From: a gamma proteobacterium SCGC AAA076-P13
GTDB lineage: Bacteria > Pseudomonadota > Gammaproteobacteria > Magnimaribacterales > D2472
Reading direction: 5' to 3'
NCBI GenBank assembly: GCA_000384935.1
Contig: ARRA01000002.1
Location: 191,700-255,699 of the forward strand
Length of the DNA stretch: 64,000 bases
Shown here: in pieces, positions 1 to 64,000 of the stretch
Position numbering within the stretch: position 1 is the first letter of the stretch
How the letters are laid out: every line of letters starts with the position of its first letter
Notes under the pieces: model-generated
Databases searched by the model: none
What the model saw: the letters and a program-made list of their open reading frames with translations, nothing else
Told to the model about the DNA's origin: nothing
Program-made: the position numbers and the translations under genes

Positions 1-83
1 TTTTTGATAAAAAAGAAAAAATATATAATTTTCCAGCATCTAAAGATGCGATTTTTGAATTTATAACCTCGCATAATAAATAG
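1..83 (+). CDS. 3' end of an upstream CDS (partial), possibly threonine synthase
   Basis: Open frame from nt 3 (FDKKEKIYNFPASKDAIFEFITSHNK*) ending TAG 81-83, 2 nt before the prfB ATG. It resembles ThrC C-termini but is too short to be sure. Confidence 0.4.
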   Translation, partial: FDKKEKIYNFPASKDAIFEFITSHNK

Positions 84-85
84 AA

Positions 86-1183
86 ATGGATTCCATAGAA
101 TTAAAATCAAGTCTTAGTAATTTAAAAAATCGATTAAATGAAATAAGGGAAGGTATTTTTGATGTTTCATCTAAAGAGCAAAGACTTGATCAGATCGAGG
201 CTGATCTTGCAAAAGAAGAGGTGTGGTCTGATCTGGAGCTATCGCAAAAAATTAGTAAAGAAAAAACAGCAATAGAGAAATCACTTGTAAATTTTAAATC
301 TGTTGAAGAGAGAGTATCTGATGGTTTGGTTTTTCTTGAAATTGCAGAAAGTGAATCTGATGTGAGCTCAATAGAAGAAATAGCTAAGGATTATTTAGAG
401 CTTGAAGAGGCTGTTTCCAGTTTAGAATTCAGTAGAATGTTTACTAATAAAATGGATCCAGCATCAGCATATGTAGAAATACAGTCTGGTTCTGGAGGAA
501 CTGAAGCTCAAGATTGGGCGGAGATGTTATTAAGGATGTATTCCAAATGGGCAGAAAATAGAGGTTTTGATATTGATATAACAGAAATATCACATGGAGA
601 AATTGCAGGTATAAAGTCAGCCACTCTTCATGTCAGCGGCGATCACTCGTATGGTTGGCTCAGAACTGAAACCGGCATTCATAGGTTGGTAAGAAAATCA
701 CCATTTGATTCTGGCAGCAGGCGTCATACCTCTTTCGCATCTGTTTTTATATCACCCGAAGTTGATGATTCTATTGAAATTAATATCAATAACGCAGATA
801 TTAGAATTGATACCTATCGGGCTTCAGGAGCAGGGGGGCAACACGTTAATAAAACAGATTCGGCAGTCAGGCTCACTCACATACCATCTGGCGTTGTAAC
901 CCAGTGCCAAAGTGGAAGATCACAACATAAAAATAAAGAAAGTGCACTTAAACAATTAAAATCAAAGCTATACGAGTTAGAATTACAAAAACAAAATGAA
1001 GAGAGACAAACACTTGAGGAAAGTAAGTCAGACATAGGTTGGGGAAGCCAGATTCGCTCTTATGTTCTTGATCAGTCACGGATAAAAGATTTAAGAACGG
1101 GTTATGAGACGGGAAATACATCAGCAGTTCTTAATGGCGATCTTGATGAGTTTATGAAAACAAGTTTAAAAGCAGGAGTTTAA
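86..1183 (+). CDS. prfB: Peptide chain release factor 2 (single frame, no programmed frameshift)
   Basis: SPF stop-recognition tripeptide (RKSPFD), GGQ motif (GAGGQHVNKTDSAVR), upstream of lysS. Confidence 0.98.
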   Translation: MDSIELKSSLSNLKNRLNEIREGIFDVSSKEQRLDQIEADLAKEEVWSDLELSQKISKEKTAIEKSLVNFKSVEERVSDGLVFLEIAESESDVSSIEEIAKDYLELEEAVSSLEFSRMFTNKMDPASAYVEIQSGSGGTEAQDWAEMLLRMYSKWAENRGFDIDITEISHGEIAGIKSATLHVSGDHSYGWLRTETGIHRLVRKSPFDSGSRRHTSFASVFISPEVDDSIEININNADIRIDTYRASGAGGQHVNKTDSAVRLTHIPSGVVTQCQSGRSQHKNKESALKQLKSKLYELELQKQNEERQTLEESKSDIGWGSQIRSYVLDQSRIKDLRTGYETGNTSAVLNGDLDEFMKTSLKAGV

Positions 1184-2617
1184 ATGTCAGAAGAAAATAT
1201 AGGTGGCGAAGAGGGAATCATCGAGGAAAGAAGAAAAAAGCTTGAAATCCTTAGAAATAATAAAAAAGCATATGTAAATAATTTTTTAAAAGAAAACTAT
1301 GCTTCAGATATTCATTCTCAAAATAGTTCTTTTACCAAAGAAGAGCTGGTAGAAAAAAACATAGAAAATATTTCAGTTGCTGGCAGAGTAGTTCTTATGC
1401 GAGTTATGGGTAATGCAAGTTTTGCAACAATAAGAGACTCTAGTGGAGATATCCAAATATATGTAAGTAAGAATACAGTTCCCTTAGAACTTTATGAAGA
1501 TTTCAAAACTTGGGATCTTGGCGATATTATCGGTGTGAAAGGTAAATTATTTAAAACACGAACCGATGAGTTAACCATCGAGGCTAATGATGTTATTTTA
1601 ATTACAAAGTCTATCAGACCTATGCCTGACAAATTTAAAGGCCTTTCAGATATCGAGACTAGATACAGGCAAAGATACTTAGATTTAATGAGTAATGAGG
1701 ATTCTAAAGAAATCTTTATTAATAGAACCAAGATTATTGAATCTGTAAGAAATTCTTTAAAAAATAGAGATTTTATTGAGGTGGAAACTCCGATGATGCA
1801 TCCAATCCCTGGCGGGGCTGTTGCAAGACCTTTTGTCACTAAACATAATGCATTAGACAGAGAATTATTTTTAAGAATAGCCCCAGAGTTATATTTAAAA
1901 AGGTTGCTTGTTGGTGGTTTTGAGCGCGTTTTTGAGATAAATAGAAGCTTTAGAAACGAAGGTCTTTCTACAAGACATAACCCAGAATTTACAATGCTGG
2001 AATACTATGAGGCTTTTACAACACTGGAAAAAACAATAGAGTTTACTGAAAATATTATTAAATCAGCTTCAGATGAAATCAATGATGGGCATAAAGTGAT
2101 GTGGGGTAATGATGAAATTGATTTGTCTAATTTTAGAAAATGTAACCTTTCAGATCTTGTCCTTGAAGAAAATAAAAACCTTAGCAAGGAAGATATAAAT
2201 AAGCTTGGAGGTAAAGAGCTTTTAGAGCTATTCGAGTCAACGGTCGAAGACAAGCTTATACAACCAACCTTTGTTATAGGTTACCCTGTTGAGGTTTCTC
2301 CATTATCAAGAAGAAATAATGAAAATCCAAACATAGCAGATAGATTTGAATTATTTATTGGTGGAAAAGAGATTGCCAATGGTTTTTGCGAGCTAAATGA
2401 CCCTGATGATCAGGCTGAGAGGTTTAAAGACCAAGTAAAAGCAAAAGATACAGGTGACAAAGAGGCTATGTCTTATGATGAAGATTACATTATTGCATTA
2501 GAGCATGGAATGCCACCTGCGGTTGGAGTAGGAATTGGCATAGACCGTCTTGTTATGATGATTACCAATCAAACATCAATAAGGGATGTTCTTTTATTTC
2601 CTCAGCTTAAGTCTTAA
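1184..2617 (+). CDS. lysS: Lysine--tRNA ligase, class II
   Basis: YRQRYLDL, LRIAPELYLKRL, FRNEG..RHNPEFTMLE and GIGIDRL motifs. Confidence 0.98.
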   Translation: MSEENIGGEEGIIEERRKKLEILRNNKKAYVNNFLKENYASDIHSQNSSFTKEELVEKNIENISVAGRVVLMRVMGNASFATIRDSSGDIQIYVSKNTVPLELYEDFKTWDLGDIIGVKGKLFKTRTDELTIEANDVILITKSIRPMPDKFKGLSDIETRYRQRYLDLMSNEDSKEIFINRTKIIESVRNSLKNRDFIEVETPMMHPIPGGAVARPFVTKHNALDRELFLRIAPELYLKRLLVGGFERVFEINRSFRNEGLSTRHNPEFTMLEYYEAFTTLEKTIEFTENIIKSASDEINDGHKVMWGNDEIDLSNFRKCNLSDLVLEENKNLSKEDINKLGGKELLELFESTVEDKLIQPTFVIGYPVEVSPLSRRNNENPNIADRFELFIGGKEIANGFCELNDPDDQAERFKDQVKAKDTGDKEAMSYDEDYIIALEHGMPPAVGVGIGIDRLVMMITNQTSIRDVLLFPQLKS

Positions 2618-2625
2618 ATATTAAA

Positions 2626-3840
2626 CTAATTTCCAGATGGTATATCTTTAAATGGTAAACCTTTATCTGCTCTTGGGTCTTGAGGAAGTCCTAAAACCCT
2701 CTCAGATATAATATTCTTAAGAATTTCATCTGTACCTCCGGCTATTCTTAAGCCAGGAGCTCCAAGCCAAGCATTTTGAAAACTTTGTATTTCATTATTT
2801 TCTGGTTTTAGCATTCCTGCCATATCTAAAGAGTCAATTCCAAAATTACCAATATCTTGAAGCTTATTAGCACTTACTATTTTGGTTATAGATGCTTCAG
2901 GGCCAGGTGTCTCACCTTTAGAAAGAGCAGACATTGTCCTTAATTTAGTATTTTTAAGACCATTAGCTTCACAATACCAATCAGCTATAGATTCTCTAGT
3001 AGCCCTATTATTAATTAGATATTCTCCAGAATCATCTTGTTTTTTAGCCCAATTAAATGCTTCTTTTACATCAGCACCATTAGCATCTCCAACTGCTAGT
3101 CTTTCATTCATTAGAGTTGTTATTGCTACTTTCCAACCATCTCCGATAGCTCCTAGTCTTTGAGAATCAGGTATTACAACGTCAGTAAAATACACTTCAT
3201 TAAAGCTAGAGCCTCCAGTTATTTGTTTTATTGGCTTGACCTCAATTCCTTGAGATTTCATATCAACAAAGAAAAAAGTCATACCTTTGTGTTTTTCAAG
3301 GTTTGGATCATGTCTCACAACCAAGATGCCGTAATCACAAAAATGAGCACCAGAAGTCCATACTTTTTGGCCATTTATTATCCAATTATCGCCATCTTGT
3401 GTAGCCTTGCTTCTTAGGCCTGCAACGTCAGACCCTGCAGATGGCTCTGAAAATAACTGACACCATATTTCAGTACCTTCAGCCATTGATGGTAAAAATC
3501 TTTCTTTTTGCTCATCAGTTGCATACTCCATCATTACTGGGCCACACATACCTAGCCCAATTTCAAATATACCTCTTGGTACATTAAATTTTGATTCTTC
3601 TTCTGCCCAAATAATTCTTTCTATTGGTGATGCAGCAATTCCTCCGTATTCTTTTGGCCAATGAAGCATTGCCCAACCTGCATCATATTTTTTCTTTTGC
3701 CACTGCTTGGCAACCTCTAAAAAATCTATATCAGAAAAACTTTCTCTACTGCTACTTGATTTTGGTTCTGCATTTTGTTCAAGCCATTCTCTGCAGGTTT
3801 TTCTAAATTGAGCTTGTTCTGTTGTGTCATTAAAATCCAT
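2626..3840 (-). CDS. Acyl-CoA dehydrogenase (probable catalytic subunit of a heteromeric ACAD pair)
   Basis: WCQLFSEPSAGSDVA, INGQKVWTS and GGTDEILKNIISERVLGLP motifs. Confidence 0.92.
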   Translation of the reverse strand: MDFNDTTEQAQFRKTCREWLEQNAEPKSSSSRESFSDIDFLEVAKQWQKKKYDAGWAMLHWPKEYGGIAASPIERIIWAEEESKFNVPRGIFEIGLGMCGPVMMEYATDEQKERFLPSMAEGTEIWCQLFSEPSAGSDVAGLRSKATQDGDNWIINGQKVWTSGAHFCDYGILVVRHDPNLEKHKGMTFFFVDMKSQGIEVKPIKQITGGSSFNEVYFTDVVIPDSQRLGAIGDGWKVAITTLMNERLAVGDANGADVKEAFNWAKKQDDSGEYLINNRATRESIADWYCEANGLKNTKLRTMSALSKGETPGPEASITKIVSANKLQDIGNFGIDSLDMAGMLKPENNEIQSFQNAWLGAPGLRIAGGTDEILKNIISERVLGLPQDPRADKGLPFKDIPSGN

Positions 3841-3850
3841 TTTTTACTTC

Positions 3851-4963
3851 CTAATATGTGTTTGATTTTTCTAAGCCGCTAACTAATTTTTCTTTCCAGT
3901 TCGATAGTGAGCCGATATTCACCGACAGAAGCTTAGACCTTTTGTAATACAGGTGACAGTCATACTCCCAAGTAAAACCATTTCCTCCGTGAGTTTGAAT
4001 ATTTTCTTTTGAGCAAAGTTGAAAAGCTTTGGTTGAACTTACTCTTGCAGTTGCTGATGCAACAGATAGATCTGATGAGTCTGTAGACAAAGCCCATGCT
4101 GCATAATATGAATTTGATTTAGCTAATGTTATAGCAACATACATATCAGCTAATTTGTGTTTAATTGCCTGAAAGGAGCCAATTTGTCTCCCAAATGCAT
4201 ATCTTTCTTTTGCATAACTTGTTGCCATATCTAATGAGGCTTGAGAGCCACCAATTTGTTCAAAACTAAATAAAACTGCTGCTTGGTCTAAAAGGTTCTC
4301 ATAAAAATCCCAGCCATTTGAATCATCGCCAATTAGTATGCTTGGAGTATTATTGTATTCAACTGAAAAATGACCTCTACTTTCATCTATCGTATCTTGA
4401 TGCTCAATAATTACTGAATCAGAAGAATGATCAACCAACCTTAAGCATATGCCTGAGGTAGAATTTGAAACAACTAGTGAATGTGTAGCTATTTCAGCAT
4501 CAGGAACAGCAATCTTCCTTCCAGTTAAAAGGTTATTATCAGTTAATGTTTTAATATTAGTTTTTGAAGGAGCAAAAAGATCCTCTGTTACCGCCAAGGT
4601 TCCAATAATATCTCCTGATATTAATCTTGGAAGAATGTCTTGTTTAACTTCTTCATCTGCATATTTAATAATTGCTTCTGTAAATAAATAAACTGAAGAT
4701 GAGAAGGGTACAGGAGCTAAGTATCTTCCGAGCTCTTCTGCCACAACACATAATTCAAGGTGACCCAAGCCTAATCCTCCATACTCCTCAGGTATTCTGA
4801 TGCCAGTCCATCCTAATTCAACTATCTTGTTCCATAATTCTTTGTCTATGCTCTGCTTATCCTCAAGAACTTTTCTACTCCTATTAAGAGAGCCTTCTTT
4901 TTCTAAAAACTTTCGCGCCTCACTTTGAAGGAATTTTTGGTCATCTGAGAAATCTAAATTCAT
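3851..4963 (-). CDS. Acyl-CoA dehydrogenase (short partner subunit)
   Basis: RYAFGRQIGSFQAIKHKLAD and IQTHGGNGFTWEYDCHLY; 10 bp from the neighbouring ACAD gene. Confidence 0.9.
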   Translation of the reverse strand: MNLDFSDDQKFLQSEARKFLEKEGSLNRSRKVLEDKQSIDKELWNKIVELGWTGIRIPEEYGGLGLGHLELCVVAEELGRYLAPVPFSSSVYLFTEAIIKYADEEVKQDILPRLISGDIIGTLAVTEDLFAPSKTNIKTLTDNNLLTGRKIAVPDAEIATHSLVVSNSTSGICLRLVDHSSDSVIIEHQDTIDESRGHFSVEYNNTPSILIGDDSNGWDFYENLLDQAAVLFSFEQIGGSQASLDMATSYAKERYAFGRQIGSFQAIKHKLADMYVAITLAKSNSYYAAWALSTDSSDLSVASATARVSSTKAFQLCSKENIQTHGGNGFTWEYDCHLYYKRSKLLSVNIGSLSNWKEKLVSGLEKSNTY

Positions 4964-5022
4964 ATTTATCTAAATAGTTAATGTAAAATATATTATAAAG
5001 TAGTTTTTTTAATAATTAATAC

Positions 5023-5673
5023 ATGAATCAAACAATGAAACCAAATAAATCATCGCCGGCATATTTAAAACAAAAGACATCAGGCGGTCTATTTGTAGGT
5101 TTTTTATATGTTTTAGTTTTTATGAGTATTCTAGCGTTAGGTATTTGGCAAAATATTGAATCTAAATCTAATAAAGAAACATTAAACTCTATTAACGAAA
5201 GACTAATCGTTATCGAAGAGCAAATAAATATTGCTGATGAGATTAACAATGATTCACTTACTGATATATCAGCATCCATCCAGTTTCTTGATAAAGAGGT
5301 AAGAAAACTTTGGGATCTGAGTAATAAAAGAAATAAAGTGAATATAACTAAATTAACAGAAACTACAAATAAAATTAATGGCTCTATAAAAAACATAGAA
5401 ATTTCTATAAAAGAAGCATCCAAAAAGATAGAATCTAATAAAGAAGATATCATGAGCACTTCAAAAGATTTATCAGATATTTTAAATACTAATTCAAAAA
5501 TTAATGATCTAGAAATAGCTTTAAGAGCGCTCGAAACACAAATGATTCTGATGGATGATTCAGTAAGAGCTTTAAATAATTATAAAACTCAACTAAATCA
5601 AACAATCTCTGAAATTCAAACTCAAATTTATTCTGCATCTCAAGAGGTATTAGAAATTGAAAACCAAGATTGA
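5023..5673 (+). CDS. Hypothetical membrane-anchored coiled-coil protein
   Basis: 216-aa ORF with one N-terminal TM helix followed by a heptad-rich region. Confidence 0.75.
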   Translation: MNQTMKPNKSSPAYLKQKTSGGLFVGFLYVLVFMSILALGIWQNIESKSNKETLNSINERLIVIEEQINIADEINNDSLTDISASIQFLDKEVRKLWDLSNKRNKVNITKLTETTNKINGSIKNIEISIKEASKKIESNKEDIMSTSKDLSDILNTNSKINDLEIALRALETQMILMDDSVRALNNYKTQLNQTISEIQTQIYSASQEVLEIENQD

Positions 5674-5704
5674 CAATAGTTTTAAATAATAGTTTTATAT
5701 ATTC

Positions 5705-5917
5705 ATGAACAAAACTTTACTTCAAGTTTTTTTACTGCTTGCCTTTATTCCACTAGCAATTTTAGTTGGTTATGGGGTGTTAGTGGTTGCTCCAATATTT
5801 TGTTGCTTTCTTGCAATAAATTCATATAAGTTCAAAAATTACAAAGAAATGTATATTTGGATGGGTGTTGGAGTTCTTTCATTTTTATTAGCTCTTTTCA
5901 TGCTGGGTGTTCTATGA
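5705..5917 (+). CDS. Small hypothetical membrane protein
   Basis: 70-aa hydrophobic ORF; its stop overlaps the next start (ATGA 5914-5917). Confidence 0.7.
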   Translation: MNKTLLQVFLLLAFIPLAILVGYGVLVVAPIFCCFLAINSYKFKNYKEMYIWMGVGVLSFLLALFMLGVL

Positions 5918-6300
5918 TTTTAAAGGGGATAATTTTTATCTTATCTATTGTTATGCTCTTGATAGGATTATTAAATGTTCTTACTCCAGGAGTAAATAAT
6001 ATTTTCATTCCTATTGAGATCAATGATCTAGATACGCGAATAATGGTTAGAAGCTTATCCGGCGTGCTTATTGGAATTGGGTATTTATCTATTAGATTTA
6101 TATTTTCTTCCTCAAGAGTCCAAATTGGAAATGTTTTGCTGTCCCTGTCAGTGTGCGCAGCATTTTCTAAAATTTTTAGCTTTATATACGATGGTTTTAC
6201 AACTTATTCAGTATCTGTTTTCTTTTTTGTAGTCTGTTATGGCATATGCTTATACTACCTTCAGAAAAAAAGAAAAAATCAGCTTGATTATAATCTGTAA
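5914..6300 (+). CDS. Four-TM membrane protein, DUF4345-like
   Basis: Start moved to ATG 5914 (ATGA coupling); four hydrophobic segments. Confidence 0.65.
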   Translation: MILKGIIFILSIVMLLIGLLNVLTPGVNNIFIPIEINDLDTRIMVRSLSGVLIGIGYLSIRFIFSSSRVQIGNVLLSLSVCAAFSKIFSFIYDGFTTYSVSVFFFVVCYGICLYYLQKKRKNQLDYNL

Positions 6301-6355
6301 TTACTAGCATCAAACCTCCCAAATAATTAAAATTATCTATATAATGCTTCCATCT

Positions 6356-6440
6356 GGGGATGTGGTGGAACTGGTAGACACGCTTGGCTTAGAACCAAGT
6401 GCCGCAAGGCGTGGGGGTTCGACTCCCTCCATCCCTACCA
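6356..6440 (+). tRNA. tRNA-Leu(TAG)
   Basis: GGGGATG/CATCCCT acceptor stem, anticodon loop CTTAGAA, long variable arm, GTTCGA T-loop, encoded CCA. Confidence 0.97.
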
Positions 6441-6512
6441 ATTAAGTAGATTGACTCTTTTGTTAAAAGCCCAAGAGACCTATAATCCGATAATCCACAT
6501 AATAATATTTAC

Positions 6513-7664
6513 ATGACATATTCAAATAAAGATGAATCTATAAATAATCACTTTTTAAATGAATCTGATGCAATAGAAAGGATTTTTAATCATATCGATA
6601 ATGGAACTACCGATCTTGGTGATACAACATGGAAAGAGCCAGTAAGTAATTATTATTCAAAAGATCGTTTTGATGCTGAAATTTCTTTACTAAGAAGATC
6701 TCCTATTCCTTATTGTCCCTCAGCAGGGTTACCTGAAAATGGAAGCTATATAGCCAGAAGGGCATCAGGAACACCCTTGTTAGTGGTTAGAGGTGAGGAT
6801 GGTATTGTTAGAGCCTTTATAAATGCATGCAAACATCGTGGCATGAAGGTTGCTGATGGAAGTGGGTGCAAAAAGAAAGCTTTTGTTTGTCCATATCATG
6901 CATGGGCTTATGGCTTAAATGGAAAGCTTAAAAACATTCCAGGCCAAGAGGCATTTCCAGATTTAGATACCAACGATTTGGGGCTTACAGAAATAAGCGC
7001 AATTGAAAAGGGTGGAATTGTATATGTAATGCAGGAAGGAAAGATAGAAAATCATATGTTAGAAAACGCTATTGATTTTTTTGACACTGAACAAAAAATG
7101 TTTAGTTATGGCGAGGTTGTCGATGAGGCTAACTGGAAACTATTAACAGAAACTCTTCTAGAGGGCTACCATATAAAATCTCTACATAAAGATACTTTTT
7201 ATCCTTTTGGTCTAGATAATATCAATCTTGTAGAGACATCTGGCTCCAACTCACGAGTTATTTTTCCTTTCAAAAGAATTGAAAAAATAAGGCATATAGA
7301 TCCAAATGAAAGAAAATTAAATGGTGTTGCTACTTCAGTATTCCATCTATTTCCTAATGCAAGTGTTTCTATTCTATCAAAGCATTCAAGCCTAACAATC
7401 ATGGAGCCTTTATCACCATCAAGTGTAAAAATAGTTAGTTATCTTATATATAACCCAAAATTAAATGGCAAAAATATATCCCTTGAAGAAGCAGAAAAGG
7501 ATGCTCAGTTTGTTAATGAGTCAGGTCAAAATGAAGACAGAGAGGCTGCTAGAGCAATACAAGAAACTGTCACAACTTCAGCTAATTCATATCTTACTTT
7601 TGGCTTTTTTGAAAAAGCAATTGTTAACTTTCATAAACATCTGGCCTTAAGCCTTGATAAATAG
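6513..7664 (+). CDS. Rieske non-heme iron oxygenase alpha subunit (ring-hydroxylating / choline monooxygenase-like)
   Basis: Rieske motif CKHRG...CPYHAW and mononuclear iron motif EGYHIKSLH. Confidence 0.9.
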   Translation: MTYSNKDESINNHFLNESDAIERIFNHIDNGTTDLGDTTWKEPVSNYYSKDRFDAEISLLRRSPIPYCPSAGLPENGSYIARRASGTPLLVVRGEDGIVRAFINACKHRGMKVADGSGCKKKAFVCPYHAWAYGLNGKLKNIPGQEAFPDLDTNDLGLTEISAIEKGGIVYVMQEGKIENHMLENAIDFFDTEQKMFSYGEVVDEANWKLLTETLLEGYHIKSLHKDTFYPFGLDNINLVETSGSNSRVIFPFKRIEKIRHIDPNERKLNGVATSVFHLFPNASVSILSKHSSLTIMEPLSPSSVKIVSYLIYNPKLNGKNISLEEAEKDAQFVNESGQNEDREAARAIQETVTTSANSYLTFGFFEKAIVNFHKHLALSLDK

Positions 7665-7677
7665 AGTCACTGACGAG

Positions 7678-7705
7678 TTTACAAACTATTATTTACATAT
7701 ATACT
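7678..7705 (+). promoter_or_regulatory. Putative sigma70 promoter of the arg leader/operon
   Basis: TTTACA (7678-7683), 16-nt spacer, TATACT (7700-7705); predicted TSS about 7712-7714. Confidence 0.55.
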
Positions 7706-7713
7706 AATTTGCA

Positions 7714-7758
7714 ATGAATAATTCAAATACACGATTAAGACGGGTTCCCGCTTTATAG
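7714..7758 (+). CDS. Putative arginine attenuator leader peptide MNNSNTRLRRVPAL
   Basis: ATG AAT AAT TCA AAT ACA CGA TTA AGA CGG GTT CCC GCT TTA TAG; three Arg codons within four codons, directly ahead of attenuator hairpins and an arg biosynthesis operon. Confidence 0.75.
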   Translation: MNNSNTRLRRVPAL

Positions 7759-7809
7759 CAGGGTCTTTTCTATTGTGAATTAGACCCAGCTTATGCTGGG
7801 TTTTTTTTT
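7747..7809 (+). promoter_or_regulatory. Transcription attenuator with mutually exclusive 1:2, 2:3 and 3:4 hairpins
   Basis: 1:2 CCCGCT(7747-52)/AGCAGGG(7757-63); 2:3 GGGTCT(7761-66)/AGACCC(7782-87); 3:4 ACCCAGC-TTAT-GCTGGGT followed by a T-tract. Confidence 0.75.
7784..7809 (+). terminator. Intrinsic terminator (attenuator 3:4) upstream of argF'
   Basis: ACCCAGC TTAT GCTGGGT hairpin with T9 at 7801-7809, ending 18 nt before the argF' ATG. Confidence 0.88.
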
Positions 7810-7827
7810 ATAAAAATAAAGGTAATT

Positions 7828-8829
7828 ATGAAAAATTTTATTTCTACACAGGATTGGTCAAAATCAGATCTTCAAGATATCTTAGATTATGCAAAAGATC
7901 TTAAAGTAAATAAGTTTCAGGATAATTTAAAAAATAAGTCTATTGCATTGATGTTTTTTAATCCATCTATGAGAACTAGGACTAGCTTTGAACTTGGCAT
8001 ACAGCAATTAGGTGGGCTTGCAGTAGTCCTTCATCCTGGAAAGGATGCTTGGCCAATTGAATTCAAGTTAAATGAAGTCATGGATACAGATTCAGAAGAA
8101 CATATTATAGAAGTTGCAAAAGTGCTCTCTGAATATTGTGATTTAATAGCAATAAGGGCATTTCCTAAATTTATTAATCTTGAAGAAGATTTATCAGATA
8201 ATGTTATTAACAGTTTTGCAAAGTATGCAACTGTTCCAGTAGTTAATATGGAAACTATTACTCATCCTTGCCAAGAGCTCGCTCATATTTTAACTATGCA
8301 AGAGCAGTTAGGTGATCTTTCTGGAAAAGATTACTTATTAACTTGGACATATCATCCAAAACCTTTAAATACAGCAGTGGCAAATTCATCTTTATTAATT
8401 GCAAGCAAGTTTGGCATGAACGTTAAGTTACTTTGCCCCACAGAAGATTATTTACTTCATGATACATATATGAATACAGCAATAGAAAACTGTAATGCTA
8501 ATGGTGCGTCATTCTCAATAACTCATGACATCAAAGAAGGTTATAAAAATGCTGACATTGTTTATGCTAAAAGTTGGGGCGCACTTAACTATTATGGACA
8601 TCCTGAGGATGAAAAATTAATAAGAGATAGATATAAGCATTTTATTGTTAATGAAGAAAAAATGGCAATGACTAACAATGCTAAATTCAGTCACTGTCTT
8701 CCCCTAAGGAGAAATATCAAAGCAACAGACGGAGTTATGGACTCTGATTATTGTGTTGCCATTCAAGAAGCAGGGAATAGAATGCATGTTCAAAAATCTT
8801 TACTATCAACTTTATTAAAGGATAAATAA
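7828..8829 (+). CDS. argF: N-acetylornithine carbamoyltransferase (AOTCase, ArgF')
   Basis: FNPSMRTRTS carbamoyl-phosphate motif, HCLPLRRNIK, TWTYHPKPL; MDTDSEEH carries Glu at the position that distinguishes acetyl- from succinyl-OTCase. Confidence 0.9.
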   Translation: MKNFISTQDWSKSDLQDILDYAKDLKVNKFQDNLKNKSIALMFFNPSMRTRTSFELGIQQLGGLAVVLHPGKDAWPIEFKLNEVMDTDSEEHIIEVAKVLSEYCDLIAIRAFPKFINLEEDLSDNVINSFAKYATVPVVNMETITHPCQELAHILTMQEQLGDLSGKDYLLTWTYHPKPLNTAVANSSLLIASKFGMNVKLLCPTEDYLLHDTYMNTAIENCNANGASFSITHDIKEGYKNADIVYAKSWGALNYYGHPEDEKLIRDRYKHFIVNEEKMAMTNNAKFSHCLPLRRNIKATDGVMDSDYCVAIQEAGNRMHVQKSLLSTLLKDK

Positions 8830-8832
8830 AAA

Positions 8833-10023
8833 ATGAAAAAAATTGTATTAGCTTTTTCGGGCGGATTAGACACTAGTTTCTGTGTTCCATACCTAATTGA
8901 TAAAGGTTTTGAGGTTCATACTATATTTGTAAATACTGGCGGAACGCCAAAGAAAGAGGAGGAAAAAATTACCAAAAGAGCAAATGAGCTCGGGGCGAAA
9001 AAACATATTAATGTAAATGTTGATAATCTTTTATGGAATCAAATTATTAAGCCATTAGTTTGGTCTGGAGCTCTATATCAAGATAAATATCCAGCACTAT
9101 GTTCGGATAGGTATCTTATAGTTTCAGAAGCAATAAGGCTCTGTAAAAAACTAAACACCAAATATATTTCTCATGGTTGTACAGGAATGGGTAATGATCA
9201 GGTAAGGTTTGATCTCTCAATCCAAGCATTTGGCAAATATAAGACCATTACTCCTATAAGAGAAATACAAAATAAAGTTAATGATGTGAGGGGGTATGAG
9301 CAGAAATATCTTGAAGAGAAAGGATTCAAAGTTTCATCTATACACTCAAAATATAGTATCAATGAAAACCTTATGGGGGCTACTGTTTCTGGATCTGAAA
9401 TAGACGAATGGAAAGAACCATCTAAAGAAAGCTATATCCTTTGTAATACACCTGACAAATACCCATCTAAATTAAAAAAGATAGTAATAGAATTCTCAAA
9501 GGGTGAGGCTAAAAAAATTGATGGCGTGGCTATTAAAGGCCCCGAGTTATTAAGAATGCTAAACAAGCTAGGTGGCAAGTACGGAATTGGCAGAGAAATT
9601 TTTGCCAGCGATACAATTATAGGCATTAAGGGAAGATTTCTTTTTGAGTCTCCTGGTATAAACATACTCCAGTCTGCACATAGAGCTCTAGAGGAATCTA
9701 TTTTTACTGATAAACAAAACTTTTTTAAGCCTATTGTTGGTAAAAAATGGGTTGAATTAGTTTATGGTGGCTTTTATTTTGATCCTTTAGCAAGAAACCT
9801 CGAAAATTTTTTACAAGATATTGAACTGCCTGTGAACGGCAAAGTAACAATGTTACTTTCACCAGGAAAGTCAGAAGCAGTAGCTGTTGAAGCTAAAAAA
9901 ATACTAATTAGTAAAGAAGCCATATATGCTCAGTCTGCCTCATGGGGTGTTGAAGAATCAGCTGGTTTTATTAAATTACTCGGTCAAAGTACTGCAACTT
10001 GGACGGATATAAATAAAAAGTAA
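8833..10023 (+). CDS. argG: Argininosuccinate synthase
   Basis: LAFSGGLDTS and HGCTGMGNDQVRF motifs. Confidence 0.97.
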   Translation: MKKIVLAFSGGLDTSFCVPYLIDKGFEVHTIFVNTGGTPKKEEEKITKRANELGAKKHINVNVDNLLWNQIIKPLVWSGALYQDKYPALCSDRYLIVSEAIRLCKKLNTKYISHGCTGMGNDQVRFDLSIQAFGKYKTITPIREIQNKVNDVRGYEQKYLEEKGFKVSSIHSKYSINENLMGATVSGSEIDEWKEPSKESYILCNTPDKYPSKLKKIVIEFSKGEAKKIDGVAIKGPELLRMLNKLGGKYGIGREIFASDTIIGIKGRFLFESPGINILQSAHRALEESIFTDKQNFFKPIVGKKWVELVYGGFYFDPLARNLENFLQDIELPVNGKVTMLLSPGKSEAVAVEAKKILISKEAIYAQSASWGVEESAGFIKLLGQSTATWTDINKK

Positions 10024-10024
10024 A

Positions 10025-11335
10025 ATGAACCAAAACTTTACTAAAGATACTATTTTAAAACTCCTCAGCGGGATGAGCAGTGAAAAAGAGATAAGAAAGT
10101 ACTTAGACAGATTTTCTTCTGATGACTTTAGATTTGCTGTAATTAAAGTTGGTGGAGCAGTAATAGAAAATGATTTAGATAATTTAATATCCTCCTTAGT
10201 ATTTTTAAATGAAGTTGGACTAAGACCAATTATAGTTCATGGAGGTGGCCCAAAACTTTCAAGAGCATTAGAGGAGAAAAAAATACATTTTTCATTTAAG
10301 GATGGCCAAAGAGTTACATCACAAAAAGTCTTAGATGAAGCTATTGATGTATTTAAGGCTGAAAATCAAAAAATTACATCTGCCTTGATTAAAAAGAATG
10401 TATCAGCCGTATCTTTGATTGATGATATTTTTAAGTGCATCATTCAAGATGAAGAATTAGGGTTCGTTGGTTCTATTATTGAAACTAATTCAAATAAAAT
10501 AAGGAATATTATTTCAAATGGAGGAGTGCCAGTAATAGCTCCAATGGGATATACAGATAAAAAACAAATAGTAAATATTAATGGCGATAAGGCAACCCAG
10601 GCTCTAGCAAAAGAAATATCTCCTGATAAGGTTATTTTTTTAAGTGAGATTGGGGGAATTCTTGATGGGTCAGATAACTTAATCTCAACGATAAACATTA
10701 AAGACGATTATGAGAGATTAATGTCTGAGGGGTGGCTCCACTCAGGAATGAAGCTTAAGCTTAAAGAGATTAAGCTTCTTCTTGATCACCTACCTAGTAA
10801 TAGTTCGGTATCAATAACAAAACCTCTTTATTTAAATAGAGAACTTTTTACTGATGCTGGCTTTGGAACTCTGGTAAAGGCAGGTCATCAAATAGATAAA
10901 CTTAAAGAGCTAGATAATGCAAATAAAGACGTCATTACATCAATCCTTGAATCAGCATTTAAAGGAACACTCGATAAAAATTATTTTATCAATCAAGATA
11001 AAGAATATTATGTAAGTAGCTGTAGGAGAGCTTCAATAGCTATATCCCACCATCAAAAAATAGCTTATATGGATAAATTTGCTGTTAAAGCTGATGCAAG
11101 AGGAGAGGGGCTTGGTAATGCTATATGGAATAGAATGACAGCTGATCACAAAAAGGTTTTTTGGAGATCTAGACCAAACAATTCAATAAACTTCTTTTAT
11201 AAGAATGTTTGTGATGGCTTTCAAAAAACTGATGAATGGAATATCTTTTGGATTGGGGTTAATGACCTAGATGAACTTACTGAATGCATAAGAATTGCAT
11301 CTCATCAACCTGAAACAATTACATATGAAAAATAA
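10025..11335 (+). CDS. argB: Bifunctional N-acetylglutamate synthase/kinase (vertebrate-like NAGS-K; AAK plus NAT domains)
   Basis: IKVGG and VHGGG kinase motifs, ELFTDAGFGTL linker, NAT domain YMDKFAV...GEGLG...FWRSR; 436 aa. Confidence 0.88.
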   Translation: MNQNFTKDTILKLLSGMSSEKEIRKYLDRFSSDDFRFAVIKVGGAVIENDLDNLISSLVFLNEVGLRPIIVHGGGPKLSRALEEKKIHFSFKDGQRVTSQKVLDEAIDVFKAENQKITSALIKKNVSAVSLIDDIFKCIIQDEELGFVGSIIETNSNKIRNIISNGGVPVIAPMGYTDKKQIVNINGDKATQALAKEISPDKVIFLSEIGGILDGSDNLISTINIKDDYERLMSEGWLHSGMKLKLKEIKLLLDHLPSNSSVSITKPLYLNRELFTDAGFGTLVKAGHQIDKLKELDNANKDVITSILESAFKGTLDKNYFINQDKEYYVSSCRRASIAISHHQKIAYMDKFAVKADARGEGLGNAIWNRMTADHKKVFWRSRPNNSINFFYKNVCDGFQKTDEWNIFWIGVNDLDELTECIRIASHQPETITYEK

Positions 11336-12266
11336 AATCAACATAGCAATGATTGGTGGTAGAGGTTTTGTAGGTCAGGAGATAATTTCTACACTAAATG
11401 ACCACCCAATATTCATGCTAAGTAAAGTTTTTTCTAAAACAGCTGGTGGTGAGGTTGTGGAGGGTTACAAGAAAGCATCTAATCTAAAGTACTGCCTTCT
11501 TGATAAATCAAATTTGCAGCTAGAGAATGTTGATATCGTAATCATGGCATTAGCTAATGATGAATCAGAATCCTATGTAAATATTATTAAAAAAAATTAT
11601 CCAAATATCATATTTATTGATCTAAGCTCTGACCATAGGTTAGATAAAAGATGGGATTATAGGGTTCCCGAGCTTACAACAAAAAAAGCTACTAAATTCA
11701 TTAGCAATCCAGGATGTTATGCATCTGCAATACAATTCTCTCTGGCACCAATAAAAAATCTTATTTCCGGGAGAGTCAGTTCTATAGGTATCTCTGGTTA
11801 TAGTGGGGCTGGAGCTTCGCCAAATGATAAAAATAATCCCGTCAATCTTAAAAACAATATTATTCCATACTCTCTTACAAACCATCTTCACGAGCAAGAG
11901 GTTTCGAAGCATTGCTATGAAGAAATATCCTTTAGCCCTCATGTCGGTAATTTTTTTAGAGGTATTCTTATAACGTCTCATATACAACTTAAAACAAGTC
12001 AAACGAATCAAGAAATTTTAGAAACCTTTGTTGATTTTTATAAAAACTCTAAATTAATTGAAGTTCTAGACGATATACCTATGATTAATAAGGTTGCTAA
12101 TACCCACAAGGCTCTAATAGGCGGAATATCTATTGATAATTCAGGAGTAAACTTAACAGTATGTTGCGCTCTTGATAACTTGCTTAAGGGAGCTGCTACA
12201 CAAGTTATACAAAATCTTAATTCGGCATGCAGTCTTGATGAATTAACAGGAATAGATTATGAATAA
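11325..12266 (+). CDS. argC: N-acetyl-gamma-glutamyl-phosphate reductase
   Basis: GGRGFVG, DLSSDHR, SNPGCY, SGYSGAG, DNLLKGAA; start set at ATG 11325. Confidence 0.95.
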   Translation: MKNKINIAMIGGRGFVGQEIISTLNDHPIFMLSKVFSKTAGGEVVEGYKKASNLKYCLLDKSNLQLENVDIVIMALANDESESYVNIIKKNYPNIIFIDLSSDHRLDKRWDYRVPELTTKKATKFISNPGCYASAIQFSLAPIKNLISGRVSSIGISGYSGAGASPNDKNNPVNLKNNIIPYSLTNHLHEQEVSKHCYEEISFSPHVGNFFRGILITSHIQLKTSQTNQEILETFVDFYKNSKLIEVLDDIPMINKVANTHKALIGGISIDNSGVNLTVCCALDNLLKGAATQVIQNLNSACSLDELTGIDYE

Positions 12267-13542
12267 AAAACTATGGAATAATAAAACTAGTAATATATCT
12301 GAGGAAATTACATCTTTTTTAGCTGGCGAAGATATTGAGTTAGACAAATTTATATTCATTTATGATATTGACGCATCTTTAGCACATGTAAAAGCTCTGC
12401 AGTCTATAGAGATAATAAAAAAAAATGAGCTAACAAAGCTTACTAAAGCTCTTAAAATTCTCAGAAAAAACTTTATTGAAGGCTCATTTAAGTTAACTAA
12501 TAAATATGAGGATTGTCATTCAGCCATTGAGTTTTATTTGACTAAAGAGCTTGGCGATCTTGGTAAAAAAGTTCATACAGGCAGAAGTAGAAATGATCAG
12601 GTGATGGTAGCAATGAGATTATTTGCTAAAAAAAATCTCATTGAATTCAAAGCAAAGAATAAATTAATTGCTGAAACTTTTTTAAATTTAGCAAAGAAAC
12701 ATAAAGATTTACCAATGCCAGGATATACGCATCTTCAAAGAGCTATGCCTTCATCATGGGGTTTATGGTTTTCTTCATATGCTGAATCTTTCATCGATAA
12801 TGTAGATCTAATTAACAATACTATTGACTGGGTTGATTCAAACCCATTGGGGAGTGCGGCTGGCTATGGAGTTGCAATTCCATTAAATAGAGACTTAGTA
12901 ACTAAGGAGTTAGGTTTTAGTAGAACTCAGTTAAATAGTTTGTATGTTCAGAATAGCAGGGGTAAGTATGAGATGCAGATACTTAATACCTTGAAGCAAT
13001 CAATGTTAGATATAAGAAAATTTTCATGGGATATGAGTTTATTTTTATCACAAGAGTTTGATCTATTATCTATTGATAGTAAGTATTCAACAGGATCGTC
13101 AATTATGCCTAACAAACACAACCCAGATGTCATAGAAATATTAAGAGCAAATTATTCAATACTAGCTGGCTTTTCATCGGAACTGGAAAATTTACTCTCT
13201 CTTCCTAGTGGTTATCATAGAGACCTTCAATTAACTAAAAGAAGTCTAATAAATGGTTTTCACACCTCACTTAAATCATTAGATATTATTCCAGCTTTAC
13301 TAAAGACAATTAAGATAAACAAAACTAACTCCAACAAATATATAGATAATGAAATGAAAATGACTGATAAAGTTTACTCGCTTGTTTCTGATGGAGTTCC
13401 TTTTAGAGATGCATACGGTCTAGTAAAAAATTCTGATGACCATTCCTTATTACCTGAAACAAAATCTTTAAATCACTCTATGGGATCGCCAGGAAATTTG
13501 AACCTCAATTTGTTAGAGAAGAGACTAAAAAAGCAAAAATAA
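12259..13542 (+). CDS. argH: Argininosuccinate lyase
   Basis: HTGRSRNDQ, PGYTHLQRA and GSSIMPNKHNPD signatures. Confidence 0.96.
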   Translation: MNKKLWNNKTSNISEEITSFLAGEDIELDKFIFIYDIDASLAHVKALQSIEIIKKNELTKLTKALKILRKNFIEGSFKLTNKYEDCHSAIEFYLTKELGDLGKKVHTGRSRNDQVMVAMRLFAKKNLIEFKAKNKLIAETFLNLAKKHKDLPMPGYTHLQRAMPSSWGLWFSSYAESFIDNVDLINNTIDWVDSNPLGSAAGYGVAIPLNRDLVTKELGFSRTQLNSLYVQNSRGKYEMQILNTLKQSMLDIRKFSWDMSLFLSQEFDLLSIDSKYSTGSSIMPNKHNPDVIEILRANYSILAGFSSELENLLSLPSGYHRDLQLTKRSLINGFHTSLKSLDIIPALLKTIKINKTNSNKYIDNEMKMTDKVYSLVSDGVPFRDAYGLVKNSDDHSLLPETKSLNHSMGSPGNLNLNLLEKRLKKQK

Positions 13543-13589
13543 AATATATAAGTTACTATTATTTAGTAGTTTTATTGGATATTTAGTTT

Positions 13590-14864
13590 ATGCAAATACC
13601 TGTTAGATTCAGAGTTATTTTTATGTCATTCTTGGCTGTTTTTATTTGCTACATAGATAGAGTGAATATTTCAGTTGCCATTATCCCAATGCAAGAACAG
13701 TTTGGCTGGAGTGAGTCTCAGGTCGGCGTTATTTTTTCTTCTTTTTATCTAGGTTATATTTTTACCATGACTATTGGTGGATTTTTAGCTGATAGATATG
13801 GTGGCAAACTAGTACTTGGGTATGGCCTTCTTCTTTGGTCACTATTTACAGTTTTAACTCCAGCATTTGCATATAATGGATTTTTTGCAATCTTAACAAT
13901 AAGAGTCTTAATGGGTCTAGGTGAGGGCATAACCTTTCCTTCCTGGCATGCCTTATATGCTAGATGGATTCCTTTTGAAGAGAGAACAAGATCAATTGCA
14001 ATTACAAATAGTGGTATTTCTGTCGGGACTGTTTTTGGATATCTTGTAACAAGTTTAATAATTGCTAGCTATTCATGGGAGTGGGTCTTTTACTCATTTG
14101 GAATGTTGGGAGTAATTTGGTTCTTTTTTTGGCAGCAAAACGTTACATCATACCCAAGTGATCATAAAGATATATCTCCCAATGAGCTTGATTTTATAAT
14201 TAAAAAAGCACCTGCAAACTCCTCAGCTCCAAAAATTTCTATATTAAAAGTAATAACAAATCTTCCTTTTCTGGCAATAACAGTAGCTACCTTTTGTCAT
14301 AATTGGGCATTATTTATCTTTCTTTCTTATTTGCCAAAATTTATTAATAGCCCTGAATCATTAGGAGGATTAGGAATAGCTTTAGATTCTAGTGTTTTTA
14401 TCTTTTTAATTTTAATTCCAAGTTTTTTTTCAGTAGCCTCCCTTATTGCGGGAGGTTTTTTAGCAGATAGCCTTATAAAGAAAAAATATCAAGTCATTAA
14501 GGTGCGCAAAGTTCTTAACTCTATCGGTTTCTTTGGATCTGCCTGTTGTTTATTTTTAATACCATTTCAAGATTCACATCTTTTTATAATTTCTCTTTTA
14601 TGTGCTACAAATATTTGTACTGGAATTGCTGCTGGAGGTTTTGGAGTCAATCATGCTGATTTAGGTCCAAGATATACAGGGACATTAGTTGGTATCTCTG
14701 GAAGTCTAGGCATGATTGCAGCAGTGATTGGTCCATTAGCTGCAGGCTTCATACTTGATATAACTAATTCTTGGGAATTAATATTTCATATATGCTCATA
14801 CATGTTGTTGTTTGGTGGTATTTTCTATCTGATTTTTGCAAGTACTGATAGGCAATTCGAATAA
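13590..14864 (+). CDS. MFS transporter, anion:cation symporter (ACS) family
   Basis: ICYIDRVNISVA, GFLADRYGG, GLGEGITFP; about 12 TM segments. Confidence 0.88.
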   Translation: MQIPVRFRVIFMSFLAVFICYIDRVNISVAIIPMQEQFGWSESQVGVIFSSFYLGYIFTMTIGGFLADRYGGKLVLGYGLLLWSLFTVLTPAFAYNGFFAILTIRVLMGLGEGITFPSWHALYARWIPFEERTRSIAITNSGISVGTVFGYLVTSLIIASYSWEWVFYSFGMLGVIWFFFWQQNVTSYPSDHKDISPNELDFIIKKAPANSSAPKISILKVITNLPFLAITVATFCHNWALFIFLSYLPKFINSPESLGGLGIALDSSVFIFLILIPSFFSVASLIAGGFLADSLIKKKYQVIKVRKVLNSIGFFGSACCLFLIPFQDSHLFIISLLCATNICTGIAAGGFGVNHADLGPRYTGTLVGISGSLGMIAAVIGPLAAGFILDITNSWELIFHICSYMLLFGGIFYLIFASTDRQFE

Positions 14865-14898
14865 TATTATCACTTACGAATTTAAGTTATAATGAAAA

Positions 14899-15672
14899 AT
14901 GGACACAAAACTAGAGATAGCAAAAAACTGGCTTCCAAGATATACAGGAATGCCATTAGAAATGTTTGGCGATTATATCTTAATCACTAATTTTAAAGAC
15001 TATGTTATAAAATTTGCTGATAGATTTAACTGTGATGTTTATGGCGAAGGAAGGGCTATGCAAGCCTCCACTAATAGCGATGGACTAACAATTATTAACT
15101 ATGGCATTGGATCACCCAATGCTGCAACGATAATGGATTTGCTTGTTGCTGCAAAGCCTAAAGGTGTTCTTTTTCTTGGAAAGTGCGGTGGGTTAAAAAA
15201 TTCTTCAGAAATAGGTAATTTTATTCTTCCAATCGGCGCCATAAGAGGAGATGGAACTTCAAATGATTATTTTCCACCCGAGGTCCCTGCATTACCCTCA
15301 TTTAAACTTCATAAATTCGTTTCAGATATCATAATTGAAAAAGAAAGTGATTATAGAACTGGAGTTATTTTCACTACTAACAGAAGAGTATGGGAGCATG
15401 ACAAACGCTTTCTTAAGAGGCTTAAAAAGACGACTGCTATTGGTGTTGATATGGAAACCGCAACTGTATTTTCTGTTGGTCACTTTAATGATATTGCAAG
15501 AGGGGCATTGCTATTAGTTTCTGATGTTCCATTAACCCCTGAGGGAGTTAAAACAGAAACATCTGACAAAGAAGTGACCCAAAAGTGGGTAGATTTGCAT
15601 CTAGAAATCGGTATTAAGGCTATGACCGATATTGGCAAAAGTGGAGAAGAGATAAAGCACTTTAAATACTAG
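14899..15672 (+). CDS. amn: AMP nucleosidase, short form (PNP/UDP family)
   Basis: NWLPRYTG, GIGSPNAATIMDLL, FLGKCGG, TTNRRVWE, VDMETAT. Confidence 0.85.
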   Translation: MDTKLEIAKNWLPRYTGMPLEMFGDYILITNFKDYVIKFADRFNCDVYGEGRAMQASTNSDGLTIINYGIGSPNAATIMDLLVAAKPKGVLFLGKCGGLKNSSEIGNFILPIGAIRGDGTSNDYFPPEVPALPSFKLHKFVSDIIIEKESDYRTGVIFTTNRRVWEHDKRFLKRLKKTTAIGVDMETATVFSVGHFNDIARGALLLVSDVPLTPEGVKTETSDKEVTQKWVDLHLEIGIKAMTDIGKSGEEIKHFKY

Positions 15673-15676
15673 TTGT

Positions 15677-16177
15677 TTAGAGAGCTAATTTTTGAAAGTA
15701 GTTAAATATATCCTGTAGGCTTCTTTCTCTTGCTGTAGTCCACTCTTTTGTAGATGAGCTATTTAGAATATTCATTTCTTTATCAAATACAATAACTCTA
15801 GGCACTCCTTTTTCTCTAGCAACTCCAAAATAATCCATAAGTTCCATATTTTTATCATATCTTCCAACATCAATATGCATAATCTCAAAACGCTCTGACA
15901 TAAACTTTTTGATAGAAGGTACTTGCAGTGAGCCATCTAATATTCTGCAATCTGGACACCAGTTTCCGCCAAATATTATTATTGGTTGCTTTGATTTGCT
16001 TGTTGTAGCTTCCATAAATTTTTCAACATCTATCTCAGAATAGATTGCCCCATCATATGGAAGTGGCAAAGGGATGCTTAACTTATCATCTGAATTAAGA
16101 AGAGCTGTTTGCGAATTTAAGTTGACGGTCATAAAAATAATTAATAAAGAAAATATTTTTTTTAATTGTTTTTTCAT
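15677..16177 (-). CDS. Exported thioredoxin-family protein
   Basis: Signal peptide and GGNWCPDC motif. Confidence 0.85.
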   Translation of the reverse strand: MKKQLKKIFSLLIIFMTVNLNSQTALLNSDDKLSIPLPLPYDGAIYSEIDVEKFMEATTSKSKQPIIIFGGNWCPDCRILDGSLQVPSIKKFMSERFEIMHIDVGRYDKNMELMDYFGVAREKGVPRVIVFDKEMNILNSSSTKEWTTARERSLQDIFNYFQKLAL

Positions 16178-16254
16178 TATGTTGGTTTAATATTAAAAGC
16201 ATATTGTGAAGATTGTCTTCCGGTATTGCAATAACTTTTAATATAGGCATTTAA

Positions 16255-16677
16255 ATGATTTGGTTAGTAAGATTTTATTTATTCTTTATGGGGGTTACCT
16301 ATTTACTAATTGGTTTATGGGCTATCTTTGATCCCTTACTTACCTCAATGGAGATATCTGCTCCTTCTTTTTTAGATGCGGTTGGATTGAGCATAACTTC
16401 AGAAATTGGTTACTCTGAAATTGCGGGATTATATGGTGGTTTAAACATTGGCATTGGTCTAATGTGTTTAGTGGGGATTGCTAGGGAGACTATTGGCATT
16501 TTTTCAATAAAGTTTCTTACATTCTTAGCAGGGTCAATTGCGTCAGGCAGAATACTATTTTCATTAATGCCATCATCACCAACTTTCTTTAACAGTTTTT
16601 TTGTTTTCGAAATTTGTGCAGTAGCTATAGGTTTATGTTTTTTAAAAGTTTTAAGTGGAACTAAATCAGATTACTAA
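16255..16677 (+). CDS. Membrane protein, DUF4345-like
   Basis: SEIAGLYGG motif, four TM segments. Confidence 0.7.
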   Translation: MIWLVRFYLFFMGVTYLLIGLWAIFDPLLTSMEISAPSFLDAVGLSITSEIGYSEIAGLYGGLNIGIGLMCLVGIARETIGIFSIKFLTFLAGSIASGRILFSLMPSSPTFFNSFFVFEICAVAIGLCFLKVLSGTKSDY

Positions 16678-17611
16678 TATTTAATATATAAATAAAATAT
16701 CCTAATACAAAACCGCAACCAATCAATCTAATAGTCTTTATTCCAAAATACTTAGATGAATACATTGTCGCAACCAAAATAAATAATAAAGTAACTAACA
16801 ACATTACTAAATAATCTCTAGAGTAGATTGTTGGATGAAGAGAGGTATTGGAAAAAAATCCAAGAATTGGAACAACCAAGGCTATATTCATAACATTTGA
16901 ACCAATTACATTTCCAATTACCATATCATTTTTATTTTTTGTTATTGCTGATATGGTTGCTGCTAATTCTGGCAAGCTTGTCCCAATTGCAATGATAGTT
17001 AATCCAATAACCAATTGAGGGACATTTAATAAGATCGCTATAGATTCTGCATGTATGACTGCAAAATGAGATCCGCCTATTAAAGCTATTAAACCAATAG
17101 CAAGCAATAAACTGGTATTACCTATCGGAGAACATGCATCTTCTGTTGAGGGGTTTATATCTTCATGTGATTTAAATTTATATGTTATTAAAATAAATAA
17201 GAAGAATAGTAATACAAAAGTAATACTTTCATATGAAGTGATCTTTAGGTCTTGCAAGCTTAATCCCAATAAAATGGCTCCTAATAGAAATGGTAGGAAC
17301 TGAATGAAAGAAGTTTTAGATGGCTTAATACTTATCCCAATGCAAGAAACGCCAAATATAAGAGCGATATTTGAAATATTAGAGCCAACAACTGTGCCCA
17401 TGGCTAATTCTTCACTATTATTAATTACTGATGAAATACCTACAAAAATTTCTGGGGCAGAAGTGCCGAGCGCCACTATTGTTAAACCAATCGTTAATTC
17501 ACTCATGCCAAGTTTTTTTGCAAGAAGTGATGAGTTATCAACAAATTTATCAGCACCCCAAACCAGAACTGCTATAGAAGTAAGAAGACCGACCAGATGA
17601 AATGTAAACAT
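16661..17611 (-). CDS. Calcium/sodium antiporter (CaCA, YrbG-like)
   Basis: Two alpha-repeats GTSAPE / GTSLPE with GSNI / GSNV. Confidence 0.93.
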   Translation of the reverse strand: MFTFHLVGLLTSIAVLVWGADKFVDNSSLLAKKLGMSELTIGLTIVALGTSAPEIFVGISSVINNSEELAMGTVVGSNISNIALIFGVSCIGISIKPSKTSFIQFLPFLLGAILLGLSLQDLKITSYESITFVLLFFLFILITYKFKSHEDINPSTEDACSPIGNTSLLLAIGLIALIGGSHFAVIHAESIAILLNVPQLVIGLTIIAIGTSLPELAATISAITKNKNDMVIGNVIGSNVMNIALVVPILGFFSNTSLHPTIYSRDYLVMLLVTLLFILVATMYSSKYFGIKTIRLIGCGFVLGYFIYILNISNLI

Positions 17612-17745
17612 ATCCTATTTTACATCAGAGAAATGGCTTTAAAAAAATATTTTGTTTAATTATCCGTCAATACATTTTTAGGTAGTAGTTTTATAAAAAT
17701 GCAATATATAATAAGCAGTCAAATATACACATAAGGATAAAAATA

Positions 17746-18543
17746 ATGGAAATTAATAGCTTATTTAACGTTACTGGAAAAGTTGTTGTTGTTACCGGTG
17801 GATCAAGAGGAATTGGAGAAATGATAACAGCTGGTTTTTTAGCTAATGGAGCCAAAGTGTATATTTCAGCTAGGAAAGCACCACCTCTTATGGAAAAAGC
17901 AAAAGAACTATCTGAAAGGTATAACGCAGAATGTATAGCAATACCATGCGATCTTAGTACTTTAGAGGGCATTGATTATTTCACACAACAAATTACAGAA
18001 AAAGAAAATGGTATTGATTTTTTAATTAATAATGCTGGAGCTGCTTGGGGAGAACCCCTAGAAGATTTTTCTGAAACTGGTTGGGATAAAGTAATGGATC
18101 TTAATGTAAAAAGTATTTTCTTCTTAACTCAAAAACTTAAATCACTTCTAAAAACAAATGCAACAATTGATGATCCCTCAAGAGTCATAAACATAGGATC
18201 TATCGATGGGCTAAATGTTCCAGCCTTTGAAACATATTCTTACAGCACATCTAAAGCTGCAGTTCATCATTTAACAAGAGTACTTGCCAACAAACTTGTA
18301 AAGGAAGATATTCTTGTTAATGCAATTGCCCCGGGACCATATCCTAGTGCAATGCTTGGATCTGCAGTGAATTCTGATTACTCTTTCATAGCAGAAGCCA
18401 ATCCAAGAAAAAGAGTTGGTACCCCTGAGGATATAGCTGGGCTTGCAATATTTTTATGCTCTAGAGCAGGTGCTTATACAGTTGGTGAGACAATTACATC
18501 TGATGGTGGATTAGTAAAGACCGCAGGGCACAAGCTAGGTTAA
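17746..18543 (+). CDS. Short-chain dehydrogenase/reductase (RhlG-like 3-oxoacyl reductase)
   Basis: TGGSRGIG, NNAG and YSTSK motifs. Confidence 0.9.
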   Translation: MEINSLFNVTGKVVVVTGGSRGIGEMITAGFLANGAKVYISARKAPPLMEKAKELSERYNAECIAIPCDLSTLEGIDYFTQQITEKENGIDFLINNAGAAWGEPLEDFSETGWDKVMDLNVKSIFFLTQKLKSLLKTNATIDDPSRVINIGSIDGLNVPAFETYSYSTSKAAVHHLTRVLANKLVKEDILVNAIAPGPYPSAMLGSAVNSDYSFIAEANPRKRVGTPEDIAGLAIFLCSRAGAYTVGETITSDGGLVKTAGHKLG

Positions 18544-18545
18544 AA

Positions 18546-19448
18546 CTATTTTTTAGCATCTATAAAAGCTTTAATAATAAGATCTTTCATCCAAAGGTGA
18601 CCGCCATCTCCTTCGTCGCTTTTGTGCCATATCAAGAAATATTCCATTGATGGTATTTCTATTGGCACCTCAATAAAAGGAAGATTATTGGCAATTGCAA
18701 AACTCCTAGTGCCCATTAAGACAAGATCTGTTGATCTTAATATTTGAGGGGCAATTAAGAAATGTTGACAGCGAAGGGCCACCTCGCGCCTATATCCTAT
18801 TTTGTCTAGCTCTAAGTCAATTAAATGCAAACCTCTTCTTCTGTTAGAGACGTGTAGATGCCTTTGATTTAAGATATCTTCAATAGTAATATTTTCAATA
18901 TCAGCGAGTTGATGTCCATCTCTATGCATTGCGACCCAATCATCTTCAAATACCTTAAATGAATCAATCTCATCAGATACAGGAATAACTGGATCCACTA
19001 CAAAATCTAAATTATTTGTAGCAAGCGCATGAACTTGGTCTGATCTGCTATAAGCATAGCTACCAAGAGCTACACTTGAAGCCTTTTTATCTATCTCATT
19101 CATGATAAACGGAAGGACTCTTCCCTCAGAAACATCTCCTAGTGAAAGTTTGAATGTTCTCTTTGATATCTTTGGATCAAATGTATCAGGCTCATTAACA
19201 CTTAGTTGCATAAGTGATAATGCATTTTGAATATCTTTAATAATATTTTCTGTTTTCTGAGTTGGAACCATCCCAGAACCAGTTCTAATAAAAAGGTCAT
19301 CATTAAATTTTTCTCTTAATCTGGATAGAGCATTACTAACAGCTGGCTGAGTTATACCGACAACTTCTGCAGCTTTGGTTAAACTACCCTCGGTGTATAT
19401 TGCATTCAAAATAACAAATAAATTTAAATCAAATGAACTAATTTTCAT
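18546..19448 (-). CDS. LysR-family transcriptional regulator (NodD/NahR/MexT-like)
   Basis: DLNLF...SLTKAA...TQPAVSNALSRLR helix-turn-helix; divergent from an ACAD gene. Confidence 0.95.
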   Translation of the reverse strand: MKISSFDLNLFVILNAIYTEGSLTKAAEVVGITQPAVSNALSRLREKFNDDLFIRTGSGMVPTQKTENIIKDIQNALSLMQLSVNEPDTFDPKISKRTFKLSLGDVSEGRVLPFIMNEIDKKASSVALGSYAYSRSDQVHALATNNLDFVVDPVIPVSDEIDSFKVFEDDWVAMHRDGHQLADIENITIEDILNQRHLHVSNRRRGLHLIDLELDKIGYRREVALRCQHFLIAPQILRSTDLVLMGTRSFAIANNLPFIEVPIEIPSMEYFLIWHKSDEGDGGHLWMKDLIIKAFIDAKK

Positions 19449-19466
19449 ATTTACCTCTTTTCAAAA

Positions 19467-19479
19467 TTACTAAGTGATA
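19467..19479 (+). promoter_or_regulatory. Candidate LysR T-N11-A box
   Basis: TTACTAAGTGATA overlapping the near-palindrome ATTAC-TAA-GTGAT in the lysR/ACAD intergenic region. Confidence 0.4.
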
Positions 19480-19597
19480 ATGCATTTTTTGATATAGCTT
19501 TGTTGTTAACATAGAGCTATTATTAGTTAAATCAATAAACATACTATTCATCAGACTTATAATGGTAACAAATATAAGTATATAAAGGGAGATTTAA

Positions 19598-20845
19598 ATG
19601 ATGTCAGAACTAAGACCAATTGCTCAAGATTTAATAAAAAGAGTTGATGAATTTATTCACAATGAAATTGCTCATAATGAAAATTTGTACCACGAACAAT
19701 CGAAAGATGAAAATGGAACATGGGTAGTACCTCCAATTATGGAAGAGATGAAGGCAAAAGCAAAAGCCGCTGGCTTATGGAATCTTTTTCTACCTGAAAG
19801 TAAAAATGGTGCGGGTCTGACTAACTATGAATATGCTCATTTGGCAGAAATTATGGGTGCATATGGTATTGCATCTGAAGTATTTAATTGTTCAGCTCCT
19901 GATACAGGAAACATGGAAGTTTTAGAAAGATATGGAAATGATGAACACAAAGAAAAATACTTAAAACCGCTTTTAAATGGTGATATACGTTCTGCTTTTG
20001 CAATGACAGAGCCTGGTGTTGCTTCATCAGATGCTACTAATATTGCTTCTTCAGCTGTCTTAGATGGTGATGAATACGTTATCAATGGAGAAAAGTGGTG
20101 GACATCTGGGGCAGGAGATCCTAGATGTGAAATATTAATTTTCATGTGTGTAACGAATCCAGAAAATCATAGGCACCAAAGACAATCTCAAATTTTAGTT
20201 CCCATGAATTCTGAGGGAATTGAGATTCAAAAGATGATGCATGTATTTGGGTATGATGATGCACCTCACGGTCATGGCCATATTAAATTTACAAATGTAC
20301 GAGTTCCAAAAGAAAATCTATTATTAGGTGAGGGTAGAGGTTTTGAAATTGCTCAGGGAAGACTAGGACCGGGCAGAATCCATCATTGCATGAGAGCAAT
20401 TGGTCTTGCTGAAAGAGCTCTAGAAATGATGTGTAGGCATGGTATGGAGAAAGTTGCTTTTGGAAAACCATTAGTCCAGCTTGGTGGCAATATGGACATC
20501 ATTGCTAACTCAAGAATTGAAATAGATCAAGCAAGATTGCTGACACTCAAAGCTGCTCAGATGATGGATACAGTTGGAAATAAAGTGGCTGCAAGTGAAA
20601 TAGCTCAAATTAAAGTTGTAGCTCCAAACGTATGTTGTGATGTATTAGATAGAGCTATTCAAATGCATGGTGGCGCTGGTGTTTCACAGGTATATCCACT
20701 TGCGCAAATGTATGCCCATATGAGAACTCTAAGACTAGCAGATGGCCCGGATGAAGTTCATAGAAGAGCTGTAGCAAGACATGAGCTTGGCAAATATATG
20801 GTGAAAGATTTAGGTGTAGAGTCTTCAAACATATCCAGAAGCTAA
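19598..20845 (+). CDS. Acyl-CoA dehydrogenase (ACAD10/11-like)
   Basis: [49 protein letters not shown]. Confidence 0.93.
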
Positions 20846-20852
20846 CCTTATT

Positions 20853-22262
20853 TTGACAAATAATTTCAATTTAGTTTTTTACGACACTGAAACGACTGGA
20901 ATTCAAAAAGATTTTAGTCAAATTCTTCAATGCGGATCTGTCCTAACTAACAGTAAATTAGACACATTAGATGAACAAAATATAGGCTGTGCTCCTTTGC
21001 CCTGGGTTATTCCTCAACCAATGGCAATGATTACTAATAAAAAGATTGACCTCTTTAATTCAAATATATCCCATTATCAAATGATGAAGGATCTTCAACT
21101 TCAATGGAAGGAATGGTCAGCGCAAAACCCATCAATATTTATAACTTATAACGGGCATGCTTTTGATGAAGAGTTGGTTAGAAGACAGTTTTTTTGGAAT
21201 TTATTAGAACCTTATACGACTAATACTAATGGCAATGGCAGACTAGATTTAATGCTAATGATTCATAATATTGCTGCATATTTTTCTGATGAAATATCTA
21301 TGCCTTTATTTGAAGGAGGCCCAGGCATTAGTTATAAGCTAGAGCATTTAGCCATAGAGCATGGTATTGATGCTGGTGATGCCCATGACGCAATAGCTGA
21401 TTGTAATCTTATGATTGAGATGTGCAGAATTATCAAAGAAAAACTACCTGAGGTATTTGAATCCTTTGTGAAGATTTCAACAAAGCCTGGAATTAAATCT
21501 TTACTTTATTCTGAAGAATTTTTAGCATTGGGTGAAATTCATAGAAGGCATACATTTAAGTATCCAGTAGTTTTATGTGGTGCCGATGCTAGCAGACCTA
21601 ATGAAATTGTTTTCTATGATTTAAGTTATGATCCTGAAGACATACTTGATTTAGATTTCACAGAAATAAATAAATTAATTCAATCAAAAGGCAGGGATGG
21701 ACCCCTTAAAAAATACAAGATTAATAAAACAATCCCTGTATGTTCTTCAAAATATCTTAAAAATCCCGATGTTTTTGATATAGAATTTTCTGAATTACAA
21801 AGAAGAGCAGATTTAGTTAGATCAGATAAAGATTTCCAACAAAAAGTATCTCAAGCTATGGAAGATAGGATGATGAGTTTTCCTGAGTCTGAGCATATTG
21901 AAGGAACCATATATTCAGGTGGTTTTCCTTCATACAAAGATAAAGATTTAATGCAAGAATTTCATATGTCTAAGGATCTTAATCATTTAGTAAAAATTTC
22001 TAGAAACTTCGAAGATGAAAGATTGAGAATTTTTGCAGAAAGAATAATTTGTACTGAATATTCAACAAATATACCTGATGATATTAACAATAGGTATCAG
22101 GAACTCATAGATGAAAGAAATGGAACAGACGGTTTGTGGGGCTCAATAGACAAATCCCTATTACAAATTGAAAAATTGCTAGGTGAAAGAGACGATGATG
22201 AGAGTCAAAAAATACTAAGCGCTACTAAGATAAAAATTGAGTCTATGAAAGTAGGTTTATAA
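20853..22262 (+). CDS. sbcB: Exodeoxyribonuclease I
   Basis: DEDDh motifs FYDTETTG, YNGHAFD, AHDAIAD; TTG start. Confidence 0.82.
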   Translation: MTNNFNLVFYDTETTGIQKDFSQILQCGSVLTNSKLDTLDEQNIGCAPLPWVIPQPMAMITNKKIDLFNSNISHYQMMKDLQLQWKEWSAQNPSIFITYNGHAFDEELVRRQFFWNLLEPYTTNTNGNGRLDLMLMIHNIAAYFSDEISMPLFEGGPGISYKLEHLAIEHGIDAGDAHDAIADCNLMIEMCRIIKEKLPEVFESFVKISTKPGIKSLLYSEEFLALGEIHRRHTFKYPVVLCGADASRPNEIVFYDLSYDPEDILDLDFTEINKLIQSKGRDGPLKKYKINKTIPVCSSKYLKNPDVFDIEFSELQRRADLVRSDKDFQQKVSQAMEDRMMSFPESEHIEGTIYSGGFPSYKDKDLMQEFHMSKDLNHLVKISRNFEDERLRIFAERIICTEYSTNIPDDINNRYQELIDERNGTDGLWGSIDKSLLQIEKLLGERDDDESQKILSATKIKIESMKVGL

Positions 22263-22289
22263 AAAAATGGAGGACTAAGTCCTCCATTT
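22261..22289 (-). terminator. Intrinsic terminator with its U-tract on the minus strand
   Basis: Inverted repeat AAATGGAGGAC-TAA-GTCCTCCATTT (22265-22289) overlapping an A7 run at 22261-22267. Confidence 0.8.
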
Positions 22290-22329
22290 AGACTAGCAAA
22301 TTCTAATAGGGGGGAGACGTTGCTAGTTG
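22261..22329 (-). ncRNA. Candidate small RNA (about 68 nt) with a C-rich loop
   Basis: Minus-strand TTGATA-16-TACAAT promoter (22362-22335), 5' stem ACUAGCAA/UUGCUAGU enclosing UCUCCCCCC, then the terminator. Confidence 0.5.
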
Positions 22330-22471
22330 CACACATTGTATTAATACTTTCATTCTTATCAATACAATTTCCTCTAATAATCCATTTATCGCTAGGTGAG
22401 AATATATATATTTAAAGAACATATTTTTTTGGAACACTGAAGATAATAAATTCTGTATAATACTTTTTCTT

Positions 22472-22550
22472 AGACCCGTAGCTCAGTTTTGGTTAGAGCG
22501 CCGCATTGACATTGCGGAGGTCGATGGTTCGAGTCCATTCGGGTCTACCA
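22472..22550 (+). tRNA. tRNA-Val(GAC)
   Basis: AGACCCG/CGGGTCT acceptor stem, anticodon loop TTGACAT, CCA. Confidence 0.96.
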
Positions 22551-22635
22551 CTTTATTTTAAATATCAAGAACCTTTAATGACTTGTACTTAAAAGGTATG
22601 AGGATGCTAAACTCTTTAAATATTATTTTAGGATT

Positions 22636-23400
22636 ATGCCAATAATTAAAGCTAACAATCTTGTAAAAACATACAAAGATCCAAAAGATTCAAATAAGTA
22701 CCTTAAAGCTGTTGATGGAATATCTCTATCTATTAATGCAGGGGAAATTTATGGGATATTAGGCCCTAACGGAGCAGGAAAAACTACAACACTTGAAATG
22801 TTAGAAGGTCTTAAAGATATAGATGATGGGACAGCTTTTATTAATTCAATTAATGTAAGTATTAATCCCTATCAAGTTAAGCAGGTTATTGGAGTTCAGC
22901 TTCAGGCAAATGAGTATTTTGATAACATGAGTTTATCCGAACTACTTAACTTATTTAGTGCCTTGTACAGTTCATCAAATGATCCCATGGAGCTTTTAAA
23001 TAAAGTCAATTTAGGAGATAAGGCTAGCGCAAAAGCAAACGAGCTATCAGGTGGTCAAAAGCAAAGATTTTCTATTGCCTGCGCATTGGTTAATAACCCA
23101 CTAGTATTATTTTTAGACGAACCAACCACAGGGCTAGATCCACAGGCAAAGCGAAGCTTGTGGGACCTAGTCTTGGATTTAAATAAAATGGGGATGACCA
23201 TTGTTTTAACTACTCACAATATGGAAGAAGCTCAAGTATTATGTCAAAGAATAGCCATAATGGATTATGGAAAAATTATTGCAGAAGATACTCCACAAAA
23301 TTTAATTCTACAACATGCCCCAGACAAGCAGAGAGAGGTCATTAGTGGAAATATGGAAGATGTCTTTATAGCCTTAACAGGTCATGGGTTAAGGGATTAA
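22636..23400 (+). CDS. ABC-2 type exporter ATP-binding protein
   Basis: GPNGAGKT, LSGGQ, LFLDEPTTGLD. Confidence 0.95.
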   Translation: MPIIKANNLVKTYKDPKDSNKYLKAVDGISLSINAGEIYGILGPNGAGKTTTLEMLEGLKDIDDGTAFINSINVSINPYQVKQVIGVQLQANEYFDNMSLSELLNLFSALYSSSNDPMELLNKVNLGDKASAKANELSGGQKQRFSIACALVNNPLVLFLDEPTTGLDPQAKRSLWDLVLDLNKMGMTIVLTTHNMEEAQVLCQRIAIMDYGKIIAEDTPQNLILQHAPDKQREVISGNMEDVFIALTGHGLRD

Positions 23401-23401
23401 T

Positions 23402-24490
23402 ATGTTTAGTAAACCCCAAGCTTATTTAACAAAGGTATTTATCCAAATTTTTTTAAGAAATAAGCAATATATTATTTTTAGCCTCATTCTTCCTCTTTTA
23501 ATTTTAGGAATAGTTGGGCTTAATGATGGCGATGCTGATCCTATAGATATTGGTTTAGTTAACAATTCTGAATCAAACTTATCTCAAGAATTTATTGAGC
23601 AGTTGACTTCGAATAATATATTTAATGTTATACAAGATAGTGAAGATAAATTACGTACAGATTTAATTAATGGTGACTTAATGGTTGTGTTAATTATTCC
23701 TAGAGCCATGAATATTGAAATAGATAATTTAAATATTAAGCTTTTGGTAGATAAATCTCAAACCCAATTCATTCAGACAATAGAGCCTATTCTTAATCAA
23801 TCCCTCTTGTCTATTGAGCGTAAAATTACCGGTAATACTCCTATGTTTAAATTGGTAGTGGAGGACGTTAAATCAAGAACATTAAGTTATATTGATTTTC
23901 TTTTGCCAGGAATTATGGCTTTTATGCTAATGAACTTAAGTATTGCTGGAAGCGGTTTTAATGTGGTTGAATTTAGGCGAAGAGGCATTCTTAAGCGCCT
24001 TTTTGTTACCCCAATAAAACCTATTGATTTTGTTATATCTATAGTAATAGCAAGAATGGTAATAGTTTTAGGTCAGTTGAGTATTATTTTTAGTTTTGCT
24101 TTATTTATATTAGATGCAAATGTAGTTGGCAATATTTTTAACTTATATTTCGTGATAGTTTTAGGTATTCTTATGTTTTTAACTCTAGGTTTTTCATTAG
24201 GCAGCTTAGCAAAAACACAAGAAAGCGTTGGAGTTCTGGCAACAATATTTATATACCCTCAATTAGTACTATCAGGGGTGTTTTTTCCTTTAGAATCTTT
24301 ACCAATATTTATACAGCCATTCGCAGAAATTTTACCTCTAACCTTGGTAGCTGACGCAATGAGATCAATTGCTAACGATGGACTGCAGCTAGTGGACATT
24401 TATTCAAACTTTATCGGTATAGCGTTTTGGATAGTTATTGGGATGCTAGTTTCTACGAAGTTGTTTATTTGGAAAGAGGTGGCTGGCTAA
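23402..24490 (+). CDS. ABC-2 type exporter permease
   Basis: YIDFLLPG, GILKRL and LSGVFFP motifs; follows the ATPase gene. Confidence 0.92.
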   Translation: MFSKPQAYLTKVFIQIFLRNKQYIIFSLILPLLILGIVGLNDGDADPIDIGLVNNSESNLSQEFIEQLTSNNIFNVIQDSEDKLRTDLINGDLMVVLIIPRAMNIEIDNLNIKLLVDKSQTQFIQTIEPILNQSLLSIERKITGNTPMFKLVVEDVKSRTLSYIDFLLPGIMAFMLMNLSIAGSGFNVVEFRRRGILKRLFVTPIKPIDFVISIVIARMVIVLGQLSIIFSFALFILDANVVGNIFNLYFVIVLGILMFLTLGFSLGSLAKTQESVGVLATIFIYPQLVLSGVFFPLESLPIFIQPFAEILPLTLVADAMRSIANDGLQLVDIYSNFIGIAFWIVIGMLVSTKLFIWKEVAG

Positions 24491-24508
24491 ATTTTATAAA
24501 TATTTTTA

Positions 24509-24946
24509 TTACAGGCTATTTATATAAGACTCCAATCTATCTTTATTCATAACAAATGAAGACTTCTTGATTTCTGCAATAGCTTTTAACGACTCTAAAT
24601 TATCAATATTTTTTCCTACTCTAATTAGTCCAACCATAGCCATCATAGAATGAGGTGTACATTGATAACCGTAAATGCCTGGCACATCAAATGTAACACT
24701 TATATTTTTACTTAAAGGTCCACTCCAAGACGTTGCACCATTTGGAATCATGCCGTCAATTGACTCAGAGTTATGAGCAGCATCAGTTGCCTCAAAGATA
24801 ACAGTATCACCAACATCAACGTCAAGAACAGATGGCTCAAAAATCATAATACCTTCAGGGCCTTGATTAAGCATTTTAACTATATGAGTTTCAGCCGTTA
24901 TACCTAGGCTGATAAAAAAAGTTATAGTTATAAATATATTTTTCAT
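24509..24946 (-). CDS. Pseudoazurin / type-1 blue copper protein
   Basis: Signal peptide, VKMLN, HNSES and CTPHSMMAM copper ligands. Confidence 0.88.
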   Translation of the reverse strand: MKNIFITITFFISLGITAETHIVKMLNQGPEGIMIFEPSVLDVDVGDTVIFEATDAAHNSESIDGMIPNGATSWSGPLSKNISVTFDVPGIYGYQCTPHSMMAMVGLIRVGKNIDNLESLKAIAEIKKSSFVMNKDRLESYINSL

Positions 24947-25098
24947 AATAGTTTCTCAGTAATAATTAATAAAATTGTAACGATAGATAAGAAAAGAAAT
25001 CCTAAAATGATAGACGTTATTAATATCTTAAGAGGGGACGGAGAAAAGTTATCATCACCACCACCAACTCCTATCAAAAGTTTAAAAACTCTAATCAA
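24943..25098 (-). CDS. Small single-TM protein (51 aa), DUF2970-like; absent from the supplied ORF track
   Basis: TTG start; MIRVFKLLIGVGGGDDNFSPSPLKILITSIILGFLFLSIVTILLIITEKLL*; overlaps the upstream gene by 8 nt and the pseudoazurin start by ATGA. Confidence 0.6.
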   Translation of the reverse strand: MIRVFKLLIGVGGGDDNFSPSPLKILITSIILGFLFLSIVTILLIITEKLL

Positions 25099-25273
25099 AG
25101 ACTATTCCAGTTAGCATCATAGAAAATAGCATTAAAGCCAACACAACTACTTGTATAGCAGCAGGAATAACTACAAACATAACTAATGGGTCAAACTTCA
25201 TTGCCATAAAATAGTCTGTTTGACTCCATTCTAAAGCCTCTTGAGGGGTGGCGTTCTTAACTTGTGTGTTCAA
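25091..25273 (-). CDS. Small hypothetical membrane protein (60 aa)
   Basis: TTG start with GGAG SD; C-terminal hydrophobic helix. Confidence 0.7.
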   Translation of the reverse strand: MNTQVKNATPQEALEWSQTDYFMAMKFDPLVMFVVIPAAIQVVVLALMLFSMMLTGIVFD

Positions 25274-25412
25274 TATATAGCTCCATATGTTGTTAAAACG
25301 TCTTTATTATATATATTTATAATCATATATCAATAAAACTTATAATATTAATTGTATTATTTGATTCATATAGAATAAAAAAAATATATAATATTTTTTT
25401 AAGGAAAATCAA

Positions 25413-26603
25413 ATGACATCTACTCCCAAATTTTTAATATTTTTTAATGTAATATTTCTTGCTTCATTAAGTTCAAGTGATATGTATTACCCTGAAAACG
25501 TATGGGAATTATCATCCCCAGAAAGCCAAAATGTTGACTCAGAAAAAGTTAATAAACTTATAAATTTATCTTTTAATGATCAGTCTACTTTGGGCGTAGT
25601 TGTTATAAAAAATGGAAAAATTATTGGAGAAAGATATGCAGATGGTTATGACTCCTCTTCTCATGGAACATCATGGTCAATGGCTAAAAGTTACTATGCA
25701 GCTCTGGTTGGTATCTCTATTGAAAAAGGTGAGATAGGAAGCCTTGATGATAAAGTTGGAAAGTACCTTAATTATTATAATGACGAAAGATCAGAGATCA
25801 CAATTAGGGATCTTTTAGATATGTCTAGTGGTTTAGATTTCCCTGCCCATGAACATGAAAAAATGTTCTTCCAAAGCAATCATTTGGATTATGCAAAATC
25901 AGTTGGAGTTGAAAAAGATGCAGGTCTTAAATGGGAATATAACAATGTAAATTCAATGATTATTGGTGATATTCTCCATTCTGTAACTGGAGTTAAAGCG
26001 GACAAGCTTCTTTCTGAAAGAATATTTAAACCAATTGGAATGAAAGATTTTAAACTTTGGAAAGATGAACATGGAAATGTTCTTACTTACTGTTGCGTAG
26101 ATATGTCTGCCCAAGACTATTCAAAGTTTGGTTTACTATTTGCTAGAAACGGTCAATGGAGCGGAAAGCAAATAATACCTAAGGCTTTTATAGACGAGAC
26201 ATTTAAAGTTGTTTGGGGCTTCACGCCAGAAAGTCCAAGAAGAGGCTATTCATTGCATTGGTGGATTTCTAAACATGACGATGAAAGTAGAATATTTAAT
26301 ACGTCTGGTAAGTTTGGCCAATACACCTTTGTAGATAGAGAAAATGATGTTGTTTTTACAAGAATAACTAAATATGCTCAAAATGATGATGGCGATATTC
26401 AAAAATGGGGCCCGCTTAAATATTTTAGATGGGCAGGAGTATCAACCGCTGTAATGACAGCGAGAACCCTTTTAGACCTTGGTATTATTAAAGAGGGTAC
26501 TGATGTAGTAACTCCTATAACTGAAGAAATAGGCGAGTCTAAAGAGTTTTACCAAGATTATGAAAAAATTATAGATGCAATGGCAGACTTAAGTAGAGAT
26601 TAA
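25413..26603 (+). CDS. Serine hydrolase, beta-lactamase/AmpC family
   Basis: SxxK (SMAK), YxN (YNN), SGKFGQ motif, signal peptide. Confidence 0.88.
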   Translation: MTSTPKFLIFFNVIFLASLSSSDMYYPENVWELSSPESQNVDSEKVNKLINLSFNDQSTLGVVVIKNGKIIGERYADGYDSSSHGTSWSMAKSYYAALVGISIEKGEIGSLDDKVGKYLNYYNDERSEITIRDLLDMSSGLDFPAHEHEKMFFQSNHLDYAKSVGVEKDAGLKWEYNNVNSMIIGDILHSVTGVKADKLLSERIFKPIGMKDFKLWKDEHGNVLTYCCVDMSAQDYSKFGLLFARNGQWSGKQIIPKAFIDETFKVVWGFTPESPRRGYSLHWWISKHDDESRIFNTSGKFGQYTFVDRENDVVFTRITKYAQNDDGDIQKWGPLKYFRWAGVSTAVMTARTLLDLGIIKEGTDVVTPITEEIGESKEFYQDYEKIIDAMADLSRD

Positions 26604-26782
26604 TCCTCTTTCTGTTTTTTTATTAAATAAGCTCCCATGTCTTTTTTCCATTCTTCAAGATAGTAGCCGTCATTGCCATGCTTGTTTAGATATTTAAAAA
26701 AAACCCTCCCATCTTCATCTTCAAAACCAGCCTCAAAAGGTTTTCCTGTTAACTTATTTGGTCTTTTAAAAGAATCATCCAT
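26600..26782 (-). CDS. Small hypothetical protein (60 aa)
   Basis: ORF overlaps the upstream minus-strand gene; charged and aromatic composition. Confidence 0.65.
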   Translation of the reverse strand: MDDSFKRPNKLTGKPFEAGFEDEDGRVFFKYLNKHGNDGYYLEEWKKDMGAYLIKKQKED

Positions 26783-27044
26783 TATTTTTTATTATTTGTT
26801 TAAAAATTAGAGCAACTTCTTTTGTTCTATCTTTAGATCTTTTAGGTAAAGAAAAATACTCATCTATTAATGAGTATAAGAGGTAATGCGGCTGTTCTGA
26901 GTATTTTACTCCATCTGCAAATGATACAAATGCAACAGTTTTCTTATTATTAAACTTTTTTAAATTATGTTTTTTGTCATGCATAGTGATGCAGACTTTT
27001 TTAATTTTTTTAAAATACTCTTCAAGACTATCGTCTTCAAGCAT
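26775..27044 (-). CDS. Hypothetical protein
   Basis: ORF between the SLC13 permease and the 60-aa gene; start uncertain (ATG 27044 chosen). Confidence 0.55.
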   Translation of the reverse strand: MLEDDSLEEYFKKIKKVCITMHDKKHNLKKFNNKKTVAFVSFADGVKYSEQPHYLLYSLIDEYFSLPKRSKDRTKEVALIFKQIIKNNG

Positions 27045-27060
27045 AGTTGGAAATTTCAAT

Positions 27061-28827
27061 CTAAGTCCAGACAAATAAAATCATTGGAATCGAAACAGTA
27101 ATAATTAGTAAATCTAATGGCAGGCCTAACCTCCAATAATCAGTAAATTTATAGTTACCAGGGCCCATTATTACAGTATTACATTGATGACCAATAGGCG
27201 TTAAAAATGCACAGCTTGCACCAACTGCCACGACCATTAAGAAAGGTTCAATTGCATAACCTAGCTCTATTGCAATTCCTGCAGAGATTGGAGCCATTAT
27301 CACTGCCGTTGCTGCATTATTTATAATATCAGTAGTGGCCATTGTTATGACTAATATCAAGAATAGTAACCAAAAGAGGCTCATATCAGATGCATATAAT
27401 GAGATGTTTGATGATATTACATCACTAAGGCCGGTTGTCTGAAGAGCAGTCCCAATTGGAATCATTGCAGCAAGCATTATTATTATTGGCCAATCAATAT
27501 CTCTATAGAAATTACTATCAATAATTTTAATTCTAGCAAAGCCTAAAACACATAAAAGAAATGCTGCTGATGTTGGAAGAACATTTAAGGCAACTAAGAT
27601 AATCGAAGTCGTAAAAAATACTAAACCTTTTAATAATCTACTTCTACTAGGAATTGTTTGAAGTTCTCTCTGTCTTAGAGGCATTAGGCCAAGATGTTTT
27701 ATTTTATTAGTTACGTCTTCTTCATCAAGATCCCTAACACCTAAAAGCAACACATCTCCTGCTCTAAATGTTTCTCTAGTTAGCCTTGTTCTATATCTTG
27801 CTCCTTTTCTCCAAAGACCAAGTAGATTGAGCTCTTCATACGCGAGTTTTAAGAAAAAATCATATTTTCTTCCAATTAATCTAGAGCCTGGGGTTATCAT
27901 AGCTTCAATTTCTTCTAAATCTTCATCTTTAAAAGAGTGAAGCTCCTCTGGAATAGAAAAACCAAATACATCAAGAATTGTTCCAATTTCATCGGGTGGG
28001 GTTTTAATTACAAGGATTTGATCTGGTTTAATTCTTAAATTATTTTTAACTTTCTTCACACCCCCTGACTCACTTACTATACCAATGACTTCTGTGTCTT
28101 CGCCAGCTTCTTTTTTAAATGCGGATAAGGTCATTCCAATAGCTGAACTGTCTTCATTTACTGATACTTCAAATAAATACCCCTTAAGATCTATTAACGC
28201 TGAGCCTGAATTAGAATTTTCTCTTAGTTGAATAAATTTATTTCCAATAACAGCGATAAATACAATACTTAAGAGTGTAATGACGAGACCAACATAGGAA
28301 AAATCAAAAAAATTGAAGCCAGCACTTGAAATTGTTGATTTGTACTCAGAAATAATTATGTTTGGGGGCGTTCCAATGGTTGTATTCATTCCACCTAAAA
28401 TACAGGCAAATGCGAGTGGCATTAAAAATCTAGAAGGGTGCCAATCCATCTTTTGACAAATATTTAGTGTTATAGGAAGAAGAATGGCAAGGGCACCAAT
28501 ATTATTAATAAATGAAGATAATATTGCAGCTATTAATAACAGTGAAATTAAAAATTGAAATTTAGTAAAACTTCTTCCACCAATAATTTTTCCAACAAGG
28601 CCTGTTAGCCCAGAATTTTTTAGGCCTTGGCTAATAATCAATACCAGTGCAACTGTAATAACGGCAGGATGAGCAAAGCCGTCAAATGCTTGATTTGAAG
28701 GAATAACTCCTAAAATAATAAGTGTGACCAAGGCACCTGACGCCAAGGCATCATATCTAAATTTACCCCAAATAAATAAACCTAATAATGAAACAATTGT
28801 TATCGATAATATATATTGATCACTCAT
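27061..28827 (-). CDS. SLC13/DASS family permease with TrkA-C domains
   Basis: SFINN, TIGTPPN, INNAATA, FLTPIGHQCN..VIMGPGNYKF. Confidence 0.9.
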   Translation of the reverse strand: MSDQYILSITIVSLLGLFIWGKFRYDALASGALVTLIILGVIPSNQAFDGFAHPAVITVALVLIISQGLKNSGLTGLVGKIIGGRSFTKFQFLISLLLIAAILSSFINNIGALAILLPITLNICQKMDWHPSRFLMPLAFACILGGMNTTIGTPPNIIISEYKSTISSAGFNFFDFSYVGLVITLLSIVFIAVIGNKFIQLRENSNSGSALIDLKGYLFEVSVNEDSSAIGMTLSAFKKEAGEDTEVIGIVSESGGVKKVKNNLRIKPDQILVIKTPPDEIGTILDVFGFSIPEELHSFKDEDLEEIEAMITPGSRLIGRKYDFFLKLAYEELNLLGLWRKGARYRTRLTRETFRAGDVLLLGVRDLDEEDVTNKIKHLGLMPLRQRELQTIPSRSRLLKGLVFFTTSIILVALNVLPTSAAFLLCVLGFARIKIIDSNFYRDIDWPIIIMLAAMIPIGTALQTTGLSDVISSNISLYASDMSLFWLLFLILVITMATTDIINNAATAVIMAPISAGIAIELGYAIEPFLMVVAVGASCAFLTPIGHQCNTVIMGPGNYKFTDYWRLGLPLDLLIITVSIPMILFVWT

Positions 28828-28845
28828 ACAGAAGTATTGATATTG

Positions 28846-29931
28846 TTATTTAGGCATACTCTCAACATAAAGTGATGTTGATGGGTATGCAAATTCTGAA
28901 TTATTAGCTTTAACAATTTTCATAATATTAAATATCAGATTTTCTTTCACTTCATTGTATGCTGCAAAGCCCACTGGGTCTGAGTAGGCAACAATTAAAA
29001 TATCAATAGAACTAGCACCTAACTCAATAACCCTTACTACTGGATCTAAGTCAGGATCAGATACAAAGTCGTCACTATTAATAATATATTCCTTGATTTC
29101 TGTTCGTATTGATTCTAATTGCTCAACAGAGGTAGAGTAGATCAAATTGATTTTCCAATTTAGTCTTCTGTTAATCATATCTCCGTGATTAACAACTTTT
29201 ACATCAGATAGGTCTTTATTTGGTATTGTCATTGGTGCAGTATCAAATGTTCTTATGACTGTTGATCTAAAACCAATTGTCTCAACTATCCCATGAAGTT
29301 GTCCTGATACCTCTATACGATCACCTGGTTGAAATCTATGTTCACCAATTATAAGAATTCCAGCTATTAAGTTTTTAAAGAAATCTTGAGCTCCAAGAGC
29401 AACTGCTACAGAAAAAAGGCCCAGACCAGCTACTAATGGACCAATTTGAATACCAAAAATATCTAATATTATTGCTATACCAATTACCCAAACTAAGAAA
29501 CGTGATGCTCTTTCTAACCACATTTGCATTGATGCAGTAAGCCAAGCGCTAGTAGATAGAGCAACAAAAATAGGCTTTACAGCATTAGAAAGGGCACTAA
29601 AAATAGTAAAAATGACAAAGGCTTTGACAATGTTTGTAGCAATATCTCCAACAAGGCCCTCAATAGGTAAGATTAATGTGCATAAATAAAAGGCAACCGT
29701 AACGGGGATGAGTCCTATTGGTTTACGAAGCGCACCCAGTATCTCATCATCAATTTTTGACTCTGTCTTATCAGCTAGCCTAGCTAATGCATTTAATATT
29801 ACAGAAATAACAAAACCTCTGAATAAAAATGCTATTAAAATAACTGCTAGCGAGGATATTATTGAGCCTAGGTCTATTCCCAGAAAACCTCTATTCCAAA
29901 CCTGACTAACCAGTTCTAAAAAATTGTCCAT
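28846..29931 (-). CDS. mscS: Small-conductance mechanosensitive channel family protein
   Basis: GLGLFSVAVALGAQD..NLIAG, GIVETIGFRST, FAYPS. Confidence 0.9.
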   Translation of the reverse strand: MDNFLELVSQVWNRGFLGIDLGSIISSLAVILIAFLFRGFVISVILNALARLADKTESKIDDEILGALRKPIGLIPVTVAFYLCTLILPIEGLVGDIATNIVKAFVIFTIFSALSNAVKPIFVALSTSAWLTASMQMWLERASRFLVWVIGIAIILDIFGIQIGPLVAGLGLFSVAVALGAQDFFKNLIAGILIIGEHRFQPGDRIEVSGQLHGIVETIGFRSTVIRTFDTAPMTIPNKDLSDVKVVNHGDMINRRLNWKINLIYSTSVEQLESIRTEIKEYIINSDDFVSDPDLDPVVRVIELGASSIDILIVAYSDPVGFAAYNEVKENLIFNIMKIVKANNSEFAYPSTSLYVESMPK

Positions 29932-29996
29932 ATTTAATATTCCATTTTAATTATATTAAAAATCTTTTTGCCATATTAAGCAAAACTTATTTGATA

Positions 29997-30725
29997 CTAT
30001 TTAGCCAACTTATCTTTGATAGCATATGGTATATATATTAAATAGAACATTGCTATTGCAAGTGGTGTAGTGATTAAAAGATGAAGGGGAGGCTCTGGAA
30101 ATGCATCCATTAAGCTTGCGCCAGCAGGTTTTGCAATTAAGTACCAATAATTTGTAGGCTGCACTTCACCTTTAAAATTTATAAAGTCTCCAAGAGCAAG
30201 ATTGATTAAATAGATAGCAGGCAGAAGAACAAAGGCTGTTATTGCAGAGACAGTTAATATATCTTTTGCATAAGGACGGTTTCCAAGAGATATTGTTGCA
30301 TACATAATTCCTATTACAATCATTCCGTGACCTATCATAAAAAATGCATAATCAAGATCAATAACTGGAATATCTGGGGTAATGATTGCCATAGATGCTC
30401 CAGCTAATCCCCAAAAAAATGCACATTTATAAAGAATTTTTGGACCACCTAAAAGAAAAGCTGCTAAGAAAATTTCAGATAAATCACACATATGTATTGG
30501 TAAAATTTCTTTCCAGTTATAAGGATTTTGAAGAAGGTATAAATCTTTATAAGGTGAAATAATTACATGCAACAAGATAATAAAAGCAATAATTTTAGAA
30601 ATTAATGACTTGTTTGATATAGATTGATTTTTACAAACCAAAGGAAGAAATACAGCAACTAAAACAATTATAGCCATTGTTATTAAATGAACATTTCCAA
30701 AAAGTATAAAAGGACTAGCATTCAT
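29997..30725 (-). CDS. YwaF/TMEM164-family integral membrane protein
   Basis: LPIHMCD, TPD, GHG and NYWYL..KP motifs. Confidence 0.8.
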   Translation of the reverse strand: MNASPFILFGNVHLITMAIIVLVAVFLPLVCKNQSISNKSLISKIIAFIILLHVIISPYKDLYLLQNPYNWKEILPIHMCDLSEIFLAAFLLGGPKILYKCAFFWGLAGASMAIITPDIPVIDLDYAFFMIGHGMIVIGIMYATISLGNRPYAKDILTVSAITAFVLLPAIYLINLALGDFINFKGEVQPTNYWYLIAKPAGASLMDAFPEPPLHLLITTPLAIAMFYLIYIPYAIKDKLAK

Positions 30726-30808
30726 ACCATCTCTCCCAAAAATAATAATATTTATAATTTGTATTATAAATGTTTTTAAATATTATCTCCAAAAAACAAG
30801 GAAAGGAT

Positions 30809-32788
30809 TTATTGGCTTATTATATCTAGAACAAGATTTTCAGTAAGAATGGCTGGTAAAAGTATAGACTCATCCATTCCTGGCCTCCAAAATACATAAA
30901 GAGGCACTCCGCTTCTTCCATATGTATTCAGAACTTTTAATATTTCTTTGTCTCTATTAGTCCAATCAGCAACGACATATTTGATATTATTGCTCTCCAT
31001 GAAATCCACAACAGATGGTCTTGAAAGGGCAATTTTGTCGTTTGCCTGACAGGTAATACACCATGCAGCAGTGAAGTTAATTAAATAAGCCTGGTCGTTT
31101 TCTTTAAATGTATCTTCTATATTTAAATTCCATGAGAGCTTGTTGCTGGTATTTTTTGCTTGAACGACATCGCTAATCTCAGTATTTTTTATTGTATATA
31201 ATTGGTTTGTTGTAATGAGAAGCCCAATTAAAATTATTAATATTTTTATGTATTTAATTGTTAATTTGCTAAATACCCAAAAAAGTAGACTTATCATAAG
31301 GAGGCTAATTAGTAAGTTTATTAATGCATCCGCCCCAGCTTGAATACTAAAAACCCATATTAACCATAGTGATGTTGCAAACATTGGAAAAGCAAAGAAC
31401 TCTTTTAAAGTCTCCATCCATTGACCTGGTTTTGGAAGTGCTGAAATTAGCTCAGGTCTTACTGATAGTATTAAGTACGGAATACAAAAACCTAACCCAA
31501 GTGATATAAAGATAGGTAATGTTACAAAAGATGGTTGAATTAATGCATAACCTATTGCCGCTCCCATGAATGGTGCAGTGCATGGAGATGCAACAATTAC
31601 AGCTAAAACTCCAGTTAAAAAAGAACTCGAATAATCTGTTTTATTAGATCCCACATTACCAAGTCTGGTTAGCGATGCTCCGATATTAATATCCGATAGC
31701 AGAACAAGACCAATCATAAACATTAATATGCTTAAGGTAGCAACTATAATAGGTGACTGTAATTGAAAGCCCCAACCTATAAATAAACCACTATTTTTTA
31801 AAACCAACAAAATAACAGCAATAGCCACAAATGACAAAATGACGCCAAGAGAAAATAGCAATGAGTGATTTCTTATTTTATTTTTTGATTCACCGCCCAT
31901 AGAAATAAAACTTAATACTTTAAGAGATATGATGGGAAATACGCAGGGCATTAGGTTTAAGATTAATCCTCCTAAAAATGCAAAAAGAATTGCGGAAAGA
32001 ACTGAAAGTGTCTCAGGTGATTCATCTACCTGCGATAATGAGGTACTAATAATAAATGACTCATCATTAACATTTAAAATACCCTCAATAGATTTCGGTG
32101 TATTGATATCCTCATTTAGTGGAACTATGAGCAACCAATTATTTTCTTCTTTTATTAGAGTCTGTTCACTTGCATGAAGAACCGTGTCTCTTTGGTTAAT
32201 ATAAAAATATATTTCTTCAACATCTTGATTGAATGAAAACCTCAATTCTAGATTATTATTTTTAAGGGTTGGTAAGACTGGTAAAGTGGTTGATGGTAAT
32301 TCATTGAACGCGTCATCAAGTCTAGAGTCATATAACAAGTCAGCATAGGACGTTTCTATGACGGCTCTTTCTGGGACGCATATATCATCACAAATAAGGA
32401 AATCTATATCGGCTATAAATCTCTCTGTCTCACTGCCTTGCGGAATCTTTATTTTTATTGGAAATATAACAAAATTTTCATAGCCATATGTCATTAATGG
32501 TGGGTATGGAATTAAGCTGGGTGTAGGCCATAAAATAGTGCCTATTTCGAAACTTTCAGGAACATCCCATGTAATCTCTACAGGTCCACCTGAGTCTCCA
32601 GGGTTTTTCCAATAGGTATGCCAATGATTTTGCATATCCATCTTGATGCCAATAATTAATTCATTTGCAGCAGTTTGATTGATGGAACTCTTTACAATAG
32701 AAACTTCAGCATGTCCTGTGCTTATGGTATTAGCAAATATAAAGTTCGAGCAAGTAACTAGCAGCAAACAAAGTTTAATTATTTTCAT
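30809..32788 (-). CDS. dsbD: Protein-disulfide reductase DsbD family
   Basis: WHTYWKNPGDSG, CDDIC, LNLMPCVFP, SPCTAP, WCITC; start ATG 32788 or 32797. Confidence 0.88.
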   Translation of the reverse strand: MKIIKLCLLLVTCSNFIFANTISTGHAEVSIVKSSINQTAANELIIGIKMDMQNHWHTYWKNPGDSGGPVEITWDVPESFEIGTILWPTPSLIPYPPLMTYGYENFVIFPIKIKIPQGSETERFIADIDFLICDDICVPERAVIETSYADLLYDSRLDDAFNELPSTTLPVLPTLKNNNLELRFSFNQDVEEIYFYINQRDTVLHASEQTLIKEENNWLLIVPLNEDINTPKSIEGILNVNDESFIISTSLSQVDESPETLSVLSAILFAFLGGLILNLMPCVFPIISLKVLSFISMGGESKNKIRNHSLLFSLGVILSFVAIAVILLVLKNSGLFIGWGFQLQSPIIVATLSILMFMIGLVLLSDINIGASLTRLGNVGSNKTDYSSSFLTGVLAVIVASPCTAPFMGAAIGYALIQPSFVTLPIFISLGLGFCIPYLILSVRPELISALPKPGQWMETLKEFFAFPMFATSLWLIWVFSIQAGADALINLLISLLMISLLFWVFSKLTIKYIKILIILIGLLITTNQLYTIKNTEISDVVQAKNTSNKLSWNLNIEDTFKENDQAYLINFTAAWCITCQANDKIALSRPSVVDFMESNNIKYVVADWTNRDKEILKVLNTYGRSGVPLYVFWRPGMDESILLPAILTENLVLDIISQ

Positions 32789-32813
32789 ATAAAACATTTT
32801 ACCTTATGAATTG

Positions 32814-32839
32814 AAAAGGGGCGCTTTTTGCGCCCCCTT
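32814..32839 (-). terminator. Intrinsic terminator after ibpA
   Basis: GGGGCGC-AAAAA-GCGCCCC-TTTT on the minus strand. Confidence 0.75.
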
Positions 32840-32856
32840 AAACATATTTAAAAAAT

Positions 32857-33309
32857 CTATTTGTTACTAATTCTTTTTGGAGATTTAATCTCAATTTTTT
32901 TAGATTTTTTTTCTTCTGGGATTATCTTTTCTAAATTGATAGTCAAAAGTCCATTTATTAATTCCGCACCTTGAACAATGACATCCTCTGAAAGAGTAAA
33001 TTGTTGTTTAAAAGCTCTTTGTGCTATACCTTGATATACAACTTCATTCGTTCCATTCACTACTTCAGTTTTAGCTCCATCATAACTTATAGAAAGCACT
33101 CCATTTGCGAGCTCAACATCAATATCTTCTTTTGTAAGGCCTGCAACAGCAATTTCAATTGAAAAAAAGTTACCATCTTTTCTAATATTGTATGGGGGGT
33201 AGTTTGAAGATCTGTCTGTTGATTCAGATAGCCTTTGCAATCTATCAAATAGTGGTTCAAATCCTAGTACTCTTGTTGTAAACAACGGATCAGTAAAATT
33301 AAGTATCAT
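32857..33309 (-). CDS. ibpA: Small heat shock protein Hsp20 (IbpA-type)
   Basis: NYPPYNI, IAVAG, YQGIAQRAF, NGLLTI, IPEEKK. Confidence 0.93.
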   Translation of the reverse strand: MILNFTDPLFTTRVLGFEPLFDRLQRLSESTDRSSNYPPYNIRKDGNFFSIEIAVAGLTKEDIDVELANGVLSISYDGAKTEVVNGTNEVVYQGIAQRAFKQQFTLSEDVIVQGAELINGLLTINLEKIIPEEKKSKKIEIKSPKRISNK

Positions 33310-33390
33310 AATAGTCCTCCTTTATAAGCGACTGTTAGTAGCACCCCGAAGGCATGCTTATTAAAATATGGAAACCCAAATGGCATTTCC
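33310..33390 (-). promoter_or_regulatory. ROSE-like RNA thermometer in the ibpA 5' UTR
   Basis: Two upstream hairpins, then UCGCU-UAUAA-AGGAGG, the U(U/C)GCU:AGGA ROSE signature over the SD. Confidence 0.65.
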
Positions 33391-33401
33391 TTACAACTAA
33401 G

Positions 33402-33427
33402 TTATGGTCATTTATAGTTTTTACAAG
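33402..33427 (-). promoter_or_regulatory. Sigma32-like heat-shock promoter of ibpA
   Basis: CTTGTA-N14-CCATAA on the minus strand. Confidence 0.55.
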
Positions 33428-33500
33428 TGCATTCGGACTAGTTTCTTTATTCTGCTAAAATATTGGTGAAACTTTAATGAATAACTTTGGTCAAACCTAT

Positions 33501-33905
33501 ATGAATAAAATATTACTAACTCTTGCTTCGATGTTACTTTTGCCAGTATTAATTTCAGAAGAAACTAAAATACAAAAACCGGCTCTAGGAGATATTTGGC
33601 AGTTAGAAACTAGAAGTAGTAGATTATCTAATTCTGGTAGTGAGGTTTTATATTATTTGCCAAGCGATGCATATAATACTTACAGAGCTAGAAAATTTAA
33701 TGACTGGGATGAATTTTCAGCTGTAGATTCTCGTGATATTGAAAAACTTAATACTGGATATAAAATACAACTCATAGAATCAAAATTTAATTCTAAAATT
33801 TATAAAGTTAAGTTGCTTGATGGTATGAATAAAAATAGAAACTACTTTATGATCGCAGAAGAGCTGGAACGTAATTATAAATTTATGGAGAATATCGATG
33901 AATAA
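33501..33905 (+). CDS. Hypothetical exported protein
   Basis: Signal-peptide-like N-terminus from ATG 33501 (alternative start 33477); overlaps the next gene. Confidence 0.7.
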   Translation: MNKILLTLASMLLLPVLISEETKIQKPALGDIWQLETRSSRLSNSGSEVLYYLPSDAYNTYRARKFNDWDEFSAVDSRDIEKLNTGYKIQLIESKFNSKIYKVKLLDGMNKNRNYFMIAEELERNYKFMENIDE

Positions 33906-34359
33906 AAACATATTAACCCTATTGATGGTTTCAATTTTTGCAGCCAGTTGTGTAAATACCTCTTTTGCCCCTGATGTTGTTTCAAGAGGTGATGCACAAA
34001 AACAACAGTACGTTGTTTTGGGTAAGGTTATAGATATAACTGAAGTGGTTATCGAAGGTGATAGACAAAAAGGAGCAGTTGCTGGAGCTCTAATTGGTGG
34101 TGTTGCTGGAAAGGGAGTAACAGAATCAGAGACTGAATCTGATATAGCTTCATTAATTGGTGGCCTGATTGGGTCTGCGGCGGGCGCAGAAATAGGCTCT
34201 AAAATAACAAAAAAAAATGCAATAGAATTGCTTATAGAAACAGATGCTGGAAAACTTATATCCATCATTCAAGAAACTAGTTCATATAATTTTTCAAAAA
34301 ACCAAAAGGTAAGAATTATTAAACGAAATGGTAAATCAAGAGTCGTACCATTTGACTAA
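33898..34359 (+). CDS. slyB: Outer membrane lipoprotein, SlyB/glycine-zipper family
   Basis: Lipobox AASC and glycine zipper GALIGGVAG...GGLIGSAAG. Confidence 0.8.
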   Translation: MNKNILTLLMVSIFAASCVNTSFAPDVVSRGDAQKQQYVVLGKVIDITEVVIEGDRQKGAVAGALIGGVAGKGVTESETESDIASLIGGLIGSAAGAEIGSKITKKNAIELLIETDAGKLISIIQETSSYNFSKNQKVRIIKRNGKSRVVPFD

Positions 34360-34800
34360 ATGACTTTAGAAATAGAATCAAATATTTATAACAAAGCTCT
34401 GGATATTATCTCAAGAAGGGAGCATTCTGAAAAAGAGCTAGAAAATAAACTGTTAAAAAAATTTGAGTCCCCTGACGAAATCTATTCGGTTATTGAAAGG
34501 CTAAAAATAAATAACCTTGTTAACAATGAGCGCTATGCAGAAATGTATGCTCGTATAAGAAAAAGAAAAGGTTTTGGACCAAAGAGGATTGGTTATGAGC
34601 TATCTAGCAGGGGTATAAATGACTCCATATCATCTGGAGCTCTTAATGAAGTTGGCGGTTGGAAGGATGCGGCTCTAGAAGCGTTTAATAAAAAGTATAG
34701 AGATGGTGTTGCTAGTGACTTTAAAAGCAAATCAAAGCAAAAAGTTTTTTTACAAAATAGGGGCTTTAGTTTTCAAGAAATTGACTCAGTTTTTAGCTAG
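34360..34800 (+). CDS. recX: Regulatory protein RecX
   Basis: SRREHSEKEL, NERYAE, GFGPKRI, FLQNRGF. Confidence 0.93.
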   Translation: MTLEIESNIYNKALDIISRREHSEKELENKLLKKFESPDEIYSVIERLKINNLVNNERYAEMYARIRKRKGFGPKRIGYELSSRGINDSISSGALNEVGGWKDAALEAFNKKYRDGVASDFKSKSKQKVFLQNRGFSFQEIDSVFS

Positions 34801-34821
34801 GTCATGTTATGATTTAGCGCT

Positions 34822-36441
34822 ATGTCCTATGAGGTTTTAGCAAGAAAATACAGACCAGCAAACTTTGAAGAAGTTGTAGGCCAAGAGCATATTGTTCAAG
34901 CCATATCTAACGGCATTTCTCAAGAAAGAATACATCAATCATATATTTTCTCCGGCACAAGAGGTGTTGGAAAAACGACTCTTGCAAGAATTTTAGCTAA
35001 ATGTTTGAATTGCCTTTCTTCTGAGAATCCCACTTCAAAACCTTGTGATGGATGCACAAATTGTAATGAAATAAAATCAGGCCGAAATCTAGATTTTCTT
35101 GAAATTGATGCTGCTTCCAAGACTGGAATAGATGATATGAGAGATCTGTTAGAAACTGTTCCTCAGTCACCATCGAGTGGGAGATATAAAGTTTATTTAA
35201 TAGACGAGGTGCATATGCTATCTAAAAGTAGTTTTAATGCACTTTTAAAAACATTGGAAGAACCTCCTTCTCATGTTGTATTTATATTTGCGACAACAAA
35301 TCCAGAAAAAATACCAAAAACAGTTCAATCAAGATGCCTGCAACTTAATCTCAAAACTGTTGGAGGATCAACTCTTACCAATCATCTTCAAAAAATTATT
35401 GAATTAGAAGATATTTCTTATGATCAAGAAAGTATTGAACTTATTGCATCTTCAGCATCTGGATCTGTTAGAGATGCCTTAACGCTTCTTGATCAAGCAA
35501 TAGCTCATGGAAATGGCATTCTAGATTCAAATAACGTTAATAAGTTATTAGGAACAATAGATAATACACTTTTGATTTCTTTGTTAGATTCTATTATTGA
35601 TGGACGCGGCGAAGAAGCATTTAATTATTTATATAAAATTGAAGAATTATCTCCAGAATATGAAGTAATTTTAAAGAATATTATTTCAATAATTCATCAA
35701 ATATCACTTCATCAGGTTCTAGGAGACTCAAAAGACCAATCAATACAAGCGTTAGCCAATAAAATTGATGCTGAGTTTTGTCAATTGCTGTATGAGATAA
35801 CTGTAAATGCGTATTCAAAATTTAGCGTTCATCCCAATGGAAAAGAGGCACTAGAAATATGCATACTAAGAATGCTTGCTTTTAATCCACTTCATAAAAT
35901 AGAAGAAAGCGGTGTTAAGAAAGCCCCCATAGCTGGTGAAAAAAAAACTTTAAAAATTGATACTGTTAAAGTACAAAATATTAAAGAAGATAAATTAGAA
36001 TCAGAAAATCAGATATCGCAAGATAAGATACCTAGTTCTTCAGGTAATCAGGCACTAAAAATTACTACAAAAGATGAATGGATTATTTTTTTTAATACTT
36101 TAGATTTAAGCCCTTTTGCTAGAAATTATTTTGGATACCTATCTTTTAAGGAACTATCTGGAAATATTCTGACTTTAAATACTAATGATGAAGAAAACAG
36201 TATTCCTGAGAATGTTTTTAAAGAATTTAATTTGATCTGTAGAGAAAAACTAGAATCCGATATTGAGATAAAAATTGAGCATGGTGACACCTCATCATCG
36301 CCAATAAATTTAAAAAATAAACAACAAGCTGACACTCAAAATATAGCTGAAAAATCTATTTCTTCAAATCAATCGATTCAAAACTTTCTAAAAAAACATA
36401 ATGGAAATATCGATGAGGGCTCAATAAAGCCAAGAGGATAA
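34822..36441 (+). CDS. dnaX: DNA polymerase III subunit gamma/tau
   Basis: LARKYRP, GTRGVGKT, IDEVHML, FNALLKTLEEPP. Confidence 0.97.
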   Translation: MSYEVLARKYRPANFEEVVGQEHIVQAISNGISQERIHQSYIFSGTRGVGKTTLARILAKCLNCLSSENPTSKPCDGCTNCNEIKSGRNLDFLEIDAASKTGIDDMRDLLETVPQSPSSGRYKVYLIDEVHMLSKSSFNALLKTLEEPPSHVVFIFATTNPEKIPKTVQSRCLQLNLKTVGGSTLTNHLQKIIELEDISYDQESIELIASSASGSVRDALTLLDQAIAHGNGILDSNNVNKLLGTIDNTLLISLLDSIIDGRGEEAFNYLYKIEELSPEYEVILKNIISIIHQISLHQVLGDSKDQSIQALANKIDAEFCQLLYEITVNAYSKFSVHPNGKEALEICILRMLAFNPLHKIEESGVKKAPIAGEKKTLKIDTVKVQNIKEDKLESENQISQDKIPSSSGNQALKITTKDEWIIFFNTLDLSPFARNYFGYLSFKELSGNILTLNTNDEENSIPENVFKEFNLICREKLESDIEIKIEHGDTSSSPINLKNKQQADTQNIAEKSISSNQSIQNFLKKHNGNIDEGSIKPRG

Positions 36442-36442
36442 A

Positions 36443-37039
36443 ATGCATCAAGACTTATTAAATGACTTAATTAATGCTCTAACCATTCTTCCTGGTGTTG
36501 GTAAAAAGTCTGCTCAAAGAATGGCATTATATTTGCTCGATAAAAATAAAGATGGAGCAGGTATCCTTGCCAAGACAATGCAGGAGGCCGTAGAAGAAAT
36601 CAGTAGGTGTGAAAGATGTAGAATGCTTACATCTAATGACTTATGTAAAATATGTGCAGACACATCTCGTGATGAGGATAGTATATGTGTTGTTGAAAGC
36701 CCTTCAGATGTTCTCGCAATAGAATCAACAGGAGGTTTTAGAGGTAAATATTTTGTTTTGCTTGGAAGACTCTCCCCTATAGAAGGAGTTAGTCCTGAAG
36801 ATCTAGGAATTAATGATTTTCTAAACTTAATTGCTAAAGAGCAAACAAAAGAGGTAATCCTTGCAACAAGCTCAACAGTAGAGGGGGATGCAACCGCAAT
36901 GTTTATAAAAGATCATATCAATAATATTAAAGTTTCTAGGATATCTTATGGTATTCCTATAGGTGGAGAGTTAGAGTACGTTGATGGAAATACTATTGCT
37001 AGAGCGATTCAAGGGAGAACAGAAATAAATGACGATTAA
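36443..37039 (+). CDS. recR: Recombination mediator RecR
   Basis: [12 protein letters not shown]4 zinc finger, Toprim domain, [12 protein letters not shown]. Confidence 0.97.
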
Positions 37040-37598
37040 ATCAGATAAGTGGATTACCAAAATGTCTGCTGAGCATAAAATGATAGAGCCTTTCTCAAAA
37101 AACCAAGTAAGGCTTGATGAGAATGGCCAAAAACTAATTTCATATGGGGTGTCTAGTTATGGATATGATGTCAGATGCTCTAGCGAGTTTAAGGTTTTCA
37201 CAAATATACATTCAGCTGTTGTTGATCCGAAATTCTTTGACGAAAAAAGTTTTGTAGATATCCAATCCGATGTATGCGTTATTCCACCAAACTCTTTTGC
37301 ATTAGCAAGAACCGTCGAGTATTTTAGAATACCTAGAAACGTGCTTACTATATGCCTTGGCAAATCTACTTATGCAAGATGTGGAATTATTGTAAATGTA
37401 ACTCCTCTTGAACCTGAATGGGAAGGGCATGTAACTCTTGAATTCTCAAATACAACGAATTTGCCTGCTAAGATTTATGCAGGCGAAGGTGTCGCCCAAA
37501 TGTTATTTTTTGAATCGGATGAAGAGTGCGAAACAAGTTACAAAGATAGAGATGGTAAGTACCAAGGCCAAACTGGCGTTACATTACCCAAAACTTAA
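37029..37598 (+). CDS. dcd: dCTP deaminase
   Basis: [28 protein letters not shown]. Confidence 0.97.
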
Positions 37599-38267
37599 TA
37601 TTTCTATAAGTTCTAAGGTTTGATTTCTATCTTTTCCCGTATCCACTATCTTGAGAAACATAAAATTTAAATCTGGTGCGATGTAATAGATTGTTTCTCT
37701 ATCATCTGTTTTTCTTATCCTCTTTAAAATAATACATTCGTAATCGATCTCATTAAAAGTATAAATATCTTTTCCTGTAACCTCGTAAAAATTTTTTTCT
37801 ACTTTGCCCGATTCTATTTCTAAAAGATCTATGGAAAACTTATTAAGACCAGATATTAGGTTAATCCTGATCTTAATTTGAGCATTTAATGGATCAAGTA
37901 TCTCTCTATTTATATCAAATTCTTCTTTCCACTCTTCTCTTCCAGTTGATTGAATAGTATTACCTGTGTAATCAAATGCAATATCTTGATCTCTATTAAC
38001 AAAACGAGGTTTTACTCTAATTGTGTAACTGTTAGTTTTTAGAACCCCTTCATTAATATTAAATTCTGAGCCAATCATCATGCTTGCTAGCAAGTTTTTA
38101 GCCTTGAAATTGAATGAATATTTACCATCATTTATTTCAAGCTTTCTAATTCCCTTAATTGAAATCTCATCTGATGTATAAAAATATTTAGCAGAGTACT
38201 CATTGATTGATTCTGCGTTTATATTAAAAAAAGCAAAAATTAATAAAAAGATTAAATTAAATTTCAT
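37584..38267 (-). CDS. Exported protein, DUF3108-like
   Basis: Signal peptide; position downstream of purN matches the usual gammaproteobacterial arrangement. Confidence 0.7.
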
Positions 38268-38904
38268 AAGAATTACAAATGTATCCTCTTGGATGACTAT
38301 TATTTTTAAAATTCACATTACCATTTTCCATATATATTTCATTTTTACAGATAAGATTTATTATTTTAGGATAAATAACATGCTCAACTCGATGGATTCT
38401 ATTAATTAATTCTTCGATATCCGCATGGGTATTAACATCAATTCTTCCTTGAGCAATTATAGGGCCAGCGTCTAACTCTGGTGAGACATAATGTATCGTA
38501 ACACCATGAAATATATCTTGATTTTTTACTACCTTGCTATGAGTATTCAATCCTGGATATTTTGGTAAAAGAGATGGATGTATGTTTATTATTTTTCCAT
38601 AGAAATGATCTGCTGTTTTCTTACTAAGTATTTTCATAAAGCCAGCCAATACAATCAAATCAGCTTCAATCTCCATTAAGGAGCTGAACAATGCTTTATC
38701 AAATTCTTCTCTGGAATCAAAAGAATCATCACTAATTATTTTTGTCGTTATGCCTGCTTTCATAGCTCGTTGAATGCCATAGGCATTTTCTTTATTGCTA
38801 ATAACACTTACTATTTCGCCATCAATATTGCCAGATTTACACGAATCGATAATGGCCTGTAAGTTAGAACCATTACCAGAGATCAAAATAATAATTTTTT
38901 TCAT
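38257..38904 (-). CDS. purN: Phosphoribosylglycinamide formyltransferase
   Basis: ISGNGSNLQA, LAGFMKIL, NIHPSLLP. Confidence 0.97.
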   Translation of the reverse strand: MKKIIILISGNGSNLQAIIDSCKSGNIDGEIVSVISNKENAYGIQRAMKAGITTKIISDDSFDSREEFDKALFSSLMEIEADLIVLAGFMKILSKKTADHFYGKIINIHPSLLPKYPGLNTHSKVVKNQDIFHGVTIHYVSPELDAGPIIAQGRIDVNTHADIEELINRIHRVEHVIYPKIINLICKNEIYMENGNVNFKNNSHPRGYICNSYEI

Positions 38905-38907
38905 TAT

Positions 38908-39942
38908 TTAAAGATATTTAACAGGATAATCAGTATTTTTTTCAACGACCTCACCAATTAAAAAATTTTTATACCCATAATCACTAATACCTTTTTGAAT
39001 AGAATCAACATCATCTCTATTTACAATCAAAACCATACCGATGCCACAATTGAAAACTCTATACATGTCTTCCTCTTTAAGATTTCCCTTTTCTTGCAGC
39101 CATGAAAATATCTCAGGCATTTCCCATGCATTTTTATTTATTGTTACAGAAAAATCTTCTGGTATGGATCTAGGAATATTTTCTGTTAAACCGCCACCAG
39201 TTATATGAGCCATCCCATTAATATTATGATCTGCTAGTATCTTCATTATTAAAGAAGGGTATAGATGTGTTGGCTTAAGAGCCATTTGTGTAATTTTATT
39301 AAATTCTTCGTTATTTAAATTAGATTCTCTTATTATTTTTCTTATTAATGAAAATCCATTAGAGTGTGGGCCGCTAGATTCAATCCCTATAAGGATATTC
39401 CCAGAATCTATCAATTTATTTGTTAAGATATTTTTCTCATCAACACACCCAACAGAAAAACCGGCCAAATCAAAGTTATTACCAACGTAATGACCAGGCA
39501 TTTCAGCAGTTTCTCCACCTAAAAGTGCGCACCCAGAATCACGACAGGCTTTTGCAATACTTTTAATAATTACAGCAGCTTCTTCAACGTCAAGCTTTGA
39601 TGATGCAAAATAGTCTAAAAAAAATAGAGGCTTTGCACCACATACAATGAGATCATTTACACACATCGCAACTAGGTCTTGGCCAATATAGCCTAGATTC
39701 TTTGTTTCTTGAGCGAGAGCTACCTTGGTCCCAACACCATCTGTGCATGCTACCAAAACCGGATTTTCATAATCTTTATCAAGCTTAAACATACCAGCAA
39801 AGCCACCAATGTTACCTAAGACATTTGGACCATGAGAAGATGTGACTTCATCCTTGATTTTGTCAACTAAATTATTGCCAGCCTCAATATCAACACCTGC
39901 AGATTTATAAGGATCATTATTATCTATAATTTCTTTTGTCAT
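38908..39942 (-). CDS. purM: Phosphoribosylformylglycinamidine cyclo-ligase
   Basis: YKSAGVDI, TDGVGTK, GGETAEMP, HSNGFSL, FNCGIG. Confidence 0.97.
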   Translation of the reverse strand: MTKEIIDNNDPYKSAGVDIEAGNNLVDKIKDEVTSSHGPNVLGNIGGFAGMFKLDKDYENPVLVACTDGVGTKVALAQETKNLGYIGQDLVAMCVNDLIVCGAKPLFFLDYFASSKLDVEEAAVIIKSIAKACRDSGCALLGGETAEMPGHYVGNNFDLAGFSVGCVDEKNILTNKLIDSGNILIGIESSGPHSNGFSLIRKIIRESNLNNEEFNKITQMALKPTHLYPSLIMKILADHNINGMAHITGGGLTENIPRSIPEDFSVTINKNAWEMPEIFSWLQEKGNLKEEDMYRVFNCGIGMVLIVNRDDVDSIQKGISDYGYKNFLIGEVVEKNTDYPVKYL

Positions 39943-39956
39943 TTAGAATACCTAAT

Positions 39957-40991
39957 GTGAATCAATCGAATAGCAAATTGCCTAAACATTTATTAGTAAT
40001 CTTTATTATCTTTTCTAATTTCTCCTTTGGGAAGGAGTTTAATGAACTTTTTACTATTTATGAGCCTATTAAGGAATCTTCACAAATTGAAAAATCAATT
40101 AATTCCTCATTTAATAATATGGTTTATAGATTAAGTGGATCGTCATCCCCATCAAATGTATGGAAAATTATAAATTCAGGCGTAAAAAGAAAAGACTTTA
40201 TTCTTAGCTACTCTATCAAAAAGATCGATAATCAATCTTATTTACAAGTCGTATTTGATCAAAAAAAGTTTATAAATCAAATGGTAGCGTTATCTATACC
40301 AATAGTTAATTACTCAAGACCTGTATTATTTTTTTTGATTGAAATTGATTCCGGTTCAAAACGCCCATATTTTTTAGCTGATAATACTGAGCTTAGTGAG
40401 ATAGACAAAGCAATCATAGAATCACTTAACAAGTTTTCTTCCAATAGAGGCATATTTTTAGAACTACCAGTATTTGATCTGCAAGACACACAAGATCTAT
40501 CTTCATTAACGATCTTATCTAATCCTATTAATAGAATTTCATCTAAATATATTTTTGATCAACTGATAAAAATAAAACTTACAAAAAGTGGAATTAATAA
40601 TTGGTATGCTTCAGGTGATTTAGAATATTCAACATCATCTGAAAATTCTACCGATGAAATCTTAGCAGTTTTTGATAAATATTTGACCGGATTAATAGAC
40701 TCTAATTTGAGTAAATTAAACATTAAGCCTGAAAAAAAATCTTCATTAGATATTTTCATAAATGATGTTTATTCATATGCGGATTACATTAATTCAAGGG
40801 ATAGGCTGAATAAAACTATTGGTATATCATCATTTGATATTATGAGTTTTCAGAATAATACGATCGCATACAAGGCAAACACTATTGGCAATATAGATAA
40901 CCTTATCAATGAGTTCGAGGATAGTAATTATTTTAAAATCCTTAATCTGGATATAAACAAAAAATTAATTCTTTTAAAGCATCAAAGATGA
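39957..40991 (+). CDS. DUF2066-like exported protein
   Basis: Divergent from purM and upstream of the pgsA-like gene and hda; start GTG 39957 or TTG 39978. Confidence 0.65.
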   Translation: MNQSNSKLPKHLLVIFIIFSNFSFGKEFNELFTIYEPIKESSQIEKSINSSFNNMVYRLSGSSSPSNVWKIINSGVKRKDFILSYSIKKIDNQSYLQVVFDQKKFINQMVALSIPIVNYSRPVLFFLIEIDSGSKRPYFLADNTELSEIDKAIIESLNKFSSNRGIFLELPVFDLQDTQDLSSLTILSNPINRISSKYIFDQLIKIKLTKSGINNWYASGDLEYSTSSENSTDEILAVFDKYLTGLIDSNLSKLNIKPEKKSSLDIFINDVYSYADYINSRDRLNKTIGISSFDIMSFQNNTIAYKANTIGNIDNLINEFEDSNYFKILNLDINKKLILLKHQR

Positions 40992-41539
40992 GTAAATACT
41001 TCATATTTATACCCAACCTTTTATCAATACTAAGAATAGTCTTAGTCTACCCAATTTTGAATAATATCTTTCTAGGTGAGTTTGCTATTAGTTTTATCTA
41101 TTTCCTGGTTGCAGCTTTTACAGATGCTTTAGATGGGTTCCTTGCTAGAAAAATGCATTGGCAAACTTATCTTGGAACTATTCTCGACCCAGTAGCTGAC
41201 AAGTTACTTCTTTCAGGTACTATTTTTATATTGTGGCTCAATGACTACATTCCGCTTTATATTTTTATTATTTTTTTTGGAAGAGATATTGTTATTCTTC
41301 TTGGCGCAGCAGTTCATATGACATTAATTGAAACCGAAGCGCCTTCACCAAATATTTTAGGAAAAATTACAACCACTCTTCAGGTCATCTATATTCTTTT
41401 AGTCATGCTCTTACAGATACTTCAATATAATATTTCTTTGATTGGATTAGATATTTTTATTATTTTAATAACTATTTTAAGCCTTATTGTTTACTCTAAA
41501 GACTGGTTCATCAGCCTTAATAAATATCATAATGAGTAA
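40988..41539 (+). CDS. CDP-alcohol phosphatidyltransferase
   Basis: IPNLLSILR and TDALDGFLAR...GTILDPVADK motif. Confidence 0.92.
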   Translation: MSKYFIFIPNLLSILRIVLVYPILNNIFLGEFAISFIYFLVAAFTDALDGFLARKMHWQTYLGTILDPVADKLLLSGTIFILWLNDYIPLYIFIIFFGRDIVILLGAAVHMTLIETEAPSPNILGKITTTLQVIYILLVMLLQILQYNISLIGLDIFIILITILSLIVYSKDWFISLNKYHNE

Positions 41540-42218
41540 TCCCAAACAATTAACATTTCCATGGAATAAATCCTTTCATTCTTCTTTTGAAAGCTTCTAT
41601 GTTGATCCTCAAAACGAGCAACTAATATCAAGTCTTAAAAATATTTCGATAAATGAGAATATTTATATTTATGGTTTAAAAAATTCCGGGAAGACTTACT
41701 TACTCCAATCACTGTGTAATGAATTCAGTAAGAGTAATAAATCTTCATTATTTTTACCTTTAATAGATGTTATTAAGTATGGGGTTGAAATTATTGATTC
41801 TATTGAAAACATGGATTTAGTTTGCATTGATGGATTAGAAATTATTTCTCACAACAAAGAGTGGGAGATTGGATTGTTTAATTTAATTAACAATGCTCTT
41901 CAGACAGGCTGCAGGCTTGTCTTTACTTCATCAAGTGAAGAGGGCAGAATTAATTTTTCTTTGGCTGATCTTGATTCAAGAATTAGAAAATTTCAAAGCT
42001 ATGAAATTTTTCCTATAAGTGACGAGCATCTTTTCAAAGCATTAAAAAAAATATCGAATCTTAGGTCTATAACTCTTGGTGAGAAGGAAGCTCAGTATTT
42101 AATTACATATACCAAAAGAAATATAGCCGATCTTGTTAACATCCTTGAGAGCCTCGATCAGCTATCAATGGAAAATAAAAGGAGGATCACGATCCCCCTT
42201 ATAAAAGAATTACTCTAG
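41532..42218 (+). CDS. hda: DnaA regulatory inactivator Hda
   Basis: N-terminal clamp-binding QLTF, SGKTYLL, LFNLIN, DLDSR, RRITIP; start ATG 41532. Confidence 0.88.
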   Translation: MSNPKQLTFPWNKSFHSSFESFYVDPQNEQLISSLKNISINENIYIYGLKNSGKTYLLQSLCNEFSKSNKSSLFLPLIDVIKYGVEIIDSIENMDLVCIDGLEIISHNKEWEIGLFNLINNALQTGCRLVFTSSSEEGRINFSLADLDSRIRKFQSYEIFPISDEHLFKALKKISNLRSITLGEKEAQYLITYTKRNIADLVNILESLDQLSMENKRRITIPLIKELL

Positions 42219-44039
42219 ATCACACTCAAAGCAATAAGCTAGTACACTTTTTTCTTTAGGATTGATCAGTTTGAAGTGTTTCGGTAGGACTGAGTTAAGA
42301 AAATCAATTCTTGGGTCAGAGCTAATTTTAAAATCCACGTTTTCCAGAAGCACATTAACAAATAATTTAAATGGATCCATTTGTTTTTCATACGTCTTCA
42401 GATTATAGTCAGTAATCTCTGCCATATCCGCAGCAGATGATATAGCCTCCTCTAAACCACCAATGGCATCTACAAGCCCTAGTTCGAATGCTTTATTTCC
42501 AGCCCAAATTCTTCCACCAGCTATAGGAAGAACATCTTCATATGCCATGTCTCTATTATTAGCTACTTTAGTAACAAATTTGAAATAAGTGTTATCAATA
42601 CTGGCTTGAATCATAGTTTTAACATTATCTGGCATTGCTAATCTTTCATCCCATTCTCCAGCTTTTGTTGAACTAACCCCGTCCACTCGAATTTCAGCCC
42701 AATCATATAAGCCATCTAAAGTAGGAACAATTCCATAAACTCCAATTGACCCAGTAAGGGTATCGTTTTCTGCCCATATCTCATCTGAGTTTGTTGTAAC
42801 CCAAACCCCACCAGATGCAGCAATATCTCCCATTGAAGAAATAATTGGTCTTCCTGTGTTTTTAAATTCATCCAACGCATTAGTAATTAATTCACTTGCC
42901 CAGACATCGCCACCAGGACTATTGACTCTTAACACCATTGCCTTAACTGAATCATCGTCTGTAGCATCTTGTATATTTTTTACAATAGTATCTGAGCCAG
43001 CAACACCATAAGCTACTTCACCTGTCATAATCGCACCTTCAACATTTATAACAGCAATATTATTAGAGGATTTGTTTTCTTTTTTATCCAATGTAGAAAG
43101 GTAGTCATATATTGAAATGCTATCTGGAAAAGAGAACCTATCATTTTCATCATTCGGATATTCGCTGAACATCCAAGCTTTCAGCTCTTCTCTTGTCACA
43201 ACATGATCAACAAGGCCTAAGTTTTTTGCAACTTCAGCTGTTTCAGGGTTAGTAGTCATCATTTCCATGGCATTGTCGCCATAATTTTGGATAGACCCTT
43301 TAGGTAAATCTCTACCTGTTTCCATAATAGAAGTCATTTTTTCCCACATAGGGTTTGCAAATTCATTCCAAGCTAATTTATCAGCATCTGACATTGAATC
43401 TCTTGTATATGGCTCTGGACCAGATTTAAAATCTCCTGCAGTAAAAATATTAAAATTTAGTTTTATATTCTCATAAAAATCTACGTAATATTCTCTTTTT
43501 CTAGAAAAACCAAAAGCTTGAACACCGCCATAGTTGTTAACGAAAACTTCATTAGCTTGTGAGCTAATAAGATATGCATTATTTCCATAACCTTCAGCGT
43601 AAGCGATTACTCTTTTCCCACTATCTTTAACATGCTTAACAGCATCTGCAAGCTTAAATGCTGAAGACCAGTACATTCCCAGTTCAGAAACGTTTAAATA
43701 TACCGCGCTTAAGTCGTCATCATTTGCTGCATTATTTAACACATCTAGTAAATCCTGAAGCTCATGTTGCTCAACTTGCCCACCTCCAGAAATAATTTGA
43801 TCTAATGAAATATCACTACTGTTCACTCCTGAGTCAACAACAACGCCAATAGGCTTAAACCAAAGAATCTTATCTTTTGTATCTACTTTTTCTTTCCCAC
43901 CAAATGAAGATGCTAGTCCACCCAAGATTGAAAAGGTCAAAACAACAAGAACTATTGCGGTGACACTGTTTAGTAATATTTTTCTTGTTAACGCTAAGAA
44001 ATCACTAGCCTTATTCCATATTGATTTATTGTTACTCAT
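42210..44039 (-). CDS. sppA: Signal peptide peptidase SppA (67K type)
   Basis: LRVNSPGG, SMGDIAASGG, TGSIGV. Confidence 0.94.
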   Translation of the reverse strand: MSNNKSIWNKASDFLALTRKILLNSVTAIVLVVLTFSILGGLASSFGGKEKVDTKDKILWFKPIGVVVDSGVNSSDISLDQIISGGGQVEQHELQDLLDVLNNAANDDDLSAVYLNVSELGMYWSSAFKLADAVKHVKDSGKRVIAYAEGYGNNAYLISSQANEVFVNNYGGVQAFGFSRKREYYVDFYENIKLNFNIFTAGDFKSGPEPYTRDSMSDADKLAWNEFANPMWEKMTSIMETGRDLPKGSIQNYGDNAMEMMTTNPETAEVAKNLGLVDHVVTREELKAWMFSEYPNDENDRFSFPDSISIYDYLSTLDKKENKSSNNIAVINVEGAIMTGEVAYGVAGSDTIVKNIQDATDDDSVKAMVLRVNSPGGDVWASELITNALDEFKNTGRPIISSMGDIAASGGVWVTTNSDEIWAENDTLTGSIGVYGIVPTLDGLYDWAEIRVDGVSSTKAGEWDERLAMPDNVKTMIQASIDNTYFKFVTKVANNRDMAYEDVLPIAGGRIWAGNKAFELGLVDAIGGLEEAISSAADMAEITDYNLKTYEKQMDPFKLFVNVLLENVDFKISSDPRIDFLNSVLPKHFKLINPKEKSVLAYCFECDLE

Positions 44040-44102
44040 ATTTTTTTCTCCAAAAAATTGTTAATCATGTTAGTAGATGTATTTAGTATTGTAAAGTTAA
44101 CT

Positions 44103-44432
44103 TTACATATTTCTTAAAGTTCTAGGACCGTAAAGACAATGAATAAAGAACAAAATTATTAAAATTATCTCACTAAGATCAAGAATTTGAGGAACTATTC
44201 CAAATACTCGCAACGATGCTGATAGAAAATAAATTAATAGAATAAAACAAAAGCTTTGATATGACTTTACAGAATTGATCTTTGCAAAGAAATAAAAAAC
44301 TATAAAAGGGAAAACCCAGATAATAAAAAAAATAAAATTAATCTTGTAGCTTACTAATGCAAGCAACTTTATAGAAATTAAAAGCAATATAAAAGTATTA
44401 GTAACTTTTTTGTATTTGGAAACACTAAGCAT
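44103..44432 (-). CDS. Membrane protein, DUF2069-like
   Basis: Hydrophobic ORF overlapping the end of wrbA; FCFILLIYF segment. Confidence 0.65.
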   Translation of the reverse strand: MLSVSKYKKVTNTFILLLISIKLLALVSYKINFIFFIIWVFPFIVFYFFAKINSVKSYQSFCFILLIYFLSASLRVFGIVPQILDLSEIILIILFFIHCLYGPRTLRNM

Positions 44433-45021
44433 CAAAAATTTTTATAAGGTTCGATATTCTTTTTCCTGTCTCTTTGGCAATCAAATACTCCTCAGGCGTT
44501 AATGAGTTGGAATTATTTACACTTTCAACATGAGAGGGTCCATAAGGCGTTCCTCCAGATTGTGTTTCTCCAAGTTCTTTTATTGAATAGGGTGTTCCAT
44601 GAATAATCATTCCATGATGCAGCATGTATGTAATTAAATTATATAGAGTTGATTCTTGACCTCCATGCATAGAGCTTGTTGATGTAAATGCAAATCCAGG
44701 TATTCCCTCAAGTGCATTAACTGACCAAAGGTCACCAGTTGTATCAAGAAAATATTTCAAGGGCGCAGCCATGGAACCAAACCTAGTTGGAGACCCAAGT
44801 GCTAGACCACTGCAGTTAATTAGATCTTCCTTTGTGCAGTAGACTTCATCTTGATCTGGTATTTTTGATTCTGTAGCTTCACTTACGGCAGACACTTTTG
44901 GAACAGTTCTAATCTTAACTTCTACTCCAGCTGATTCAGCGCCATCTGCTATTGCATGAGCTAGGTTTCTAACAGAACCACCAGCTGAATAAAAAAGAAT
45001 TAGTAAATATTTATTTTCCAT
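44425..45021 (-). CDS. wrbA: NAD(P)H:quinone oxidoreductase WrbA
   Basis: LGSPTRFG, STSSMHGGQEST, GGTPYG. Confidence 0.93.
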   Translation of the reverse strand: MENKYLLILFYSAGGSVRNLAHAIADGAESAGVEVKIRTVPKVSAVSEATESKIPDQDEVYCTKEDLINCSGLALGSPTRFGSMAAPLKYFLDTTGDLWSVNALEGIPGFAFTSTSSMHGGQESTLYNLITYMLHHGMIIHGTPYSIKELGETQSGGTPYGPSHVESVNNSNSLTPEEYLIAKETGKRISNLIKIFDA

Positions 45022-45048
45022 ACCTGATAATTAGCCTAAAATGTCTTA

Positions 45049-45501
45049 ATGAATAATAAAATTATAACCTTCTTCTGTCTTATCTTTTTAATGGGATGTC
45101 AAAATAATGACATTGAGGTCCTCAATGGGTCTGACACATCTTTTGGTAAACTTCAGGGTAAATGGATTGTTGTTAATTATTGGGCAGACTGGTGCGCACC
45201 ATGTATAAAAGAAATTCCAGAGTTGGTTGAGTTTGCTGAAGAAAATAAAGATATCCTTGTTTATGCCTTTAACTTTGATGAGTTAGATTCTGAAGATCTT
45301 GCTCCAATAGCTAAAAAATTTAAAGTAGATATTCCATCACTGATATCTCATCCAAGAGAGATTTGGGGGATTGAAACTCCGCCAGCAGTTCCAGCTACTT
45401 TTTTTATTAACCCCGAAGGAGTTTTAGTAAAATCTTTTTTTAGACCCCAAACAAAAGATAGTCTCAATGAAATCTTAGATGGACTCCAAAAGAGTGTTTA
45501 A
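45049..45501 (+). CDS. TlpA-family disulfide reductase (lipoprotein)
   Basis: Lipobox LMGC and NYWADWCAPC motif. Confidence 0.9.
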   Translation: MNNKIITFFCLIFLMGCQNNDIEVLNGSDTSFGKLQGKWIVVNYWADWCAPCIKEIPELVEFAEENKDILVYAFNFDELDSEDLAPIAKKFKVDIPSLISHPREIWGIETPPAVPATFFINPEGVLVKSFFRPQTKDSLNEILDGLQKSV

Positions 45502-46272
45502 ATAATTATCCTTTAACAAAGACTCTGGATTAATTCTAATCTCGTTCAAATAAACAGTCCAATGCAAATGTGGTCCTGTAACTCTTCCTGTTGAGCCAAC
45601 TTTACCTATGAGGTCTGATTGATTAAGAATATCTCCTTTCTTGACAAGAATTTCAGATAGATGGCTATAAGATGAAAGCATTCCATAGCCATGATCTAGA
45701 ATTATGTAATTACCTCCATAAAAGAAATTACCTGTAAGAATTACTTTTCCATATGCAGGAGCAATAATTGGCGACCCCTCTGGAGCTGCTATATCTAATG
45801 CTAGGTGGGGAGATCTAGGAGAATTATTGATGAATCTTTTTTTACCATATCGACTAGAAATTATTCCCTCAACAGGCCTTATAAAATTAAGAAGTGGCTT
45901 GAAGTCATTAGAGTATGTTTTTACAGCATCTTTTATAAGTCTAGATTCTTTATAAGCTCTAGCTGCATCCTCATTATTTAGGTCTACTTGAGAAAGGTTA
46001 TCTATTGTTATTCTTGACTCTCCAAAATCTTTTTTTTGAACATTGATCTGAATGTCATACAAGTCCAAAGATAGATTGGTATTGTTATAAGGGATTGGAA
46101 TAATAATAATTTTATTAAGATCATTCTCAACAACAAATTCATTAGAGATTATATTTTCAGTAGATTTTTTTAGCTTAATTGCAATTAATTCACCAGGTAT
46201 TGCAGAATATTCAGCATTAATTAGCAAAGTAAAAGTATATAGAAAACAGAGTAACAGTTTATTTTTTATCAC
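45475..46272 (-). CDS. M23 family metallopeptidase
   Basis: HLALD (HxxxD) and TGPHLHW motifs. Confidence 0.92.
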   Translation of the reverse strand: MIKNKLLLCFLYTFTLLINAEYSAIPGELIAIKLKKSTENIISNEFVVENDLNKIIIIPIPYNNTNLSLDLYDIQINVQKKDFGESRITIDNLSQVDLNNEDAARAYKESRLIKDAVKTYSNDFKPLLNFIRPVEGIISSRYGKKRFINNSPRSPHLALDIAAPEGSPIIAPAYGKVILTGNFFYGGNYIILDHGYGMLSSYSHLSEILVKKGDILNQSDLIGKVGSTGRVTGPHLHWTVYLNEIRINPESLLKDNYLNTLLESI

Positions 46273-47626
46273 TAGTAGTTTTAACCTCTATATCTAGAAA
46301 ACCCTCACTAAGTCTTGCGGTAAGATTTTCGCCTACAAGAACATCTGAATTTGTTTTTATAGCCTGACCATTTTTATTTTGGATAATGGCATAACCTCTA
46401 TCAAGAATTGATAATGGGTTTAAGATAAGCAAGTTTTTATTTGATTCTTTTATTTTTAGCTCTTTAATAGAGAGCTTATTTTTTATATTAATCTCAATTA
46501 GTTTTGATATATTTTTAATTCTAGAATCTAGTTTTTGAAGAAGGTTTTTAGGGTTGCGCTCCATCAATCTAGAATAATAAGTATTTAATTTTTGAAATTC
46601 TGTTTTAGTATTAAATTGTATATTCTGTTTTAACCTAAGTTCAAAGCTATCTAGCCTTTGGTTTTGTTCTCTTAGCTTTATTAGCGGGCTTTTTAAATTA
46701 GACTTTATTGAATTTATTGCATGTCTCTTCAATTTAAATAAGTGATATGCTTTCGATACTAATTTTTCAAAATAATCTTCAAGCCTGTCAAAGGCTTTAA
46801 AATTAAATTCAGTAACTAACTCTGCTGCTGCTGTTGGTGTTGGAGATCTTGTATCTGAAACAAAGTCGCAAATTGTAAAATCTATTTCATGTCCTACGCC
46901 TGATATCGTTGGTATTGGAAAAGCAAATATCTCTCTAGCAAGCTCTTCATTGTTAAAGCACCATAAATCCTCTATAGAGCCACCGCCGCGTGAAAGTATG
47001 ACCACATCAATTGGGTTGTCTTCGTTATTCTCATTGAATAACAATATTCTGTTTAGTGCTTTTATTATTGTTCTAGGAGCAGTATCACCTTGGACAACAG
47101 ATTTACTTAAGGAGACTTGAGCAGAAGGGGCTCGTCTTTGAATAGTGCTTAATATATCTTGAAAAGCTGCTGTTGAAGATGATGTTATTACTCCAATATG
47201 TTTTGGTGATTCTGGGAGATGAAGTTTATTTTCTAAATCAAATAAACCTTCGCTATCAAGTTTCTTTTTTAGATCTTCGAACTGCTGCATTAGGTTACCG
47301 GAACCTGCTTGTTCAATAGATTTAACCATTAACTGATATCTACCTGAGGCCGGGTATATGCTTACCTGCCCTTTAAGTATGCACTTATCTCCATTTTCAG
47401 GATTAAAATTTAGTTTCGATGCTTGAGATCTCCACATTGCACATCCAATGGCACCATCTTCATCTTTTAATGTGAAATAAATGTGACCTGAACTAGGTCG
47501 AGACATGTTGGATATTTCACCAACAACCGATATATTGTTAAACGCATTTTCTAATAAATATTTCGCAGATCTATTTAACTCTCCTACAGAGATAATTTCT
47601 ATTTTCTGATCTACAATGTTATTCAT
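46259..47626 (-). CDS. xseA: Exodeoxyribonuclease VII large subunit
   Basis: GEISN...SGHIYFTLKD, RGGGSIEDLW, GHEIDFT, PTPTAAAE; start ATG 47626 or TTG 47632. Confidence 0.96.
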   Translation of the reverse strand: MNNIVDQKIEIISVGELNRSAKYLLENAFNNISVVGEISNMSRPSSGHIYFTLKDEDGAIGCAMWRSQASKLNFNPENGDKCILKGQVSIYPASGRYQLMVKSIEQAGSGNLMQQFEDLKKKLDSEGLFDLENKLHLPESPKHIGVITSSSTAAFQDILSTIQRRAPSAQVSLSKSVVQGDTAPRTIIKALNRILLFNENNEDNPIDVVILSRGGGSIEDLWCFNNEELAREIFAFPIPTISGVGHEIDFTICDFVSDTRSPTPTAAAELVTEFNFKAFDRLEDYFEKLVSKAYHLFKLKRHAINSIKSNLKSPLIKLREQNQRLDSFELRLKQNIQFNTKTEFQKLNTYYSRLMERNPKNLLQKLDSRIKNISKLIEINIKNKLSIKELKIKESNKNLLILNPLSILDRGYAIIQNKNGQAIKTNSDVLVGENLTARLSEGFLDIEVKTTSDKK

Positions 47627-47643
47627 TTTCAAATTATAACTTC

Positions 47644-48525
47644 ATGATTAATAATTTTCAGCGTTCAAATTATTTTCTTATGCTAGCAACAGGGGCAATG
47701 CTAATTGGTTTTGCTCCAATATTTGTTAAATGGAGTGAATTGTCCCCATCTTCTATAATGTTTTACAGAATGGTGTTTACATTACCATTCTTGTTTATCT
47801 TAAATTTTTACCTCAATAAAAAAATCTCTTTTAGCTTAAAAAATAAAAAGACTATATTTTATTCTGCGATAGCATCCATGGCTTTTACCTTTGATTTAGT
47901 TCTGTGGCACTATGCAATGGATATAACCTCAGTTTCAAATGCAACAATTATTGTAAATTCTGCACCCATACTAATAGCTATCTTGAGCTATATCTTTTTT
48001 AAAGAGAAGCCCTCTAAAGGTTTTGCATCATCATTTTTCATAACCTATATTGGCATTATTGGGCTAATAATTTTTTCAAATAATTATCTTAATGGAAAAA
48101 TACTAGGAGATATTTTATGTTTATTTGCTGCACTTGGTTATGCGGTATATTTGTTAATAATATCTAAGCTTGGAAAAGAAACTGCATTAAACATAATATT
48201 TTATACAACTTTATTTTGTAGTATTTTTGCTCTTATACCAATGCTTCTTGAATCTGGTAACAAATTTCCAACAACAAGTTTTGAATGGAAGAATTTATTC
48301 TTGCTAGCTTTTTTATGTCAGTTTGGGGGGCAATTTTTAATTACATATGGCATTGCAAATATATCAGCATCCAGTGGTTCCATAGGATTATTAATGCAGC
48401 CATTAACAGCAACAATTTTAGCATCATTTATATTTTCAGAAATATTAAATACCAATCAAATGCTATTTGTATTCATTACTCTTTTTGGTATTTACAGGGC
48501 GAGAATAAGCCTTTCAAAAAATTAA
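47644..48525 (+). CDS. DMT/EamA family transporter
   Basis: About 10 TM segments in two EamA repeats. Confidence 0.88.
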   Translation: MINNFQRSNYFLMLATGAMLIGFAPIFVKWSELSPSSIMFYRMVFTLPFLFILNFYLNKKISFSLKNKKTIFYSAIASMAFTFDLVLWHYAMDITSVSNATIIVNSAPILIAILSYIFFKEKPSKGFASSFFITYIGIIGLIIFSNNYLNGKILGDILCLFAALGYAVYLLIISKLGKETALNIIFYTTLFCSIFALIPMLLESGNKFPTTSFEWKNLFLLAFLCQFGGQFLITYGIANISASSGSIGLLMQPLTATILASFIFSEILNTNQMLFVFITLFGIYRARISLSKN

Positions 48526-48634
48526 ATTGTCATCAATTAAGCATATTATTTTTATAAATATAATAGTATTATTAGCAGCCTAATTTAATGGTTAAAAATT
48601 GATACAAAGTTTTGAACTTTAATTAGACAAAAAA

Positions 48635-48711
48635 GGGTGATTAGCTCAGTTTGGTAGAGCATCTCGTTTACACCGAGAGGGTCGGCAGTTCGAACCTGTC
48701 ATCACCCACCA
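48635..48711 (+). tRNA. tRNA-Val(TAC)
   Basis: GGGTGAT/ATCACCC acceptor stem, anticodon loop TTTACAC, CCA. Confidence 0.97.
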
Positions 48712-48765
48712 TTTTTGGGTTGCACTTTTATCTAAAATAGATATTATTCAACTCAACGGTTTAGT

Positions 48766-48840
48766 GGTCTGGTAGTTAAACGGTTATAATTCCGCCCTGT
48801 CACGGCGGTGTTCGGGGTTCGATTCCCCGTCAGACCGCCA
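48766..48840 (+). tRNA. tRNA-Asp(GTC)
   Basis: GGTCTGG/TCAGACC acceptor stem, anticodon loop CTGTCAC, G73, CCA. Confidence 0.93.
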
Positions 48841-48847
48841 CTTTATT

Positions 48848-49255
48848 ATGAATATTATTACTTTAAGCCTTTTAATACTTATCTACTCTTTGGTTTTAGG
48901 TATTATATTTGCCCAAGTAATACTTACAGCACCTGTAGTATTCAAAGTTCTCGATAATCAAAATGCATCTTTATTTCTTAGAAAAATTTTTCCTAGATAT
49001 TATTTATTGTTAACACTTTTAACTCTTCTAGCGCTATTAATCTCATATCTTTTTTTTGATACTATTGATATTTATTTAGCCTTAACGGCTGTTTCTTTTT
49101 CTTTTCTTGGTTATATTATTATTCCAGTAACAAATGCATCTAGAGACAGGGGCTGGGACAAGTTATTTAAAGGGCTTCATAACTTGAGTGTGCTTAATAC
49201 TTTAATAATCTTACTAATATCTATTACTCAAGTTGTTAGAGTTTCTTTTTTATAA
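48848..49255 (+). CDS. DUF4149-like membrane protein
   Basis: APVVFKVL...FLRKIFPRYY and FKGLHNLSVLN; four TM segments. Confidence 0.75.
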   Translation: MNIITLSLLILIYSLVLGIIFAQVILTAPVVFKVLDNQNASLFLRKIFPRYYLLLTLLTLLALLISYLFFDTIDIYLALTAVSFSFLGYIIIPVTNASRDRGWDKLFKGLHNLSVLNTLIILLISITQVVRVSFL

Positions 49256-49267
49256 TTTTACCCAACA

Positions 49268-49295
49268 CTTGAATTTTATAATTTCAACACCAATT
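49268..49295 (+). promoter_or_regulatory. Sigma32-like promoter of htpG
   Basis: CTTGAA-N14-CACCAATT upstream of htpG. Confidence 0.55.
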
Positions 49296-49319
49296 AATAG
49301 CTAATTAAAGGGGTTAACT

Positions 49320-51143
49320 ATGGCTAGAGCAAAAACAAAGACATTTCAGACAGAAACTAAGCAGCTGTTAAAGCTGATGATTCATTCTTTATATTCAAAT
49401 AAAGAAATCTTCTTAAGAGAGCTTGTATCTAATGCATCAGATGCGATTGATAAATTAAGATTCAAATCGGTAGAGGACAAATCAATTTCAAAAATGAACA
49501 ATGATTTAAAGATCGATGTAAAAATTTTTAAAGATGAAAATAAAATTGTTATTTCTGATAATGGAATTGGGATGTCAGAAGAAGAAATTGTCCAAAATAT
49601 TGGAACAATTGCTAGATCTGGTACATCATCGTTTCTTGACAATATTACAGGCGATAAACAAAAAGATTCAAATCTTATCGGTCAATTTGGTGTGGGTTTC
49701 TACTCTGTGTTTATGGTAGCTGATAGAGTACAAGTCCTATCAAAATCTGCATATGAAGCATCTAATGAGGCTATATTATGGGAAAGCTCTGGTGAAGAAA
49801 AATATAAACTTGAGCAATCAACTAAAGAATCTAATGGCACAGATATTATTATCTATTTAAACGAAGACAATCATGAGTTTGCTGAAGAGGGTAGAGTTAA
49901 ATTTTTGCTAGAAAAATATTCCCAATATATAAATTTCCCTTTAAATCTAATTTCCGAATCAGGTGAGGTAAATAGAATAAACGATTCAGAGGCTTTATGG
50001 TTAAAACCAAAAAGATCAATAAAAGATAAGGAATATAATGACTTTTACAAGTTCACTACATTTGATCAAGAAGATCCTTTGTTTTGGGTGCATAACAAAG
50101 TTGAAGGCAGGAATGAATATACTAATTTATTATATGTTCCATCTAAACCGCCTTTTGACTTATGGAATAGAGAGTCACCCAGAGGTGTAAAACTTTATAT
50201 ACAAAGAGTATTTATAATGGATGATGCATCACATTTCCTTCCTTTATATTTAAGATTTGTTAGAGGTATCATCGATACCAGCGACCTTCCATTAAATGTT
50301 TCAAGAGAAATTCTTCAAGAGCATCACTTGGTTGATACGATTAAAAAAGGCGTTACAAAAAAGATACTAGACTCTTTGGTAGCACTAAAGAAAGACTCTT
50401 TTGATAAATATAAAAATTTCTGGAAAGAGTATGGATTGGTTCTCAAAGAGGGAACTGCCGAGGATTTTGAAAATAAAGAATTAATTGCAAGCCTTTTATT
50501 ATTTTCATCAACGTATTCCGAAAAGGATTCTCCAGAAAACACACTAGATGACTATATCGCGAGAATGACAGAGGATGATAATAAAATATATTATTGTGTA
50601 GCAGATACATATCAAGCAGCAGCTAATTCTCCTCACATAGAGGGCTTAAAATCTAAAGGGAAAGAAGTTTTATTATTAACTGATAGAATTGATGAATGGC
50701 TAATGACTGGTCTTATTGAATATAAAGGTAAGGAGTTGGTCAATGCAGCAAAAGAAGAGATAACTGAAGCGGAACAGAAAAAAGTTTCAGAGTCAGATCA
50801 AGATCTAGTTTCTAAAATAAAAAAACATCTGGATAGCAAGGTTTCTGAGGTTATAGTGAGTTCTAGATTAACAGATTCTGCCTCATGTCTAGTTGTCCCT
50901 AAAAATGAACCAGGGGCTCAATTAAGAAGAATTTTAGAGGCTTCAGGGCAAACCATGGAAGCGTCTAATCCAATTTTTGAAATTAACTCAAAACATAAGC
51001 TATTAAAAAAGCTTAAAGATCTTAAGGGTAAGCAATTTAACTCATTCGTAGATTTCCTATATGACTATGCTGTTATTGCGGAAGGTGGATCTCCGCAAGA
51101 CCCGTCAAAATATTTAAGACAGCTTGATAAATATTTATCATAA
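49320..51143 (+). CDS. htpG: Molecular chaperone HtpG (Hsp90)
   Basis: YSNKEIFLRELVSNASDA, DNGIGM, IGQFGVGFYS, DLPLNVSRE. Confidence 0.98.
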   Translation: MARAKTKTFQTETKQLLKLMIHSLYSNKEIFLRELVSNASDAIDKLRFKSVEDKSISKMNNDLKIDVKIFKDENKIVISDNGIGMSEEEIVQNIGTIARSGTSSFLDNITGDKQKDSNLIGQFGVGFYSVFMVADRVQVLSKSAYEASNEAILWESSGEEKYKLEQSTKESNGTDIIIYLNEDNHEFAEEGRVKFLLEKYSQYINFPLNLISESGEVNRINDSEALWLKPKRSIKDKEYNDFYKFTTFDQEDPLFWVHNKVEGRNEYTNLLYVPSKPPFDLWNRESPRGVKLYIQRVFIMDDASHFLPLYLRFVRGIIDTSDLPLNVSREILQEHHLVDTIKKGVTKKILDSLVALKKDSFDKYKNFWKEYGLVLKEGTAEDFENKELIASLLLFSSTYSEKDSPENTLDDYIARMTEDDNKIYYCVADTYQAAANSPHIEGLKSKGKEVLLLTDRIDEWLMTGLIEYKGKELVNAAKEEITEAEQKKVSESDQDLVSKIKKHLDSKVSEVIVSSRLTDSASCLVVPKNEPGAQLRRILEASGQTMEASNPIFEINSKHKLLKKLKDLKGKQFNSFVDFLYDYAVIAEGGSPQDPSKYLRQLDKYLS

Positions 51144-51145
51144 TT

Positions 51146-52171
51146 ATGATTACAAACAAAGTTGCAGTTTTGGGTGGAGGAAGTTTTGGTACAGTTCTTG
51201 CCAATATTGCAGCTTCTAACGGAAGTGATGTATATCTTTGGGTCAGAGATTCAGAACAGGCATTAAGAATCAACTCCGAAGGCGCAAACTCTGTTTATCA
51301 TCCAGAATTACAGTTATCTTCAAATATCCATGCATCTGAAGATTTAGATGAGGTCATCAAAGGCTCATCAATTATTTTAGTTGCGACCCCAAGTGTAATA
51401 TTTGAGAATATTATTCAAAGAATAGCACCTAAAATTAATAAAGGGGCTCATATCATTTCATGTACCAAAGGCATTAAATTAGACCCATTTAGATCTATGT
51501 CAGATATTATTTCAACAAACATAAATAGTAATGATAACCAGATCGGTGTTTTAAGTGGTCCTAACTTAGCAAAAGAGATAGCCGAGAACAAAGTATCTGG
51601 AACTGTTATAGCCAGTAGCAGTAAAGATTTAATAAATGATGTTAAAGAAATTCTTTCCTCAGAGACATTTAAGATTTATTCAAGTGATGATGTTCAGGGT
51701 GTAGAGTTAGCAGGAGCATTGAAAAATATCTATGCCATTATATGCGGCATGGCAGATTCCATGGGAGTTGGTGAAAATGCATTAGGGTTAATTTTAACTA
51801 GAAGTATGGCAGAAATGAGTAGGTTTGCAGTAGCGAAGGGAGCAAACCCAATTACCTTTCTAGGTCTTGCAGGTATGGGCGACTTAGTTGCAACATGCAC
51901 ATCAAACCTTTCAAGAAATTACCAACTTGGGTATCATCTAGGAACTGGTTTAAATTTAGAAAGTGCGAAAGAAAAAGTAGGTCAAGTAGCAGAGGGCATC
52001 AGAACACTTGAAGTTATTAAAAATGAATCATCTAACCTTGGTATTAAAATGCCACTTGTCGATTCTTTGTATAATATTATTTATGAATCAGCCAAAACCA
52101 AGACATTGATTGATGATCTTGTTAATAATCCGAACGAAGTTGATGTAGAATTTAAACATAGAGGAAATTAA
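51146..52171 (+). CDS. gpsA: NAD(P)H-dependent glycerol-3-phosphate dehydrogenase
   Basis: GGGSFGT, LSGPNLA, GALKN, GDLVATC..SRN. Confidence 0.96.
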   Translation: MITNKVAVLGGGSFGTVLANIAASNGSDVYLWVRDSEQALRINSEGANSVYHPELQLSSNIHASEDLDEVIKGSSIILVATPSVIFENIIQRIAPKINKGAHIISCTKGIKLDPFRSMSDIISTNINSNDNQIGVLSGPNLAKEIAENKVSGTVIASSSKDLINDVKEILSSETFKIYSSDDVQGVELAGALKNIYAIICGMADSMGVGENALGLILTRSMAEMSRFAVAKGANPITFLGLAGMGDLVATCTSNLSRNYQLGYHLGTGLNLESAKEKVGQVAEGIRTLEVIKNESSNLGIKMPLVDSLYNIIYESAKTKTLIDDLVNNPNEVDVEFKHRGN

Positions 52172-52174
52172 ATT

Positions 52175-52591
52175 ATGGAAATTAATAGAGAAGAAGTTAA
52201 AGAAGAAGTTTTTAAATTAGGAAAATGGACTCGTTTTGTCTTTATGTTTTTATATGCATTTGTATTAAATTTTGTTATTTCTGTATCCATTGGTCTTGCC
52301 TTTATTCAGTTCTTATTTTACTTATTCACCTCCAAGGTTAATGAGTCTTTATCTGATTTTAACAATCACTTATTTTTGTTTGTAAGTGATACTCTGAAAT
52401 TTCTTCTGTTTGAAACAGATGATAAGCCTTTCCCTTTTAAGAAGTCTAAAGAGTCTGAGGAAGATTCACATGAAGTTGTTGATGGCGACGTAAATGAAGT
52501 ACAAGATGTCTCTGAAGATGTTATTGAATCGGCTGAGGTTGAAGAAATATCAGAAGAAGTTGTTCAGACTGAAGAGGACTCTAAGTCTTAA
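52175..52591 (+). CDS. DUF4389-like protein with acidic tail
   Basis: WTRFVFM...QFLF...KPFPF core followed by an E/D-rich C-terminus. Confidence 0.75.
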
Positions 52592-53420
52592 TTTTTTGTG
52601 CGGACTGAAGAGTTTGTAATATTAGAGTATTGATCGTCATAGGGCCCACCCCGCCTGGCACTGGCGTATATGCAGATGCTTTAGATTCAATATTCTTCAA
52701 ATCAATGTCACCACATTTTTCTGGGTGATAACCAGCGTCTATTACAACAGCATTATCTTTAATCCACTCATATTTGATAAATTCAGGAATTCCAACAGCC
52801 CCAACCAAAATGTCTGCTTGCTTAATAATTTCTTCTATTTTTTGAGTTCTTGAGTGACAAATAGTTACTGTTGCATTTTTATTTAATAGCATCATAGCCA
52901 TTGGTTTTCCAAGAATTGGACTTCTTCCAACAACAACAGCATTCTTTCCTTGAATTTCTATTTCATAGTGCTCAAGCAGTCTCATTATTCCTGCAGGCGT
53001 GCATGAACCAAAAGCAGGCAAACCCATTGCCATATTTCCAAAACCAAGACATGTAACACCATCAACATCTTTATTAATATCTATCGCATCAAAGCATTTT
53101 CTTTCATCGATTTGAGAAGGGACAGGGTGTTGAAGAAGTATCCCATGAACCCCTTCATTATTATTAAGACTATTTATTGAGCTGAGTAACTCCTCAGTGG
53201 TAGTCGACTCAGGTAGCTCAACAGCAATAGACTCCATACCGACTCTTTTACAAGTATTTCTTTTCATTCGAACGTATGTCTCAGAAGACGGGTCACTTCC
53301 AACAAGAATAGTTGCTAATGTTGGGTTAATGCCCTTATTTTTTAGATCAGATACTTCATTTTTAATACTATCTTCAGAAATATGAGCTAAGTTTTTACCA
53401 TCTAATATAATTGCTGCCAT
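52581..53420 (-). CDS. folD: Bifunctional methylenetetrahydrofolate dehydrogenase/cyclohydrolase
   Basis: [30 protein letters not shown]. Confidence 0.97.
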
Positions 53421-53499
53421 ACAAATATTATGTCATTAATAAATATTTATGCATATGATGATTGCTTATTTTATCTATTAACTTTAATATTTGCACCTT

Positions 53500-53576
53500 C
53501 GGGGTATAGCGCAGTCTGGTAGCGCACTCGCTTTGGGAGCGAGTGGTCGTAAGTTCGAATCTTACTACCCCGACCA
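53500..53576 (+). tRNA. tRNA-Pro(TGG)
   Basis: CGGGGTA/TACCCCG acceptor stem, anticodon loop TTTGGGA, CCA. Confidence 0.97.
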
Positions 53577-53577
53577 T

Positions 53578-53654
53578 GCGCCTGTAGCTCAGCTGGATAG
53601 AGCAACGGATTTCTAATCCGTGGGTCAGGAGTTCGAATCTCTTCAGGCGCGCCA
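53578..53654 (+). tRNA. tRNA-Arg(TCT)
   Basis: GCGCCTG/CAGGCGC acceptor stem, anticodon loop TTTCTAA, CCA; 1 nt after tRNA-Pro. Confidence 0.97.
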
Positions 53655-53675
53655 TTTTTTATATATAATCTAAAA

Positions 53676-55511
53676 ATGCTTTATCTTTCTGCTGCTATTA
53701 CGCTGTTATCTATCCTCGTATTAGGCAGTTTCAGCAAACTCTATAATAAATATATATTTCTATTATTAAGCCTTTCTAATTTATTAATTCTTGGCGTATA
53801 TTGTTTTTTTAATTACTTGTCTGGTAATGGTTTTAATGAAGCTATCCTCTTCCATTTAATACACGGAATTAATGGTTTTGGTGTTAAAGAATATGTGCTT
53901 CCAGGCTTGATATTATTTTTGTATTTTTTATCCTGCATAGCAATCACCCTTTTTCTTAATAAAAGAATCTATATTGATACTAAAAAAAATTTAGTTAGTG
54001 ACATTATTATTTTATTTATAACCTGCTTGGCTCTATTGCTTAATCCTTTACTAAAAGATATCAAAAGCATTTTCTTTTCATCCTCAACAGATTCATATTC
54101 AGAAATGAATGATTTTTATAATAAGCCTATTACGTTTACTAAAAAACCAGATAGTATTATTTTCTTGTATCTTGAACAGCTTGAAAGAACCTATTTAGAT
54201 GAAACTATATTTCCTAATCTAACTCCTAATTTGAAAAGACTTGAAAAAAAGGCAATAAGTTTTACTAATATATCTTCACCATTAGCAACTAATTGGACTA
54301 TTGCCGGCATGGTTGCATCTCAATGTGGAATTCCTCTTTTAACACCAATTGCAAGTGAGAATTCTATGGCCGGAATGGATAAATTTCTTTCCTCAGCTAC
54401 CTGTATTGGCGACATATTAAATAACAATTCCTATAATCTAAATTATATAGGTGGGTCTGACTTAGATTTTGCTGGAAAGGGTAAGTTTTATGATTCGCAT
54501 GGATTTAAGAGTGTTCAGGGCTGGTATGAACTACAAGATCGTCTTATTGATAAATCATATAAGTCTCCATGGGGATTATATGATGACTCATTATATGAAA
54601 TTATTGATGATAGATTGATGTTCTTAAAGAGCTCAAATCAAGCTTTTGGGCTGTTTGCTCTTACACTCGATACGCATCACCCTAATGGATATATAGCAAA
54701 TTCATGTAAAGATAGAGTTTATGGAGACGGAAAGAATTTAATTCTAAATTCAGTTCATTGCGCAGACTTCATGGCTGCAAATTTTATAGAAAAAATTATA
54801 AATGATGATATGTTTGAAAATACTATCTTGGTTGTTTTATCAGATCATCTCGCCCTTAAAAATACAGCATCCGCTTTGCTGCAGGAAGGCGATAGAAAAA
54901 ACCTTTTTTATATCTTTAAAAAAGATGCACCCAATCAATTAATTAACAAAATTGGCTCAATGTTTGACGTTGCACCAACGGCATTAAGTCTTGTTGGTAC
55001 AGATATTTTAGGTCTTGGCCTTGGTAGGAACTTATTTTTTGAGGACAGCTTATCAAATAATCAAATTGGAATAGAAAACATAATCAGCAGAAATCGAAAT
55101 AAAATTCTTTCTTTATGGTCCTTTCCTCAAATAGATACGAATTTTAATATTAATATACAGAATAAAAAAATTAACTTTGGAGAAAGAAGTATTGATCTGC
55201 CTGCATTGATACTTTTGGATAATAATAACAATGTTGAAGAAATCATGTTTGATTTTTACAATGCAAACCCTCTACCAAGAAAGGCAAATGAACTTGATGA
55301 TAAACAATCCTTCATATGGATTGATACTTGCTTAAGAATTAAAGCTTTTAAAAATCTTACAACAGCCAAAGAAACCTCTGATTTCTGTGCATTAGTTGGT
55401 ATAAAAGGTAAGCAAGACTTTAAATTATTTGAAGATCTTACTTATCTTACAGACGATCTAATATTTCAATTCTTTAGCGATACTAAAGAATCTTTTTTTA
55501 ATATGAACTAG
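53676..55511 (+). CDS. Phosphoglycerol transferase I / LTA synthase-family sulfatase-like membrane protein (OpgB/MdoB-like)
   Basis: N-terminal TM segments, YLEQLERTY, WTIAGMVASQCGIPL, TLDTHHP, SDHLA. Confidence 0.82.
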   Translation: MLYLSAAITLLSILVLGSFSKLYNKYIFLLLSLSNLLILGVYCFFNYLSGNGFNEAILFHLIHGINGFGVKEYVLPGLILFLYFLSCIAITLFLNKRIYIDTKKNLVSDIIILFITCLALLLNPLLKDIKSIFFSSSTDSYSEMNDFYNKPITFTKKPDSIIFLYLEQLERTYLDETIFPNLTPNLKRLEKKAISFTNISSPLATNWTIAGMVASQCGIPLLTPIASENSMAGMDKFLSSATCIGDILNNNSYNLNYIGGSDLDFAGKGKFYDSHGFKSVQGWYELQDRLIDKSYKSPWGLYDDSLYEIIDDRLMFLKSSNQAFGLFALTLDTHHPNGYIANSCKDRVYGDGKNLILNSVHCADFMAANFIEKIINDDMFENTILVVLSDHLALKNTASALLQEGDRKNLFYIFKKDAPNQLINKIGSMFDVAPTALSLVGTDILGLGLGRNLFFEDSLSNNQIGIENIISRNRNKILSLWSFPQIDTNFNINIQNKKINFGERSIDLPALILLDNNNNVEEIMFDFYNANPLPRKANELDDKQSFIWIDTCLRIKAFKNLTTAKETSDFCALVGIKGKQDFKLFEDLTYLTDDLIFQFFSDTKESFFNMN

Positions 55512-55543
55512 TTTTTTATAAATAATACATACTAAAATTACTT

Positions 55544-56479
55544 ATGTTTAAAATAGCAGCTTTGTATAAATTTGCCGAGGTATCTAATCCCTGTAAGGCT
55601 CAGTCTGAAATCAGAGCAAACCTTAAAAACTTATCCATTCATGGAACTATTCTTATTGGACAAGAGGGCTTGAATGGAACTATCTCAGGCTCTAAAAAAA
55701 ACATTGATAAAGCAATCGCATATATAAGACAGCTAAAAAATTTTAAAGATACAGATGTTAAGTTTTCAGAGGCTAATATCAATCCTTTTATAAGGCTAAA
55801 AATTAAATTAAAAGAGGAAATTGTAACTATTGGTGACAAGACTATTAATCCTGTGAATATGTCTGGTAATTATATAGAGCCAAAAAACTGGAATGATGTA
55901 ATAGATGACGATAATACTATATTGATTGATGCTAGGAATGATTATGAGTGCTCAATAGGGACATTTAAAAATGCTATTAATCCCAAAACTGTTAAGTTTA
56001 GAGATTTCCCTGAATGGGTAAAAAATCAAAACTTTTCTAAAGAAGATAAAAAAAATAAAAAGATAGCAATGTTTTGTACTGGTGGAATTCGTTGCGAAAA
56101 AGCATCATCATTTATGTTGAGAGATGGTTTTGAGGATGTTAATCATTTAAAAGGTGGGGTTCTTAAATATTTTGAAGATGTTCCAGAAGAAAAATCATTA
56201 TGGAAGGGCGAGTGTTTTGTTTTTGATGATAGGGTCTCAGTAAAACATGATCTTACAAGAGGTACATATGATATGTGTCATGGCTGCAGGATGCCAATAA
56301 CTCAGAATGATAAAGACTCTAAAAAATTTATCATGGGTGTGGCTTGCCCTAGTTGTTTTGATTCAACTACTGAAGATCAGAAAAGAAGATATATGAGTAG
56401 GCAGAAACAAGTTGATCTTGCAAAAGAAAGAAATACAAAACATATTGGCCCCAAAGAGGAGCCGATACAAAAAAGCTAA
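55544..56479 (+). CDS. trhO: tRNA uridine(34) hydroxylase TrhO (rhodanese domain, YceA)
   Basis: ALYKF, EGLNGT, DARNDYE, FCTGGIRCEKAS, GECFVFDDR. Confidence 0.92.
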   Translation: MFKIAALYKFAEVSNPCKAQSEIRANLKNLSIHGTILIGQEGLNGTISGSKKNIDKAIAYIRQLKNFKDTDVKFSEANINPFIRLKIKLKEEIVTIGDKTINPVNMSGNYIEPKNWNDVIDDDNTILIDARNDYECSIGTFKNAINPKTVKFRDFPEWVKNQNFSKEDKKNKKIAMFCTGGIRCEKASSFMLRDGFEDVNHLKGGVLKYFEDVPEEKSLWKGECFVFDDRVSVKHDLTRGTYDMCHGCRMPITQNDKDSKKFIMGVACPSCFDSTTEDQKRRYMSRQKQVDLAKERNTKHIGPKEEPIQKS

Positions 56480-57141
56480 TGGAACTTCCTATTTTATATT
56501 CATTCAAAAGGTGCCCTTATGCAATGAGAGCAAGGATGGCTATTTTTTTAACAGATACAATCTGCGAGATTAGAGAAGTAAAATTAAGCCATAAACCACT
56601 ATCAATGCTTGAGGTATCAAATAAGGGTACTGTTCCAGTCCTGATAGACAAGAATGGTAAAGTTTATGATGAAAGTCTAGATATTATTAATTGGGCTCTT
56701 CGGAAGAACAATATTTTTAATGAAAATATCACAGTTGAGCAAGTATCTTATTCACATGAATTAATAGCAGAATTTGATAAAGATTTTAAATTTCATTTAG
56801 ATAGATACAAATACTCTTCAAGATATATCTCAGATGAAAAATTATTCCATAGAGATGCTTGTATGGCTATTTTAAAGAAATTAGAACCTAGTTATTCTAA
56901 AGATGTTTGGTTTTTTGATAATAAGATAAATATGGTTGATATATGTATTCTCCCTTTTATAAGGCAATTTAGAATTGCAGATACTAATTGGTTTGATGCC
57001 TTGGAGGAAATCCCAGAAATACAAGGATGGTTGAATAGATTCTTGGAAAGTAAGTTATTAAAAAATATTATGATTAATTACAATACTTGGGAGCCGAAAA
57101 ATAAGAAAGAATTTTTTCCTTACAAACCAATTGAATCATAA
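56479..57141 (+). CDS. Glutathione S-transferase family protein
   Basis: LYSFKRCPYAMRAR, GTVPVL, ESLDI, FKFHLDRYKY. Confidence 0.9.
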   Translation: MELPILYSFKRCPYAMRARMAIFLTDTICEIREVKLSHKPLSMLEVSNKGTVPVLIDKNGKVYDESLDIINWALRKNNIFNENITVEQVSYSHELIAEFDKDFKFHLDRYKYSSRYISDEKLFHRDACMAILKKLEPSYSKDVWFFDNKINMVDICILPFIRQFRIADTNWFDALEEIPEIQGWLNRFLESKLLKNIMINYNTWEPKNKKEFFPYKPIES

Positions 57142-58520
57142 GACATTGCAATTTTTTCGATAGCGACCTTAAATGCAGCAGTTCTGAAATCATTAATTTT
57201 ATCGTTCTCAATAAACTCTTTTTTTACTTCTTGAAAACCATCAATCATCATGTCGTCAAGACCGGAACGGACTAAATCGATTTCATTTACTCCATCTAAT
57301 AATTCTGATTTATATTTTTCAGGCATTGGAGAATTTGTCATAGATTCAATCGCTTCAATTAAAGAGCTTAGCTGTATAATATTTTTTCTTTTTTCTAGTC
57401 TACCAAACCTTATGTGTTGAAGATTCTTCACCCATTCAAAATAACTTACAGCAACTCCACCAGAGTTAGCGAGAATATCAGGAATAACAAAAACTTTTTT
57501 TCTATTAAGGATCGAGTGACCCTTATAATTAATAGGGCCATTTGCTGCTTCAACTATAAGCTTTGCCTTAATGTCATCTGCATTTTTTTCAGTGATAACA
57601 TTTTCTCTAGCAGCTGGAATTAAAATATCACATTCTTTTTTTAGCAATAAAGAGGGGTCTTTTATAAAAGTACCTTTTGAATATTTTTCAAAACTCCCAT
57701 GTTTAGTAAAGAATTTTTTTGCATGCTCAACATCTAAACCTTCTTGATTAAATATAGCTCCGTTATATTCAGCTATACCAATAAGCCTTACTTGATTATC
57801 CTCACTAATAAATTTTGAGGCATGATAGCCAACATTTCCTAATCCCTGGATAATAAAAGTTTTATCACTCATTGAGGAAGTGAAGCCAACCATTTTTAAT
57901 AAATCCTCATTTCTAAAAAACTCTCTAACAATATACTGAACACCTCTTCCTGTTGCTTCTTCACGACCCTCTAATCCATTTTTATTAGCAGGCTTCCCTG
58001 TAACACACCCAGCTGCATTAATATCTGTGGGGTGAATTTTTCGGTATTCATCTGCAATCCAAGCCATTTCTCTAGATGATGAGCCAATATCTGGGGCAGG
58101 AACGTTTTGCGATGGACTTATCAAATCTCTTTTTATTAACTCTTGAGCAAATCTCCTAGTAACTTTTTCAATTTCAAAATCTTCCCAATCATTTGGATTA
58201 ATTTTTAGACCACCTTTTGATCCTCCAAAAGGAACATTTATGATCGCATTCTTATAGGACATAAGAGCTGCAAGAGCTTCAACTTCTTCTGCATGGGTAT
58301 CTAAATCAAACCTTATACCACCTTTAGTTGGTTCCATATGCTCTGAGTGAACTGATCTCCATCCTTCAAATGTATGAATATCACCCCTTAACCTAACACC
58401 AAATCTAACAGTATAAGTTGAGTTGCACGTAATAATTTTTTTAGCTAAACCCTTAGATATAGGTATTAGTTTTAAAGCTTTATTTACGAACTTAGTAGTG
58501 TCATTTAAAAAATTATTCAT
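57120..58520 (-). CDS. gdhA: Glu/Leu/Phe/Val dehydrogenase (glutamate dehydrogenase)
   Basis: KGGIRF, PFGGSKGG, VPAPD, GLGNVG, EAANGP, NSGGVAVSYFEW. Confidence 0.9.
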   Translation of the reverse strand: MNNFLNDTTKFVNKALKLIPISKGLAKKIITCNSTYTVRFGVRLRGDIHTFEGWRSVHSEHMEPTKGGIRFDLDTHAEEVEALAALMSYKNAIINVPFGGSKGGLKINPNDWEDFEIEKVTRRFAQELIKRDLISPSQNVPAPDIGSSSREMAWIADEYRKIHPTDINAAGCVTGKPANKNGLEGREEATGRGVQYIVREFFRNEDLLKMVGFTSSMSDKTFIIQGLGNVGYHASKFISEDNQVRLIGIAEYNGAIFNQEGLDVEHAKKFFTKHGSFEKYSKGTFIKDPSLLLKKECDILIPAARENVITEKNADDIKAKLIVEAANGPINYKGHSILNRKKVFVIPDILANSGGVAVSYFEWVKNLQHIRFGRLEKRKNIIQLSSLIEAIESMTNSPMPEKYKSELLDGVNEIDLVRSGLDDMMIDGFQEVKKEFIENDKINDFRTAAFKVAIEKIAMSYDSIGL

Positions 58521-58653
58521 TTGATCCCCTTAATAAAATATTAATCTATTTTATTCAGATTAACTATATATAAATCCACTAAGATTGATTTTGTTTTTTT
58601 AATGAATTAATAAATAATAATTACTATTTTTAACCTATAATGTTTCGTTTCGT

Positions 58654-58731
58654 GGCGGGCGTAGCTCAGTTGGTTAGAGCGCTGGATTGTGGCTCCGGAG
58701 GCCGTGGGTTCGAACCCCATCGCTCGCCCCA
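58654..58731 (+). tRNA. tRNA-His(GTG)
   Basis: G-1 plus GCGGGCG/CGCTCGC acceptor stem, C73, anticodon loop TTGTGGC, CCA. Confidence 0.96.
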
Positions 58732-58749
58732 CTTAAGTAGGTAAATTAA

Positions 58750-60045
58750 ATGACAAGCAAACTAAAAAAACTTAAAGATTTAGAAAGAAAATTAACTGTT
58801 TCTGTTCCTGTAGAAGAATATGATTCAAAATTTAAATCAAAAATTAATAACATTAAAGGGCAAGCTAAGCTAGATGGTTTTAGGAAAGGCAAGGTTCCAA
58901 ATGATGTTTTAGAACAAAGATATGGCCCATCAATTCATGCTGATGTTGTAAATGAGTTAATACAAAAATCATATCCAGAAGCACTTAAAGAAAACAATAT
59001 TAGACCAGCTTCTGCGCCAGAAGTAGCTCTTGAAAGCGAAGATCCAAAAAAGCCTATTTCATACTCAGCAACTTTTGAAATTTTTCCTGAAATATCTCCT
59101 AAGCTTAGTAGCTGGACTAAATATGAAAATATATCCATTTCTATTGAAGATGAGGATATTGATTTAGCTATAAAAGATATTGTTAAAAGATATGGGGAGT
59201 GGGAAGACGTATCAAGAAAATCTCAAAAAGATGATCAGGTCATTATAGATTTTACTGGAATGATTAATGGAGAGGAGTTTGAAGGAAATTCTTCAGTAGA
59301 TTTTAAGCTCGTTTTAGGTAGTAATTCTATGATTCCTGGATTCGAAGACTCTATAGTCGGAAAAGAGCCTTCGGAATTTAAAATCACATCAAAGTTCCCT
59401 GATGACTATTTTAAGAAAGATCTTGCAGGGGTTGAGGCTGAGTTCAATATTAATTTAAAAACAGTACAAGAATTAAAAGTTGCAAAAGTTGATGAAGAGC
59501 TTTTTTCAAAACTTGATATGGAAGTTAAAGATGAGGATGAGTTTAAAGCAGAAATCTCAAATAGAATGAAGAAAGAAGTTGAGACTCAGGAAAAAGATTT
59601 AACCAAAGAGTCTATGTACGAAACCTTACTTAAAACAAATAGCTTTAGCGTTCCAAAAGTAACTGTAAAAGAACAAGCTGATTTAATGCGAAAGGATGCA
59701 TTAATGAGAATTGGCCACTCCGAGGAAAATGCTGGAGATGACCTATTTCCAGTTGATTCATTTATGGAAAATGCAGAGAAAAGGGTAAAGCTAGATCTAT
59801 TATTTGCAGAGCTTGTAAATCATTTTGAGCTTACTGTTGATAAAGATAAATTAGATGTCTTTATTGATAAAGAGGCTACTAAATATAAAGATGCAGATCA
59901 ATTTAAACAATGGATTGCAGGGCAACCTCAGCAATTAGAACAATTTAGAATGATGGCCTTAGAAGAGCAATTAGTTGAAAATTTAGAAAATGCCCTTAAA
60001 TCTAAAGATAAGGTGATAAGATTCTCAGAACTAGCAAATAAATAA
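58750..60045 (+). CDS. tig: Trigger factor
   Basis: DGFRKGKVP ribosome-binding motif, FKBP domain (MIPGFED, FPDDY). Confidence 0.97.
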
Positions 60046-60047
60046 TT

Positions 60048-60662
60048 ATGAAAGATATACAGTCAGCATTAGTCCCAATGGTCATCGAGCAAACGCCTCG
60101 AGGAGAAAGATCATTTGATATTTACTCAAGACTTCTTAAGGAAAGAGTTATATTTCTATCAGGCCCTGTAGAAGATTATATGTCTAATTTAATTGTTGCT
60201 CAGCTACTTTTTTTAGAATCAGAAAATCCTGAGAAAGACATATCTATTTATATTAATTCTCCAGGAGGCTCTATTTCAGCTGGCTTAGCTATTTACGATA
60301 CTATGCAGTTTATATCTCCCTCAATTTCCACTTTATGTATTGGGCAGGCTGCAAGCATGGGAGCGATCCTACTTGCTGGTGGTGAGAAAGGTAAAAGGTT
60401 TGCTCTCCCAAATTCCAGAATAATGATTCATCAGCCTCTTGGTGGTTTTCAAGGCCAAGCATCTGACTTTGAGATTCATGCAAAAGAAATACTACATATG
60501 AAAAAAGTTGTTAATGAGATTCTTGCAAAACACACAGGGCAAACAATTAAAAAAATTGAAAAAGATACAGATAGAGATAACTTTTTAGATACCACTGCAG
60601 CAATAGACTATGGTCTTGTTGATAATGTTTTGGACAAGAGAGAGGCTGTTAATGGCAAGTGA
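60048..60662 (+). CDS. clpP: ATP-dependent Clp protease proteolytic subunit
   Basis: [29 protein letters not shown]. Confidence 0.98.
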
Positions 60663-61920
60663 GACGTCTGGTGATAAATTAAATTGTTCATTTTGTGGCA
60701 AAGTTCAAGATGAAGTTAAGAAATTAATAGCTGGTCCAAGCGTATACATTTGTAATGAATGTGTTGATTTATGTAATGACATCATCGAAGAAGAGATCAA
60801 AAGTGAAGAAGATATCTCGTTAGATGAGCTCCCATCACCTTTGGAAATATTCAATAAGCTTGATGAATACGTAATTGGTCAAGAATCTGCAAAAAAAGTT
60901 TTATCAGTTGCTGTATATAACCACTACAAGAGATTAAGAAAAAATAATGCAAAGGACACGGTTGAACTTCAAAAAAGTAATGTTCTTCTTTTGGGCCCAA
61001 CAGGAAGCGGTAAAACACTTCTCGCACAGACACTGGCAAAAATTTTAAATGTCCCATTTACTATTGCTGATGCAACAACATTAACTGAAGCTGGTTATGT
61101 TGGTGAGGATGTCGAGAATATTATACAAAAACTACTTCAAAAATCTGACTATGACCCCGAAAGAGCTCAATTAGGAATTGTTTATATAGATGAGATTGAT
61201 AAGATAGCTAGAAAATCTGACAATCCATCAATTACTAGAGATGTTTCTGGAGAGGGTGTGCAGCAGGCACTTCTTAAGTTAATTGAAGGTACAGTAGCAT
61301 CTATTCCTCCTCAAGGAGGTAGAAAACACCCTCAACAAGAGTTTATTCAAATAGACACGTCTAATATTTTATTTATATGTGGCGGAGCTTTTTCTGGATT
61401 AGATAAAGTTATAGATCAAAGAAATAGCAATATTGGTATTGGCTTTGGTGCAGAGGTAAATAAAAAATCAAATGTACTACCTATCACCAGTAATGTTGAT
61501 GACTTAGAGCCAGAGGATTTAGTTAAGTATGGATTAATACCAGAATTTGTTGGAAGATTGCCAGTTATATCAAGCCTGCATGAGCTTGACGAGCATGCAC
61601 TGGTAAGAATTCTGAAAGAGCCTAAAAATGCTTTAGTTAATCAATACAAACATTTATTTGAAATAGATGATGTTGAACTTTCATTTAGAGACGAGGCATT
61701 GGTAGAAATAGCGCGTCAGGCCATAAAAAGAAAAACAGGGGCCAGAGGTTTAAGATCGATAATGGAAGACTTATTAATGGAGACTATGTTTGGTTTGCCT
61801 AATCCTGATCTAGAAAAAGTAATAATTGACGAGAATACAGTTATATCTAAATCAGAACCTATTAAATTACTTAAAAACTCATCTAAAAACTCATCTAAAA
61901 AATCATCATCTGCTAATTGA
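60652..61920 (+). CDS. clpX: ATP-dependent Clp protease ATP-binding subunit ClpX
   Basis: CSFCGK zinc domain, [15 protein letters not shown] loop; start ATG 60652. Confidence 0.98.
61872..61907 (+). repeat. 12-bp tandem repeat (x3, last copy imperfect) in the clpX 3' end
   Basis: TAAAAACTCATC TAAAAACTCATC TAAAAAATCATC, encoding [11 protein letters not shown]. Confidence 0.8.
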
Positions 61921-61943
61921 TATTTTCATAACAATCCCTATAT
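61917..61943 (+). promoter_or_regulatory. Sigma32-like promoter of lon
   Basis: TTGATA-N13-CCCTATAT just upstream of the lon ATG. Confidence 0.45.
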
Positions 61944-61950
61944 TGGGTAT

Positions 61951-64000
61951 ATGAAAGAAATAAAATCAGATCTACCTTTAATACCCTTAAGAGACGTTGT
62001 AGTCTTTCCTGGTATCGTTACTACATTATTTGTTGGAAGACCCAAATCCATTGAGGCATTAAATATAGCAATGTCTTCCAATAAAAAACTAGTTCTTGTT
62101 AGCCAAATTGATCCTGCTCTTGAGAATCCAGAATTCGATGATTTATATAAAAGTGCATCTATTAGCAACCTTCTTCAATTAATTAAGCTACCTGATGGAA
62201 CCATGAAAGTTCTTGTAGAAGGCTATAAGAGGTGCTCAATAAAAAGTATTCATGAAAAAGAAGGTTATGACATTGCAAGAGTCATTACTATAGATGACAT
62301 TCCTTTAAAAGAAGCAGACTCTTCTAATCTAGTAAGGTTTATTAAAGCTAAATTTGAAGACTACATCGGAATAACAAAAAGAATACCTCCAGAGATTGTA
62401 TCCACAGTCGACTCACTAGATGATTTATCAAAGTTAATAGATACCATAACCGGCCATCTCCCAATTGAAACATCAAAAAAACAGGAAATACTTGAGATAC
62501 CTGATTTAAAAGACAGATCAGAAAAGGTTTTAATGTTTATTGAATCCCAGCTCGATGTTATTGATGTAGAAAAAAAAATTAGAGAGCGTGTAAAAAAACA
62601 GATGGAAAAATCTCAAAGAGAATACTATCTAAATGAGCAAATTAAGGCTGCACAAAAAGAGCTTGGAGAGATTGGTGAAGAAGGAGATGAACTAGAAGAT
62701 TTAGAAGAAAAAATTAATAAGGTTGGAATGCCCAAAGATGCTCTTAAAAAAGCAAAAAGTGAGCTGGCTAAGTTTAAGCATATGTCTCCATCATCAGCAG
62801 AAGCATCTGTTATCAGATCCTATCTTGATTGTTTGGTTGATGTGCCATGGAAAAAGAAATCCAAAGTAAAGACAGACATCCAGGCTTCTCTTGATATTTT
62901 AGAGCAGGATCATTATGGACTTGAAGAGGTTAAAGAAAGAATTATTGAGTATCTTGCCGTTCAAAAAAGAGTTAAATCTATGAAAGCTCCAGTTTTATGT
63001 CTAGTTGGTCCTCCGGGAGTTGGAAAAACTTCACTGGGTGAATCCATAGCAAGGGCTACTAATAGGAAATTTGTAAGAATGTCTCTAGGCGGAGTTAGGG
63101 ATGAGTCAGAAATTAGAGGACATAGAAGAACTTACATAGGCTCAATGCCAGGAAAAATAATTCAAAAACTTTCAAAAGTTGGTGTAAAAAATCCTCTATT
63201 TTTATTAGATGAAATCGATAAAATTGGAATGGACCACAGAGGTGATCCAGCATCTGCATTGTTGGAAGTTTTAGATCCAGAGCAAAATAATACTTTTAGT
63301 GATCATTACTTAGAGGTTGACTATGACCTTTCAGAGGTAATGTTTGTTTGTACAGCTAATAGTTTAAATATTCCTACGCCCTTATTAGATAGAATGGAAA
63401 TTATTAGAATCCCGGGTTACATAGAAGATGAAAAACTTAATATTGCTTCCAAATATTTATTACCTAAGCAAATGGAAAGGAATGGTTTAGCGGACAATGA
63501 GATAAAATTACAAAAAGAGGTAATTCTTTCCTTAATTAGATATTACACAAGAGAAGCAGGTGTAAGAGGTCTAGAAAGGCAGATTGCAAAGATTCTAAGA
63601 AAGGTGGTCAAGGAAAGACTGCTATCTAAAAAAAGTATCACGAAACCAACATTAATTACTGAGAAAAACCTCGAAACATTTTCTGGGGTTAAGAAGTTTA
63701 AATTTGGAATAGCAGAAAAAGACAATGCTGTAGGGCAGGTAACTGGTCTGGCCTGGACCGAAGTAGGTGGCGAACTGTTAACCATAGAAGCCTCTCATAT
63801 TGCAGGTAAGGGCAATATTATAAAAACTGGATCCTTGGGTGATGTGATGCAAGAGTCAATTCAGGCGGCTCTTACAGTTGTTAGATCACGAGCAGACTCT
63901 CTGGGTATAAAACCAGACTTCTATGAGAAATATGATGTTCATATTCATGTCCCAGAAGGGGCAACACCGAAAGATGGTCCAAGTGCAGGTGGCGGTATGG
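61951..64000 (+). CDS. lon: Lon protease (partial, runs off the window end)
   Basis: ATG 61951 [20 protein letters not shown]; [32 protein letters not shown]; no stop before 64000, so it is absent from the ORF track. Confidence 0.97.

Follow-up and report, generated by a model that had tools for sequence, protein, structure and literature searches.

A leader ahead of the argF' operon of a SAR86 bacterium is probably a ribosome-mediated arginine attenuator

The arginine biosynthesis operon argF'-argG-argB(NAT)-argC-argH is preceded here by a segment, positions 7678 to 7809 of the window (the whole stretch of 64,000 nt that was analyzed), in which a conserved promoter is followed by a 14-codon open reading frame (ORF), three mutually exclusive RNA helices, and an intrinsic terminator. 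We consider it likely, with good confidence, that this leader is a classical ribosome-mediated transcription attenuator specific for arginine. The arginine response and the stalling of the ribosome are predictions from sequence comparison.

In Enterobacteria, classical leader-peptide attenuators govern the trp, his, leu, thr, ilv, and phe operons, and the leu leader carries rare CUA codons. To our knowledge, arginine is a conspicuous gap in the textbook list of amino acid operons under leader-peptide attenuation, and ArgR-type repressors are regarded as the rule for arginine genes. The preliminary description of this DNA knew of no characterized classical arginine attenuator, which agrees with our own search: no description of a leader-peptide attenuator of arginine biosynthesis was found in the literature searched, with subscription journals lying outside the search. 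The main text of Naville and Gautheret 2010 (PMC2965389) does not contain the terms "arginine," "argF," "argG," or "argC."

Promoter, terminator, and arginine operon

SAR86 bacteria are among the most abundant heterotrophs of the ocean. In the genome studied here, the promoter elements and the genes of the operon are arranged as follows:

7678-7683, + strand: -35 box TTTACA (10 of 12 consensus matches jointly with the -10 box; spacer 16)
7700-7705, + strand: -10 box TATACT (consensus scan and alignment A1; predicted transcription start at about 7712-7714)
7818-7822, + strand: Shine-Dalgarno-like AAAGG ahead of argF'
7828-8829, + strand: argF' (N-acetylornithine carbamoyltransferase), first gene of the operon (NCBIfam NF003384, 534.5 bits with a cutoff of 288; Pfam agrees)
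8833-13542, + strand: remaining operon, consisting of the next four entries
8833-10023, + strand: argG
10025-11335, + strand: argB fused to a NAT domain
11295-12266, + strand: argC
12259-13542, + strand: argH

The promoter, which had been noticed as TTTACA-16-TATACT in the preliminary description, is the only promoter-like site that a consensus scan detects between 7400 and 8000, and all 21 same-genus loci in alignment A1 share its TTTACA. The transcription start is predicted from the position of this promoter. The scan of the same region also returned exactly one terminator-like site, at 7782-7803, and found no promoter-like site in the interval between the terminator and argF'; the T-tract ends 19 nt ahead of the argF' start. 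Since the sole promoter-like site sits upstream of both the terminator and this 19-nt gap, the operon has no visible promoter of its own. In metatranscriptomes, the region 6900-9000 is present in assembled contigs of four runs; these contigs carry no start, end, or strand information, and their break points differ between runs.

It had also been considered that the hairpin might be only the terminator of the upstream Rieske gene. This is contradicted by the gene arrangement: the gene upstream of the leader is a Rieske oxygenase gene, a tRNA gene, or another gene depending on the locus, while the leader stays with argF', and the hairpin is therefore not merely the terminator of the Rieske gene.

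Leader ORF and its arginine codons

The coding elements of the leader are the following:

7714-7758, + strand: leader ORF of 14 codons, MNNSNTRLRRVPAL, with the stop codon TAG at 7756-7758; conserved frame, without a Shine-Dalgarno sequence
7732-7734, + strand: Arg codon CGA (codon 7), not conserved
7738-7743, + strand: putative regulatory Arg codons AGA and CGG (codons 9 and 10), invariant as AGA-CGG in 21 of 21 loci

The ORF is present as originally described, and its ATG, its frame, the AGA-CGG pair, and the stop at strand 2 are kept in all 21 same-genus loci. The ATG follows the -10 box by 7 to 10 nt in 31 of 32 loci and by 8 nt in this genome; judged from this promoter spacing alone, the ORF would be effectively leaderless. 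Two leaders (L125 and L131) have GTG at the position of the ATG, which counts against the leaderless model, GTG being a poor start on leaderless mRNA.

All three arginine codons pointed out in the preliminary description are present, but they are not equally conserved. CGA stands at codon 7 only in L001-L003, the remaining 18 loci of the genus having CAA (Gln) there, whereas the search for conserved Arg codons in relatives, which had been suggested as a check, found AGA-CGG in every same-genus locus and CGG in all 34 distinct SAR86 leaders, whose peptides otherwise drift. The earlier visual impression that CGN codons are scarce is borne out by counting 342,683 codons in 856 ORFs of at least 200 aa: AGA accounts for 69% of the Arg codons, CGA for 5.2%, and CGG for 0.8%, and CGG is the rarest sense codon of the genome (100 occurrences, or 0.29 per 1000). 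The tRNA-Arg genes found in this genome have the anticodons ACG, UCG, CCU, and UCU; tRNA-Arg(CCG) was not found among them. The invariant element of the putative sensor is a single rare codon, CGG, and not three Arg codons. The regulatory Arg codons are few (two or three in the window and only CGG in some relatives); the his and phe leaders carry far longer runs of regulatory codons.

Mutually exclusive helices and folding

The RNA elements of the leader are the following:

7730-7735, + strand: 5' arm of the P1 outer stem, paired with 7772-7777
7772-7777, + strand: 3' arm of the P1 outer stem, paired with 7730-7735
7738-7752, + strand: strand 1, 5' half of the 1:2 anti-antiterminator, overlapping the Arg codons
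7757-7766, + strand: strand 2, AGCAGGGTCT, with strand 1 or strand 3 as alternative partners, beginning inside the stop codon
7782-7791, + strand: strand 3, AGACCCAGCT, common to antiterminator and terminator
7795-7803, + strand: strand 4, 3' arm of the terminator, repeating the GCTGGGT of strand 2
7801-7809, + strand: T-tract of the intrinsic terminator, nine T

The three helices proposed in the preliminary description exist. The core of helix 1:2 pairs CCCGCT (7747-7752) with AGCAGGG (7757-7763), and P1 in full has a folding energy of -14.0 kcal/mol. The antiterminator had been given as six positions, GGGTCT (7761-7766) with AGACCC (7782-7787), but it comprises 10, the whole of strand 2 (7757-7766) against the whole of strand 3 (7782-7791), with -14.4 kcal/mol for the segment. 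In this genome, nine of the 10 positions pair and one is an A.A mismatch; three close relatives show perfect pairing, and all 19 unique leaders hold 7 to 10 of the 10 pairs. The terminator ACCCAGC-TTAT-GCTGGGT (-14.4 kcal/mol) and its T-tract ahead of argF' are confirmed. The RNA from 7706 to 7812 folds with -32.1 kcal/mol (z = -5.17), and none of 200 shuffles was as stable.

The footprint of a ribosome extends about 13 nt past the A-site codon in the 3' direction, a value that was assumed in the masking test. By coordinates and masked folds, a mask of this length from the A-site codon puts a ribosome on CGG over strand 1 and a ribosome on TAG over strand 2, in agreement with the trp/his-like geometry suggested earlier. 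At equilibrium, however, the terminator remains the most stable fold under masking by a ribosome on CGG, both in this genome and in the majority of relatives, and the antiterminator wins in four of 15 unique same-genus leaders (L002, L003, L004, and L008). The predicted switch must therefore be kinetic.

The GG of CGG is also paired within P1, and the conservation of CGG could be partly structural. This pairing is compatible with a translation-independent RNA switch, in which arginine or another ligand would be sensed by P1, acting as an aptamer or a protein-binding site, and the anti-antiterminator would thereby be stabilized, the ORF being incidental. P1, a long and imperfect hairpin, is conserved and contains AGACGGG and TAGCTGG as invariant internal nucleotides, and the three-helix logic would be equally workable with a ligand. 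However, the ATG is invariant although both its flanks vary (alignment A1), the interval from ATG to CGG is free of indels across 21 loci, and all 19 unique leaders (drawn from 32 loci) are open in frame 0, compared with three in frame +1 and five in frame +2. An aptamer would also not explain why distant relatives keep arginine through different codons and vary mainly at third codon positions, as described below. Moreover, no curated RNA family or riboswitch in Rfam matches the leader region at its gathering score: the gathering scan of the 64-kb window returned seven tRNAs only, and a permissive scan of 7000-8500 gave only subthreshold matches (SorY, anti-hemB, RyhB, and others) that rest on the terminator hairpin. 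We regard a ligand-sensing switch of this kind as unlikely.

Covariation and uniqueness of the leader

Covariation of the stems, which had been recommended as a check, was found. Among 34 sequences, P1 and the terminator together are 88.0% paired (32 to 53% with partners slid) and have nine pairs altered on both sides, a number reached by two of 500 shuffles; the antiterminator is 85.1% paired (21 to 48% with partners slid). The P1 outer stem has compensatory changes at four of five pairs in alignment A3, an alignment that was fitted to the model and favors the model's structure. Covariation is weak within the 19 closest SAR86 leaders, where 12 to 40 of 500 shuffles attain the observed values. 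In Xanthomonadales, it is three-way: strands 2, 3, and 4 read GCTGGG/CCCAGC/GCTGGG in 50 loci and GCCGG(G/A)/CCCGGC/GCCGGG in six.

A regular-expression search of the genome for a second copy gave one strong match, the leader itself. A candidate for a second leader at C3:142019-142167 (43 and 39 bits) was rejected: it is a bidirectional terminator that separates a proteorhodopsin-like gene from a gene convergent with it.

The hairpin might instead be a constitutive terminator or insulator with leaky readthrough, to which the ORF and the alternative helices would have been added by chance. A similar hairpin (CCCAGC, a 4-nt loop, and GCTGGG) does serve as an ordinary bidirectional terminator at C3:142079-142108. 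Yet the leader hairpin lies downstream of a conserved promoter, is conserved across genera and orders, as are the ORF and strand 2, keeps its place as the upstream gene changes, and has a strand 2 that covaries with strands 3 and 4. In addition, a covariance model of the full leader has one strong match in the genome, the leader itself with 108 bits, and the next best match reaches 43 bits. The probability that we assign to a constitutive terminator is minimal.

Proposed mechanism of attenuation

In the proposed attenuation mechanism, RNA polymerase would start at about 7712-7714, and a ribosome would load straight onto the 5'-terminal AUG. With charged Arg-tRNA available, the ribosome would reach the TAG at 7756 and cover strand 2 (7757-7766); strands 3 and 4 would then pair, and transcription would terminate at the T-tract (7801-7809) ahead of argF'. 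A shortage of charged tRNA-Arg would make the ribosome stall with AGA or CGG (7738-7743) in the decoding site. The critical species would probably be the minor tRNA-Arg(UCG), no other tRNA able to read CGG having been found. The stalled ribosome would mask strand 1, and strand 2 would pair with strand 3 to form the 10-position antiterminator, which would block the terminator and allow transcription of argF'-argG-argB-argC-argH. If there is no translation at all, the 1:2 hairpin P1 would form, and transcription would again terminate.

Related leaders in Kangiella and Xanthomonadales

Kangiella and Xanthomonadales, too, have Arg-rich leaders ahead of argF', with a common core of strands 2, 3, and 4. 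Of 80 argF' loci, 67 combine a terminator with an ORF in which two or more of six codons encode Arg, a count in which the ORF scored for L038 and L087 differs from the leader otherwise seen there. The Arg codons differ between the groups, being CGA CGT CGC in Kangiella and CGY GCN CGY CGA in Xanthomonadales. For the ordinary ornithine carbamoyltransferase genes of the SAR86 families f2 and f3 (L023-L030), inspection by eye showed short divergent intergenic regions and no leader ORF or terminator.

In the GMTSRARRP block of the Xanthomonadales leader, the minor-allele counts at codon positions 1, 2, and 3 are 3, 2, and 66 among 35 unique versions, indicating that the leader is translated in Xanthomonadales. 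Conservation of this block as amino acids is also what would be expected if the nascent peptide acted together with free arginine, as modeled on the fungal arginine attenuator peptide or TnaC. In that case, the ribosome would be arrested near the stop codon, strand 2 would stay covered, and termination would occur at high arginine. The stop codon always abuts strand 2, and the regulatory sign would fit. However, the SAR86 peptide has just 14 residues, all of which drift except at the Arg position, and what is conserved is a rare codon, which fits decoding speed better than peptide chemistry. Peptide-mediated arrest thus appears very unlikely to us.

The Xanthomonas form of the putative attenuator is already catalogued, as the small RNA (sRNA) Xoo5. 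The leader that adjoins argF' on its 5' side in Stenotrophomonas (L056) scores 115.1 bits with the Rfam model RF02242 (Xoo5; gathering threshold, 50), and the start of the model lies 2 nt ahead of the leader AUG. On the window, Xoo5 gave no match at E values up to 10 in 7000-8500 and none in the whole-window gathering scan. Xoo5 was described as a 124-nt RNA by 5' RACE that is visible on Northern blots and lies upstream of PXO_00353, a gene listed as N-acetylornithine carbamoyltransferase (Liang et al. 2011, PMC3039613); the words "arginine" and "leader" do not occur in the main text of that article. Like the SAR86 leader, Xoo5 is located 5' of and codirectional with argF' and has the core GCTGGG/CCCAGC/GCTGGG followed by a T-run. 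Xoo5 itself begins 2 nt before the AUG of an Arg-containing ORF (SRARRP). The ORF of the Xanthomonadales leaders differs from that of SAR86 in having 31 to 39 codons and a conserved peptide core.

Rfam files Xoo5 as "Gene; sRNA" under the description "Xanthomonadaceae sRNA." If this label were followed, the element would be an independent gene for a trans-acting small RNA without cis control of the arg operon. The Xanthomonas homologue is reported to accumulate as a discrete RNA of about 100 to 130 nt, and attenuator RNAs such as rnTrpL are reported to act in trans as well. On the other hand, the element is always codirectional with, and directly 5' of, argF' or one receptor gene, with no promoter-like site between, and an independent sRNA gene would leave the operon without a visible promoter. 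The antiterminator and the translated Arg codons would also have no role if the RNA functioned purely in trans. We therefore hold an exclusively trans-acting RNA to be highly improbable; the leader may have a trans role in addition to its cis role.

Distribution of ArgR

The preliminary description proposed that a streamlined bacterium senses arginine with an RNA/peptide element instead of a repressor and recommended a search for argR. The first part of this proposal agrees with our results. In this genome (G000, 87% complete), neither PF01316 nor PF02863 gave a match. The ArgR C-terminal domain PF02863 was found in none of 41 genomes of the SAR86 order (at least 90% complete in 21 cases), and ArgR was found in none of five genomes of Stenotrophomonas, Kangiella, and Lysobacter, giving 0 of 46 genomes overall. 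The search covered ArgR of the PF01316/PF02863 type, and its positive control matched in eight of 14 named genomes. The second part, that such an element is peculiar to streamlined bacteria, is not sustained, as Kangiella and Xanthomonadales also carry leaders.

Leader upstream of a TonB-dependent receptor

In a sister SAR86 genus, a leader of the same kind precedes an orthologous TonB-dependent receptor gene in eight genomes. The drift of the peptide is seen here too: leaders as different as MLKINLHKNRELAQ and MMFIINIHNKNREPSS precede receptors that are 86 to 88% identical. ArgH was found in none of the eight receptor-leader genomes and is present in the controls G018 and G119. ArgF' was found in none of the five receptor-leader genomes searched; one weak match with 26% identity was set aside. 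The receptor, examined for a link to arginine, showed none that was recognizable. If it is an attenuator, the leader would suggest that the receptor is probably induced by arginine starvation; the SAR86 species concerned are apparently auxotrophic for arginine.

Comparison with known leaders

The SAR86 leader resembles the trp, his, leu, thr, ilv, and phe attenuators in its promoter-proximal short ORF with codons for the pathway's own amino acid, its exclusive helices 1:2, 2:3, and 3:4, its intrinsic terminator adjoining the first structural gene, and a stop codon placed so that a terminating ribosome would mask strand 2. As in the leu leader, the sensor would be a rare codon. Unlike in the classical attenuators, the amino acid is arginine, the regulatory codons number one to three, and the ORF, lacking a Shine-Dalgarno sequence and starting 7 to 10 nt after the -10 box, would be leaderless, the whole device measuring about 95 nt.

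Other leaders share single properties with that of SAR86. In the speF leader of Salmonella, two consecutive Arg codons of orf34 report the arginine supply and select alternative mRNA structures (Ben-Zvi et al. 2019, PMC6386406). However, orf34 controls polyamine synthesis, and the available text of that paper describes Rho-dependent termination, unmasking of a ribosome-binding site, and decay by RNase G rather than an intrinsic terminator/antiterminator switch. The short leader peptide rbfL of Staphylococcus aureus also senses arginine limitation, through rare Arg codons and a scarce tRNA-Arg (Kohl et al. 2026, PMC13009471). As presented there, it differs in acting on translation by occluding the rbf ribosome-binding site, in repressing under starvation, in targeting a biofilm regulator, and in having a Shine-Dalgarno sequence. 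The leaderless Cys-rich upstream ORFs of mycobacteria are likewise small ORFs rich in one amino acid, located 5' of genes for its metabolism, and have been proposed to be attenuators (Shell et al. 2015, PMC4633059). They concern cysteine and belong to another phylum, and a terminator/antiterminator architecture is not described for them in the available text.

Implications

Taking these results together, we favor, with moderate confidence, the view that a classical attenuator of arginine biosynthesis is widespread, that it is the main arginine sensor in groups where ArgR was not found (SAR86, Kangiella, and Xanthomonadales), and that it has been hidden as Xoo5. The SAR86 form would be minimal, with a leaderless ORF of 14 codons and CGG as its sensor, and the module would be portable, creating an arginine-starvation-induced uptake system where it is placed before the receptor gene.

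If this view is correct, the Xanthomonadales "sRNA" family would have to be reannotated as a cis-acting attenuator. A homologous leader is present in cultured, tractable relatives, namely Kangiella, Lysobacter, and environmental Stenotrophomonas. A design this small, combining a leaderless start with a single rare codon, would be informative about regulation in streamlined genomes and could provide a compact synthetic part. The leader would also flag a receptor of unknown substrate, which would bear on marine nitrogen and amino acid cross-feeding, and attenuation would explain how arginine synthesis is regulated in bacteria in which no ArgR has been found.

The leader of the arg operon

The element that precedes argF' in the window reads, letter for letter, as the preliminary description had it (promoter, ORF, Arg codons, hairpin and T-tract), and we suggest from its sequence and from comparison with relatives that it is likely to be a ribosome-mediated arginine attenuator.

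Features of the leader in the window
7678-7683, +, -35 box TTTACA, followed by a spacer of 16 nt (both read in the sequence)
7700-7705, +, -10 box TATACT (read in the sequence)
7714 (ATG) to 7756-7758 (TAG), +, leader ORF encoding MNNSNTRLRRVPAL (read in the sequence)
7732, 7738 and 7741, +, leader Arg codons CGA, AGA and CGG (read in the sequence)
7730-7735 with 7772-7777, +, outer stem of hairpin P1 (minimum-energy fold)
7738-7752 with 7757-7771, +, inner part of P1; the first segment is strand 1 (minimum-energy fold)
7757-7766, +, strand 2, AGCAGGGTCT, complementary to strand 3 over 10 positions
7782-7791, +, strand 3, AGACCCAGCT, partner of strand 2
7782-7803, +, terminator hairpin, preceded by a G+C-rich patch after the ORF
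7801-7809, +, T-tract of nine T
7828, +, start of argF', the next gene after the terminator

A consensus scan of 7400-8000 gave one promoter-like and one terminator-like site, those of the leader. The RNA from 7706 to 7812 folds with -32.1 kcal/mol (z = -5.17), which none of 200 shuffles equaled, and its minimum-energy fold comprises P1, a long hairpin with imperfect pairing, and behind it the terminator. The AGA-CGG codons open strand 1, strand 2 begins within the stop codon, and its GCTGGGT recurs in strand 4. The antiterminator, formed by strands 2 and 3, had been described with six pairs; the pairing exists and extends over 10 positions, with a single A.A mismatch in the window genome. P1, the 2:3 segment and the 3:4 terminator have similar folding energies (-14.0, -14.4 and -14.4 kcal/mol).

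The genes behind the leader are argF', argG, argB fused to a NAT domain, argC and argH, in a SAR86 assembly of 1.31 Mb with 34% G+C and 87% completeness. The argF' product is an N-acetylornithine carbamoyltransferase (NF003384, 534.5 bits versus a cut-off of 288). The longest argC ORF (11295-12266) has a TTG start and shares 41 nt with argB; its NCBIfam match begins only at residue 15, so that translation probably starts at a later codon.

Upstream lies a Rieske-type oxygenase gene (6513-7664), and the hairpin might have been the terminator of that gene only. However, the gene upstream of the leader varies among the argF' loci compared (Rieske oxygenase, tRNA gene or others), so the hairpin belongs to argF'. 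A tRNA gene lies at 6356-6437, just before the oxygenase gene, and in many relatives (loci of the L010 type) the arg leader directly follows a tRNA gene. If the tRNA is the same one, the oxygenase gene seems to have been inserted between tRNA gene and leader in the lineage of the window.

Conservation of the ORF and the helices

An ArgF' search of 41 related genomes returned 22 orthologous loci (80-100% identity), of which one is truncated by the end of its contig. The element is present in all 21 same-genus loci with an intact 5' side, each with the same -35 box, -10 box and leader ATG, exactly seven codons before AGA-CGG, and the stop at strand 2. This stop is TAG in 20 loci; the remaining one, L005, has lost 1 nt and is shifted in frame, and it ends one codon later at a TGA that arose by a substitution close by. 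Conserved Arg codons had been expected, and AGA-CGG is found in 21/21 loci, but the CGA codon of the window is CAA in 18 of them; codons 2 to 8 are free to vary. A T>A change at 7722 in contigs from two metatranscriptome runs, which turns leader codon 3 from AAT to AAA (Asn to Lys), fits such unconstrained N-terminal residues. Eleven further loci (L031-L039, L045 and L047) were added, several of them from species already represented, and duplicates were merged. The 32 loci then give 19 unique ORFs, with frame 0 open in all, frame +1 in three and frame +2 in five, and the -10 box lies 7-10 nt from the ATG in 31 of the 32 loci.

In the 19 closest leaders, P1 plus terminator is 93.5% paired and the antiterminator 88.3%, but the pairs of P1 plus terminator hardly covary (the observed measures are equaled in 12 to 40 of 500 shuffles). 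In a wider alignment of 34 distinct leaders from seven genera, which was fitted to the model and is thus biased toward the model's own structure, P1 plus terminator is 88.0% paired versus 32-53% when the partners are shifted, both partners differ at nine pairs (reached by 2/500 shuffles), and the covariation score is 0.212 versus 0.156 (0/500 shuffles). Compensatory changes occur in four of the five outer-stem pairs of P1. The antiterminator is 85.1% paired versus 21-48%; 33-34 of the 34 leaders retain each of the five core pairs, and two outer pairs compensate. A plain constitutive terminator would account for neither strand 2 nor the ORF, and we regard it as highly improbable.

A wider ArgF' scan with one genome per species gave 80 loci, of which 68 have a terminator and an upstream ORF; 67 of these ORFs carry at least two Arg within six codons. 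Of the 12 loci without terminator, one is from Lysobacteraceae and the others are from other SAR86 types, SAR92 or Porticoccaceae. In Kangiella, the leaders have QQRRRSR with the Arg codons CGA CGT CGC, and Xanthomonadales leaders share the core GMTSRARRP, so that arginine is conserved through different codons. Most of the latter end with AG and then the stop, where GCTGGG is strand 2. In this core, minor alleles number 3, 2 and 66 at the first, second and third codon positions (35 unique nucleotide versions, 53 loci), a concentration at the third position which marks the ORF as translated. Strands 2/3/4 are GCTGG(G/A)/CCCAGC/GCTGGG in 50 loci and GCCGG(G/A)/CCCGGC/GCCGGG in six, with two more mixed or wobble; that the three strands change together indicates selection on the 2:3 pairing. 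An RNA switch operating independently of translation is hard to reconcile with this third-position pattern, with Arg kept through different codons, and with an invariant ATG and open frame, and we consider it unlikely.

Other ORFs stand before argF' in some SAR86 genomes. At L040:776-1165 (also L041, L044 and L050), argF' is immediately preceded by an ORF for a complete aspartate decarboxylase, PanD (PF02261 over residues 1-114 of 129). The 15-residue tail of PanD ends in QRLRSL, much like the stand-alone leader peptides that sister genomes have at this site. This ORF begins 9 nt after the same CATACT box and is followed by a small hairpin without a T-run. Longer leader ORFs of 40-56 codons (L043:1044-1166, L052:1034-1162, L046:639-809 and L042:1010-1165), the first two again starting 9 nt after a -10-like box, end in RRRRSI, RRRRSV, KRRLRSI or KLRSL at a distance of 34-38 nt from argF', and are followed by a weak or imperfect hairpin.

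The CGG codon and the proposed mechanism

The impression that CGN is scarce and AGA dominant was borne out by counting: AGA makes up 69% and CGG 0.8% of Arg codons in 856 long ORFs, where CGG is the rarest sense codon (100 in 342,683 codons, 0.29 per 1000). In the 87%-complete assembly, the tRNA-Arg genes found with ARAGORN have the anticodons ACG, UCG, CCU (two genes) and UCU, and CCG was not among them; CGG would thus be read only by wobble, by a tRNA serving two rare codons. CGG stands at the same place in 34/34 distinct SAR86 leaders, next to AGA before it, AGA after it (L045 and L132) or a non-Arg codon. Arrest induced by arginine through the leader peptide is improbable in SAR86, because the peptide drifts while the rare codon stays.

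For the attenuator, the ATG lies only 8 nt past the -10 box and has no Shine-Dalgarno sequence, so the leader mRNA must, judging from this spacing, be leaderless or nearly so. A ribosome footprint reaches about 13 nt 3' of the A-site codon. With this value assumed, a ribosome on CGG would hide strand 1 and leave strand 2 free, and one on TAG would hide strand 2; masked folds and coordinates agree with the geometry proposed in the preliminary description. At equilibrium the antiterminator beats the terminator in only four unique leaders (L002, L003, L004 and L008, whose 2:3 core is a perfect 10 bp or has a single terminal mismatch). The switch would therefore have to be kinetic, as it likewise is in the classical attenuators, whose mechanism is the same as proposed here.

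Relation to Xoo5 and known systems

The Rfam family RF02242 (Xoo5, "Xanthomonadaceae sRNA") matches the Stenotrophomonas leader at L056:968-1091 with 115 bits, from 2 nt before the AUG of the ORF MKLTDF... to just short of the terminator; its model gave no match to the SAR86 form in window scans. The Xoo5 RNA of Xanthomonas oryzae has been cloned, with its 5' end mapped by RACE (124 nt) and Northern bands of about 130 and about 100 nt, and lies upstream of PXO_00353, listed in another table as N-acetylornithine carbamoyltransferase; the words "arginine" and "leader" are absent from the main text (Liang et al. 2011, PMC3039613). As evidence from an independent experiment, these data support a short and discrete transcript, essentially leaderless, from the homologous site; its sizes are somewhat below the ~160 nt from AUG to T-run, a distance taken from the Stenotrophomonas locus rather than from X. 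oryzae. A purely trans-acting sRNA would leave the arg operon without a visible promoter and the antiterminator without a role, and has very little probability; the leader RNA may have a second, trans function alongside its cis role.

A full-text literature search, beyond whose coverage other journals could hold one, gave no description of a leader-peptide attenuator of arginine biosynthesis. In the nearest published cases, speF orf34 (PMC6386406) and rbfL (PMC13009471), Arg codons likewise report on arginine, but the mode of action is different. New here are the amino acid, the minimal leaderless design with a single rare codon, the breadth of the family, the mislabelling as sRNA and the reuse before a receptor.

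ArgR, distribution and receptor-linked leaders

The proposal of a missing argR was supported by the search: neither ArgR domain was found in the window's genome, and the C-terminal domain was found in none of 41 SAR86-order genomes (21 at least 90% complete) and none of five leader-bearing genomes of Stenotrophomonas, Kangiella and Lysobacter. The same search was positive in 8/14 control genomes; ArgR domains were the sole regulator family covered.

The SAR86 leader covariance model has one match in the window's genome (108 bits, C2:199411-199507, window 7712-7808), with a runner-up of 43 bits. Elsewhere in this genome, a hairpin with the same CCCAGC...GCTGGG core and T-runs on both strands (C3:142079-142108) forms a bidirectional terminator; the genes on its two sides are convergent, and one of them is proteorhodopsin-like (C3:141303-142052). 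In the family, the model matches at E ≤0.001 in 64/121 genomes, with full-length matches of at least 48.7 bits in 55/121 by table count, spread over seven genera. Three genomes of the window's genus (G003, G007 and G016, one 94% complete) gave only a weak paralogue match to ArgF', and the leader model has no strong match in them either; species of this genus may differ in arginine auxotrophy.

Twenty of the weaker full-length matches were fetched. Eight precede argF' (two on the same contigs as L045 and L047), and twelve, from one genus only, precede a gene with a signal-peptide-like N-terminus. In the three cases scanned with Pfam, this gene encodes a TonB-dependent receptor of ~795 aa with plug and barrel domains; a fourth ORF has 798 aa, and the remaining eight were assigned by N-termini only.

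TonB-dependent receptor genes after a CGG leader
L138:246-2624, receptor gene
L141:207-2609, receptor gene
L142:2722-5097, minus, receptor gene

The receptors are 86-88% identical to each other and gave no specific NCBIfam family above cut-off. The window's genome has no close orthologue (best match 35-44% identity, plug domain only). In two loci, a cytochrome P450 gene follows the receptor. The receptor-type leaders all start 7-9 nt past the -10 box, stop at strand 2, have CGG as codon 10 (or 12) and can form the helices, and share little else. Two of them (L125:158-254 and L131) have GTG where others have ATG, which is unexpected for a leaderless start.

ArgH was found in none of eight receptor-type genomes (80-96% complete), with controls G018 and G119 positive in the same kind of search, and ArgF' in none of the five searched, apart from one weak match at 26% identity. 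The simplest reading, we infer, is that an outer-membrane importer is induced through the same sensor of arginine starvation in species that do not make arginine.
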